Shown: piece after piece, positions 1 to 64,000 of the stretch
How positions within the stretch are numbered: the stretch's first letter is position 1
How the letters are laid out: the number at the start of each line of letters is the position of its first letter
Program-made: the position numbers and the translations under genes
The notes under the pieces: model-generated
The model's input: the letters and a program-made list of their open reading frames with translations, nothing else
Databases searched by the model: none
Told to the model about the DNA's origin: nothing
Origin: the human T2T-CHM13v2.0 reference genome, Homo sapiens
Direction: 5' to 3' (one strand)
DNA length: 64,000 bases
Assembly: GCF_009914755.1 (NCBI RefSeq)
Contig: NC_060932.1

Positions 1-1159
1 AGCTAGGTTCTGATCATCCTCACCAGAATCATTTGTTAGACTAGGATCTCATTTGATGAATCAGAAAAACTAACGGAGTCATTTCTATCTGTAAATCCCT
101 GTTTACTCACTTTTGTGGTGCACTGTCAAGCTTATTTTTAAGTGTACTGTGAGAAGAAAGATGATGGCTATCTTTGACCTTTGGTAATACTTGATTGGTC
201 CTTCTCTTGAGTGCTCTTGAGAAATATTTTAACTAAGATGGCTACAGTTTCTAACAGCCTTCTGTTAGCCATTTATTTATTAAATCTACTTCCCCCCATT
301 TATACCTCCCACACATTTTCAGTGACAGCTACCATTTTTATAACTCAAAAACAGTGAAATAAACAAACAGAAACCCCTCACAATTGTCATTATCTTTTCC
401 TTACTGAGAAATTTCTTTGAAAGAGAACAGTATATAATCGGTACAACCCACTTCAACAGAAAAGCTCTTCAAGGGCACACAGGCTTTGTGTGTGATAAGT
501 TCTCTCGAGATGAACATAAGTTAGGTTGAATAATTTCATGGTTTCTTGGTTACTGGGCTTAGGAGTACTCCATTGCTATAGCAATGATGTTAAAGACTTT
601 CCAGTTTTGTTCAAAACATTTTGTTAATGTCTACATTTCCTTTGGAGAAAAAAAATTATTTCTCCTTCTTGGAAAATGTGTTAAAAATAGAATATCTTAG
701 AATGGGAAGACATGTATCTAGTGACAGAGTTAGGACTAGCGTTCAGAAATGCCACACACAATTATTGGCTCATCAGTACATTCTAGTGTCATCAGTTTTC
801 AAGATGTCAAGAAGCCTCTGCCTGCAAAATGCTTATACCATTGAAATAAGTGTGTATACTGGAAATATATGAGAGAAAACACAATTACATGCTTTATTTT
901 TCTTTTGAAAGCTCTAAGTTTATTTTCCCAATTCTAATTCATGCTAAAGTTTCTAGACCACTATCCTTCTATTCTATTCTTTTACCTTTTAATCAATATT
1001 TCATTATTTGCTCCTCATAATTTCTTCCCTTCATGCATATCCATGCATGTCCCTAAAGCCTAAGAAATGCCTGGGTGCATGAGGAAAAGCACAGAATGGC
1101 ATTGATAAAGGGAGTAATTTTATTTCTAGCACAGTGATTACATAATGTTGCCAAAAGAA

Positions 1160-1540
1160 CACTGAGCTTAGAATCAGGACTGAGTTGCATTTTCTTAGTT
1201 GTCTTGAACAAGCTGTGTAACCATTGGTAAATTAAATATCTTGAGTTCAGCTGGGCATGGTGGCTCATGCTTGTAGTGCCAGCTACTTGGGAGGCTGAGG
1301 TGAGAGGATTGCTTGAGCCCAGGAGTTTGAGGCTGCGTGAGCCACGATCATGCCACTGTGCTGCACCCTGGGTAACAGAGCGAGACCCCAACTCTAATAA
1401 ATAAGTATCCTGAGTTCAGTATTATTATCTGAAAAAGAAAATAGTAGTACCAGCCCTGTTTGATACATAGAATGGACATAAATATCAAATATGTTAATTT
1501 AGTTGAAAATATAAGTAGAGATCACTTCAGAAAAGAGTTA
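1160..1540 (+). mobile_element. MIR SINE, degenerate, split by an Alu monomer
   Basis: MIR-core-like sequence (agctgtgtaaccattggtaaattaaatatcttgagttcag...tattatctgaaaaagaaaatagtagtacc) resumes after the monomer. Confidence 0.5.
1249..1401 (+). mobile_element. Free right Alu monomer (FRAM-like)
   Basis: Single ~150-bp Alu arm with a short A-rich tail; flanking TSD taaatatcttgagttc (1233-1248) / taagtatcctgagttc (1402-1417). Confidence 0.85.
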
Positions 1541-2989
1541 AAATCAAAAGAAAAAATAGTTAAGGACTTCTGTTATGAAAATAGCAATTTCAGCATGATT
1601 CAGGGTTCTTACATGTTGACAAAAGGTATAAAAACAACATACAAAAAAGAGGCGTATGTTTTTTTCTTTAGAAAATAGTAGTTTTCCCAATGTACCTTTC
1701 CTATAAGTTGTTCCTTCCTACCTTAAATGAGATTATGAAAATCCTTGGGACCCAAGGATTAACCAAACTGGAGTGACCGTTGAAACCCAGGAGTCTTGTA
1801 AAGCCAGAGACAGTGACAGTGTGAAGCCATAACAGACAGCACAACTGTACCTCCTTGCCATGTAGTCATGGTGGCCAACAAGATTGAAAAGAATCATCTG
1901 TACCTGAGGGCTGCTATGAAGACTGCAAAGGAACCACAGCAGTTACTGTAGTGCGCAGAATACTGAGCTCAGCACAGAATAACGCCGGGAGCCAAATGTG
2001 CACAGTACATCAGATAAAAATTAGTGTGGATTAGTGTGGTGGTTTTTCAGATTGGACAAAAACACTGCTCTTCCCTGCAACAATGTAATACAATGCATGG
2101 ATGCACAAATTTAAAGAGACAGAGATGGATGAAAAGGGAAAGAGTGATGTAGCAGCAATTGCGGCTGCAGTGAAAGTGGAAAGTCTTAAATATTACTAAG
2201 TGGACTTAAACAAATGCAGTGATAGTCTGTACTGACCTTTTGGAGAGGGCTCTAGAAAATATTAGGACTGTATTAGAAAATTAGGTAAGGGTAATTATAG
2301 GATCTTAGTATAGATTGATGCCACATAAGACCATAACCAAGACTGAGATTTAGCAGTTCCTGGGGAAGGTGAGGATATAGCAGAAAGAAATCTATGTTTC
2401 ATGTTAATGTAATAAGGCACACACCCTACCTTTTACTTCTAATTAAATCATTTGTTTTTATAGTTTCTATGTTTAAAAAAAATGAGTATCAATAGAACAG
2501 AAATGACCAAATTGGAGTGGACCCAACTAATATACAGACAAGTTTTAAATTCCTAAGAGATATTAACATTGGAAAACTCTGCAAAACCTATTATAGAAAC
2601 ATTGAAAATCCAGCTGGAACCAGAATAGGAAATATCTCAGGTGTGAGCATGTCAAAAAGGTCATAGAAAAGCTTGTTGGAAAGCCTAAGATGTGACAAAA
2701 ATGCAAGGTTTTGTTACTAAAAATCACCACTTAACACACAAGAAAAGGATCTCCAGAGTAGGTCAGAAGCTGCCAGTTGCCTTTCATGTACCCATTCACT
2801 ATGCTTCTCTTTCTGGGTCCCTAATGAAACGAAGGAGGTTAAATTTATTGGGAAGTACAAAAAGATAAGCACATAACTAGGATTATTGTTACAGCTTTCG
2901 TCTAAAATAGTCTTTGCCTACTAACTCTTTCTTGCCAATATAATCTCCTCTGTTGCTTTACTAGTTTGTTACTTGCTTGCTCAAGTGTT

Positions 2990-3520
2990 TATTCTTCATT
3001 CAACAACCATGACTCATCCTAGTAAGTACCAAGCACTGTGCTTTTACAGAGCTCTATTTGTTTAGCAAAACTAACAAATGCCCCACACCTCTTGAAGCTG
3101 ATAGCATAATGAAGAGGTAGAAATTACATGTACTACTGCGTGTCTGTGGATGAAGGACACGCATATCATTATAAACTGTAGTTAAGTGTAAAGATCTGCA
3201 GAGGCCTATGAGAGCATAAAAGTCAGGGAATCTTGTTTAGATTGGAGGGTCATGGAAGGCCTCCCACATGGAGTGGCTCTTAATCTGGGACCTGAAGGAT
3301 AGGTAGAAACAAGAGAATATTACTGTGGGGGCAAGAGTATTTTAAGCACAGAGACATGTGCAGATATCCCAACAAAGAATAGGCATATTTGAAAAACAGA
3401 GAAAGAAAATGTGACCTAAGTCTAGTAAATAAGAGAGGTGGCATGACAAAGGGAGGGTGAGGAGGAAGCCTGGGGTTGCATTGTGTTGCGGGAGGACCAT
3501 GCTAAGCACTCGGATGTTTT
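2990..3520 (-). mobile_element. L2 LINE 3' fragment
   Basis: ttcattcaacaa...ccaagcactgtgct...ggagggtcatggaaggcctccc...ctgggacctgaaggataggtag resembles the antisense L2 3' end. Confidence 0.65.
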
Positions 3521-4029
3521 CCCATGGGGATTCCCAGATTTCTGGACAGTCACTCTTCTCTTGATGGCATCTCTTAGCTCTGCTCCATTCTCTTCATGAT
3601 TAATTCTGAATTTCTTGTTACCAGATTTTCCAAATAGCTCTATCCTCTGTTTTCTAGAAATTTCTACTTAGTGTTCATCCAAGCACATACAAGAGAAAGC
3701 AACCATGACTGAAATAACACCATGATAGAAAATGACACCCAAAGTAGCGAACAACTAGGACCAACACTGCACATAAAATGTCACTTGTATGTTCAAAAAG
3801 GAAGACTTTAGAGGTGGTATGGGGACTCCTTATACAGGGTAGCAGGGGTGGATGTGAGTGCAGTGCTTCCTGGAATGTGTGGAAGCTACAGCCTCAAGCA
3901 GCTGCAATCACTTTCCAAGTGTTCAAAGACAAAATGGACTAGAGGGAGATATAGTAGGGTACAGGGTACAGGTTTTAGTTTACTTCTAGTGAGAATGCAA
4001 GCTTATCCTTAGTTCATCACTCAGTGAAT

Positions 4030-4300
4030 TTTTAAAAATTTTTCATTTTAATTTTGGGGGTATAGGTGTTTTTTTGTTACATGGATAAATTCTTTAGTGG
4101 TGATTTCTGGGATTTTATTTCACCTGTCACCTGAGCAGTGTACACTGTACCCCATATACAGTTTATTTATCTCTTACCCTGCTCCCAGTCTTCCCCCTCC
4201 TCAAGTCCCAGAAGTCCATTATATCATTCGTATGCCTTTGTATCCTCATAGCTTAGCTCTCATTTATAAGTGAGAACATAAGATATTTGGTTTTCCATTC
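4030..4300 (-). mobile_element. 5'-truncated L1PB-type 3' UTR
   Basis: ttacatggataaattctttagtggtgatttctg...cttagctctcatttataagtgagaacata; imperfect TSD cactcagtgaat (4018-4029) / cactcagataat (4301-4312). Confidence 0.85.
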
Positions 4301-6084
4301 CACTCAGATAATGAGTTCCAAAGCTCAACTTGTTGCTGGCAGCATTTATGGCTGTGATTCCCTGGCCAGAGCCCACCTATTCCATGACTACCTGAGAACT
4401 CTATCAGCTTTCTTCAGGAGACCTCCAGTTAGTTCTGCATGTCACAGAGGAAGTAGGCATATTTGAGGAAGACTTTCTCAAGGATTTTTTTCAGGTGGGT
4501 TTTCTCTTAATCTTTTAAATTCTGACCTTCCTCAATCACACCCTCATATACAGGAATGCAGATTCCTGAGGGGTGGAGAGTTGGGAAGGTGGGGAGGTGT
4601 TGAGGAATCGGGAGCTAGAGAGGAGAAAAAAAACTTTTTGCTTAAAGAAAATGTCAGCATTTTCCTTCTATGTTTTTAAATCTACAACTTTAAAAATACT
4701 CATTCTGAAAAAAATTATAGAATCCTAATAGCTAGCAATTTTTCAAATTGTTTAAAATGGTTAAATAAGTATTCAAAAATGAATTTATAGAGAAGAAAAA
4801 GCAATCTGAGGTGCCTAAATGCATTTTGATCTTGGAAGAATTTGCCTTAAAACAATAATCAACTGATGATTAATATTAATTTACTATTATTAATTTTTAC
4901 TTTAGGAAAATATAATCTCAGCAATTTCTATAGCTTTTTATGGAGACTGTACCAGCAACTAATTTTCTTCTCTTGCCTGTCACTTGGTTATTTATGTCTA
5001 AGGTGGGAATAATAGTCAGTAAATCCTGTAGGGCACCAGCCATTAAAAATTATTCTTTAGATTTAAATATGTGAGTTTAAATACTGCTCCAGGTAAGACT
5101 CCTGGGTGCTTAGTAGCTGAAGAGAAAATACAGCCACCACTCATTCCATTTTGCATATCCATGTTACTGTCTTCCAAATATAACATGGGGTTCCCTAGAG
5201 ATACTCTCATAGGAATAAAAAGAGAACTAATAAAAATAATGCTTAGTAATATTATTTTTAGGCAGCACTTTTCTCTAAACTTATAGGTCCACACCAAAAA
5301 GAATGGCAGACAGACAGCAGGAGGCAGTCCATGTGCAAGGAGAAATTAGCTACTAACCAGAATCCCTGGGAAGCAACCTTTCTGGGCTACAAATGTGCAG
5401 AATTGATCTAGTTAAATGGTCATTCTGCCTTATTTACATTTATTTTTTTTAATTAGGGATAATAATATTGGCTTGTTGCTTTCACAGGGAGTGGTTAACT
5501 ATAGAGGGGAAAGAGTGTGGAGAAAAATAGGGTGAGTTAGCTTCTGGTTAGGTTTAGTGTTTGGGCTCACTCTAGAAAGTAAGATTGTCATAAATTCTAG
5601 AGACTGAAAGGCTTCGGAAAGCAGGTAATTTTCTGTCCTGTCATCCTCTTGTCCTGATTTTCCTTTCTATCTGCAATCTCTCTTGACGGAAGCATATACT
5701 AGGGATGGGCATATCTATCTCATAAAGTAGTGGTTTGGGAAGAGTTACTCTCCTTCTATGATGAAGTTTCTTATGTTTTGGATATGCTTTTACATGCTTC
5801 AATTTCTAAGATTGCCATGTCCTATAAATAAAATAATGCCGATATTCTTAAAGACTTATTATTTAAAATAGGTGACTATATAAAAAATACTTCATAAGGA
5901 TTTTCTAGAAATTAAATAAAAATGAATAAACAAACCAGATTTAAAAAATACTTCAGTAGTCAAAGGAACTTTAGGAAGTTTGAACTATCAGGATTTATTT
6001 ACCACCTGGGTATAGAAAGTCAAGGAAAGGAAAGCATTAGTGATATTCGATTGCATAGGTAGGTGGATCCCACTAACCAGTCAT

Positions 6085-6430
6085 GGTAGGGTAGGTTACT
6101 ATGTTCTAACAAGCAAGCTGCGAATCACAGAGCCTTAAAACGCTAATATTTATTTCTTTTTAAGTCAATTTGGCAGGGAGATTAGTGCATCACAGGCACT
6201 AAGTTACCCACGTAGAGAAAGGTTGCTACCAAGCCACCATTTCAAAATTTCCTTCCATGTAGTGAGTCTGAAAGAGACAGCATGGATAATTATGTACCAG
6301 TTCTTTAATCTGTTTGCATGAAAGCAACAGATACACATGAATCTGTTCATATTTTATAAGTGGCCAGACATAAGTGCAGAAGCTTACAGGATGGATATGT
6401 CAAGGGAGAAAAGAAGCAGAACAGGGATAT
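6085..6430 (-). mobile_element. Old MaLR LTR fragment (MLT1K/J-like)
   Basis: gtaggttactatgttctaacaagc...aatcacagagccttaaaac...tatttatttct resembles the antisense MLT1 3' end. Confidence 0.45.
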
Positions 6431-7851
6431 ACTTTGGAAAACTCCAGCACTTAGGTACAGCTAGAGAGAAATAGTCAAAAGAAAACCACAGTAAATAATA
6501 GTAATATGGGCTGTATAAAACATATGAAGCCAAATTAAAATAAAAAGTACAGATAGGTATGTTTATTTTCTTATTTACTCGGGTAAAAATAATGACCTAA
6601 ACCATAGTTCTTATCGCTTGTCATTTCCAGCAAACATGCTGCACGTGGGTACATACAGTCCCTTGGAAGTCACCTTGAAACAATTCTGCCAATCAGTCAG
6701 CAGCAGAACAGAGCTAAAAGGAATTAAATAGCTCACACAGTGAGGAAAGCAATCTTGTTAAGTTGGGCTTCTAAGTGACCCCTGACTGACGTACCTCAAA
6801 CTCGGAAAGTCTTTGGCTTTTATGTTGTAGAAACTGAAATGTAAAGAACAGCTTGTCTTTTTGGAGTCGTGATTACAAAACCTACTAGAAAAGTGAACTT
6901 TCAAAGTTAAGCCTGAAAGAGTCACCCAAAGTGGTCCTCACTGCTCTTGAGAGATGAGGACTCTGATGGGCTGAGGATGGGCAATGGAAGAGGTCACATG
7001 ATCAGTAGGTAAAGTCAAAAGGTTCCAGATGCAAGAGAAGACGGAGGTTATTGGAACTGGGAAGCTTAGAAAAATCAGGCAATATGAGAAACCTATTATG
7101 TTTGTGACTCTTGGAGGATGGAGACTGCCATTTTGAAGAGGTCCTTAGTATGTAACAGGAAAACCTAAAGGACTCTAGGAGAACCAATCCAAGGTAAAAT
7201 GCTTTGGGGCTATTTTCCCCAGCTCCCTCTCTTGGGCCTGTGAAAGAATGAATGACCTTCTTTTCCTTTTTTTGAAAATGGCTTGTTTTATTATGTACAT
7301 AATTCTAATATTGAAAAAGTAGAGAAGTGTGAGGGTGAAGTGAAGCAGCGGACAGAAGGAAGGAGAGAGATGCCTGTGAGTGGTGGGTTTTCACACAGAG
7401 ATTGAGAAGTGGGTGGTAACCAGAGTGGAATGAGCACCTCGATTTATTGTTGGGATCACTGATGATCAGTTATCTCTGCTCCATGAAGGTTATCCTTACA
7501 CAGGGAGGAGAAACTTGGTGGGCACATTAAAAAGACGGGCTGCTTTGAAACTAGAGTTTATCCAGTTTTCCTCTGGTCATTGGAAGGTGTTGGCCTGAGG
7601 ATGACAGCAGCACACAGGCATTCATGAGATTCACTTTAGATGGGAAATTGGAACCAAAGAGAGAGAAGGCAAACTTCAAAGAGAGAAAAGATCTCAAGAA
7701 CAGACTGGTGACCAAATTCAGTGGAGGAAAAATGTCAACCACCACCTAATTTTTCTTATTTTCTGAACTTGCTTTTTCCAGGTCCTCATGGGTAAGCTGG
7801 TGATTTGTCCCCATCTGTGGATTAAAATACTAACCTAGTTTCATGGCTAGG

Positions 7852-8232
7852 TGTATTAGTCCATTCTCACACTGCTATAAAGAACTGTCATAGACTGGGT
7901 AATTAATAAAGGAAAGAGGTTTTATTGACTCACAGTTCCACATGGCTGGGGAGGCCTCAGGAAACTTACAATCATGGTGGAAGGCAAAGGGAAAGCAGAC
8001 ACCTTTTTCACAGGGCAGCAGGGCAGAATGAGTGCTGAGCAAAGGGGGAAGCCCCTTATAAAACCATAAGATCTCATGAATGAAAACTCACTCACTATCA
8101 GAAGAACAGCACAGGGGAAACCACCCCCATGATCCACTCACCTCCCAGTAGGCCTCTCTCTAGACACATAGGGATTATGAGATTACAATTCAAGATGAGA
8201 TTTGGGTGGGGACACAAAGGCTAACCATATCG
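7852..8232 (-). mobile_element. MaLR solo LTR (MSTA/THE1D-like)
   Basis: tgtattagtccattctcacactgctataaag...gggacacaaaggctaaccatatcg; 5-bp TSD ctagg/ccagg. Confidence 0.92.
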
Positions 8233-8499
8233 CCAGGTTGGTCAGAGATGGAGAGTGTAGTGGCAACCTTGGTACCTTTCTCATATGCCCCTGCTGGACA
8301 CATGCACAGGAGCATAGAATAAGGCTTGGGCTCCGGGAGCCCAGTTATGATTGCTGGCTTCTCATCTTTCCCTTGGAGATGTTTTGCTGCCAAGAAAATG
8401 AGCCACCTGGTGTTTCTAAGTCCTGGGACACAGGGCTCACTCTAATTCACTGTGCTCCCACTTTTTGGGTTGGTTGAGCTTATATCCTGCTTTTCTCTA

Positions 8500-8900
8500 T
8501 CTCTTAGGATGGACTAGGTTATGTTTAAGTAAAAAACTGCCCCCAAATCTCAGCAGTTTAGTAAAATATATATCTGTTTATTGTTCTCCTGGAGAACCCA
8601 TTTCAGGTTGCTGGGAGCTCTGCTCCGTATCTTACTCAGATATGAATACCATAGACGCCTGTGCCATCTGAAATGTCATCAGTCACTGGGTCAGAGGAAG
8701 AAAAAAAATATATTGAATGATGCACTAGTATTTGTAGACTTATTCCGTGAAGTCCTGTGTCTGTCTCTTTTCTTCACGTTGCTTTTATTGGCCACAGCAA
8801 GACACATGGCCAGCATGACTTGAAGTCTGATGGGGTAATAGAATGCTGGTGTGTATCCAGAAGGAATAGAACTGGAAAAATTGGTGATCACTGCAAGTTT
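8500..8900 (-). mobile_element. MLT1K-like MaLR LTR
   Basis: ggatggactaggttatg...ccccaaatctcagcagttta...ttattggccacagcaagacacatggcc. Confidence 0.6.
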
Positions 8901-9321
8901 TATCTCAGCTGCTGCTCTAGATTTCTGCCAGACTCTTTCCTAGTGTGCTGGCTTATTTCAGGACAGCACCTCAACTGGGAGGCCTGTCAAGGATTAGAGT
9001 TTTTGCCCCTTGACGTTTCTTCCTGCCACTTTTGTGCATGTTAGCTAGCACATGATGAACTACCTGCAAAGAACTGCTTGGGTCTTTTGGCACTCTGTTC
9101 TGCTCACTATAGCAATGGCTTCCAAACCTCTGGTAGAAAATAGTGTCCCCATGAAAAGGTGCTCGGCCAACCTACTCACATCTCTGGAGTGAGCCTTTCA
9201 TTGAATTGGATCTGCCCTTTTGAGTGAATCTTGAATCAGTTTCTACTTCCCTTCTCTTCATTTCCTTCTCACCTAGAATGACCTATAATGCCTTGTGTCT
9301 TTGTCATAAATTGAGCATGCC

Positions 9322-9631
9322 AGCTGGGCGCGGTGGCTCACGCCTATAATCCCAGCACTTTGGGAGGCCGAGGCGGGCAGATCACGAGGTCAGGAGATGG
9401 AAACCATCCTGGCTAACACGGTGAAACCCCGTCTCTACTAAAAATACAAAAAATTAGCTGGGCGTGGTGGTGGGTGCTTGTAGTCTCAGCTACTCGGGAG
9501 GCGGAGGCAGGAGAATGGCGTGAACCCAGGAGCCCAGGAGGCAGAGCTTGCAGTGAGCGGAGATCGCGCCACCGCACTCCAGCCTGGGTGACAGAGCGAG
9601 ACTGTCTCAAAAAAAAAAAAAAAAAAAAAAA
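9322..9631 (+). mobile_element. AluY, full length, with an internal 8-bp tandem duplication
   Basis: AluY diagnostics (atcacgaggtcaggagat, ccatcctggctaacacggtg, gagaatggcgtgaacc, gagcttgcag); ~24-nt A tail; TSD agcatgcc (9314-9321 / 9632-9639). Confidence 0.95.
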
Positions 9632-10400
9632 AGCATGCCTGCAAATCTCCTTCATGAACTCTCATGAGGACAGGTATTAACCTGCCTTGTCCTCCTTGCA
9701 GCATGAATCAATTTCTTGGTTTGCTGTCTCTGTTTCACTGCCATTTTCAGGAGATTTCATTTAACTGGACTTAAAGATTTTAACTTATTCTTCCGTGTGC
9801 CTCCCAATTTCCATCTGTTTGCTTGTGAAACATTGGGAACAAAAAGCATTGAAGACTCTGTCTCTAAAATTGCTGATTGAGATTTGGTATTTAGTAGCTA
9901 TGAGCAATAAGATTAGATGTGGTTATGTTTTGTTGCTGCTATGCTGACTAGGTGTGATGGAGAAGCACTAGGATAGAAATCAGGGGACTTTTCTTCTTGC
10001 TGTTTTGTTTCATTTTGCACACACACACAACCAAAAAAAAAAAAAAACCAAAAAAAACAAACAAACAGTTTTTTCTTGAATTTGGGCAAACCAGCTTTTC
10101 TTGTCCAATCCTTACTGCCACTATTTCCCAGAACCTGCTTCGTCATTCCCATCTAAATCTCCTCTTTATTTTCTTTGCCTTATTTGATATTTTTGTTGAA
10201 ATACATGTTGTGGTTTATCTAAGACTCATGGCTTGGCTCACTTATACTATTTGGATAATGTGTATAAGAGAATCCAATTTTCAGCAGGGATCCCCTCATT
10301 AATGCAGCCAGTCTAAAAACCTCTATCATCCTTTACTTGGCCATTGGCAGCCCAATCTCAGAGGTTTGGAACTTTTCTTTCAACGTCACCTGACTCCTTC

Positions 10401-11972
10401 ATGGGAACGACAGCAACGATTCCAAAGAACTCGCCACTAGGATGTATTCTTCAACACTGGGACCAGTTTAAATGGAATGGGCTTAAGAAAAAACTGGTGT
10501 TTCTGTGTAATACTGTTTGGCCTTGGTATTATTTGGAAAAACAAGAGAAATGGCCTCCTACCATTAAATGTCCTTTAATACTATACTTTAACTTGATTTG
10601 TTTTGTAAGCAGGAGGGAAAATGGGATGAAATACCATATGTCCAAGCATTTTTCCTGCTCATTCAGGATAAAACCCTGCAGCAGGTGTGTGCATGTTTGA
10701 TAAATGGAAAAGAATAAAAAGAGCTAGACATACTAGATGATCCTTTAATGCAAGCCCCCTTCCCCAATTCAGTGGGCAGTTTTGGGTGGAGCAAAACCTC
10801 CTCTGTCAGCTCTGAAGTTTCAGATGTGTCAGTCCTTTCTCCCTGTAGTTAACCTGAAAGTTCTATTGAGAACCCTTCATCCCCTCCTGCTTTACCCATC
10901 TAGTCCCACTCTATACCCACCACTCCCTGGGGAACTTAGCCAGCGAGTACTACTCTTAGTGGAGCCTCCTATCAACCTCCAAAGAAAAACCTTTGTACAC
11001 TTAAAGAGGCAGCAAATGGGGAAGAAGGCACTGTGAAGAGTACATGTTCCCTGTTCTATGTCCAATTTGACTCTATGTAAAGAAAAGCTTGGTGGTTTCT
11101 CTGAAGATCCAGGAAAATTCACAGATGAGTTTGAGAAATTAATTCCAACCTATAGTTTAACTTGGCAGTATCTGCATGTTTTGTTGTATCTGTGTTGTAC
11201 AGTGGAAGAGAAACAATGCATTTTGGGGACAGATAGGACCCATGCAGAGGAGGTATTGGCTCATAACCCGAACCATAATATATATCAGGCAGGAGGTACA
11301 GCAGTTCCAGATCAAGACCCAGAGTGGAACTATCAAAGGAGCAGTGAGGACTTGGGGAGGAGAGATCATAGGGTCACTTGTTTGTTGGAAGGGTTGAAGA
11401 AATGTATGCAAAAGCCTGTTAATTTTGAAAAGGTTAAGGAAGTTTCTCAGGGTACAAATGAGAATCCAGTTTTGTTTCAATAACATTTCCTTGAGGTAAT
11501 GAGGAAATATACTAACAGTTTTCCTGCCTCAAGGGAAGGACAAATCCTTTTGGGAGTACATTTTATAATCCAGTCTGCTCCTGATATCTGTAGGAAACTA
11601 CAAACAGCAGCTATGGGTCCCCAAACTCCTATGGAGCAGCTTTTGGATGTGGCATTTTTAGTTTTTAATAACAAGGACAAAACAGAGGAAGCAGAAAGAG
11701 CAAGAAGGACCTCCCACAAGGTGCAGCTCTTGGCTGCAGCCTTAAGCTCACCTCCCACATGGGGCTGCCCTCCTGGCCCTTGGCCTGAGCAAGGGAAGCT
11801 GAAAGGTGGGAAGCCCAAAGTTGAGTGTTTGAGTCACCATGCCTTGGGCATTAATCAGTGTGCACACTGTAGGAAAACTGGCCATTGGAAGAGGGATTGC
11901 CCAGCATTTTGAAGGGAGCCATCGGCACCCAAACCAATGATGGCTGAAATAGCCAGGCAAACCCAAGAGTGA
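10401..11972 (+). pseudogene. gag: ERV gag (MA-CA-NC), disrupted
   Basis: MGTTATIPKNSPLGCILQHWDQF (HERV-W/9-like MA); CA LGGFSEDPGKF...PDQDPEWNY; MHR VSQGTNENPVLF; zinc knuckle CAHCRKTGHWKRDC. Frameshifts in the 5' half, in-frame TAA at 11481 and TGA at 11910; probable natural stop TGA at 11970-11972. Confidence 0.92.
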
Positions 11973-12330
11973 CGGGGCCCGAGACCTTCCACCACAGCTC
12001 CTGTGAGACAACTAGCCATATCTCTCAAGGAGACATGGGTAACCCTTGACATGGCAGGTAAGAATATTAACTTCCTTCTGGAATGCTTACTGTGTTTTGA
12101 CCCATTATAATGGGTCTATTCACCCCAAAACTGTATGGTCAAGGGGATAGATGGACAAGCGCATATGTGCCATTTTACCTATCCTTTAAGGTGCTCTTCA
12201 GGGGCTTTGGTTTTTTCCTGAATGCCCCACCCCCTTGTTGGGAAGCGATTTGTTAACTTAGCTGCATACAGTAGTATCTTTTGGAAATCACAAGGTAGAT
12301 GAGAAATTGCTCCTCCTCCTTTCCTGTGAA
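11973..12330 (+). pseudogene. pro: ERV protease remnant
   Basis: WVTLDMAGKNINFLL[DTG absent]AYCVLTH...VKGIDG...PECPTPLLGSDLL, read across frameshifts. Confidence 0.85.
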
Positions 12331-12331
12331 T

Positions 12332-13690
12332 AAATATCAGGCTTTGTTGCTAGATGCTCCTGATATAATTCTTAAACTACGCCAGACTTTGAATCCAGCT
12401 ACCTATTTGCCTGAACCCACAGGCACCCTAGATCATTCTTGTATACAAGTTATGGAGCAAGTTTACTCCAGCCATCCAGATTTAAATGATGAGCCTCTAG
12501 ATAATCCTGGTTTACAGATGGAAGTAGCTTTGTGCACCAGGGAAACAGGGCAACAAACTGTTAATACAAGGTGCTAATCAGTGGAAAATAGTTCAGCATT
12601 TGCATGACTCTACCCATTTGGGAAGAGAGTCCCTGTTTCAATTAATGTCCCAGCTTTTTATAGGAAAAAGCTTACTTAAAACAGTGAAGCAGATAACTCG
12701 TGCCTGTGAACTATCTGCCCGGAATAACCCAAATAACCAATCTTTACCTCCTCCTCTCGTAAGGCCTGTTCAGCTTAGGGGAACTTACCCTGGTGGAGAT
12801 TGGCAAGTAGACTATACTCAGATGGCCCCATGTAAAGGACTTAAATATTTGTTAGTATTTGTTGACTCCTTTGCCGGTTGGATTGAAGCTTTTCCTACCC
12901 GGTCTGAAAAGACAATTGAGGTTTCTAAACTCTTATTAAAGGAAATGCTTCCTAGATTTGGGCTGCCTAAAAGCTTACAGATCGATAATGGCCCATCTTT
13001 CACAGCGACAATTATCCAAAACACATCTTCAGCCCTAAGAATTCAGTACTGCCTTTACTCAGCATGGAGGCCACAGTCTTCAGGCCTCCTGAAGTAGTGA
13101 TTAGCAGAAAGAGCTAATCAAACTCTAAAAAAGACTCTTGCCAAACTATGCCAAGAGACATCAGAAACCTGACTGTCTTTATTACCTGTGGCCTTATTAT
13201 GGGTTCGAGTGGCCCCTAAAGGAAATCTGCAGCTCAGCCCTTTTGAAATTATGTGTGGAAGGCCTTTCTTAACTACAGACCTCCTAATAGACATAGTTAC
13301 TTTCAAGCTACAGAATTATGTGATCAACTTAGGACAAGTGCAAAATAGACTCCTTGAATATGGAAATCAAAAACTCTCTTCCCCCACTAAGGAAGAGAAT
13401 CTTGTTACAACACATCTGGGAGACTGGGTCCTATTAAAAACTTGGAAGGAAAGATCCCCAGAAGATTAACTTTCCCTAATATGGAAGGGACCTTATCAAG
13501 TTCTCCTTAGTACCCCAACTGCACTTAAACTTCTGGGAATAAATAGCTGGGTCCACTTATCTCAAATTAAACCTATCTCTTATGAAGTCCCACAGACCGA
13601 TGGAACACCAGAGAATGATCCCATTTATTCCTGTGAGCCAATCAGTGACCTCCGACTCCTGTTCAGAAGAAATAAAAGGGATGCATAACA
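12332..13690 (+). pseudogene. pol: ERV pol remnant: RT connection end, RNase H N-terminus, integrase
   Basis: KYQALLL...LNPATYLPE (tether); WFTDGSS at 12508-12528; IN HLHDSTH...CELS, WQVDYTQM, LQIDNGPSF, PQSSG...[17 protein letters not shown]. Confidence 0.92.
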
Positions 13691-14944
13691 TAAAGATATG
13701 GATTGACATTTTACTTTTAGGTATAAGCTGAAATCATGCAGAAAGTAACTTATTTACTGAATGGGCATAGACTTTAGCCTTGCTTCATAATCAGACAAAC
13801 TGTTGGGTATGTGGAGAATTGCTACTTTCCTCCACTTCCGGGTTGCCCTGGCATATTCAACAAGCCAAACTAAGGTTGTGGGGATTTTATTATGATTGGG
13901 AAACTGAACATTATAAACATAGCCCCTCTTTTCCCATATATCATAGCCACCTTAGCCCGTTTCCTTCCTATGAAGAGACAAGAAGGCACCTTTTTAATCT
14001 AATTAGAAAACAGCTAAACTCCACCCCAACTTTAGGTTATGCTATATGTAATGAACTTGGGTGAATGACAGCTGTTCAAATGCAGGTATCAGGCAAAGCG
14101 CCTCTGTGTTTTGAAAGGCACAATAATAGTCACCACCAGACAGAAGCCCATGATATGAGATGGCTGTAATTTCAACAATGTAATCAGACCTTCTTCTAAC
14201 AGACCAGATGTGGATGAGGTGGCAAGAAAATTTGCCAAAAATGAATGCCTACCCTTCTCCTTGGGAATGGTTATGGGCTTGTGGAACTCCTGGCTGGTCG
14301 TACTTACCTTATAACTGTACTGGAAGGCGTATATGAGGTTGTCCTTGTCTGCTGGGTTGTATCCTCACCTTATTGGACTCTATCCCGTTTAACTGTGAAA
14401 TTGTAAAAGCTTGCCATAAGCGACAAAAGGGAGGATCTTGGTGGTTCTGTCTGATTGCTATATTTTCCCTACTGGCAGCTGCAGTCAGTATTGAGTTATG
14501 AGTTTAAGTCTTAGCCAAGGACATGGCTGTGGTTTTCAATAATACATCCCATGCCCTTACCTTCCTAACTGAGGAAACTTTTCAGATTAGGCAGGTAGCC
14601 TTACAAAACCCTATGACTTGGACATTTTAACAGTGGCCCAAGGGGGAACTTGTGCTTTGATCAAAACTGAATGTTGTGTGTATGTTCCCGACTATTCACA
14701 TAATTTTACCCAGGCTATGAAAGCTTTAGACACTCACATCTCTGCCATTGATGCACTATCAGTTGACCGTATATAGGCTTGGTTCCAACAACTGCCCAGT
14801 GTTTGGAAAGCATTCCTGTTTAGTTTACTTGGAAGGATTTCACTTATTTTGCTTTGCTGTTGTGGAATATATTGTGGTTATACTCTTTGTGTAAGAATGC
14901 AAAACAAGCTCACTCAATGCTTTCTTAAATTGGACACTTATTAA
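13681..14944 (+). pseudogene. env: ERV env (SU-TM), multiple stops and frameshifts
   Basis: Signal-peptide-like [16 protein letters not shown]; CWVC motif; degenerate furin site KRQK(G); ISD LQN(P)M-LDILTVAQGGTC from 14601; CX6CC CALIKTECC at 14651-14677; hydrophobic TM segment; TAA at 14942-14944. Confidence 0.9.
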
Positions 14945-15147
14945 TCTTCCAGATATCACCTTTTGTCAGAACTCGGAGTTATGAATGACCTTCACCATAC
15001 CAACGCTCTGACTGAGCTTTGCTCTACCCTGAATGCAAGAGACCCTAATAGTTAGGCAGGAATATCATTGCCCCTATTCAGCCTGAAGAAGTTACAGAAG
15101 ATGGATGTTCATCCCTCTGCAACCCTTAGGATTAAGGGTCCTCTTGT

Positions 15148-15162
15148 AAAGGGAGGGGGGGA
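15148..15162 (+). other. Polypurine tract of the provirus
   Basis: aaagggagggggggga lies just before the LTR TG. Confidence 0.9.
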
Positions 15163-15164
15163 TA

Positions 15165-15672
15165 TGTCAGATGCGTTTGAACCAGAGCGACTCCATTTTG
15201 AGTGAGGGCCAGGAAAATGAGGCTGAGACTTGCTGGGCTGCATTCCCAGAAAGTTAGGTGTTCCTAGCCTCTAGATGTTGATGGTTAAAGGAAAAAATTA
15301 ATAATGTTTACTAAAACAGGCCCAGACTTGGGAGTGTCCAGATATCCTGGTATCCGGAGAACAAAGGCATTCCTAATTTTGCTTTAAAGATAATAATATC
15401 GATTCTTGCAAAATATAGTAATTAAGAAAAGTAATCCTTTATCACACAACACATCTCCCCATATACAGCAGCATTGTACCTAGGGTAGACGCATTCCTTC
15501 TCTTACTTTCAGGAACATCCTACTCTGTCTATGGAGAAACTGTCCTTTCACCACTTTACTTTCTAATGAACTTGCTTTTGCTTTGCACTGTGGACTCGCC
15601 CTGAATTGTTTTTTGCACGAGATCCAAGAACCCTCTCTTGGGGTCTGAATCGGGGCCCCTTTTCCTGTAACA
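15165..15672 (+). mobile_element. MER41C/D-type LTR (3' LTR)
   Basis: TGTCAGATGCGTTTGAACCAGAGCGACTCCAT...GAGATCCAAGAACCCTCTCTTGGGGTCTG...CCTGTAACA match MER41 termini; TG...CA ends. Confidence 0.92.
15243..15251. promoter_or_regulatory. GAS (STAT) motif TTCCCAGAA in the MER41 LTR
   Basis: Exact TTCN3GAA match. MER41 family LTRs are known STAT1-bound interferon-gamma enhancers. Function here is untested. Confidence 0.45.
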
Positions 15673-15724
15673 ATGTAAGTCCTTGCCTCATTCTCTCCTT
15701 TGTCAAGGAAATCTAGCTAAGATA
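15673..15724 (+). mobile_element. 3' end of an old ERVL-type LTR (probable host of the provirus)
   Basis: atgtaagtccttgcctcattctc...ggaaatctagctaagata resembles ERVL-LTR ends (compare 42750-42798). Confidence 0.4.
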
Positions 15725-15822
15725 GTTTTGATCTTCATTCGTTCGCCTTTTCCAAGTTCAAGTGTTCTTCTCCCTTTTCTATCTTCTCTGGTAAAAAGCT
15801 TTGTGAAAAGAAAAATAATCAA

Positions 15823-17365
15823 TTTATTTTAATAAACTCTTTAATAACAGTTTTGTATTTATGGAAAAATTGTGAAATTGCACAAAGAGTTCTCACAAAC
15901 CTGTCAAATACCTGTTTCTGGACTGAACTGGGGTCCGCTCACTTGGCACAGTAAAATCAGACAACTACACTAAGGTTTTCAGCAATAGAAAAAAAAAGGC
16001 TTTCGCAGCAGGGTGCCAAGCAAGGAGAACCAGGCAGCTAATGCTCAAATCCTGACTTCCAAAATGGCTTGAAGGCAAGGATTTGTAAAGGTATGTATAC
16101 ATTTCAGGAAAGCAGAAACTACAGGCAAACTCATAAATCAATACATGGAGGTAACTCATTGATTTACACTCAAGAGGGTGGGATACCTTGAAATGGGGGT
16201 TACAAGTCAGAGATAAATTTAACAATTTTCTGATTTGCAATTGGTGAAGGAAGAGAAGATTGTTTACAAAATTTGGGGTAATATTTGCAGAAAAATGTTA
16301 ACTGGGTAGAGGAAGTGACTTGCTCCAAGTCCCTCAGGAAGAAACTTTGAACGAAGAACAATGGTTAAAGTTCAGTCTTCATTGCCTGCTTACCTGGGGT
16401 TGAAGAGCTGGCCCATCTATTTGGTGGGGTTCCTAAGTGGGAGCCTCTGAAAGGCAACTAAGGGACATATGTTAAGATGTTATCTTCAGTTTCTATAGTG
16501 AAAGCAAACATCTATCTCTGCAGCTTTAACTTCCTTGGCTGTTGTTCTTCAGCTACTATTACCTTCTTGTTTAACAATTTACTTAATCACTTCTGGGGCT
16601 AGCTGGATGCCTGGAATTTTTCTTGAAAGAATTTCAGGATTTTTCTTTATTTTTATGCTTGGGATCCTTTCTCCATCTTATACCAATCCAGATTCTCCTA
16701 TTATTTTATTAGTATGGTGCATTTTTTTGCTATTAATGAATGAATGAATATACATTACTATTAACTAAAGTCTTCAGTATATTGGGTATCTATAGTTTTT
16801 ACCTAATACTCTCTCTGTTCCAGGATCCCAACCAAGATGCCTCACTACATTTAGTGGTCATTACACCTTAGACTCGTCAGATTTCTCCATTGTAACATTG
16901 CTTTTCTTCTCTGCTTTCTACACTTTGCTCTTTAGAAGGAAGTCATTATGCATAGCCCACATAGGAGGGATATGCTCCATCTCCTTGAGGCAAAACTATC
17001 TGGATAAATTATTTGAAATTCTTCTGACCAGGAGATTGGTCTATTCTGCCCCATTTGTTTATTTTAGTTATTTATTTATATTACTATGGACTCATGGACA
17101 TTTATTATAGTTTGGGTTGTAATCCAGTATTACTTTATTTTCTTGCACAAGTGGTTTCTTCTTTGAGCATTGGAGCTCTTTCAGTTGTGTTCTGTGTCCT
17201 TTCCACACAACTCCATCATTGTGTGTTATATTACATTGTTACCTTACAAGATGTTCCAGTTTATCTTGTAAAGTTTCTGCCACAGTCTTAAAATCTGCTA
17301 TTTCTCCAAGATGTCCTAGTTCTTTTTATTGGAAAGTGGTGGCAGAAATCAAGGTGTGGGTGTTA
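15823..17365 (-). mobile_element. L1MC-type 3' UTR, split by MER39
   Basis: ttttgtatttatggaaaaattgtg...agagttctc and cattactattaactaaagtc...ctgttccaggatccca...ctacatttagt on either side of the LTR. Confidence 0.75.
15913..16680 (-). mobile_element. MER39 solo LTR
   Basis: tgtttctggactgaactggggtccgctc...cagggtgccaagcaaggagaa...ttcaggaaagcagaaactacaggcaaa...; 4-bp TSD tacc/tacc. Confidence 0.85.
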
Positions 17366-17569
17366 AAATGCTCTGAAAATCTTTTGAATTCCCTTATATT
17401 AATTCAAAAACTGGGTTCCTTTTGTCATTTGCTTTACCTGAGTCTGTCAATCATTCCTCCTTTCAGGGGATGCAGTATCTGTTCCAACTAGTTATCATCG
17501 GTTCTTAGGACCACTTGTTTCCTCCCTCATTCTCACCCTAACTACACTTAATTTTCCTATGAGTGTGCA

Positions 17570-18772
17570 TTTTACCGGTTTGAGAAAATGGAACCAGATG
17601 TGCATAACCATGGAAATCACTGGTTCAACCCTACTCCGTATCACACAGAACTAGCTAGCTTTATGGAATATTGAAATAGGCTTCAAAAAGGTCAGTTAAA
17701 ATGACAGCTTATTTACCTAATGGACATATATTGAACCTAGGCCAGCTGGAAAATCCAGCTCAGCTGATTGGCACAAAGCTCTCCAAACCCTATGTCTAGG
17801 AAAAGGAGGCTTTGGAGTTCTTCTTGGCATAAAAATCAGACTTGCTTCCCTCCCTGTCTGCAAAAGTAGAGACGTAGGCAGTTCCCTGTGAGCCATGTGA
17901 ACACCTCCTGTAGGAGAGCTACTGTACCCAGTGCCTGAACCCACCCACGCCTGTTTTTCTTGCTGCCAGTATTTTCATAAATAAAAACTAAAAATTATAT
18001 TTAAAAGAATAAAATGACAATTTAAGGACAAATTCTGTGGAGTTGGAGTGTTCTTCTCTAGGATTCAGTATATCCAACAAACCAATATCTTATCCTATGT
18101 CCCCATTAGGTAGGAACACAGCTCAAAGAACCAAAGGATGAAATTTGGATGGGTTCATCTTACAATAATTGTAAGTGATCCACTTGTGGAATTTATCTTT
18201 TTCATCCATGCAGCAACCTTAGGCATTGTTCGTTTGGAGGTTCTGGTTCCCAGAGAATAAAACATTTACATGAGGGGATGAATAAGGTTTTCCAGTGGGA
18301 TGTTATTGACCCTGATTGTTATAAAGATCTAGCTTTGTTACTACATTTAGTGATGGGGAGGATTATCCAGGGAACTCAAAGGTACACTGGAGTGTCTTTT
18401 GGTGTTTTTCATGCTCAGTAAAAAGGATGAATGGACAACTGCAGTAAACATGGCCTGCTGAGTGTAGGGCAATTAGAAAATGAAACTTCTCAGGAAAAAA
18501 AGATGTGTGTTACCCTAACAGGAAAACATCTAGATCCACTGAAATTCTGGCTGAAGGCAAGGCACATTTGGAATGGATGGTGGAAATAGAGGATGATGAA
18601 TTGAATCTAAGTTACAGATTTGGGACTAGTTGCCGTAGTAAAGACTAACTTGTTTAATCATTTCATATTGGGTCCTTTGTGAAGACTAAGCTTACTACCA
18701 ACCTAAGGGCTCTGTGATGGCAAGAATCTATTTAGGGTGTAAACTTAGATTCAAGTGGCTCAAGGAATGGAC
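17570..18772 (+). mobile_element. Ancient ERVL internal remnant (ERV3-16A3/HERV16-like integrase and dUTPase-like region)
   Basis: Translates to HNHGNHWFNPTPYHTELASFMEY*NRLQK (cf. HERV-L HAHGIHWSYHVPHHPEAAGLIERWNGLLK), then ...TIIVSDPL...TLGIVRLEVLVP, VIDPD and EILAEGKAHLEWMVE. Confidence 0.8.
17712..18010 (+). pseudogene. Probable 5'-truncated processed (retroposed) mRNA 3' end, source unknown
   Basis: Interrupts the ERVL IN frame; AATAAA at 17980-17985; decayed A-rich tail; TSD aaaatgacagctta / aaaatgacaattta at a TT/AAAA site. Confidence 0.65.
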
Positions 18773-19196
18773 TGTGTTAGACTTCTTTGATAGATTTCTT
18801 GGTTAGATTTCTGTCTCTGATGACCTCACTGAGCTTCAATTAAACAATGGATTTCTTGCTTACTCGCTAGGAACTTTCTGGTACTGTCATGTAGGATGCT
18901 TGAAGGAGCCCACTCAGCCTTCCTGGTGCATGATCAAACCTTGATCCAATTTGGCAATGGAGCTCCATTGAGTTTCTGGTTGGCAATTACGGCAATAGTA
19001 TGTTTCAGAAGATCCCGGAAAAATCTAGTTCCCATTACACAGGGGTGACCCTGGTATCTCACCCTTATATTAGCTTTACCTCCTGCACTGTCTTACTCTG
19101 TCAGCTTCTCACTCTGCTTGGCTTACCTGCCACATAAACTGCCTGCTCAAATGCCCTGCATCATGTTCTGCTTTTGTGGTAATCCAAATTAAAACA
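18773..19196 (+). mobile_element. LTR16-family ERVL LTR (3' LTR of the ERVL remnant)
   Basis: Preceded by aaggaatggac (ERVL PPT-like); ends cacataaactgcctgctcaaat...ttctgcttttgtggtaatccaaattaaaaca. Confidence 0.7.
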
Positions 19197-20164
19197 GATG
19201 GGCAGATCTGCAGTGGCCTGAGGGAAAGAGATAGAAAATTTCATGAGTAAAGAACTTGACATTATAATAAAAAATCTCACTGTAGATTAAGCACTGGGTT
19301 CTAAATTTTTTTTTCCAAATTCCATTGTGTGGGTAGTTTTTTTCCTCCTTTTTTCTCATTCTTCCCTCCACAAATTTTTTAAGTTCCAATTAAAACTCAG
19401 GCACTATATAACAAAATCTGGGGAATAATGAACTTAATGAGCTTATGAGGTCTTGGTATGATTAAGAGACCTATGGAATGCTCTGTATGTGTGCATGTGT
19501 CTCCACAATGCATTCACTGCACCCACATGTACTGAGAGCTTGGTGATGGAAGTGGACAGTACCGGGAATCTTATTAGAGATGACTTTCAGATCTTCTCCC
19601 ATATGCTCTTGGGTTCATATTAAAGGGCTAGGCATGATCACAAGGCAGCTGTGTGACAGCAAGAATTACTTGGCTGTTACTAAATTGCTCTCACCAGAGA
19701 GACTGAACCACTGAGACACACATGAGTTGAGGTATTCCCCATTATCCCTGATGAGACACCTGAGGCCTAACAATTCCCTCTGCCTTCCAAGCAGGCTCCC
19801 TGCAATCCCCTGCCCTGCCTAGATCACTTAGGCTCATTAGCCTCCAAAATGTGACCATGATGCAGAATCATCAGTGGCTTTGAAATAAACTAACAAGGAA
19901 ATTATTCTTATGGTTTTCTATATTCTTCAGAGTCAGCAATTGACTTGCAATCAATCAACAGCATTAAGAACCAGCGTCAGATGCACTGACATTTAGCAAG
20001 TGGGAAGAAGCATTTGACCAACTGAAGGCATTTCCAGGGGTGCTGTGGCCATGTCAAAGCAGATGAACATGAAGATGCACACACATGTGGCAGAACATGC
20101 TTATGGATCTGCACACACACACATGTGTACCCACATGCACACACATACATTTTGCTTTCTGTTC

Positions 20165-20630
20165 TAGTGGGAGAGAGTATAGTGATGTGGAAAAGAGCAT
20201 CAGCCCTGGGGAGAAAGTGCCTCGGTCTGAAAACTCATGTGACCCTTTAGTAGGTGAATTTGGAGATAATGTTAAATAAGTCACTGGTTTCTATGAGGAT
20301 TAAAAAATATTATTTATAAAAGATACATTGTAGATGTAGATGCTTACAGGTGATAAATACTATTGTAACTGAATTGAAATGTGTTTCACACGTCACATGA
20401 TGGTATAAAAAGATGGATGACAGGGAGAAAGATGAAATCTTGAAATAAATACAGTAAGTAAACCAGCAGAAGATGAGACACTTTTATCCAGAAACCCAGA
20501 GGTCTAGAGGAGAATTTCACCCAGTACCAGGTGCCAGGGAACCTAATTTTGTTTTTCATTTTGCCAACTGATAACATCTGTTGCGCTTTCTCAGGGTTTC
20601 AATTTTTCCTGAAAATGGGGACATTGTACC
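20165..20630 (+). mobile_element. Degenerate MIR fragments
   Basis: agtatagtgatgtggaaaagagcat, atgaggattaaa, ctcagggtttcaatttttcctgaaaatgggga. Confidence 0.45.
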
Positions 20631-20859
20631 TTATGTTTTCCTCTTCTTATTTGTCTTTTCTATTCTAGTCTGGTTAGATGAATCCCATTTTCCTTAAAGC
20701 GCTGTTTCAAGTGTCTTGTTCTCTGAGAATTATTTCCCAGCTTGTGGCTCTCTGGGTCATTCCCCCTTTGACTTCCAGTAGCAGCTATGGCCTGCTCCAC
20801 CACCCATGGAGCTCTTCTGTGGGTACTTCGTTAAGGCACATAAAGAAAAAAGGTCTCTC

Positions 20860-20975
20860 TAAGAAGGCTGTAAGCACGTAGAGGGCTGGATCTTATTTAT
20901 CTTCACATCTCTTATGCTGAGTATAAGCCTTCATGTATAATAGGGACTTCATGAATGATTTATTTTGCTATTGAT
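20860..20975 (+). mobile_element. L2 3' end fragment
   Basis: ctgtaagcacgtagagggctggatcttatttatctt...atagggacttcatgaatgatttatt. Confidence 0.45.
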
Positions 20976-21502
20976 GATGATGATGATGGTATCTCCAAGA
21001 TATATTGTGCTATTAACAACACCCTTTGAAGCCTTCTCAATGAAATCTCCATGGAGATGAGTAAAGGGCACACATCTACATTATTAACTGCCATTAATAC
21101 AATAAAATTTCTTAGTTTTATATGGTACTTAATAGGATTTCTCTCATCTCACATAGTATCTCCAACAAAAACATTAATAATAAGCTCCTTAGATATCCCC
21201 ATGAGGTAGAAAAAAAAGTTACGTTATTCCTATTGGACAGATAATAACTAACATTGAATGAGGGTTGACTGTATTCTGGGTGCCGTTTTAAATGTTTTTC
21301 ATATGAAAACTCATTTAATCTTTATAACAACCTGATCAAATGGGTACTATTATTATGAGTTTTATTTTACAGATAGAGGAAGTCAGATGCAAGAGGTAGA
21401 TTACATTTTGTACACAAGCATTTACCTCCTTTCATGTAAGAGGACCAGGGATCCCTGCCCTTTGCTGTTTGACTTGTTTATCCTTCATATGAAGGGAATA
21501 TG

Positions 21503-23062
21503 CAGTCATGTGCCACTGATGAACTGCAACTAGGACAGTGGTCCCATAAGATTTTCATGAAGCTGAAAAATTCCTGTTGCCTAGTGCTGTCGTAGCCAAC
21601 ATAATGTGGTACTGTAATGTGTTACTCACATTTGTGGTGATGCTCATGTAGACAAACCTATTGCATTGCCAGTCTTATAAAAGTCTAGCACATGCAATTC
21701 TGTACAGTATGTAATTCTTGATAATGATAAAAAATGACTGTTACTGGCTTACATGTTTGCTATACTTGTTATCATTATGTTAGACTGTACCCTTTCAACT
21801 TATTGAAAAACAGTTATCTGTAAAACAGCCTCAGGCAGGTCCTTCAGGAGGTTTCTCAGAGGAAGGCATGGTTGTCAGAAGAGATGACAGCTCCATGTGT
21901 ATTATTGTCCTGAGGACCTTCCAGAGGGACAAGAGGTGGAGGTGAAAGACAGGGATATTGATGATCCTGACCCTGTGTAGGCCTATGCTAATGTATATGT
22001 GGGTGTGTGTCTTAGTACTTAACAAAAAAAGTTTAAAAAGTAAAAAAAAAAAAAAAAATTAAAACATAGAAAACGTTAAAAATAAGAATATAAAAGAAAG
22101 AAAACATTTTTTGTACTGTTGTACAACGTATTTGTGTTTTAAGGTAATTATTATTAGAAAACAGCCAAAAGGTTAAAAAAAAATTATAAAGTAAAAAAGT
22201 CATAGTAAGCTAAGGTTAATTTATAGAAGAAAGAAAAATATTTTTTATACATTTAGTGTAGCCTAAGTGTAGTGTTTGTAAATTCTATAGCAGTGTACAG
22301 TAATACCCTAGGCCTTCACATTCACTCACCCATTGCATTAGTCTGTTCTCACATTGCTATGAATGAGAGCTACCTGAGACTGGGTGATTTATGAAGAAAA
22401 GAGGTTTAATTTACTCACAGTTCTGCAGGCTGTACAGGAAGCATGGCTGAGGAGGCCTTAGGAGAGTTATGATCATGGCGGAAGGCACAGGGGAAGCAGG
22501 CACATCCTACATGGCTGGAGCAGGAGGAAGAGAGAGAAGAGGGAGATGCTACATACTTTTAAACCAGATCTCCTGAGAACTCATTAGCACAAGAACAACA
22601 AGGGGGAATTCTGCCCTCATGATCCCATCACCTCCCATCAGGCCCCTCTTCCAACAATGGGGATTACAATTCAACATGGGATTTGGGCAGGGACTCAAAT
22701 CCAAATGATATCACTACTCATCCACTGACCCTCCCAGAGCAACTTGCACTCCTGCAAGCTCCATTCATGGTAAGTGCCCTGGACAGGTGTATTATTTTCT
22801 ATCTCTTATACTGTACTTTTACTGTACCTTTTCTATGCTTAGATGAACAAATACTATTGTATTCCAATTGCCTACAATATTCAGTACAGTATCATGCTGC
22901 ACAGGTTTGATAGGAGCAAAAGGCTCTACCATACAGCCTAGGTGTATAGTAGGCTACACCATTTACAGTTGTGTAAGTACACTCAGATGTTTGTACAATG
23001 ACAAAATTGCCTAATGATGCATTTCTGAGAATATATCCTCATTGTTAAGTGACACCTGATGG
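21503..23062. mobile_element. Tigger3b-like (TcMar-Tigger) non-autonomous DNA transposon
   Basis: Termini cagtcatgtgcc... / ...gttaagtgacacctgatgg followed by TA; internal ggtcccataagat...ctgaaaaattcct and cagcctcaggcaggtccttcaggagg. Confidence 0.85.
22334..22713 (-). mobile_element. MSTA solo LTR inside Tigger3
   Basis: tgcattagtctgttctcacattgctat...aaatccaaatgatatca. Confidence 0.9.
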
Positions 23063-24799
23063 TACTCCTTTGCATTTTGATATCACTGTTGAAGCCAATG
23101 AAATGTGAGTGGAAGAGATAATAGGCCCTTCTCAGCCAAATGCTGGAAGAGCCGTCACATGGCTGGACCTGGCTTTTTTACATCACACATCCGCTATGTG
23201 GCCAAGATGTAGGCTTTATCTCAGCTAAATTCCTCAATGAGGAAGATATGGGGAGCCAAGCCTCAGAGCTATAGGTATTCTATAGCCATAATGCAAATGA
23301 GTGAGAAATAAACCTTTATTGTGATAAGCACTGAGATTTTGTTGTTGTTATACAGGACAGGAAAGAATAAGCTACTTAATACAAAAACTTCAAGTAACTT
23401 GCCAAGGTTTCCTGGTGGCAAATCTTGGATTCAAAATTAAGCAATCCAGCTTGCAAAGTCACATATTTAACCATTGTGTAATACTGCTTCATAACACATA
23501 GACACATTGAGGCCTAGAGAGATAATCATGTTAGCTTGTCTCAATCATACATAAAACACTTGACCAAATTGGAACCATTACTCTATGCCCTGAACTCTTC
23601 CCATGACATAGGATTTTGACTTAAAAAAATTATTGCTACTGTGCCTGGAAGGTAGTACTCTGTTCTGTTTCTATCACACTAGAAAAGTTTGGAATTCATT
23701 CCTATGCTTCATGGCCTGGCTGCAAAATTATTCTCTGAGGTGGAGCTAGAGCTGGCTGTACCAAACTCTTCAGCATTCAGGCCCTTTCTCTGCGGCCATC
23801 CTCCTTCTTGGGGATTATTTATGAGGGATGAAGGAAGAAGGGGGGCTGTGCACAGTTATTTGTTTTCTGTGAAGCTAGGGGATTGGAAATGTTTTAGAAA
23901 CATAACTGGTTGACACAAAGGATAAAAAGTTAAACATACAGAACCCAACATGTCCTCTCTCGGGACCCCTGTCTGGCTAACAGTGGGATTCACTCCGACA
24001 GTGTACTGCAGACTGAATGAGGAAAAGACAACCCCATTCAAACAAAGGCTGGAATACAATGGTTTTGAAGGCCTCATACTGAGTTCTGTGAGGGCGTTCA
24101 AGAGACAATGCAGTTTGAATGCTAGTTGGGGCCTAATGCAGAGAGAATCTGGCGGTCCGGGGTCACAACGCTTGAGAAATGAATTCAGGGGTTTCTTGCT
24201 GGGTTGCCTGTGTTCATAAGCATCACTAGGAATTGGAGAGGACTTTGCTTTGAGAAATGCCTACCTCCCCCTACCCCCACCAGAAACATGTACACACATT
24301 TCAGAGTAACACAATATAGAAAACACTACTGCAACAATTTGCTTCAAAACACTTTTCCATTTTTACCCTTTTGAGATGCTTACCAAAATAGCAAGATCTT
24401 GATAGTACTAGCTGTTTTATTTTCTATTGCCTTACAGATTGCAGAATCAGCAAAATGGCTCCTAGGGTATCCCATCTCTAACAGTAGAGATTTTGATCAG
24501 ATGATATTTGTGGCCCAGAAATGTTCAGCGGACTTGCCTCAGAGTGTATTAAAGGTAACCAGCAAACTGGAACCAGTGTGAAGAAACCCAGGGCAATGAA
24601 ACTTCTCAGAGGTATCTGTACCTCTGAGAAAGCAAAATCTGCACCTTGCCCTATTGGATAAATAATAATCACATCACATACCATAAATGGAAAGAAAAAC
24701 CATTCTGCATCCTGAGATAAACTCAGAGCAGGAACACCCTACCTGGGACTGATCTCCCAGATAAATGAAGCCCTGTGGTCTAGTTAGTTCCTAACTCTC

Positions 24800-25208
24800 T
24801 GATATGGTTTGATTGTGTCCCCACCCAAATTGCATCCTGAATTGTAGTTCCCATAATCCCCACATGTTATGGGAGGGACCCAGTGGGAGGTAATTTAATC
24901 CTGGGGGCAGTCACCCTTGTGCTGTTTTCCTGATACTGAATTATCATGAGATCTGATGGTTTCATAAGGGGCTTTTTCCTCTTTTGCTTGGCACTATCTC
25001 CTTGCTGTTGCTATGTGAAGAAGAACATGTTTGCTTCCCCTTCTGCCATGACTGTAGGTTTCCTGAGTCCTGGAAACCTACAGTCATGGCAGAAGGGGAG
25101 GCAAACATGTCCCCTTTAATTTGCTGTGAGTCAATTAAACCTTTTTCCCCTATAAATTACCCAGTCTCAGGGTTGTCTTTATTAGCAACGTTAGAATGGA
25201 CTAATACA
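24800..25208 (+). mobile_element. THE1D-like solo LTR with an internal inverted duplication
   Basis: tgatatggtttg...ggactaataca; TSD ctctc/ctgtc. Confidence 0.92.
25025..25110. repeat. 39-bp inverted repeat with an 8-nt loop (hairpin/cruciform)
   Basis: acatgtttgcttccccttctgccatgactgtaggtttcc-tgagtcct-ggaaacctacagtcatggcagaaggggaggcaaacatgt; 38/39 Watson-Crick pairs plus one T:G. Confidence 0.97.
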
Positions 25209-25339
25209 CTGTCTAATGAAAACTCTTTCCCTGACTTTTTCAAACCTTCCTTTTGCAGTCATGTGATGACCCCTGTGTTTAGGATAACTATGTGAAGAAA
25301 CTGATGTTTTTCCACCACCAACAGGCTTACGTGCCTTTG

Positions 25340-25880
25340 TGTGTTAGATCATTTCTCCCAAGAATCAGATATGAAAACAGGATTAGAGATGCCAGGTTTT
25401 TTTTTTTTTGTTTTTTTTTTTTTTTTTTTTTGTGGGGGGATGTCTGGAAAGAAATGTCAGGAAGAATCAAAAAGAGCCCTGAGACCACTATGCAGATTTG
25501 ACACCTGTGAGAACAGGCAGAGAAGGAAGGAATGGCCAGAAATAGCCTCATATTGCAGTGCAGTTCTGTGAAAGTCTTGGCCAGACTGATGCAGAGTCTC
25601 AAGCCAAATCTACCCATTGGAAGAATTCCAGAGACAAAAATTGCTTGTTTCAAGTAATTCCTTATTCTCAGTGATTGGTGAGGAGCAGCTCAGGGAAGGA
25701 TGTCCTGGTGTGAACACCACAGTAGATTAGAAGATGTGGCATTGGCTACCATTCCCTGCAGAAGGTTCTCTGGAACATCTGTATTTCCTGCAGTAGATTC
25801 TCTGGAAAGGAAGTAGGTTCTCTGGAGCTTCTATATTCCCTGAGGTTGGTTCTCTGGAAGGGAGATTGGGCCTCTAGACT
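25340..25880 (-). mobile_element. LTR33-like ERVL LTR, with a T-rich tract at 25397-25431
   Basis: gagaccactatgcagatttgacacctgtga...cagtgcagttctgtgaaagtcttggccagactgatg. Confidence 0.7.
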
Positions 25881-26024
25881 TTGGTAATCTAATACATGTT
25901 TTCTCCTTACAACCTGCCTTAATCTTTGTTTGGGAATACAGTTCTTCAGAAGTCTGGAATTTTGCTGGCATTGCAAAGAAGAGTAATTTAATACTCTTAA
26001 TACTGTAGTCTCTGTGTAATATTT

Positions 26025-26170
26025 AAACATAATTTATTAAATGCCACTTAAGTGTCAGCAGCTATAGATGTTGGGTATAGCAGTGAATAAAACATAAAAT
26101 TCCTGCTGTCATGTAATGAACATTCTCCGAGTGGGAGGAAGCAGACCATCCACATGTAAATGTTTTGAAG
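26025..26170 (-). mobile_element. L2 3' fragment
   Basis: atttattaaatgccact...gggtatagcagtgaataaaaca...cctgctgtcatg. Confidence 0.6.
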
Positions 26171-26179
26171 TAGTCGATT

Positions 26180-28060
<1,881 letters not shown>

Positions 28061-28884
28061 TAGGTAAATTTCTTTCTTTCCCATGCAAACCCATGCCCAA
28101 CCGTTTGTAACTTTGGTAGAAAAGGGCAGAGAAAGTCTGAAAGTGAGAAAACTACTTTTAACAATGATACTATTGTATTTACATTCTTCGTTCTTATGGT
28201 TTTCTAGACTAGCTACACAAATTGAACGTCTGAACTGGGTAACTAATAAGCATGATTGTGAGGCTTTTTCTTATCTCATAGTTGAACAAGTTTAAAGATC
28301 ATGCAACTATCTGAAGCATTAAGATGACAGACAGAATTCCATCTTTTGGGAGTTTTCACCAATTCCACTGATACTTTATAAGGCGTTTTCTTAATTTGAC
28401 TGCAAAATTTACCCATTAGACATCCATATTTGCATGTCCTACAATACTCGCAGCATATAAAAAAATGTGTTCTCATTCACTACAGACTGTCTTTAGACTT
28501 TTCCCATTTCTTTCACAGGGTCAGCTTCAATCTTGAAACATTGACTCATTTATTTTTTGCTTACATTTCAAGATGTATTTATTGATTCACCTTGTCTTGT
28601 TTCTTTCTTTAAAATACTCACTGAATTATACTATTACCATGTTTCTGTTATTCCAGATTGAATTCCTTTCTTATAATTCTTAACGAAGACTCCTGTCTAA
28701 TCTCTCTGCTTTTCAAGTCCTCAGTCAGAATCTACTGTAGAGAGAACTGATGTATCAGACTTCCCCACTTTCCACTTTAATCATGCCACTGCCTTTTCTT
28801 AGCATTCAGCTCCCACAAAAATATGACTCTGTCATTAATTATTGTGCCAACTCTCACTTCTTTGTTTTATTAATGTAGTCCTGT

Positions 28885-30290
28885 ATTTATCAAGTCAACA
28901 AATATTTATCAAGTGCCTACGTTGAGAAGAGCACTGGGCTTATGGGTATAAATGGTATTCCATACATTCATGGGCTTTTATTCTAATTGGGAAGCCAATA
29001 TAGTGACATGCATTAAATATCAGTAAAAAAATGTGTAACAAGTCACTGTGTGTTTAAATTGAAAGGCTAGTATAGAAAACAAATACAAATGACCCAGTCA
29101 TCTGTTGGGAGGGCTCACTTTAGACTAGAGTGGGCATGGAAACCTCATTAAAGATGTCAGTGACAAGACAAGTGTCTTGAAGAATAAACAATATTTGTTC
29201 TAGTTGAAAGAAATGTGAGGGGAAACATCTCACTTATGGTAAAAAACATATAAGCAGAAATATGAAGGTAGACCTTCTTGGTTTAGGTACTGAAGCATTA
29301 GCCTAAGAATTAGTTTATTGCTTTCCTGTGTGTTCATGGGCTCCAATAGTGACAATATAATCTCTCCCTCTTTTGAAGTGCTGCAGGATAATTATCTGTT
29401 CTAAACAAGTGAACACTTGATTATATTCTGCTTTACATTGTTCTCTAATGCAGACATGCAGATTGAAGGTACCTCATGGAGGGTTTTGAGTACCTTACTA
29501 CATCCTCTAGTAATAATTATTATTGTAAAGATTGTTAGTTAGGCTCTTCTTTTGTGTTGGACTTTTATACATTATCTCATTTAAATATTCATAGTATTGC
29601 TAGATATATAGTACTATTCCAAGCTTAAAGATGAGAATAAATCTCAGAGATTTTACAGGGCAAATAAAGAAGTTGGGGTGAGATGCGAATGCGTCTTTAC
29701 CTGGCTTCAGGGTCAAGGCATGTCCTTTTTCAGTCCCAGCTCGTTGCCTGCCTTGGTGCACATCACAGGTGATAAATTTCTGGAGACAGATGGAGGGGTT
29801 GGGAAAACGAGGGTGGGAGAGGTAGAAATCAGATGTAGGGAGACTAAAGAGTATATTTTAGTGATCAATGTCTTAGTAAGGATTGTAGACAAAATAATAG
29901 GAGGAAGATGAAATGTATGAAAAACATGGATAGAAGTTGTATGGATGGGACTAAAAAATACCTCAGATTGCCTGGCTGATAGAAATATCAATGTGAGGAA
30001 GGAGGGCTTCTTGTGTGGAGAAAGACATCATGATCGATTTTGCACTTGTTAATTTATATATAATTGTTGAAAGTGTGAATGATAATGTTCAGAAACACAA
30101 CTAGAACTTGAGAAAGAGGTTAGATTGACAATATGGAAGCAAAGATTTGGCATAAAATTCATGGGCTTATATCGGAATAGTTCCCTAAGAGAGAAAGGAG
30201 GGTACAAATCAATGGAGTTCTGGAAGCTAAGCCTCGAGAATTACTGTAGTTTGAAGCTATGAGGAGGAAGAGACATCTATGGGAAAAACA
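28885..30290 (-). mobile_element. L2 fragments (28885-29280 and 29760-30290), with a MIR (~29510-29720) between them
   Basis: caacaaatatttatcaagtgcctac...; gaacttgagaaagaggttagattg...gatttggcat; ttccaagcttaaagatgagaataaatctcagaga. Confidence 0.6.
29292..29449 (+). repeat. Copy 1 of a 158-bp local direct duplication
   Basis: Ungapped match to 30362-30519 with 9 mismatches by manual count. Confidence 0.95.
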
Positions 30291-30361
30291 AACACAACCA
30301 CAACAGCATTTGCTATGCCTAGGGATTCCGAATAGTTTTATATCAAATAGGCCTTCTCTAG

Positions 30362-30519
30362 GAAGCATTAGCCTAAGAATTAGTTTATTGCTTTCCCATG
30401 TGTTCATGGGCTCCAATAGTGACAATATAATCTCTTCCTCTTTTGAAGTGCTACAGGATAATTATCTGTTCTAAACAAGTGAGAATTTGATTATATTCTG
30501 CCTTGCATTGTTCTCTAAT
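30362..30519 (+). repeat. Copy 2 of the 158-bp local direct duplication
   Basis: Matches copy 1; continues into a plus-strand L2 3' end (30520-30670). Confidence 0.95.
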
Positions 30520-31434
30520 TTTTTTCTCTCTGTATAACTCCTCTCTCTCTGGTCGTAAGAACAGGGACCATGTCTTCTGCTTTTCATATTTGCTGCAGTA
30601 TTTGACAATGCTGATCACAGAGTATTCTATTAGTAAATACTCAGATTTATGTGAAGCATGCAACTGAGTAAAAATATCTGTACTGATGTAGTCCTCATAA
30701 GTCTTCTTAGGTAGGTCCTGAAAGTCAACAATAGATATAAATCATATTGTTCTTCATTGATAAGTGATGTAATTAAGGTAAATAATCAGCAGCAAAGCCA
30801 GTACTGTTATTTGTTGTTATTTAATCAAACCATGTATCTATTCAGCTCCTTAATGCCAAGTAGCAGGGAACCATACAAGACAAACTCCACAAACTATGCT
30901 TGCAGGGAGGAAGTTGCTAAGATTGGCTTAGGCATGAAATAATTCTTGGAAAGGTGAATAAAAATGTCCAGAATTCACTTGGGAAAAAATGAGTGAGCTT
31001 GAGAAAGAGGTTACATTGGCAGTGAAGCAAGTCTGAAGGTGAAACCATAATACCCATGACAGATAAAAGATAATTCTTTGTACTACAGTTATTTTTTATG
31101 TGCTTATGATATTACAGTGACGCATATAATTGTTTCAAGATCTTGCTTTACTAAGTGAGAGCTTATGGTAACGTTGAGACTTTAAAGAATTTATTTTGAA
31201 GCATTTAGGAATGCTTTTTAGAATATCTGCAGCTAGAAATCCCATACTACTTAATTTATAGGCCTAAGAACTTGATTTAAAATGCCACTATAAAATGGTG
31301 CATTATTATAGGGAATCATGTTACTGTGTATTAAATATAATACTCAGAAGAAAATGGCCCTGTGTTTGATATAATTTATTCAACTGACAAACATTAATTG
31401 AGCATCTTCTATGTTACAGTTATTGTGCTGGGTA

Positions 31435-32272
31435 CAGATTGAGTATCCTTCATCCGAAAATCTGAAATGCTCCAAAATTTGAAACTTTTTGAGTGCTGGT
31501 GAAGTGGCATCATTGGGGTGATACCTGAGGTTTATTGTCCCACGGGCATGGAAAACTAGGACGCAGATACACCAGGATGAGATTCAGAGAGGAAGTCTAA
31601 TAGGTGAAAGAAAGAAAAGCTCTCTCTGCTGCAGAGAGGGGGGTCCCAGCGAAAATGGGTTGCCGCTTCCACAGTGAACAGTAAGAGGTTTTGTAGATAA
31701 GCTTGAGGAGGCGGCGTTTGATTTACATAGGGCACAGAAGATTGATCAGACCAGTTGTGCTATTTGCATAGTGCACGAAAATCTGGCCACCTCCACTTTA
31801 ATCTTTTATTATGCAGATGGGTTCTCTACCTGACCAGCACCATGTTGCCTGTTCCTTACTGTACACGTGGTGACAAAGAAAAGGGAAGGTGGAACCGCCA
31901 TGTCGAGCCTCCAGGTGGCCCTTTTCTATTGGCACAGCTGCGGGCATTCACCCGAGCAAGCTTCTAGCTTGCTTGTCTATGTCTGCAGCTCAGTTTTTCA
32001 GGCTGCTCTTTGTTAGAAAACAAATAATGGAGGGGCTGCTTTTTATTAAAAGGGAAGCTTTGCTGAGGACTTTACCCTATCTGCCTAAATAATTTCTATC
32101 TAGCTCCTGTATCACTGGCATGTTGCTCAAAGAAAGTGATCATCGGAGCATTTCGGATTTTGAATTTTTTAATTAGGGATACTGAACCGGTAAGTATAAC
32201 GCAAATATTCCAGAATCTGAAAAAATTTAAAATCCAAAACGCTTCTGGTCCCAAGCATTTCAGACCAGAGAT
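31435..32272. mobile_element. Tigger4a/MER46-like DNA transposon, split by an LTR
   Basis: ta-cagattgagtatccttcatccgaaaatctgaaatgctccaaaa...ggtcccaagcatttc. Confidence 0.8.
31500..32114 (-). mobile_element. LTR9-family solo LTR (HUERS-P3 group)
   Basis: Reverse complement starts TGATACAGGAGCTAGATAGAAATTATTTAGGCAGATAG; 4-bp TSD ctgg/ctgg. Confidence 0.85.
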
Positions 32273-32346
32273 AGTAACATTTACTAGAAACATAAAAACG
32301 AACAAATATTCTCAACCACCAAAGAGTTTACAACCTAGAAGGGAGG

Positions 32347-32443
32347 TTTTTTTTTTTTTTTTTTTTTTTGAGACGGAGTCTCGCTCTGTCTCCCAGGCTG
32401 GAGTGCAGTGGCGCAATCTCGGCTCACTGCAAGCTCCGCCTCC
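32347..32443 (-). mobile_element. Severely 5'-truncated AluY (23-nt tail plus 74 bp), no TSD
   Basis: gagacggagtctcgctctgtc...ctgcaagctccgcctcc, with 5 CpGs retained. Confidence 0.9.
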
Positions 32444-32469
32444 AAATTATTACAGTACAAACATTCTTG

Positions 32470-32745
32470 GTAGACTAGAAGTCATGAGACATTATGATTT
32501 AGTAAGAAAAAAGGTCTTTGCAGTTAGATTTGAGTGTGATGTTTGGTTTTACCTCTTTCTGAGTTGTGCGAATTTGAACAATGTATTTAACCTCTGAGGC
32601 TCATTTTCTTAATCTGTGAAATAAGGAGAATTAAGCCAGCCATTCAGAGTTCTTATGAGCATCAATGATAATGCATTGGCTCTTACAACAGCACCTAGTA
32701 TAGAGTGGACAGATTCCCAGGAATGATTGTTGTTGTCCAAATGGT
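32470..32745 (+). mobile_element. MIR
   Basis: atttaacctctgaggctcattttcttaatctgtgaaataaggagaat. Confidence 0.7.
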
Positions 32746-33007
32746 AATGGTGATGATGGTGAGACTGCTGATGAAGCAGCTCAAAGAGCTATAGGAAAAT
32801 CAAGGAGGAAGCCCTGAGCTAGGATTAGAGAGATTAAAGAAAGCTTCACAGAAGAGGTGGGTGACGTAGTTGCTACAAGCCAGATAGGCCCAAAGAAATG
32901 TACCCAGATGACTGAAAGTAGATTCAAAATGGCTGGAATGAAGTTAACTCCAACATAAGAATTACTGTGTTATTGTTTTAGAACCAGGCTTCAAAAGTGG
33001 CTTCCCT

Positions 33008-33131
33008 ATATACATAAAAGATATATATATATATTCCATATATTTTATATATAAATATGCATATTTTTATAATCCATATGTATATATAAAAGATATATAT
33101 CTTTTTTCTTCCCCAAATATATATATATATG
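33008..33131. repeat. AT-rich (TA)n low-complexity tract
   Basis: Interrupted TA dinucleotide runs. Confidence 0.85.
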
Positions 33132-33194
33132 TAAAATTTGTCTTCCTGAAATAATTGAAAAATTGTGTTGGAAAAAGTGTCAACAAGAAATTCT

Positions 33195-33560
33195 ATTTAG
33201 AACTCAAAAGGACCTCACCAATTTTCTCGTTCCACCTTTTCACTTTACTAATGAGAACATCACGGTTGGGAATGGGTGAGAGACTTGCCTACGGTCACCT
33301 TGTTAGGTAGTGGCAGAGCTGGAATCTGAACATGACAAGGCTGACTCGATCTAGTGTGATTTCTACCCCAGTCTGTCTCGATAATGAGAAAGCAATGCCT
33401 ATTAGCACACTTAGGTTGTTATCATTCCAACAGCATGTCAAATAACTTTTTATTTCCATAACATTTTGAACTTTTCAAAATACTTTCACATCTGCTAACT
33501 AATTTGATTCTCACAATAGCCTGTGAGGTATTTATAGAGTAATTTCATTTGAAAAATGCA
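33195..33560 (-). mobile_element. MIR fragments
   Basis: gacttgcctacggtcacc...gtggcagagctggaatctgaac; atttgattctcacaatagcctgtgaggta. Confidence 0.6.
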
Positions 33561-35914
33561 ACAGAGATAACACTTCAAATTACGGTAGGCCCCAAAATGC
33601 AAAAGAGAATATTTCTAATCAGACAGGTGGAGAAAGCGTTCATTATTCTCCAATATTGAGTTCTAGGTCAGAAATGGGGGAAATATGATAGGGAACTTCG
33701 TGGATGAGGTCTTTAAACATATTAGACTTCTTGAATTAGTATAAATTTTAGTGATGCTTCTATGAGGTTTCACAAATTTACATTTGTGTGACTCTGATGT
33801 GCAGGGCCATTGTGCCTTCTTTATTTTGCCTATTCAGGTGTTATTCTGATACCACACTGCTGCTTAATGGAGATAAAAATTAGTCTGGCACCTGAGGTGT
33901 GTCGGGGCAAGATGGGGATGGGAGATTACCTCTGGTTTTGTGAATATGGTATCAAGTGATGAACCCAACGTGTCTGTTTTTCTATGCTGTTGTTAATTTT
34001 TCACTAGACTTGCTGAAATTTGTCACATCTCTCTATCAGGTTCTCTACCTGAGAACCCCCCTTCCTTTCCTAGCTATAGGAAAAAATAATATCTCTCATA
34101 TTATTATATCTTTGTCAATATTTAGCTCAAATAAACCTAGAATGGGGCAGTGTACTATAGCCGTTACAATGTGTAGTGCAGCCTCTGAAGTCGAGCTGCC
34201 TGGACTTCGTTCATGGCCGGTCTCCACCAAAAAAGAGGGCATGGAAAATTTATCAAAATCTACCTTTTGTATTCATTTCACACAAGTGATCCACCAGAAG
34301 CCCTTAGAACAACGTCTGATTTCTTGTTAATAAAAAGAATATAGCTACTTAGAGCAGTGCCTGCCGTATAATTATATGATATAGCTATTTAATATGGCTT
34401 TTATTAATATCTTTACTTATAAACTAAGACATTAGTTTTATTAGGCCAAAATATATATTCCCTGCATCTGTCCTGAGCTAAATATCCCTTGCCCAAAGCC
34501 TTCTTTCTAGGGGAGAGAATTAAGGATGAATGGGTCCTTTCTTTCCATTTTCTAGAATATTGTTTTCTGTAGTGCCTTCAGCCTCTATAATGTACTTGTA
34601 TGTGATTTATGCCCAATAACTGAATGAATGTTGAGTGAATAGTTTTTTCCAGTTATCAACTTCTCCCTTTATTCAAGAGCTTAGAACTATTTACTTTGTA
34701 AAATATTGCATGCAACTGCCATTTCAACACTTACAATATCATTAGAGAACAAACTCCTGTAAAGCAGTGGCAGAAAGGTGGCTGGTAACAGGTTTATTAG
34801 ACAAGCCCTGTCCTTTGCAGAGCATATGAGAAATGTCAAGTGGATTTGAATTTACTTAAACTACAAAGTTTATTTGTCCATCCTGTTCATCTATTTTTCC
34901 CTTTTCGCTGTCTGAAAATATTAGGTATTTCTTCCTATTCAGACATAGCAGAGAGACTTAGTGACAGATATTGTTTTTACATCTGACTGAGACTTAAGCT
35001 AATTCCTCATCATTTCATAAAAAGTCAAAGAGTGTGTCAGGAAGGTAAAATCATGCAGGCGGCCAGAAACAATGGGAGACAGGAAGGCCTGGGTAGCCCA
35101 GAGCTGTCTCATTGCACCTGGAGTGGGAGGGACCAGGAGGAACTCAGCTCTGTTTCTTTCTCTCAGTGGCTGTTCTGTCTTTGTTGTTACAGAACAAAGC
35201 ACATTTTAAAAAAGAATTCTCTGATGTCCCCGGCTTGGCATAAGTAAGGAAGAATAATACAGAGATAAAAAGAAGGGGAGATTTCTAGTTTGATTTAGAA
35301 AGCAGAGCATCCTAAGCTATCCTCTTAATTATACTGTAACAGCATTCAGAGCCTGAATGAACACCATCCTGGGCTCAAGGGAGATATAAATGAAGGAGTC
35401 TATCTACAGCTGACCTCCTCTCCCAGGCCCCAGTGTCCCTTTAGGCAGTGTGGACAGGCACTAATGCTTTTTAAATGGAGGCAGAGCTCAGCAGAATCCA
35501 ACAACACAGGGAAGGCAGGGGACATCTGTGTAGTGGCAAAGCTGCTTTGAGGATCTGTGTGGTTTCCTAGGTTGGAAGCCTCATGGGAGAAGTGAAAGTG
35601 GGCAGCAGCCATGCCTTTTCTGTATGCTGGGATCACAGTGCCACCTGTGGAAACATGAGGTCTGAAGTAAGCTAGAGCAGTGTTCTCTGCAACAGTGTGC
35701 TCATGCTCACTGGCCGGCAGGGAGAATACACTAGAGCTTCGGTTTATAGTTAGTTTTTAACTCATTTGAAAGACAAATATACATGTACTGGTGGTACTTA
35801 AAGTTATAGGGCTTGGGATTTTTAAAAATAAAATAGTTTTAGGGTTGAAAAGACATTTTAGTTGTTCATCCTGTTCAATGCTGTCTAGCCTAGCCCAGGG
35901 TCTGGCTGGGAAGC

Positions 35915-36710
<796 letters not shown>

Positions 36711-37569
36711 CATAGGATAGTACTAAATACATTTTTGCCAGATAAATCAGTCATAGTAAATGGCACCGAGTTCCCTAGCATTGCATATATCGAAGCTCTC
36801 TACAATTTCTTAACCAAGTGGTCACCCACTCTTGGCTTGAACATCGCATGCAATAGGAAACGCCACCTTCAATTGTAGCCTACTTCCTCTGGACCCAATA
36901 GACTGAATTAGATTTCAAAACTTCCTTTACCTCCTCAGAGCTCTGTTTTTCATAAAATATTGAAAAGATACTCAAATCCATAATACAGTTAACAAGAATT
37001 TTTTTTCTGAGGTTATACACAAGGTTTCTGAAATAGGGATCACCTCTTCCCATTTTTCTACTCTTTTTTTTTAGCATAAAGGAATCATGTATTTTTTTTT
37101 TTTAGGATAGAGCACTATGAAAACATCTACCTAGGTTTTGCCAAGGACCCAGAGGTGAGAATTTGATAAGATATAGACAGTATATTTTCTTTTCACTTTT
37201 ATGATGGTGCCCGCTATAGAACATTTTTGTTGCATTGAAAGAAGTACTTCGAAAGGGGTCATTTGGCATTTCCAAAGGGCTTGCAGACATTCTGAGTTTT
37301 CCCTGTGGCAATTCTGTGAGATCAGTGAGGGTTTTCATTCTTCTCAATTTATAGATAAAGGTTTACATACAGGTGGTATGCCTTAGTCCACAGGATATGT
37401 CAGCGATTAAGCTTGCATGAAACCTCATGGTCCAGAGCTCCATCAGTTTGTTGACCTGTATTTTTATTGGTAAGTGAAGGCAGACTGAGTCCATGGACTT
37501 GGATTCTACCCTGCAGCTGTCATCCAGGTCAAAGTCAGAACCTTACACTGTACAGAAAAAAAGGATTTC

Positions 37570-38265
37570 AGAAGTGTTCTAATCTGGGGTCAAATTCTAA
37601 GTGGTTTTGAAATGAATTTAGTGGATTGTAGATAAGCATTTTAAAAAATGGGATAGAATAGGATAAAAAAAGAATAATAGGAAATAGATCATATTCATAT
37701 AGTAAATGTTAATAAAAAGGTTTTCATTTTCTCCATATAATTGCGTATTTTTACATATGCATGTGATATAATTTTGGCTGTGTCCCCACCCAAATCTCAT
37801 CTTGAGTTGTAATCCCCGTAATCTTCACCTGTCTTAAGAGGGACCCAGTGGGAGGTAATTGAATCATGGGCACAGTTCCTCCATGCTGTTCTTGTGATAG
37901 TGAGTGAGTTTTCACAAGGTCTGATGGTTTTATAAGCACCTGGCATTTCCCCTGCTGGCACTCATTCTCTCTCCTGCCACCTTTGAAGAGGTGCCTTCTG
38001 CCATAATTGTAAGTTTCCATGATTGTAAGTTTCACATTTCCTCTCCAGCCATGCAGAACTGTGAGTCAATTAAGCCTCTTTTCCTTATAAATCACCCAGT
38101 CTCAGGTATTTCTTCATAGCAGCATGAGAATGGGCTAATATAGTGTGTATATGTACATATATGCATATTTATAGGTATTTATATATAGAGAGAGAATTGA
38201 AATTTAATGTACAATTTCTTACTGTGGGTCATAATAAAATATATATATTTTAAAGCTGTTGATGT
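37570..38265. mobile_element. hAT-Charlie (Charlie4-like) element, split by THE1D
   Basis: tttcttactgtgggtcat...tttaaagctgttg terminal region; AT-rich body. Confidence 0.45.
37764..38142 (+). mobile_element. THE1D solo LTR
   Basis: tgatataattttggctgtgtccccacccaaatctcatcttga...gggctaatata. Confidence 0.92.
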
Positions 38266-38683
38266 AGTCTAGCCTCTATTATTTTAGAATTCAGGATTCG
38301 GAAGCTCAAGGACATGACCCAGAAGGTTGGTGGCCAAAGGTAAGTTTAGAATTTAAGTTTCCTAATTCTCACAGGCAGTGGCATAGTATGGTGTACAGAG
38401 CAGGGACTTTGGGTCAGACAAAAGTTGGTTCAGATCTTTGCTCTGTTGTATACTGGTTGTGTAATGATAAAATTCTTATCTTTATTTTATAGGTGAGGGA
38501 ACGGAATCTTGGAGAGATTAAGACTTGTGTTTTAGGCTTTAGAGTGGGGGTTAAATTAGATAATACTATATATAGACAAAACAATTAAGAACTGGCTCAT
38601 TTGATAGTTTTTCAGGCCAGACTTTTTTGGGAAGGAGGAGAATTTTTTTTCCCCTCTCATTCCCAAAGACCACTATTATTGCA

Positions 38684-39085
38684 TGATACAGTTTGGGTCT
38701 GTGTCCCATACAGTTTGGGTCTGTGTCCCACACAAATCTCATGTCAAATTATAGTCCCCAGTATTGGAGGTGGGTTCTAGCGGGAGGTGATTAGATCATG
38801 GGGGTGGATTTCCCCTTCGTTGCCGTTCTCATGACAGTGAGTGAGTTATTGCAAGATCTGGTTTTTTAGAAGCGTGTGCCCACCTACCCCACCTCTGCTT
38901 TCTCCTGTTCCGGCTATGTAAGATGTGCCTGCTTCCCCTTCTGCCATAATTGAAAGTTTCCTGAAGCCTCTCCAGCCATGCTTCCTATACAGCCTGCAGA
39001 AATGTGAGCCAATTAAACCTCTTTTCTTCATAAATTACGCAGTCTCTGGTAGTTCTTTATAGTAGTGAGAGAATGGAGTAATAAA
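38684..39085 (+). mobile_element. MSTA solo LTR with a 22-bp tandem duplication at its 5' end
   Basis: Perfect TSD ttgca/ttgca; atacagtttgggtctgtgtccc x2. Confidence 0.92.
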
Positions 39086-39112
39086 TTGCACTTTTAGATA
39101 TGTCTTATTGAC

Positions 39113-39143
39113 GTGTGTATGTGTGTGTGTGTGTGTGTGTATG
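39113..39143. repeat. (TG)n microsatellite; an (AG)n tract follows at ~39395-39413
   Basis: Seen directly. Confidence 0.9.
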
Positions 39144-39751
39144 TTTGTATGGCATATATAAAATGATTAAACTTTGGCATAAAAATAATAAACATCTGAA
39201 TAATTCTAAATTGAATCCTATGCAACAAATATGTGCTACAACTTCTAGAGATTATAAGGAAACATATCATATAGTAAATCTAGTGGACACAAATGAAACT
39301 CATATCCATAAAAAGGTATTTTGCAAAACCAAGCAGAACTTGACCATTTTATCATAGGAATGGTCCAAAAAATTAAATGTAACAAATCTTAAGCAGAGAG
39401 AGAGAGAGAGAGACACCACTGTGAGATAAAAGAATCATGGGGGGCTGCCAGGAGGACATTTGACTTGGTGATGTTTGGAGAATTGGGAGACTTTAGAAAG
39501 TTATGGGAAGATGATGGCACCATGAGAAGGAGGAAGGGCACAAATCAAGGCACAACAGCGGCAGGTCTAATGTGATCAGACATATTTAGTTTGGGCAATG
39601 TGGAGGGTGCTGATGAAGGGGCAGAAGAGTCGCAGAGTGCCTGAATTGCCAGCTCAGGCTTTGGGATGTCATTCTGCAGGTGTAATGGCCTCATGAGAGG
39701 CTTTGTCTGAATAGTGATATGAGAAGAAAGTATTTAAAGAAAACCAGTTCT

Positions 39752-40261
39752 TTATAATAGGCTTATATTCTTTTGGGTATATTATAAAGCCACATGCATA
39801 TGTATGTTGATTGTAGCACTATACACAATAGCAAAGACATAGAATTAATCTAAATGTTCATCAATGATAGACTAAAGAAAATATGGTATATATACACCAT
39901 GAAATATTATAAAGCCATAAAAAAGAATGAAATCATGTCCTTTGCAGTGACATCGATGGAGCTGGAGCCCATTATCCTTAGGAAACTAACATAAGAAAAG
40001 GAAACCAAATACTGCATGTTCTCACTTATAAGTGGGAGTTAAAGGATGAGAACACATGGACACACAGAAAGGAATAACACAAACTGGGATCTTTCGGAGG
40101 CTGGAGGGTGGGAGGAGAAAGAGAATCAGGGAGGACAACTAATGGGTACTAGGCTTAACACCTGGGTAATGAAATAATCTGTACAACAAACCCTCGTGAC
40201 ACAAGTTTACCTAGGTAACAACGTGCACTTGTACCCCTGAACCTAAAATATAGGTTAAAAT
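39752..40261 (+). mobile_element. L1PA13-16-type 3' end with a short 5' inversion
   Basis: cacaatagcaaagac...gttctcacttataagtgggag...gtacccctgaacctaaaa; TSD aaaaccagttct (39740-39751 / 40262-40273). Confidence 0.9.
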
Positions 40262-40338
40262 AAAACCAGTTCTCAGCCGAGTAGGAGCACATAGTTTATT
40301 GGAGGTGATATGTCTTGCAAAATTTAAATCGTGGTGGA

Positions 40339-40756
40339 TGATATGGTTTGGATCTCTGTGCCCACCCAAATATCATGTTGACATGTAATCCCCAGTGCTG
40401 GAGCTGGGGCCTGGTGGGAGGTAACTGGATCATGGGGATGATTTCTCATGGTTTAACATCATCTCCTCTTGGTGCTGTTGTGGCAACAGTTAGTTCTCAT
40501 GAAATCTGGATGTTTAAAAGTGTGTGGCACCTCTCCACTCTCTTTCTCCCTCCTGCTCTGGCAATGTGAATTGTTGTTCCCCCTTCACCTTCTGCCATGA
40601 TTATAAGTTTCCTGAGGCCTCCCTAGAAGCCAAGCAGATGCCAGCATCACGCTTCCTGTATAGCCCACAGAATCATGAGCCAATTAAGCCTCTTTTCTTT
40701 ATAAATTACCCAGTCTCAGGCTTTTCTTTACAGCAGTGTGAGAATGGACTAATACA
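40339..40756 (+). mobile_element. MSTB-like solo LTR
   Basis: tgatatggtttggatct...gaagccaagcagatgccagc...ggactaataca. Confidence 0.9.
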
Positions 40757-41752
40757 GTAGGTTAATTGCTTTCCAGTCATATATCACTAAAAATGTCATA
40801 TACCACTAAAAAAAGGCAACAGCAGCAAAGACAATAGGTTCAGTTTGAATATTCAAATTTGAGATCAGGCAAGCTAACATTACATCTAATGGATTCTGGG
40901 TAAAACAGATTTGGAGAAATTTCTCCCAAAGCATTAGACAAGAGGCAGATAAGAGATGCTAAGCTTTGGAGATAGTCAAGGAAAGAGGAATATAATCCAA
41001 TCTTGATGGGGCTCAGATAAATGGTCAGGATGGAGAGGTGATCAGTACTTGAATGAAACTGCATGAAAATACTCAAGGAAGTTTGCAGAAATTGTCCCAT
41101 CAGAAATGACTGATGTCTCTTAGAAGCCTAGGAAAATGACTAGTTGGAGTTCAGCATGGGTATTACAGTTGACAGCCTGAGAGGGTAATATAGGAAATAG
41201 ATGATTTGACACTCTCACATTTAACCCAGGAACAAAGACATTGCTGCCTGTAAGATTAACACAAAACCAATAATTACTGTAGTTTTCTCGTTCCTAAGGC
41301 TGCAGTCATTTTTACAATCCCCGTATTCCAGAATCATTCTTCCTCTGTTATATCACTCCAAGTTTCATCTCTTCTGCTTAAGACAGGATTGTTGTTAAAA
41401 AACAAAAGATAAAGGGCATCAATATTCTTTGTACCTCTGGTATACTGTATGTGTGCAAAACAATCACCTTATTTCATGATTTTTGTTGTTATTATTAGTA
41501 TTTTGTTATTATTTTACTATTTTTATGTTCTTTCTGGAAATAGCATTATATATTGTCAGAGGTAACTGATGCCCAGTAAAGGAAAGCAATGATAAAAATG
41601 TTATTAGCTTCTCTGAATAAGAAACACATCCTGTTGATCCTGCTTGCATTTAATTAGCCAGGCTTCAAATTCTTTAATTCCATACATCACAGTTGAATAT
41701 CTGAATAACCTCGTAATATAATAGCTAATAGAGAATTTAAAGACTATTAACA

Positions 41753-41865
41753 ATTTTTCCTTTTTCTCTTTTTTCTTCCTCTTCTCTTCCTCCTCCCTTC
41801 TTTTTCTCTCTCCTCTTCCTCCCTTATTTTTCTCTCTCTTCCTCCTCTTCCTCTTATTCTCCTTG
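41753..41865. repeat. CT-rich polypyrimidine low-complexity tract
   Basis: ~110 nt, almost entirely pyrimidine. Confidence 0.85.
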
Positions 41866-42129
41866 ACACAGACTCACAGTGCCTTCAACATTTACCCAAA
41901 TAGTGTGTTTTTGACTTTCCCTTATTATGGCTGTCACTTGCTTTTTATGTCTTTTTTGTGTTTATTTTTTCTTATATTAGGACAACTGGAAGTGAACCCA
42001 ATGCTCCATCTATGGTTTGACTTTAGAGAGTCACAAGAGGCTGATTATGAGATTTGTCCAGGATATAATTTCTACTGTTGCAGTTAAATATGTCAGATTT
42101 GTGATATCAAAATAATAACACAAATTATA

Positions 42130-42798
42130 TCAGACCCAAGTTATGTACCTCTCCAGTTTTGCTTGGTTCCACCTGCCTTCAGGTTTCTCTGCCACTTGCT
42201 CTGTAGAGTCTTGATGCAGCTGACACCTCTCATGACTTCTCCAGCCATCCCTCCCTCCCCTCTCTTAGGCTGCTCTCTAGCACTGCCCTTGTTGTTTCCC
42301 CTGTGGCAGAAGTCTCAGCTCCTCAAATACTCAGACTCAACCCATCTACAGCAAGAGAAGCTCTGGTTCAACTCATGGCTTTAGGACCCAGATGAAGTAC
42401 CCTGGGGCATGAGATCTGGCTTCTCCAGTGGACACTTGAAGGGCCAGGTGATACAGATAGATGTGTGAGAACATTAATGCCCCCCCAGGACAAAATTTGA
42501 CCAATGACAGACGAAAGAAGAGAGCCAGTATATTTCTTTGTCCTTCCTTCTTCTGATGAGATGTTTTAATGTGTTTAATCAGTTCAAAGTGCATGGAGAC
42601 ATTCTGCATGAAGGAACAATCAGCTAAGTTTTCTTGTGCAGATATGGGTGACATTATTACTTACAGGCTTTTATTTGCTTTTCTCCTTCCCCGCCTCATG
42701 TCCCTATCTCCAATCTTGCTGCCCTAGTATTTCTATGAAAGCAAAGCATCTAAGCTTTGTCTTGGGCTTTGTCTTCTAGGAAGCTTGGGCTAAGCCAC
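42130..42798 (+). mobile_element. Old ERVL-type LTR (family uncertain)
   Basis: 3' end taagctttgtcttgggctttgtcttctaggaagcttgggctaagcca is typical of ERVL LTRs. The left boundary is approximate. Confidence 0.5.
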
Positions 42799-43254
42799 AT
42801 ACTGAGTCTGTAATCATTTATGCGACAAACACTTAACTAAGTGCTTTTCATGAAGTCTAGATAATGTGTCAAAAAGCTGTGGCACTTACTTGGAAACTTG
42901 CTTACAGTCTAGTAGCAGGAATAAATTATTCATCTTTTACATAGAAAATTTTGTTAAATCACAGCTTTGCTAAATGATATCGGTAGAGATGATTTTTAAT
43001 AGAGATTAATGAAAATTTGGCACTAGGATTTAAATAACCCTTAATCATAGTAGTTTCTCATGTAATTTAACATACTGAAAAGCATTGGGTTTATGGTCAT
43101 CTATAAAGTTCCATTTAATGAATGTCTTATAATTAATTAACCATACTCTTAAGTTTGGACATGTTGTTTTACTTCTTTTCATCCTCTCACCTGTTCTTCT
43201 TTCTTCCTGCTTTTCTCTCTCCCACACCCTTCTCCTTCTCTTCTTTCTCTTTGC

Positions 43255-43770
43255 TTGCATGTATGATGCTGGAGGTGGGCATTTTGACATGTAAATCTTG
43301 GCCTGGTTTTATAGATCTTTAGGAAAGATTCCTAGAAGTGAAAAAATGTGTCAAAGGATTAGAGTGCTGTGCCAAATGTATACTGACCGGGATTGTTAAA
43401 TTTCTCTATCATAAGTTCATCAAATCTATCTTTACTAAAATGAAACATCATAAGTTCCTAATTATTGATATTTTAATGGGAGAATATAGGATATTACTAT
43501 TTTTACTATTTAATTGGTATAGTTCAACATATTTCCTGAACAGCTTAGTATATAATCTTTTTTCTTTTATGAATTATGTATTTATATCTATTGGAGTTTT
43601 AGTATTTTTCTTATTAGCTTGTGGGAAAACTTTACATATTATGAATATTGTCTCTTTTCCTGTGCATTTCTTACAAATATGTTTCTTAGCTTAGTGTTAT
43701 TTGATGGTACTTAGCCTTGCTGAACTTCAGTTTTTTAATTCATGATTTTACTTTACAAATATGGCAGTCC
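43255..43770 (-). mobile_element. L1ME-like fragment
   Basis: taggaaagattcctagaagtgaaa...ttttcttttatgaattatgtattta...tttacatattatgaatatt. Confidence 0.55.
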
Positions 43771-44458
43771 TTTTTGCATCCTGTTTCTCAATACTTTATT
43801 ATTTGATTTTCAACTTTGCCTTACTTTGCAAATTAGACAAAAGATACCTTTTCAAAAGACTTTTTAAAAAATGCAAAACAAGAAACATAGACCCCAATAA
43901 GGCAAAAGTCAGAGTCTTGGTATTTGAGGTTCTACTGCTAGTCAATTCAAAGTTTGCTAATAAATGTAACTTAGTGATTTATCTTTCATGAATGTCTTTC
44001 TCTTCTTTTTTTTTTTTCACAAAAACACTTGGAGAGACTTCTTGTCTCCAGATCTCGGCAAGATGTTTGATGGTGTCCACACACAGCATTCCTCTCACTG
44101 GCTCCATCACAGCCACACAAAAGGGAATGACCGGACTTGGATAGAAGTTTCTGAAAAAGTGTAATAATTATTGAAAAGCAGTATAGGGTCCCTCTGTTCC
44201 CACACTTGTTCATTAATACATCTCCCATTATTTCTGGAAATGACATTATAAAGTAATATTTTTAGATTCTATATTTGTATATTAAGATTTGGGACAAAAT
44301 TTGTCTGAATAAGTATGCAACTTTGGAGAGATGCCAGAGTTCACTGTCAACAAGGTTAACCAAAAATGTTCCTGTGACCTCATCTAAACCTAGGAGTTTC
44401 CTCTGGGATTGGAGATCAGTTTACATTATGTTATGAGGCTTTATTCTAGCTAGGGGTA

Positions 44459-44816
44459 TGTATTAGCCCATTTTCACGCTGCCGATAAAGACATACCCAA
44501 GACTAGGTAATTTATAAGGAAAAAGAGGTTTAATGGACTCACAGTTCCATGTGGCTGGGGAGGCCTCACAATCATGGTGGGAGTCGAAAGGCACATCTTA
44601 CATGGTGGTAGACGAGAGAGAATGAGAAGCAAAATGGGAAACCCCTTATAAAACCATGAGATCTTGTGAGACTTATTCACTACCACGAGAACAGTATGGG
44701 GGAAACTGCACCCGTGATTCAATTATCTCCCATCAGGTCCCTCTCACAAGACATGGGAATTCTGGGAGCTACAATTCAAGATGAGCTTTGGGTGGGGACA
44801 CAGCCAAACCATATCA
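44459..44816 (-). mobile_element. THE1C-like solo LTR
   Basis: tgtattagcccattttcacgctgccgataaagacataccca...ggacacagccaaaccatatca. Confidence 0.92.
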
Positions 44817-45819
44817 GGCTGTAATTCCTTCTCAGTCTTGTTTTCTGTTCCCATACTTTATGTATTTTTAAAAACTAACCTTGATAGAGAAAAATGAAAC
44901 CAATGAGGAATAGTTCTGTCTTCTCTCTGCCATTCTTAGGGTGTATAATATTGTGTGGAATGCACCAGTAATTATGATTTCTGTTGTTCTAGTTATATGG
45001 TTTCTTCTTCATTCTTGTCCTCTCTTTAGGCCCATAAGAATAAAATCAACCAGCATGAAATCAGTATTCACATGTGGGAGTGAATGTGGGCTGGAGCTGC
45101 CTGAGGTTTATGGGCTGACCATCATTGGTACTGAGCACACACATAGAACTCTGCTTCTGTAACTCACTCTTGACTCTGACGAAGGCCTCTTTCAGACCCT
45201 GCAATCAATCACCTGGCACTGTGAGCTGTGGACTAACATTTCCATCCTGCAGGGAAGGGCCAGGACCACCAGACCTGTGTTCGTTTATGCAACATAAATC
45301 TGATTATATCTGATGTCTATCAATAAATTAGTTTCACCTTGTTTCTCAGTTTCTTCTATCAGGAAGGGAAAGGGACTACCAAAACTGTATGATTGTGCTT
45401 CTGTCTAGGCATCCTTTTTTTTTCCTTCCCAGAGAAGATCCCTGGAAAAGTACCTTTACTTTGCTTGGGGCACGGTTTCCTTGAATGTCACCACAAGTCT
45501 GACTGAAGAAGACAAAAGAGTCTGGTTTGGATGAGAATGTCTCCTGTGCTATTTAACTTTTAGGCCAATAAATGTCCCTGGATCCCAGCTGTGGAGATGG
45601 ATAACACATACGTTTAGCTTTAACCTGCAAGCTGTTGGGGGCAAAGAGCACAGGAAATTCAATTCCAAGCTTCAGTTGTTGCTGATCAGACTTGACATGT
45701 ATGCCTGGACAATAAGATTTGTGACCTAAGCAGAATAAATGTAAGCCTAATCCCAATTAGCATGTATAAACAGTTGTGCTCCAAGCACTGGGGCTCAACT
45801 TTGTACTCCCTAAATACAG

Positions 45820-46060
45820 GGAAGAGACTGGAGCCTAGGAGATGTTCTAGTTCCATCCTCCCTCTAGGCGTGTTACTCAACCTTGCTAAACTTCAGTTTT
45901 ATTACCTACAAACTGAAGATAAAAGTAGTATCTGTCTCATGACTTTGTTGAGAGTATTAAATGAGAACATAGCATGCAATGTATCAGCACAGGGCCTGGT
46001 ACATAGTTTTTAATAATAGAATAATAATAGTAATAATAACATATTAACAATTAATAATAA
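45820..46060 (+). mobile_element. MIR
   Basis: gttactcaaccttgctaaacttcagttttattacctacaaactgaagataa...cagcacagggcctggtacatag. Confidence 0.75.
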
Positions 46061-46789
46061 ATATGCAATGATATCTTTTATCTATATCCCTGGATACCAA
46101 TAATAAGAATATCAATAATAAACATTTTTATCATTATCATCATTATCAAGGGCCAAGAAGTGAGACAAAATGTATCATTACACACACACACAACTGTTTT
46201 TCCAAAGACCTAAAAGAAAGTCACAGACGTGAAGTCTTTCTGACTCTCACAGAGATATTTTTTTCTCTTTCTTTTTCTCAAAACAAAGGCAGTTTGTTTA
46301 ATCTTTTCTTTGTATGATAACATTAAATTTATTTTTCCCTCATGTATGCACCTAAACTAGATTATAAGCCACTCTAGGACAGAGGGTGCCAATTAGATGG
46401 TTATGCATGAGGGTAGGTATGGACAGACACAAACAAGTTAGAAGTCAGGGTGGGTACCACCATTGCCATTTTGAAAAGGAGCTCAGGAACTTCCTAGGGG
46501 ATGAGACCATTTGAAGAATGAAAGAACTTTTTTTTAATGTCCGGAAATAAATCCTAAAGTCTTCACTTAAAACTCGCATTTCTCGGTCCTTTCCCTCAAC
46601 ATTCTCTCCTGTAGCAGTGACACAGCCAGACCATCATTTATTCTGATGGAGGAAGAAGCCATAGATTTTTTTCCACATTTATGGACCTGTGTGTATTAGG
46701 GGTTAATTGAAGGTTATAAATCTTCCAACTGAGTCTCAATTTAATGTAAAATCTATAGTCACTTGTGAACAATCAATAATGGAAATATT

Positions 46790-48500
46790 AGCTAGTAATA
46801 GTAGTGATCATAGTAATGAAAATGTAACGAGTGGTAATATATAACTTCCTAAATCTTTTACATGCTAAAAAACATTGTATACAACACTTTCCATTTTTTA
46901 GCACATTTAAATTTTACAATAAGCCTATGGTACAGGTAATTATTTCACTATATATGAAAACAGATTCAGAGGTTAGGTAAATACCCAAGGTCTTTTTCAT
47001 TCTTAGAAAATATTTATGGAGTACCTACCATGTGCCCTAGAAATTGGGGACATAGCAGTCAATATAGCAGTGAAAAATCTCTGCCTCTTGGAGCTTACAT
47101 TATAGCAGGAGAGGCAAAGGATAAACAAAATAAATAAAACATATAATAGATGCAATATGTGCTAAGGAGAAAAATAATGCAGGCAGGAGAGTTCGGAAGT
47201 GTCAGAGGGAGGTTGCAGTTTTGGATGAGTGGCCAGGGAGGGCCTAAGAAAATGACATTTGAGTAGAGACCTAAAGAAACTGAGGGAGCCACCCATGCAT
47301 GCATTTGGTGGAAGAGCATTTCAGGAAGTGGATAAAGTAAATGCAAAGTCCCTATATTAGGAATATTCCAGGAGTGTTTGAAGAACATACAAGAAGCCAA
47401 TGTGACAGGACTGAGCAGATGAAATCAGAGATGTTACCGAGGGCTAGATTATGTAGTAAGACAGGATGCCTTTGAGAATTCGAGTGGGGGAATGAGACAA
47501 ACTTTTCTATATAATTTTAATTTTTAAAAAAAGTTGGGTTAATTTTAAAGTTAGGGAAAAGTTGCAAAGATAGCACAATGTTCCCATAATTTGCTTAGTT
47601 TCCCCTAATGTTGACATCTTATATGACCATGATACATTTGCCAAAACCAAGATATTAACATTGTTACGTTACTGTAACCCAAATTGCAAACTTTATCTGG
47701 ACTTCACCCATGTTTCCACGGTTTATCTGTTCGAAGATAACATGCTGCGTGTATTTATCGTGTCTCCTTAGTCTTTTTGGGTCTTTCTTCAATATTTTCT
47801 TTTACTTCAAGACTGAGATTTTTGAAGAGTACTGGTTATGATGTAGAATATACCTCAATTTGGGTTTGTCTAATGTTTTCTCATGATTAGTCTGGGTTTA
47901 TGATTTTGGAGAAGAATGTCACAGAGGTAAGCTGCTCTTTTCATCACAACATATCACAAGATACATAATATCCAGACGATGTGTCACTGGTTATGTGAAC
48001 CTTGATCATTTGGTTACGGTGGTATTTGCCTGATTTCTCTACTGTAAGGTTACTATTTGTCTCTTTACCTTCTCTATTCTTTGGATTTGGGTCACTAAAT
48101 CTAGCCCACACTTAAAGGGAAGTGAATTAATTTATACCTCCCTGACCTACTTTTTAACAGATTGTTCTGGCTGTGGTGCTGAGAAAAGTCTAGGAAACCA
48201 TTGCACAAATCTAGCAAGAGATTGTGGTGGCTTTGATTGGGGTAGCACAGTGGAGGCAGGGGGACATAGTTGGGTTCTGGATATATGTAAAAATACAACC
48301 TAATAGGATTTACTGACAGATCGGTTGTGGGATGCAAAGAGGCGTCAAGGATGATTCTAAATCCCTGGAAATATGGAGGTATTTGCTGAAATGAGGAGCA
48401 GTGCAAGATGAGGTCACATTGCTAGTAAGTGTGGGGTAGTGAGAGTGTAAACCTGGTTTACCTGATCCCACAGCCCAAACTCTCAGCTCCTGTGCTCCTC
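46790..48500 (-). mobile_element. Nested old repeats: MIR (46790-46992 + 48411-48500) containing L2 (46995-48410) containing L1MB/MC 3' UTR (~47510-48135)
   Basis: MIR breaks at acccaaggtc and resumes aggtcacattgctagtaag; L2 tatttatggagtacctaccatgtgcc...cctcttggagcttacatt; L1 aaaagttgcaaagatagcaca...gaagagtactggt. Confidence 0.7.
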
Positions 48501-49344
48501 CATTTATGTGATTCACTCACATCATCTGGGGAGTATGTTCTGGCAGAAAGCATAACAAAAGTTCAAAGTATGCTTACTTTGAGTTTATTCCTCCCCATTT
48601 TGTAGCTGATCTTCGCCAGCAAGACCTTTCTCCAGGTGTTTGGCCAGGGTGTGTTTACTCTTGCTCAGCAGGTACATGACAGCTTTCCAGTAACAATACC
48701 TAGGATGGGGAACATTTGGGGACAGCCATCTCCTATTATGATCATCATGGACTTTTATTGGATTCCTTTATTATCTTGCTGCAAATGCTGGCCTTTTCCC
48801 TGCATTAAACAGGGAAACATTTTATTATCATTGACAAAATTATCCAATAACACATGCCCTAAAGCAGTCCAAATTAGTCAAGGTTAAGGGATGTTCTGTG
48901 ATTTTCAGCACTAAAAACTGGTGTTGTTTTAGAGATGTTTGGCCACATTGGATGAGCTCATTTTACAGGCTAAAGGAAAATGATGTGGAGACAGATGTTC
49001 ATTTATACATCTTACAACCCCTCTTCTTTTTCATTTAGTTTTTGTCAATTTCAGTGGGAGCTCTGCTGTAAGATGTTGGCTCCCCTGCACTTGGTTACAG
49101 GCATGTGTATTTGAGATACTTTCAGCTAACCGTGGGCGTGTGCTGGTGGTTATATAGCTGCTAAAATATTTTCTCATAATATTTAGAATAACATCTAACC
49201 TCCTCATTATGGTAAGCAAAGTCCTGCAAGATCTACTGCCTACTTCTCCATTCTCACAATATTTCAGCCAGAGAAGCCTACTTTTTGCCCTAAAACTGTC
49301 AATCTTCCCTACCTCAGTGCCTTTGCACTTTCTTTTTCCTTCCA

Positions 49345-50350
49345 ACTTAGTTTAGGTTCGGGGGTACATGTGTGGGTTTTTACATGTGTAAATCGTGTGC
49401 AATGGGGGATTGGCATACAGATTATTTCATCATACAGCTAATGAGCATAGTACCAGATACGTAGTTTTTTGATCCTCAATCCTCACCTTCCCACACTGCT
49501 TCCTCATGTAGGCCCTGGTGTCTATTTTTCCCTTCTAAGTGTCCATGTGTACTCAATGTTTAGCTCCTACTGATAAGTGAGAACAGGTGGTATTTGGTTT
49601 TCTGTTCCTGTGTTAGTTTGCTTTGGGTAATGGCTCCATCCGTGTTCCTGCAAAGGACATGATCTCATTCTTTTCTTTTTTTTTTTTTTTTTGAGACACA
49701 GTCTCGCTCTGTCACCAGGCTGGAGTGCAGTGGTGTGATCTTGGCTAACTGCAATCTCTGCTTCCTGGGTTCAAGAAATTATCCTGCCTCAGCCTCCCAA
49801 GTAGCTGAGACTACAGGTGCATGCCACCATGCCCAGCTAATTTTTGTATTTTTACTAGAGATGGGGTTTCACCATGTTGGCCAGGATGGTCTTGATCTCT
49901 TGACCTCGTTATCTGCCTGCCTCAGCCTCCCAAAGTGCTGGGATTACAGGCATTAGCCACCGCGCCTGGCTGATCTCATTCTTTTTTATGGCTGCATAGT
50001 ATTCCATGGTACATATGTACTACATCTTCTTTATCCAGTCCACCATCAATGGGCATTTACATTGATTCTATGCTTTTACTATTGTGAATAGTGCTGTGCT
50101 GAGCATACTCATGCATGTGTCTTTGTGGTAGAACAATTTATATTCCTTTGGGTATATACCCAGTAATGGGATTGCTGGGTCAAACGGAAGTTCTCTTTTA
50201 AGTTCTTTGAGAAATCTCCAAACTGCTTTCTACAGCAGCTGAACTAATTTACATTTCCACCAGCAATGTGTAAGTATTCCCTTTTCTCTGCAACCTTGCC
50301 AGCATCTGTTATTTTTTGACTTTTTAATAATAGCTGTTCTGACTGGTATC
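49345..50350 (-). mobile_element. L1PA13-16-type 3' end
   Basis: ggttcgggggtacatgtg...taagtgagaacaggtggtatttgg...gggtatatacccagtaatgggattgctgggtc. Confidence 0.9.
49675..49970 (-). mobile_element. AluSc inside L1
   Basis: ctgtcaccaggctgg and caggatggtcttgatctcttgacctcgt diagnostics; TSD tgatctcattctttt. Confidence 0.92.
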
Positions 50351-53300
50351 TTTTGCTCTATTGTAACATTTGCCTACAGTCCTTGTCCCCGGTGCTTTGA
50401 AGAGCTCATTGATTTAAATTTTTCATATTTTAGTTAAAATATTACCTTTGCAGAGGGGCCATTTTTTTTTTCCTACCAGATCTAAAATTGAAATGTTCTG
50501 GTATTGTCTCATACAGCAAACACTTCTCTTCAACATCACTTCCTAGTATAAGACCCTGTTCATTTTAGTTCTAGCACTTTGAATAATCTGAAATTATTAT
50601 TGCTTATTTCCTTGATCTCTTGATTATTTTCTGACCACTTCTTCTAGAATACAAGCTTGTTAATGGCAGGAGCATCACTTGCTTTTTCACTGCTGTATCT
50701 TCAACAATCGGAGAAAATGCCTCAAAATAATTAATCAACAAATATGTGTTAAGTGAATGAGTTGTGTGTCCTAAGAGTTTCCTGAAAAAAGATTGTAAAC
50801 AGTTCACTTCATCACGTTAAACAGGAACAAATGGAAAATGTATCCTATGGTAAATAAACTGCAGGAAAGCCTTTTGATTTGAGAATTCAAAATATGTGTT
50901 TTGAACTGTCAGAACAAGTGGCTAGTGTGGACTGGAGCAAGATGTGGATAAGAAGAATCTAGCAGAAGCAGATCAGAATCAGGCATCTGAACAGAGCTAG
51001 TGCATTTCCACCAGCATGCAGTAGCCAAGTCGCAGACTACACTAATTCCCAAGAGATTAGTTTCTGTGGACTGGCTCTCTTTCACACATCATACACCCAA
51101 AGATTCCCAGGTTGCTTTATCATGCAGTTCCCGGAGGGGTTGTCAAAAAACAGAGAAGGAGAGGCATGAGGATATTTTAGAAGCCAATTATCTTTAAAAG
51201 TTTATTTATTCATTTCCATTCCAGTCTCTGTGGAGCAATGGCAGAATTCTCCAATGGGTACTTGATTTTTAAAGATGAAAAATGAATAGGAATCTGGGCA
51301 TCTCAAATTAGGTTTCAGAAGCATCTGATGCATAAAATAATAGTGGAAAAGTATATAAAAAGACCTGCGTCTTCTGGCCAAGTGTGTTTACTGTATAAAA
51401 TGAGCAACCAAAACCAATATCATTTTGTCCATTTACAGGCTGCAGCATTTGGTATTAAGGCTCTGACAGTGCCCTTTTCCTTGGAGTCCTCAGCCTTTGG
51501 ATTTGTATCAAATCAGATAAATGTGAGCCACAGAGTTAGTGTCCAGTTATAATTCTCAAATATATTATCTGGATCTAAAATCTATTTAACCTTGGAAGGA
51601 GGCAAAGCCACTCAAAATTCAGAGGCAGGGGGGCACTGGAGGAGTTCTCTGTGAGTCAGGCTGCACCTCCAGCTAGATGCCGGTAGGAACAGGGAGGTAT
51701 GGGAAAGGAAGGAGGACCTGTGGCCCCTCGGCCTAATTTAGGTTTTCTAAAAGACTAAGATAAAATTTGAGTATGAATAAGCCAAAATGTGAGACTATTT
51801 TAGCAAGAAAATTTGTATCAAGGAGCAGAAACAAATAATAAAAGGGGCCCTGCGCTATATTCGTCTAGCAGAGGCATCTCAGGTTGATTTTACCCTCATT
51901 AGTTTTTGTTTATTTTGCTCATTTTCTTTTTCTTTAATTCTGTTTGACATTCAGTCTCTCCTTGAGGAGGAACCCTTTTTTTTGGGAAAAAAAAAAAAAA
52001 AAAAAAAAGGTGTTATGCCCCTTTCCTCCATTTCAGTGCCTGATGCAGAGTAAATAACAACAAATTGATTCTTTCTTTTCACTTTCTTTGGCAAAATAAA
52101 ATAAAAAAGTACTTTTGCTTTTCTATATTCCATATTCTGATTTCCTTCCAACCCAAAGGAAATTTTTATGACATTTCACTAATGTGTTAATGACTGCCCA
52201 AACCACAATTGTTCTTAAGGAGCCAAGTGACAAGAATGAAGAATGGAAAGGGACTTTGGGAATGATGCTGTGGAGTACAGTCACTATCGTATTTGCTTGT
52301 AAAACACTTTGGCCAGTAGAGTCTATGATGAAGGAGTCAGGAATAAGACAAAAAAATGTAACATTTAGTGGAAGTTTTATGTGCCTCTTCTAGCACATTC
52401 TGCCTCCCAGAGATATCCCACTGCCTTCTTCCCTGTGTTTTCTTCAAGGATGTGCCGTACTTGTTATGACTGATGCTGAGCCAGCTGACAAGCCAGCAGG
52501 GAGGGCCTGACCTGACTCTGGGAAACTCTGTCTCCCCACTCATGGAGCCAATAAAATCCTCCCAGTTCTGCAGAAGATAGTAGGTTACCTGTGGCCTGCT
52601 GGGTTCCGTGTCAAGGGTTGGGACACATGCAGAAAAATAAATCTAATTGTCAGCCACAGTTCTTTCCTCAATCTTCCACATCTACCAGGGAAATCAGATC
52701 TGGCAGCTCAAGTGTCCGAGACTGGTACAACGTGTACTTTCTGCCTCATCATAAATTAGACTCTGGGAGATGTAGACAGAGGAGTCAAAGAAGAAACAGA
52801 AGGAAACAGTAGAAAAGGAGAAAGTCAAGGAGGAGTGGTCTGGGATGAGTGATCAGACAGAATCTGAGTCTCCCTTTTTTCCCCTCTTTTGGATGTCTGT
52901 ACAACCAATTAAGTAGTTTAGGTGCATTAATGATACTGTATCAACAGCAGAACTGAGCTGGGAGTCATCTTTGGAGGAAACCCGAAGTGTTGCAGCCTGC
53001 CTCCTTGCTTCTAAAATGAGGGAATTAACATAGGGAGAGATGTGGCTATGCATGTTTTATCAGATCCCCTCCTTCTAGCAGGGATTAGAAGAGATTCAAG
53101 TTCATTAATGTGTGTATTTTATGAAATAAGGTGCATCTTTCACCTTTTTAACTCTCTGTTAGCTGCTCTGTGCCGTGAGAAGAGAGAAGCAGCAATATTG
53201 CATGCTAATTTCTGTCATAGAGTGAACCTGAGAACTGGGCCACCACTCTTGGGCATGGCTGTGGGTGGAGGTAAGGAACCAGCAGGAGCAAGGGGAACTA

Positions 53301-53488
53301 AAGTCGTGAATATACATGGGCTCTGGCTAGGAATTAGTTGGCTCAGGAATTACTCAAAGTCAAAACTATCTGAGTAGATTCACAGAGGCCTTGAGGCAAA
53401 ATTTCAAGCAGAAGGGCTTGGTCTTCAGGTGATGGCGAGCACCACTTTTTTGACAGAGAAGTTGCTCTGCCAGTTCCAGAAATCAGGT

Positions 53489-54023
53489 TGAAACTGTCCT
53501 TGTGAAATTAATAAAAGTTGGACTGGAAGCATAGCTAAGCATTAACCAGCTTGCTCTATAGCCCACTTCCTTATAGCTGCTTACTGTTTAGAAGTCACAT
53601 AGCCCCTGTCATAGAGTCCTACCTTCTATAGATAACATCGTTAACATTAAGAAACCCCAAATTTTCCTTTTGATATATTTTTTCAGATCCTGCATTCCAA
53701 TGGGTCCACTGACGCCAGCCAGTCTGAAGACCCCCGCTGAAGAACACACTCAGCACGGGAATGCAGTTTCTGTTTTATTATGATTTCATGCCTCATGCTC
53801 AAGCCAATCAGCAACACCCAGACCCTCAGCCCACTACCCACCAGGATTCCCTTTTAAACCCCATGCCAAAACTCCTTGGGGAAGCATATTTGAAATTTCT
53901 CCCACCTCTTTTTTTTTGGCTGCCATTCAATTATTAAACTGTTTCTCTACTGCAACTCCTGCTGTTTTGATGTATTGGTATGTTGCTGTGCAACATGCAA
54001 TTGAACCTAGTGGTCCTATAACA
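53489..54023 (+). mobile_element. LTR26-like (ERV1, MER4 group) solo LTR
   Basis: TGAAACTGTCC...attattaaactgtttctctactgcaactcctgctg...cctataaca; TSD aggt/aggc. Confidence 0.7.
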
Positions 54024-54211
54024 AGGCATGGTGTTGGCCCTGGTCTGAGGCTTTTCACCTGGCCATGAGTCTGGCTAGACATTGTGGGCATTTAGCCTCT
54101 TGCCCTCCCTTAGAGCTGGTGGCATTCTTATCAAAAGGCAGACTTCACATTTCGGCCTGTCTTGGCCCTTTGAAGAGGTGCCTCTGTCACCTCTGAATCT
54201 GGAAGGCGATT

Positions 54212-54505
54212 TTTTTTTAATTGGAGACAGGGTCTGGGTCTGTTGCCTGGGCTGGAGTGTAGTGGTATGATCTCAGCCCACTGTAACCTCCACCTCCTGG
54301 GCTCAAGCCATCCTCCCACCTCAACCTCTTGAGTAGCTGTTACCACAGGTGCCCACCACCACACCAGGCTAATTTTCGTATTTTTTGCAGAGACAGAGTT
54401 TTGCCATGTTGTCCAGGCTAGTCTTGAACTCCAGAACTCAAGTGATCTGCCCATCTAAGCCACCCAAAGTGCTGAGATTACAGGCGTGAGCCCCAAAATC
54501 CAGCC
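54212..54505 (-). mobile_element. AluJ
   Basis: gagacagggtct, ctcaagccatcctcccacctca; TSD tggaaggcgattt / tggaagatgattt. Confidence 0.9.
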
Positions 54506-54534
54506 TGGAAGATGATTTAAAAATGTTTTCCTAT

Positions 54535-55640
54535 TTTATTTTGTTTTGTTTTATTTATAATGTCAAGTTTTATTTTAAATCCAGGGAGTACGGACAGGTT
54601 TATTAAAAGGGTATATTGCGTGATGCTGAGGTTTGGGGCATGATTGATCCCATCACCCAAGTAGTAAGCATAATACCCAGTAGTTACTTTTTCAGCCCTT
54701 GCCCCTCTCCCTCTCTCCTGCCTCTAGTAGTCTCCCATGTCTGTTGTCCCCATCTTCATGTCCATGAGAACCCAATGTTTACCTCCCACATGTAAGTGAG
54801 AACATGTGGTATTTGGTTTTCTGTTCCTGCATTAGTTCATTTAGGATAATGGCCTCCAGCTGCAGGCAGGTTGCTGCAAATGACATAATTTCACTCTTTT
54901 TTTGTGGCTGTGTAGTAGTTCTATTTTTGTGGCTGGTGTATATGTACATTTTACTTATCTAGTCCACTACTGATGGGTATCTTGGTTGGTTTCATGTCTT
55001 TCCTATTGCAAATGTTGCTGCGATGAACATGCAAGTGCATGTGTCTTTTTGGTAGAACCATTTATTTTATTTTAGTTGCTGTGTGAAATGGTAATTCTGT
55101 TTTAAGTTCTTTAAGAAATCTCAAAACTGCTTTCTAGAGTTGTTGAACTAATTTACATTCCCACCAGCAGTATGTAAGCATTCTGGTTTCTCCACAGCTT
55201 CACCAACATCTGTTGTTTCTTGACTTTTTATTAATAGCCATTCTGACTGGTGTGAGATGGTATCTCACTGTGGTTTTGATTTGCATTTCTCTGATGATTA
55301 GTGATGACGAGCATTTTCTCATGTTTGTTGGCCATAGGTATGCCTTGGTTTGAGAAGTATCTGTTTATGTCCTTTCCCCATTTTTTAATGACATTATTTG
55401 TTTTTTGCTTGCGGAATTGCTAAAGTTACAGATTCTGGATATTAGAACTTTGTTGGTTGCAGTTTCCAAATATTTTCTCTCATTCTGTAGGCTGTCTGTT
55501 TACTCTGTTGATAGTTTCTTTTGCTGTGCAGGAGCGCTTTAATTTAATTAGGTCCCACTTGTCAATTTTTGTTTTTGTTGCAATGGCTTTTGAGGACATA
55601 GTCATTAATGCTTTCCCAAGGCCGATGTTCAGAATGTTGT
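54535..55640 (-). mobile_element. L1PA16/L1PB-type 3' end with ORF2 C-terminal remnant
   Basis: gggtatattgcgtgatgctgaggtttggg; translation [36 protein letters not shown]. Confidence 0.9.
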
Positions 55641-57036
55641 TTTTTGGAAGGTGATTGAGCTGCAGTGGCAAGTGCCAGCCCTGTGTTCTTCTCTGAAAGC
55701 GTACATTTTCTCCTCTGAGGATGGAGACCCTGAGTTGGGGCTGTGACCAGGGTGAGCCAAGTAAGGCATTCACAGGGCTGCCCCAAAACCCAATTATCAA
55801 GACATACAGGATTTTAATACAGTCATTTTAAAAATCAAAATTAATGACGAAAAAGTCCATGTGAATAAATTATCAAAATTCTCAATAAGGATAGGCTCAA
55901 TGTTCCTAATTTTTCTTTTGCCTTTGGCTTCACTGTACAACTCAACTGGGCACTTACTCTGACTACACCATTCTGAGGACAGAGACTTTCTTTCTTCTAT
56001 ATCCTCTCCTGGGACAGAGGAGAACATAATCAATCATGTACTAGCTGAGCCAAGGCTGGAGGTGAGAGCTTATGCCCCCAAAGATCCGTTGTACTAACTA
56101 AGCCTGTTGCTGAGAGCAACTTTTTAATTAGTTGATCATGCCCTACTCTACCTCACAACTGTATGGTTCCTAACTGTGTATAAAAGGGACTAGCTAAGCA
56201 GGAATGTACTGATGCAGCTAAAAATAGTATTAAGTCATTATTGGAGGAGTTTTCTCAGCTGTCTCAGGTGGCAGCATCACCTCTTTTGGTAGGACTTTGA
56301 GTGTGACACAAACAAGATTACTGTGTCTATCAGGTTTTCACTATTGAGGCTACTCTCTGTGACAAAGGTTTGAGTCCCCAAGAAAGACATTTAATGGGGT
56401 CTGGTGGATTCTTTCTTTGCATTGTACCTTAGACGGGGCTCTGGCCCTTGATACCCAACCTTTTTTTCTGGTACAGGATCTGAAGCTCTTTTAAGTTAAA
56501 GTGTAAATGATTAGTAATCTACAAGTACTTCTGGGTAACAGCATTAGCTTAAGGCTTTAATTTCTGCCAACAGTAATGGTAAAATTATAGGTATTGCCCA
56601 AGGAATATGAAGCAAAACCGTTGTTCTTTCCATTGGTATAAAAAATAGACATGGTATTTTGATGAACTGATTTTATTTTATTTTTTGAGGAGGGTTACAC
56701 TGTCATTTGTTGAACTTGTTGTCTCTCCTCAATGCTCTGTATCAAGAAATACCTTTGGCAGTAAAAAAACTATATACAGTTAATTCTTGAATAATATGAA
56801 TTTGAACTGCATGGATTCCATTTTACATTTTTTTCAGTAGAAGTTACACGGAATATGTCTGCCTCTCCTGTCTCACCTCCTTCACCTCTTCCACCTCTGC
56901 CACCCTGAGACAGCAAGAAAAACTCCACCCTTTTTTCCTCTTCCTGAGCCTATCAACATGAGGACAATGGGAATGAAGATTTTATGATGATCCACACCCA
57001 CTAAGTGAATAGTATTCTTTTCCTAGTAATTTTCTC

Positions 57037-58943
<1,907 letters not shown>

Positions 58944-59209
58944 TTTCCCCAGCTTCCTTGTAAGAATGCAGTATATAACACATATAACATATCAAATATG
59001 TGTCAATGATTGTTTATGTTATTGGTTAGGTTTCCAGTCTACACTAGGCTACTAGTAGTTAAGTTTTTGGGGAGTCAATAGTTATACAAAGAGTTTTGAC
59101 TGCATGGGAGGCTAGTGCTCCTAACCCCTGTATTGTTCGAGGGTCTGTTGTAGTAGGTGGTCTCAAATTTTCTTACTGTAACAATAAGAAAATGAAAAGT
59201 GCATCAGAA

Positions 59210-59415
59210 ATTGTGGATTATTTCACATGTTTCTCTCAGACCTTGAAATAACTCTGTGAGGTAGGAAACACCATTCCTACTCTATGGATGAGAAAACTGA
59301 GGTTGAGAAAGGATAAGCTATTTATTCAAGATCATACAGCTAATATTCAAGTGATAGCATTGGGACTTAAATCCAGGTAAGCTAACTCCACACTCAGGGC
59401 TTTTTCAAAAACTTG
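59210..59415 (-). mobile_element. MIR
   Basis: ctctgtgaggtagg...ggatgagaaaactgagg...caagatcatacagcta. Confidence 0.75.
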
Positions 59416-62400
59416 GACTTCTTAAAAGTCACTCTGATATCTTCTGAGTTCACTTATCCCCACAATGCCCCATCTCCATCCAGAAAGCTATTAGATATGA
59501 CTCCTTCTGTAAATGGTAGCCCATTGAGACAGGAATGGCTAAATAATACCCTGCATCAAATATGGTTTGCCCCTGAGCCTTCAGCTTTATTCAGCATATT
59601 GGAAATATTTGCATAGATTTTCTTCCTCTAGCAGTACTGGAGAGTGGTATTTCTGTCACAAAAATGGCATGTCATACTCAGGAGAATGAGTCTGATGAGA
59701 ATCTGCCCTTGAGGTACTTTTCTGTATTCAATTTCTGAGTCTGGTGAGGCTGACCCTTGGGACCCTTGTGAATTCCCATAAAGCTGGAGTCATACTGCAT
59801 TCTTGCCTGGACAGCAGCAAATGCGTTGTGTGCATGCAGCAAAAGTCAGAGCTATAAGAAAAATAAACCTTATAGACTCTGGCTAGTATATAAATTAACT
59901 ATCATATTTTTGGAAGCATCATTTGCCCTGAAGCATTTCTCTAACTATGCATTAACAAGCTGGGTCACAACAGAAGTACACCACAGTAATTAGTGGGTCC
60001 AACTCATAGCTGACCGAACATACCTTATTGGGGAGATTATTTGCTAAATTTGGTTTTCTTGCACTCAAAAGGAAACTTGTCTCTTCTACTGTCCTCCTCT
60101 TTGAAGAAATTGAATGCTAAACCCAGAATTAGACACCAAACCAAGGATTCTTGGCTTCAGTATGTTCTGATATTAACCAGAGTAGCAAACCTAGGTCCAA
60201 ATTACAAGTTTCTGAAAGGTAAAAACAGAAGAATTAAAAAGGTGAAAATGTAAAAGAAACAGAGAGATGAGACAGAGAGGAAATTGTAGAAGAAACAGAA
60301 GAAAAAGAGAGGGAGGTAACTTAGAAATCAACTAGCTGGGGGAGGAAAAAGGAAGGAATTACCTCATGCTTTATTGTTGGTGTCCATTAACAAATAAAGG
60401 ATAAGGGTGTGGCATTCCTGCAATGTACACAAGGGCGTCTTCCTCTGAAGGACACACTCAGAGAGAGGAAGAAAATTCACAGGAAAAAGACCAAACACCA
60501 AGACACTGAAGATTTGAATCCTCCTACTCTACAGTAGGTGGAGACACTGTGCCTTTAACACGCTTGATAAATAAATTCTTCATCTCTTTAGAATTATATT
60601 GTGCATTTCTCCCTCATAACAGTCCCTTTCGTAGCTATAGATTTTGCCATTATTCTCTGCATGTATATGGGGTTAGTTATTGACTGAATTATTTTCTAAG
60701 ACTTCAAAAGAAAACAGTTTTATAAAAGCAGAGGAACATTCTTGGAGCTATACTGCAGGGTAATTAGTGGTAACAGCAAACTGTGCTACCATATTTCCCC
60801 CCCATATTTCTTAGTTGTGTGGAGTTCTACTTAAATCCTAGTGATGCATGAACAACTTGAATTGTTTTCTCTTTTCATTATTTAAAGAAGTGAAGAAAGT
60901 CTCCTCCTTGTATTATCTAAAGGAAAAGTGCATTAATTGATCACTACCGATTGATGATCTCAACTGTTACATTTTGAGCATGTATGTGTGCGCATATGCG
61001 CATGTAGTTACACACACACCACATTAAGAACAGTCACCCTCCCCTATTTCCAGAGCATGATTTTCTCTTGTTTCTAAAACTTTGTGGATCTCCTGTTTCT
61101 TGCTCTTTTCTACCGTTACCTGTCTTTCAGATTTGTCTAACCTTCAGACTTGGTTGTATACATTTTCTGTTAAAAATAAAAGTGACTGCTCGCACCAGTC
61201 TTCAGAGTCCTCCATCTGCATTTCAGCTGGCTGGATCAAGTGGCTCTACCAGGCTGACTTAGTTTGAGATATTTCGGTTCCCATCAACTTAAGGCTTTGT
61301 TTTTTCAAGACTTGGGAAAGTATCTGGATGGTTGGAAACAGAAGCAAATTGACAGCAACACTCAACACATACTCTGTTATTACAAAAACTTGCTTACGAC
61401 ATCTGTCATAGAGTTTGTCTTTTTTCTTGAAGTGCTTAGTGCATTTGTTAAAAAACATAAAATTGTAATGTTACTCTTGAGCCTCTGCCTGCCCAAAGAA
61501 AGATCTTTTCAGTATTAATAGTAGAAGGATGAAAGGAATCTCTTAAATTTACTAAAAGTCTTTCCACTGTTTCCTATCTTTGGATCTTTGTTATTGCTCA
61601 TTTTTAAATACAGACAGAAAGGCATTGTTTGGGTAAAAGGTAGCAATTTGGCTTAGAGGAATTTTCCTGGAAGCCTGATTTCTATAACAGGTTCCTCTGT
61701 TTAATAAGCTAGGTTAGACTTTAGCCTCAGGATAGGCAGTAAATGAAACGTCTCTCCTTGTCTCTCTCCTCTTCCTCTTTCCACTTCTCACCCCCTTTGC
61801 CTATCAACTTCTTATTTATCCTTTCTTGTTACCAATTATTTGTCTAGTCCATTTCTTACATTGTTCTTTTTCACGTGATAACAGGTTTCTTCAATCTACC
61901 TGACTGAGAAAGGGGATTCTAGAAGCCTTTCCAGACACAATAGACAAAACAAACAAACAAACAAACAAAAACACAGTCACAAACAGTGATGTCTTACCTG
62001 TCTTTAACTATCCAGGCCACAGAACTGCCAGCTCCTTTACATCCTTTTTTGGTTCCACATGAGGCCTGAGAGACATGCATTGGGTGAGTAAAAGGGGCAC
62101 GGATGTGGACCATCATGATTTATTCCTCCCCTAGACTATCTTCTTGCTGTTGATGCCATCACAGTTACATATTCCAGTCACTGCTGCAGCTGTTGAAGTT
62201 TGTATTAACATTATCTGATAAGATGGCAAGCATTTAGACTTAACTATACTAACAAGGCAATTGACATCTGAGTAGCATAAATTTTTACCAGAATTACTGG
62301 TAAGGTTATTTGAGATTGTTACATTTGAAAGATATGAAGTAATCAGTTTAAATATGGTTTAAGATTTAAATATAAAATGTAACATGATAATTCTCAAAAG

Positions 62401-62421
62401 AGACTTTTAAGCAAATAAAAT

Positions 62422-62834
62422 CAGTGAAGTGCTGCAACAGGGTCATACCAGCTAGCAAGAGTTGATTGTCACATTTTTCAGGAATTTTGAGAGCTGGTTG
62501 TAAAATACAGACATTATTCAAAATTAAATTGTGGAAACAAATATATTAAAATGGTAGTAAAAAAACTTATTAATTCATAGTTATTTTGCTATATTTACTA
62601 ATATCTGTGCTTCTGAGGTTATTTAAAGCTATTGTTTTTGTATAGTGAAAACATTATACAATGTACTAGAGCAAATCTCTTCCCAACTCTGTGTTCAGTT
62701 ATGTCACATTATGGTTTCAAATTGGCCATTGTGGGTCTATTTATAATACACCACAGAAATAGGAAAGTGTTACAATCAAGGCTTTTTTATTCCTCGTAGA
62801 GTTGGTTGTTAAAACATTTACCAGCACGCCACTG
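62422..62834. mobile_element. MER63B-like hAT-Blackjack transposon
   Basis: TIRs cagtgaagtgctg / cagcacgccactg; internal ttttcaggaattttgagagctggttg and tctcttcccaactc. Confidence 0.8.
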
Positions 62835-63769
62835 TGTATAATTATACTTGTCCTATAGATGAGAAATCAGAGGCTCAGAAAGTGAAGAAATCTTGCAAGA
62901 TGTAGAGGGTTTCAGTGTTCTGCCATTATTGGTCCTGGGACACCTAAAGCAGGATGAACATTTGGGGAAGAGGAATTCCTTTAGTAACTCGAATCTCTTC
63001 TTTCTTCTCCCCACGAAAACCTATAAACATGTCATTTCCACTTTCACCATCTTTAGTCCAGTTCAATCCCCAGCTAGTGCAGTGTATTTTGGGATCTTCT
63101 GCTCACAAATGTCACACCCCAACAAAGAGCCTCAATGTCTTAAGTTACATCAGCCCCAGATAATCACATACTAATTTCAAGGGTGACTCTGGCTTTCAGA
63201 TAGATGAGCCTCAGAACATCGTGAGAAATTTGGGCACATTCGAGTTTGTGTGGGTATAGAATGAGTATGGAGGGAAAAAAAAAGGTAAATAGGGAAAAAC
63301 ATGAAATACATTTGTTAAGCCTGGGTATATGCAAGTCCATATGTGTTGAGGGTTGCTTATAATGACAAACTTTACGTCTGTATTCTTGCTCAGGATGGAT
63401 CCTGGCTTGGACATTTTAATTTCGTAACAATAATATGTAAGGGCATCCTTCAAAAGGACATTTAAGGTATGCTTGCTGAGAATCCTGTAGAAGACTCTCA
63501 AATAGTTACCAAGTAAATGCCATTATTATAAAGTTTTTACAATTATGATCATAATTACCATTAACCTCCTTCCCATTTGTAGTATACCTTATATTTTTTA
63601 AAAGTGCTGTACATATTTTTACATTTAAACTAGATAATGCTTTTTTTAAAAAAAAATTGTTCAACAGTGGATACACTAAGGTCCAGAGTGAATAATTTAC
63701 CCAGAATTGCACAGATAACCAGCTTGATAAGAAACTTGGCATTGGTTTTAAATGTCAGCTCTGAAACAA

Positions 63770-64000
63770 GCATTTAGTGAACAATTACTCTGTGCTAAAC
63801 ACTGTACTAGCTGCTTTACATACACAATATTATTTGGGTCCCTCCAGATAAGTATTATGTCTTATATTTTATAGATGGGGAAACTGGAGCATAAAATAAG
63901 TAAATGATTTTTCCAAAATCTTGTAGCACGTTAGTGTTAGAGCCAAGTGCTAAACCCCAACTCTGCCCGAATTCAGCATAGATGTGCTGCACTACTACTT
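63770..64000 (-). mobile_element. MIR (a further MIR piece lies at ~62840-62960)
   Basis: tgtgctaaacactgtactagctgctttacata...attttatagatggggaaactggagc. Confidence 0.75.

What the first reader, a model, noticed from the sequence alone, without database searches (positions are those of the whole stretch)
25025..25110. Locally generated near-perfect 86-nt hairpin inside a THE1D LTR (candidate LTR-born pre-miRNA or cruciform)
Seen: 39-bp arms around an 8-nt loop. The single non-WC pair is T:G, a wobble in plus-strand RNA. The right arm replaces the usual ...ggcctccccagccatg... segment. Both arms carry ccatgaCtgtaGgtttcc, whereas other LTRs in this window read ccatgaTtgtaAgtttcc (e.g. ggaaacttacaatcatgg near 7960). 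Inference: the inversion was copied from this already-diverged locus by fold-back template switching, or the arms are kept homogeneous; it is not a second LTR insertion. Stem length is in the Drosha/Dicer range and it lies in a THE1 LTR, a family with promoter activity. Small RNAs from the right arm would be antisense to many THE1/MST copies, a possible trans-acting TE-silencing RNA (speculative).
Basis: partly seen in the sequence, partly recalled or inferred. Interest (0 to 1): 0.8.

Follow-up and report, generated by a model that had tools for sequence, protein, structure and literature searches.

The report
Template-switch hairpin in a THE1 LTR
A 39-base piece of an old retrotransposon LTR was copied backwards next to itself, most likely by a DNA-copying slip, giving a near-perfect hairpin of a kind that arises by the thousands in primate genomes and that shows no sign here of being a working microRNA gene.

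Summary
Arms 25025-25063 and 25072-25110 are 39 nt long and 38/39 complementary, with an 8-nt loop. The plus-strand RNA folds at -77.1 kcal/mol (z -17). About 1.5e-15 such repeats are expected by chance in 64 kb.

It lies in a solo THE1/MST-type MaLR LTR (24800-25208). Alignment with 13 paralogous LTRs shows that the left arm and loop are ordinary LTR sequence. The right arm is extra: with a 13-nt filler, it replaces 16 nt that paralogs carry. No other place in the assembly has this arm-loop-arm junction. Both arms share a 21-mer variant found exactly at only 7 other sites, against 416 sites within one mismatch.

This is the signature of a local template-switch mutation, four-point type 3-2-1-4, a published mechanism. 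That literature reports 6,054 miRNA-sized hairpins made this way in genic regions of the human lineage, of which 0.9% are annotated miRNAs.

No evidence supports miRNA function. Rfam gives no match at gathering score, and RefSeq lists no MIR gene here. The stem is longer and the loop shorter than Drosha prefers. The single G·U wobble is what one random transition would often give.

Orthologues, raw reads and small-RNA data could not be examined. Verdict: real, ordinary, probably neutral.

The parts
24800..25208 (+). Solo THE1/MST-type ERVL-MaLR LTR, 409 bp, with TG...CA ends. The host element of the hairpin.
Evidence: It aligns end to end with dispersed copies: 6 loci, and 13 loci. Identity to 6 paralogs outside the hairpin is 75.8-84.2%. 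The subfamily was not tested.
24795..24799 (.). Left flank CTCTC. With CTGTC at 25209-25213 it forms a possible 5-bp target-site duplication (4 of 5 bases).
   Evidence: Read. Inference only.
25025..25063 (+). Left arm: ordinary LTR sequence, the template of the inverted copy.
   Evidence: Collinear with paralogs. Other genomic copies match query positions 1-47 only.
25064..25071 (+). Loop TGAGTCCT: ordinary LTR sequence lying between switch points 2 and 1.
   Evidence: Paralog L005 reads the same 8 nt at this place. The others differ by 1-2 bases.
25072..25110 (+). Right arm: a 39-nt reverse-complement copy of 25025-25063 (the 2->3 fragment). G25100 is the single difference, a derived A>G.
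   Evidence: Absent from 13 of 13 paralogs. 38/39 complementary. 9 of the 9 paralogs that align through this stretch carry T at the position of 25035, so the change lies in the right arm.
25111..25123 (+). 13-nt filler CCCCTTTAATTTG of uncertain origin. Together with the right arm it stands where paralogs have 16 nt (L005 reads CCCCAGCCATGCGGAA).
   Evidence: TTTAATT (25115-25121) is the reverse complement of AATTAAA (25133-25139). 39 of 5000 shuffles of the filler do as well within 60 nt downstream, but this is a post hoc test.
25115..25139 (+). Possible second, small template-switch hairpin. TTTAATT(T)G pairs with CAATTAAA around an 8-nt loop (25124-25131).
   Evidence: It appears in the fold with flanks and in the k-mer test. 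Suggestive only: PMC5453318 says matches under 12-13 bp often arise by chance.
24960..24969 (+). TATA-like motif of the LTR, reading TTTCATAAGG here.
   Evidence: Most paralogs read TTTTATAAGG or a close variant. In a THE1A LTR the AFAP1-AS1 TSS lies after 193 LTR bases (PMC11007075, passage seen). An LTR-initiated RNA would therefore start about 30 nt upstream of the hairpin. This is an inference from one example.
25134..25139 (+). ATTAAA, a possible LTR polyadenylation signal downstream of the hairpin.
   Evidence: Read and conserved in paralogs. The role is inferred, not tested.

Best explanation
The hairpin is the footprint of one local template-switch mutation in a solo THE1/MST-type MaLR LTR.

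While the plus strand was being copied left to right, synthesis left its template after 25071 (point 1). It resumed on the complementary strand, or on the nascent strand folded back, at 25063 (point 2). It copied 39 nt backwards to 25025 (point 3) and then returned downstream (point 4). This is order 3-2-1-4 of the four-point model, which makes an inverted repeat in a single step.

The return was untidy. 16 nt of LTR sequence were lost or overwritten and 13 nt of filler appeared, perhaps through a second short switch onto AATTAAA 10 nt further on. One A>G change (25100) then arose, or came with the event.

The product is most likely neutral. It sits in an intron of the plus-strand lncRNA LOC105379364, in sense orientation. 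If that RNA is made, it will form a 39-bp RNA stem, but nothing shows that it is cut into small RNAs.

Shown: the anatomy, the uniqueness, the local origin and the absence of a pre-existing quasi-palindrome. Inferred: the switch itself, its direction and its neutrality.
For: - Anatomy: the left arm and loop are collinear with 13 of 13 paralogs, and the right arm is absent from all 13.
- De novo origin: the paralogs' equivalent segments fold at only -5.4 to -14.1 kcal/mol, against -77.2 here.
- Uniqueness: the arm-loop-arm junction pattern matches 1 place in the 3.1-Gb assembly. Of the 40 candidates scored out of 341, only this locus matches all 86 nt.
- Local template: the inner 21-mer shared by both arms is exact at 9 places, of which 2 are these arms, out of 416 places within 1 mismatch.
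- Youth relative to the LTR: the arms differ by 2.6%, while the LTR differs from 6 paralogs by 15.8-24.2%.
- Published mechanism (PMC5453318, passages seen): type 3-2-1-4 / 1-4-3-2 creates an inverted repeat and makes up 31% of high-confidence human-chimp events.
- Published frequency (PMC10710096, sections 9 and 10 read): 53,666 putative template-switch mutations (TSMs) in genic regions of the human lineage, 31,007 new stems, 6,054 of miRNA size, and 57 (0.9%) annotated as miRNAs. TSM lengths in the 16 Dataset S1 rows seen run from 21 to 63 nt, so 39 nt is typical.
- No known RNA family.
Against: - The ancestral state is inferred from paralogs, not orthologues. No primate genome is available here.
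- A single switch-and-return does not explain the 13-nt filler that stands in for 16 nt. The second-switch idea rests on a 7-nt AT-rich match. The post hoc test gives 39/5000, and PMC5453318 warns that matches under 12-13 bp are often chance.
- Neutrality is a prior, not a result. No expression, small-RNA, conservation or population data could be consulted.
- The hairpin lies in the sense intron of a lncRNA and downstream of where a THE1 LTR would start transcription. That is the context in which TSM hairpins do sometimes become miRNAs (81 of 99 intragenic TSM-miRNA loci are sense-strand).
Confidence: 0.85

Rival explanations
1. The hairpin is a working, unannotated young small-RNA gene: a pre-miRNA or a short hairpin endo-siRNA precursor. 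It would be transcribed within the LOC105379364 intron or from the LTR's own promoter. Its right-arm products would be antisense to THE1/MST transcripts.
For: - The stem is of miRNA size and very stable.
- It is intronic and in sense orientation to a plus-strand lncRNA (hub table).
- It lies about 30 nt downstream of the expected THE1 TSS (an inference from PMC11007075).
- The right arm's first 21 nt match, within 1 mismatch, 416 places in the genome.
- TSM hairpins near ERVL-MaLR elements have become miRBase entries (14 Dataset S1 rows mention MaLR).
- ERVL-MaLR-derived miRNAs are listed in PMC10136691.
- A CNNC-like CCCC follows the stem.
Against: - The base rate is 0.9% (57 of 6,054).
- There is no MIR gene in the hub's RefSeq table, no Rfam match at gathering score, and only generic hairpin matches on both strands below threshold.
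- The 39-bp stem and 8-nt loop compare poorly with the preferred 35 bp and 10 nt or more.
- The stem is perfect, with no mismatched lower-stem motif, no basal UG at the junction and no apical UGU/GUG (read; the motif definitions are recalled, not from a call).
- The TATA-like motif is altered in this copy.
- The 21-mer appears in no paper's main text.
- Only 1 paper names the host lncRNA, and only in passing.
Confidence: 0.04
2. The product is the same, but it was made during repair of a double-strand break rather than at a replication fork. The left 3' end snapped back on itself and was extended by 39 nt. The right end snapped back on AATTAAA and was extended by a few bases. The ends were then joined with loss of about 12-16 nt. 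This is polymerase-theta-type end joining with templated insertions.
For: - A deletion combined with two reverse-complement templated stretches, one drawn from each flank, is what this pathway leaves. That description is from recall, not from any call here.
- Both putative snap-backs have 8-nt loops.
- An error-prone polymerase could have produced the single mismatch at birth.
Against: - The right-flank templated stretch is only 7-8 nt and may be chance.
- 39 nt is long for such insertions (recalled).
- Sequence alone cannot tell the two routes apart.
- The replication model already covers the main feature.
Confidence: 0.2
3. The right arm is a fragment of a different THE1 copy that inserted in inverted orientation (a nested insertion or an ectopic patch).
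For: THE1-like sequence is abundant: 416 near-matches of the 21-mer. The best foreign copies are 95% identical to the right arm, against 97% for the local left arm. Identity alone therefore separates them by only one base.
Against: - The copy begins 8 nt after the left arm ends and mirrors it base for base over exactly the same 39 nt.
- It shares the rare C+G 21-mer, which is exact at only 7 other sites.
- It has no LTR ends and no target-site duplication of its own.
- A 39-nt piece is not a retrotransposition product.
Confidence: 0.01
4. The palindrome is an assembly or consensus artefact, or a private change of the sequenced cell line.
For: Nothing positive was found. Raw reads and other human assemblies are not available here, so this remains untested.
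Against: - The one mismatch between the arms and the untidy 3' junction look like real history rather than a fold-back read artefact, which would give exact symmetry.
- PMC5453318 reports that every candidate event its authors inspected in resequencing data was reliable assembly.
Confidence: 0.02
5. The arms are old and are kept alike by selection on the stem, or by gene conversion between the arms.
For: Only one difference in 39 pairs, and that one keeps pairing in plus-strand RNA as G.U.
Against: - Any transition in a paired position gives G.U on one strand and A.C on the other. A wobble on the plus strand is therefore expected in roughly a third of single random changes (reasoning, not a call).
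- 39-nt arms are far below the lengths at which mammalian gene conversion works efficiently (established knowledge, recalled).
- A young event explains the likeness without further assumptions.
Confidence: 0.03

Closest known systems
Short-range template-switch mutations, four-point model, type 3-2-1-4 / 1-4-3-2 (Loytynoja and Goldman 2017, PMC5453318; passages seen)
   Same: A stretch is copied in reverse complement from sequence a few bases away, creating an inverted repeat and a hairpin in one step with no pre-existing palindrome. The event is flanked by an indel or by dissimilar sequence. [quoted passage not shown]
   Different: The ancestral state here is inferred from paralogous LTR copies, not from a sister genome. 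The locus is inside a repeat, a class those scans masked or excluded. One switch-and-return does not account for the 13-nt filler.
TSM-generated hairpins and de novo primate miRNAs (Monttinen, Frilander and Loytynoja 2023, PMC10710096; outline, sections 9-10 and passages read; Dataset S1 searched by term)
   Same: A perfect stem of miRNA size born in one event, intronic and sense to a host lncRNA, next to an LTR that could supply a promoter. The 39-nt length is within the 21-63 nt seen in the Dataset S1 rows.
   Different: There is no annotated miRNA and no evidence of expression or processing here. It would belong to the about 99% of such hairpins that are not miRNA loci. Its arms are themselves repeat sequence, so any product would match hundreds of THE1 copies.
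miRNAs derived from ERVL-MaLR elements (table in PMC10136691, passages seen: e.g. miR-1246, miR-1257, miR-1267, miR-1587, miR-3927, miR-4481)
   Same: Hairpins lying in MaLR LTR sequence.
   Different: Those are annotated loci with reads. No sequence relation to this hairpin was found: Rfam gave no homologous mir family. Whether any of them comes from this part of the LTR was not tested.
Short inverted repeats and cruciform-prone non-B DNA (search listing only: PMC5737083, PMC12562434)
   Same: Two arms with a short spacer that can form hairpins on single strands. The DNA fold is -47.6 kcal/mol.
   Different: At 39 nt the arms are much longer than most catalogued short inverted repeats. Extrusion or instability at this site was not and cannot be tested here.

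Membership tests
Short-range template-switch mutation (four-point model) | The new segment is a reverse-complement copy of nearby sequence, with a 2->3 fragment of at least 14 bp and mismatches only. | tested here: met
   39 nt, 38/39, no indel, template 8 nt away. The 14-bp threshold is from PMC5453318.
Short-range template-switch mutation (four-point model) | The state before the event lacks the segment (comparison with a sister or ancestral sequence). | tested here: inconclusive
   13 of 13 paralogous LTR copies lack it, and their segments do not fold. Orthologues, which are the proper comparison, are not available with these tools.
Short-range template-switch mutation (four-point model) | [quoted passage not shown] | tested here: met
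   Points are 3=25025, 2=25063, 1=25071 and 4=25111 or later, giving order 3-2-1-4 (types).
Short-range template-switch mutation (four-point model) | One switch-and-return explains the whole cluster of differences. | tested here: not met
   A 13-nt filler in place of 16 nt remains unexplained. A second short switch is possible but weakly supported (39 of 5000 shuffles, post hoc). The four-point model's authors do not model successive switches.
Canonical animal miRNA gene | A hairpin with a stem near 35 bp and an unstructured apical loop of 10 nt or more. | tested here: not met
   The stem is 39 bp and the loop 8 nt. The preference is as stated in PMC10710096. This is a preference, not an absolute bar.
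Canonical animal miRNA gene | Listed as a miRNA (RefSeq/miRBase gene, or an Rfam mir family match at gathering score). | tested here: not met
   The hub's RefSeq table for the window has two lncRNAs and no MIR gene. Rfam gives 0 matches at gathering score in the window. The best sub-threshold match is 53.4 bits against a gathering score of 96, to a plant family, and is near-equal on both strands. miRBase, MirGeneDB and miRCarta themselves could not be queried.
Canonical animal miRNA gene | Reads of 20-26 nt from both arms, with 2-nt 3' overhangs and uniform 5' ends. | not testable with these tools
   No small-RNA or CLIP data are at hand. The criteria are recalled from the MirGeneDB rules.
Canonical animal miRNA gene | Processing motifs: basal UG, apical UGU/GUG, flanking CNNC and a mismatched GHG. 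| tested here: not met
   Read by eye. There is no UG at the basal junction, no UGU/GUG in or at the loop, and no mismatch in the lower stem. CCCC at 25111-25114 fits CNNC only if cleavage is measured from the loop. The motif definitions are recalled, not from a call.
THE1/MST-type ERVL-MaLR solo LTR | Full-length similarity to many dispersed LTR copies, TG...CA ends and a 5-bp target-site duplication. | tested here: met
   End-to-end alignment with dispersed copies. TG at 24800 and CA at 25207-25208. The flanks CTCTC/CTGTC agree at 4 of 5 bases, which is weak.
THE1/MST-type ERVL-MaLR solo LTR | Subfamily THE1D. | not tested
No repeat library (Dfam/Repbase) is at hand.

The most novel reading that the evidence does not exclude
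The hairpin is an unannotated, ape-specific small-RNA locus born in one template-switch event inside the transcribed (R-like) part of a THE1 LTR. It would be transcribed with the host lncRNA or from the LTR itself. Its 39-bp stem would be diced into RNAs whose right-arm products are antisense to hundreds of THE1/MST copies. That would be a host-made silencer of a retroelement family, created from one of that family's own copies.
Probability: 0.03. Interest if true: 0.55.

Novelty: new member of a known kind. Interest (0 to 1): 0.15.

Why it matters
As it stands it matters little. It is one more example of a mutation class, short-range template switching, that is already known to create thousands of hairpins in primate genomes.

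It is a clean textbook case inside a repeat. Published scans masked or excluded repeats (PMC10710096 section 9). It shows that paralogous repeat copies can stand in for an outgroup when defining such events.

If the small-RNA reading were true, it would be an example of a retroelement copy turned into a hairpin whose products match its own family. That would bear on how genomes acquire TE-directed small RNAs.

Tried and rejected
- Rfam in E-value mode over 24000-26000 gave 18 matches. All were below gathering score, and all those on the hairpin were generic stem matches. The top one, a plant family, scored nearly the same on both strands. Rejected as homology.
- Rfam at gathering score over the whole window gave 0 matches.
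It found 1 place, while its backwards control found 3 per strand. The pattern is therefore not enriched, and the junction is unique to this locus.
- A full-text search for a 21-nt stretch of the right arm found 0 papers. Supplements and RNA spelling were not searched.
- In Dataset S1 of PMC10710096, the term 'chr8' found nothing only because loci are written as '8...'. That look-up therefore does not show whether a chr8 locus is listed. Since the file holds miRBase loci and the hub table shows no MIR gene in the window, I did not read it through. The large Dataset S2 could not be read.
- Origin of the 13-nt filler: besides the inverted AATTAAA match, 8-mers match about 1.4 kb downstream and about 0.6 kb upstream. 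These look like chance. The CCCC may simply be retained LTR sequence. No firm source was found.
- My first thought was that the LTR's TATAAAT at 25151-25157 placed the hairpin upstream of the LTR start site. I dropped it after PMC11007075 placed a THE1A start site after 193 LTR bases, which is upstream of the hairpin's position.
- A look for comparable close inverted repeats in the 13 paralog loci (about 23 kb) found only two weak ones, 19-20 nt at 79-80%. No base rate can be drawn from so little sequence.
- Dating from one mismatch gives point estimates of 10.7-25.6 Myr for rates of 1.2e-9 to 0.5e-9. The 95% interval is 0.3-143 Myr. It is too wide to use, and the mismatch may have been born with the event.

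Full report
**Observation.** The repeat finder gives arms 25025-25063 and 25072-25110, 39 nt each and 97% complementary, with 8 nt between them. The single non-Watson-Crick pair is T25035 opposite G25100.

The plus strand folds as RNA into one uninterrupted 39-bp stem at -77.1 kcal/mol. Shuffles average -23.9 (z -17.0), and 0 of 200 do as well. The minus strand gives -72.6 kcal/mol with an A.C mismatch. As single-stranded DNA the value is -47.6 kcal/mol.

About 1.5e-15 repeats of this quality are expected by chance in 64 kb. Of the 10 close inverted repeats in the whole window, the runner-up is a 25-nt, 88% AT-rich one.

**Setting.** The hairpin lies in a 409-bp LTR (24800-25208) with TG...CA ends. 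The LTR aligns end to end with dispersed copies in the same assembly. Outside the hairpin it is 75.8-84.2% identical to six of them. The flanks CTCTC and CTGTC agree at 4 of 5 bases, which fits a solo LTR with a decayed target-site duplication.

That this is a THE1/MST-type MaLR LTR agrees with my recall of the family's ends. The subfamily label THE1D was not tested. According to the hub's table, the site is in an intron of the plus-strand lncRNA LOC105379364. The LTR and the hairpin's G.U-tolerant strand are both in sense to it.

**Anatomy against paralogs.** I aligned the LTR with two sets of paralogs. Six were found by BLAST with the 86 nt. Seven more were chosen because they carry the arms' exact 21-mer.
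- In 13 of 13, the left arm and the loop are ordinary, collinear LTR sequence. Copy L005 has the identical 8-nt loop.
- In 13 of 13, the right arm is absent.
- Where the paralogs have 16 nt (L005 reads CCCCAGCCATGCGGAA), the window has the 39-nt inverted copy followed by 13 nt of filler, CCCCTTTAATTTG (25111-25123). It then rejoins the family sequence at CTGTGAG.
- The paralogs' equivalent segments fold at only -5.4 to -14.1 kcal/mol. There was therefore no quasi-palindrome to perfect, and the stem was made de novo.
- All 9 paralogs that align through the stretch have T at the position of 25035. The one difference between the arms is therefore a derived A>G in the right arm.

**Uniqueness and local origin.** A search of the 3.1-Gb assembly with the 86 nt returned 341 candidates, of which 40 were scored. 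Only this locus matches the whole query. The others match positions 1-47 on one strand, and the same bases match positions 48-86 on the other strand, so they have one arm only.

The arm-loop-arm junction pattern occurs at 1 place. Its backwards control found 3 per strand.

The inner 21 nt common to both arms occur exactly at 9 places, 2 of which are these arms. Within one mismatch they occur at 416 places, and the control found 0. The C+G combination is rare, and both arms have it. Together with the exact mirror register, this makes a foreign THE1 fragment very unlikely.

**Mechanism of origin.** The pattern is that of a short-range template switch. In the four-point model of Loytynoja and Goldman (PMC5453318; passages seen), replication leaves the template at point 1. 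It copies a 2->3 fragment in reverse complement from the other strand or from the nascent strand, and returns at point 4. Here the points fall at 3=25025, 2=25063, 1=25071 and 4=25111 or later. This is type 3-2-1-4 (mirror 1-4-3-2), which 'creates an inverted repeat' and made up 31% of the paper's high-confidence human-chimp events. [quoted passage not shown]

One switch-and-return does not explain the filler.
- Part of the filler, TTTAATT (25115-25121), is the reverse complement of AATTAAA (25133-25139). With G25123:C25132 it forms a small second hairpin, again with an 8-nt loop.
- Only 39 of 5000 shuffles of the filler match as well within 60 nt downstream.
- However, the test is post hoc, and the authors warn that matches under 12-13 bp are often chance.
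- A compound event with two switches is therefore possible, not shown.
- Break repair with snap-back synthesis from both ends would leave the same product (recalled knowledge). I give it about 0.2 as the route.

**Age.** The arms differ by 1 in 39 (2.6%), while the LTR differs from its paralogs by 16-24%. The event is therefore much younger than the LTR. Point estimates of 11-26 Myr come with a 95% interval of 0.3-143 Myr. The mismatch could also have been made during the event, so the age is open until orthologues are compared.

**Function.** Monttinen, Frilander and Loytynoja (PMC10710096) describe this route to new miRNAs. I read the outline, sections 9 and 10 and some passages, and searched Dataset S1 by term.
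- They count 53,666 putative template-switch mutations in genic regions on the human lineage.
- 31,007 of these make a new RNA stem, and 6,054 are of miRNA size.
- Only 57 (0.9%) are annotated in miRBase.
- Their polymorphism analysis excluded events overlapping repeats.

So the kind is known and common, and the prior for function is about 1%. Nothing here raises it much.
- Rfam gives no match at gathering score in the window. Around the hairpin there are only sub-threshold generic stem matches. The best is 53.4 bits against a gathering score of 96, to a plant family, with 50.6 bits on the opposite strand.
- The hub's RefSeq table has no MIR gene.
- The stem is 4 bp longer and the loop 2 nt shorter than the preference quoted in that paper (35 bp; 10 nt or more).
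- Of the four processing motifs as I recall them, only a CNNC-like CCCC fits, and only in one cleavage register.
- The G.U wobble carries no weight. Any single transition in a stem gives G.U on one strand and A.C on the other.

Points in favour of the small-RNA reading:
- The position is intronic and in sense orientation.
- It lies about 30 nt downstream of where a THE1 LTR starts transcription. In a THE1A LTR the AFAP1-AS1 start lies after 193 LTR bases (PMC11007075, passage), and the hairpin begins at LTR base 226. The TATA-like motif is altered in this copy.
- The right arm is antisense to hundreds of THE1 copies.

I put the small-RNA reading at 3-4%.

**Comparison with what is known.** The locus works like, and most likely is, a template-switch hairpin of the published type. 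It fails one formal criterion, since a single event does not explain every difference. Its ancestral state rests on paralogs.

It is not a member of any annotated miRNA family. ERVL-MaLR-derived miRNAs exist (list in PMC10136691), and 14 Dataset S1 rows of TSM-associated miRNAs have a MaLR element within 1 kb. No sequence relation to this hairpin was found.

As DNA it is also a long 'short inverted repeat' of the cruciform-prone kind (search listing only). Nothing could be tested on that.

**Searches bearing on 'not in print'.**
- The 21-mer was found in 0 papers' main text.
- The host lncRNA's name appears in 1 paper, a Mendelian randomisation study (search listing only, not read).
- Supplements of most papers, miRBase-type databases, primate genomes, raw reads and expression data could not be consulted. 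The claims of neutrality and of being unannotated are limited accordingly.

**Verdict.** The structure is real and highly non-random, and it was correctly located. It is an ordinary, probably neutral product of a known mutation mechanism: a new member of a known kind, and of low interest.

Noticed in passing
window 38003-38034: Another MaLR-type LTR (about 37835-38199) carries a direct tandem duplication of a 16-nt unit (ATAATTGTAAGTTTCC / ATGATTGTAAGTTTCA). It falls in the same LTR region that forms the hairpin's arm at 25046-25063 and looks like replication slippage.
   Followed up: partly
window 33008-33096: An AT-rich stretch holds several overlapping imperfect palindromes and a 25-nt, 88% inverted repeat with a 9-nt spacer. 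It is probably low-complexity (TA)n-like sequence.
   Followed up: no
window 24891-24901: The LTR reads TAATTTAATCC where the six paralogs end in AATCA. As I recall the DUX4 site of MaLR LTRs (a double-homeobox motif ending AATCA), this copy's site would be damaged. The motif is recalled, not from a call.
   Followed up: no
window 25398-25432: A long T run of about 35 nt with one G interruption lies 190 nt downstream of the LTR. It may be the tail of a minus-strand retroposed element.
   Followed up: no
L011, L014, L015 (alignment A2, columns 108-123): Three of the seven copies that share the arms' exact 21-mer carry an extra segment of about 16 nt after CCATG, and they differ upstream of the arm. 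They belong to a different LTR subfamily. The 21-mer is therefore shared across subfamilies.
   Followed up: no
L002 1611-1692: One paralog locus has a 19-nt, 79% inverted repeat with a 44-nt spacer straddling the 3' end of its LTR. It is weak and may be chance.
   Followed up: no
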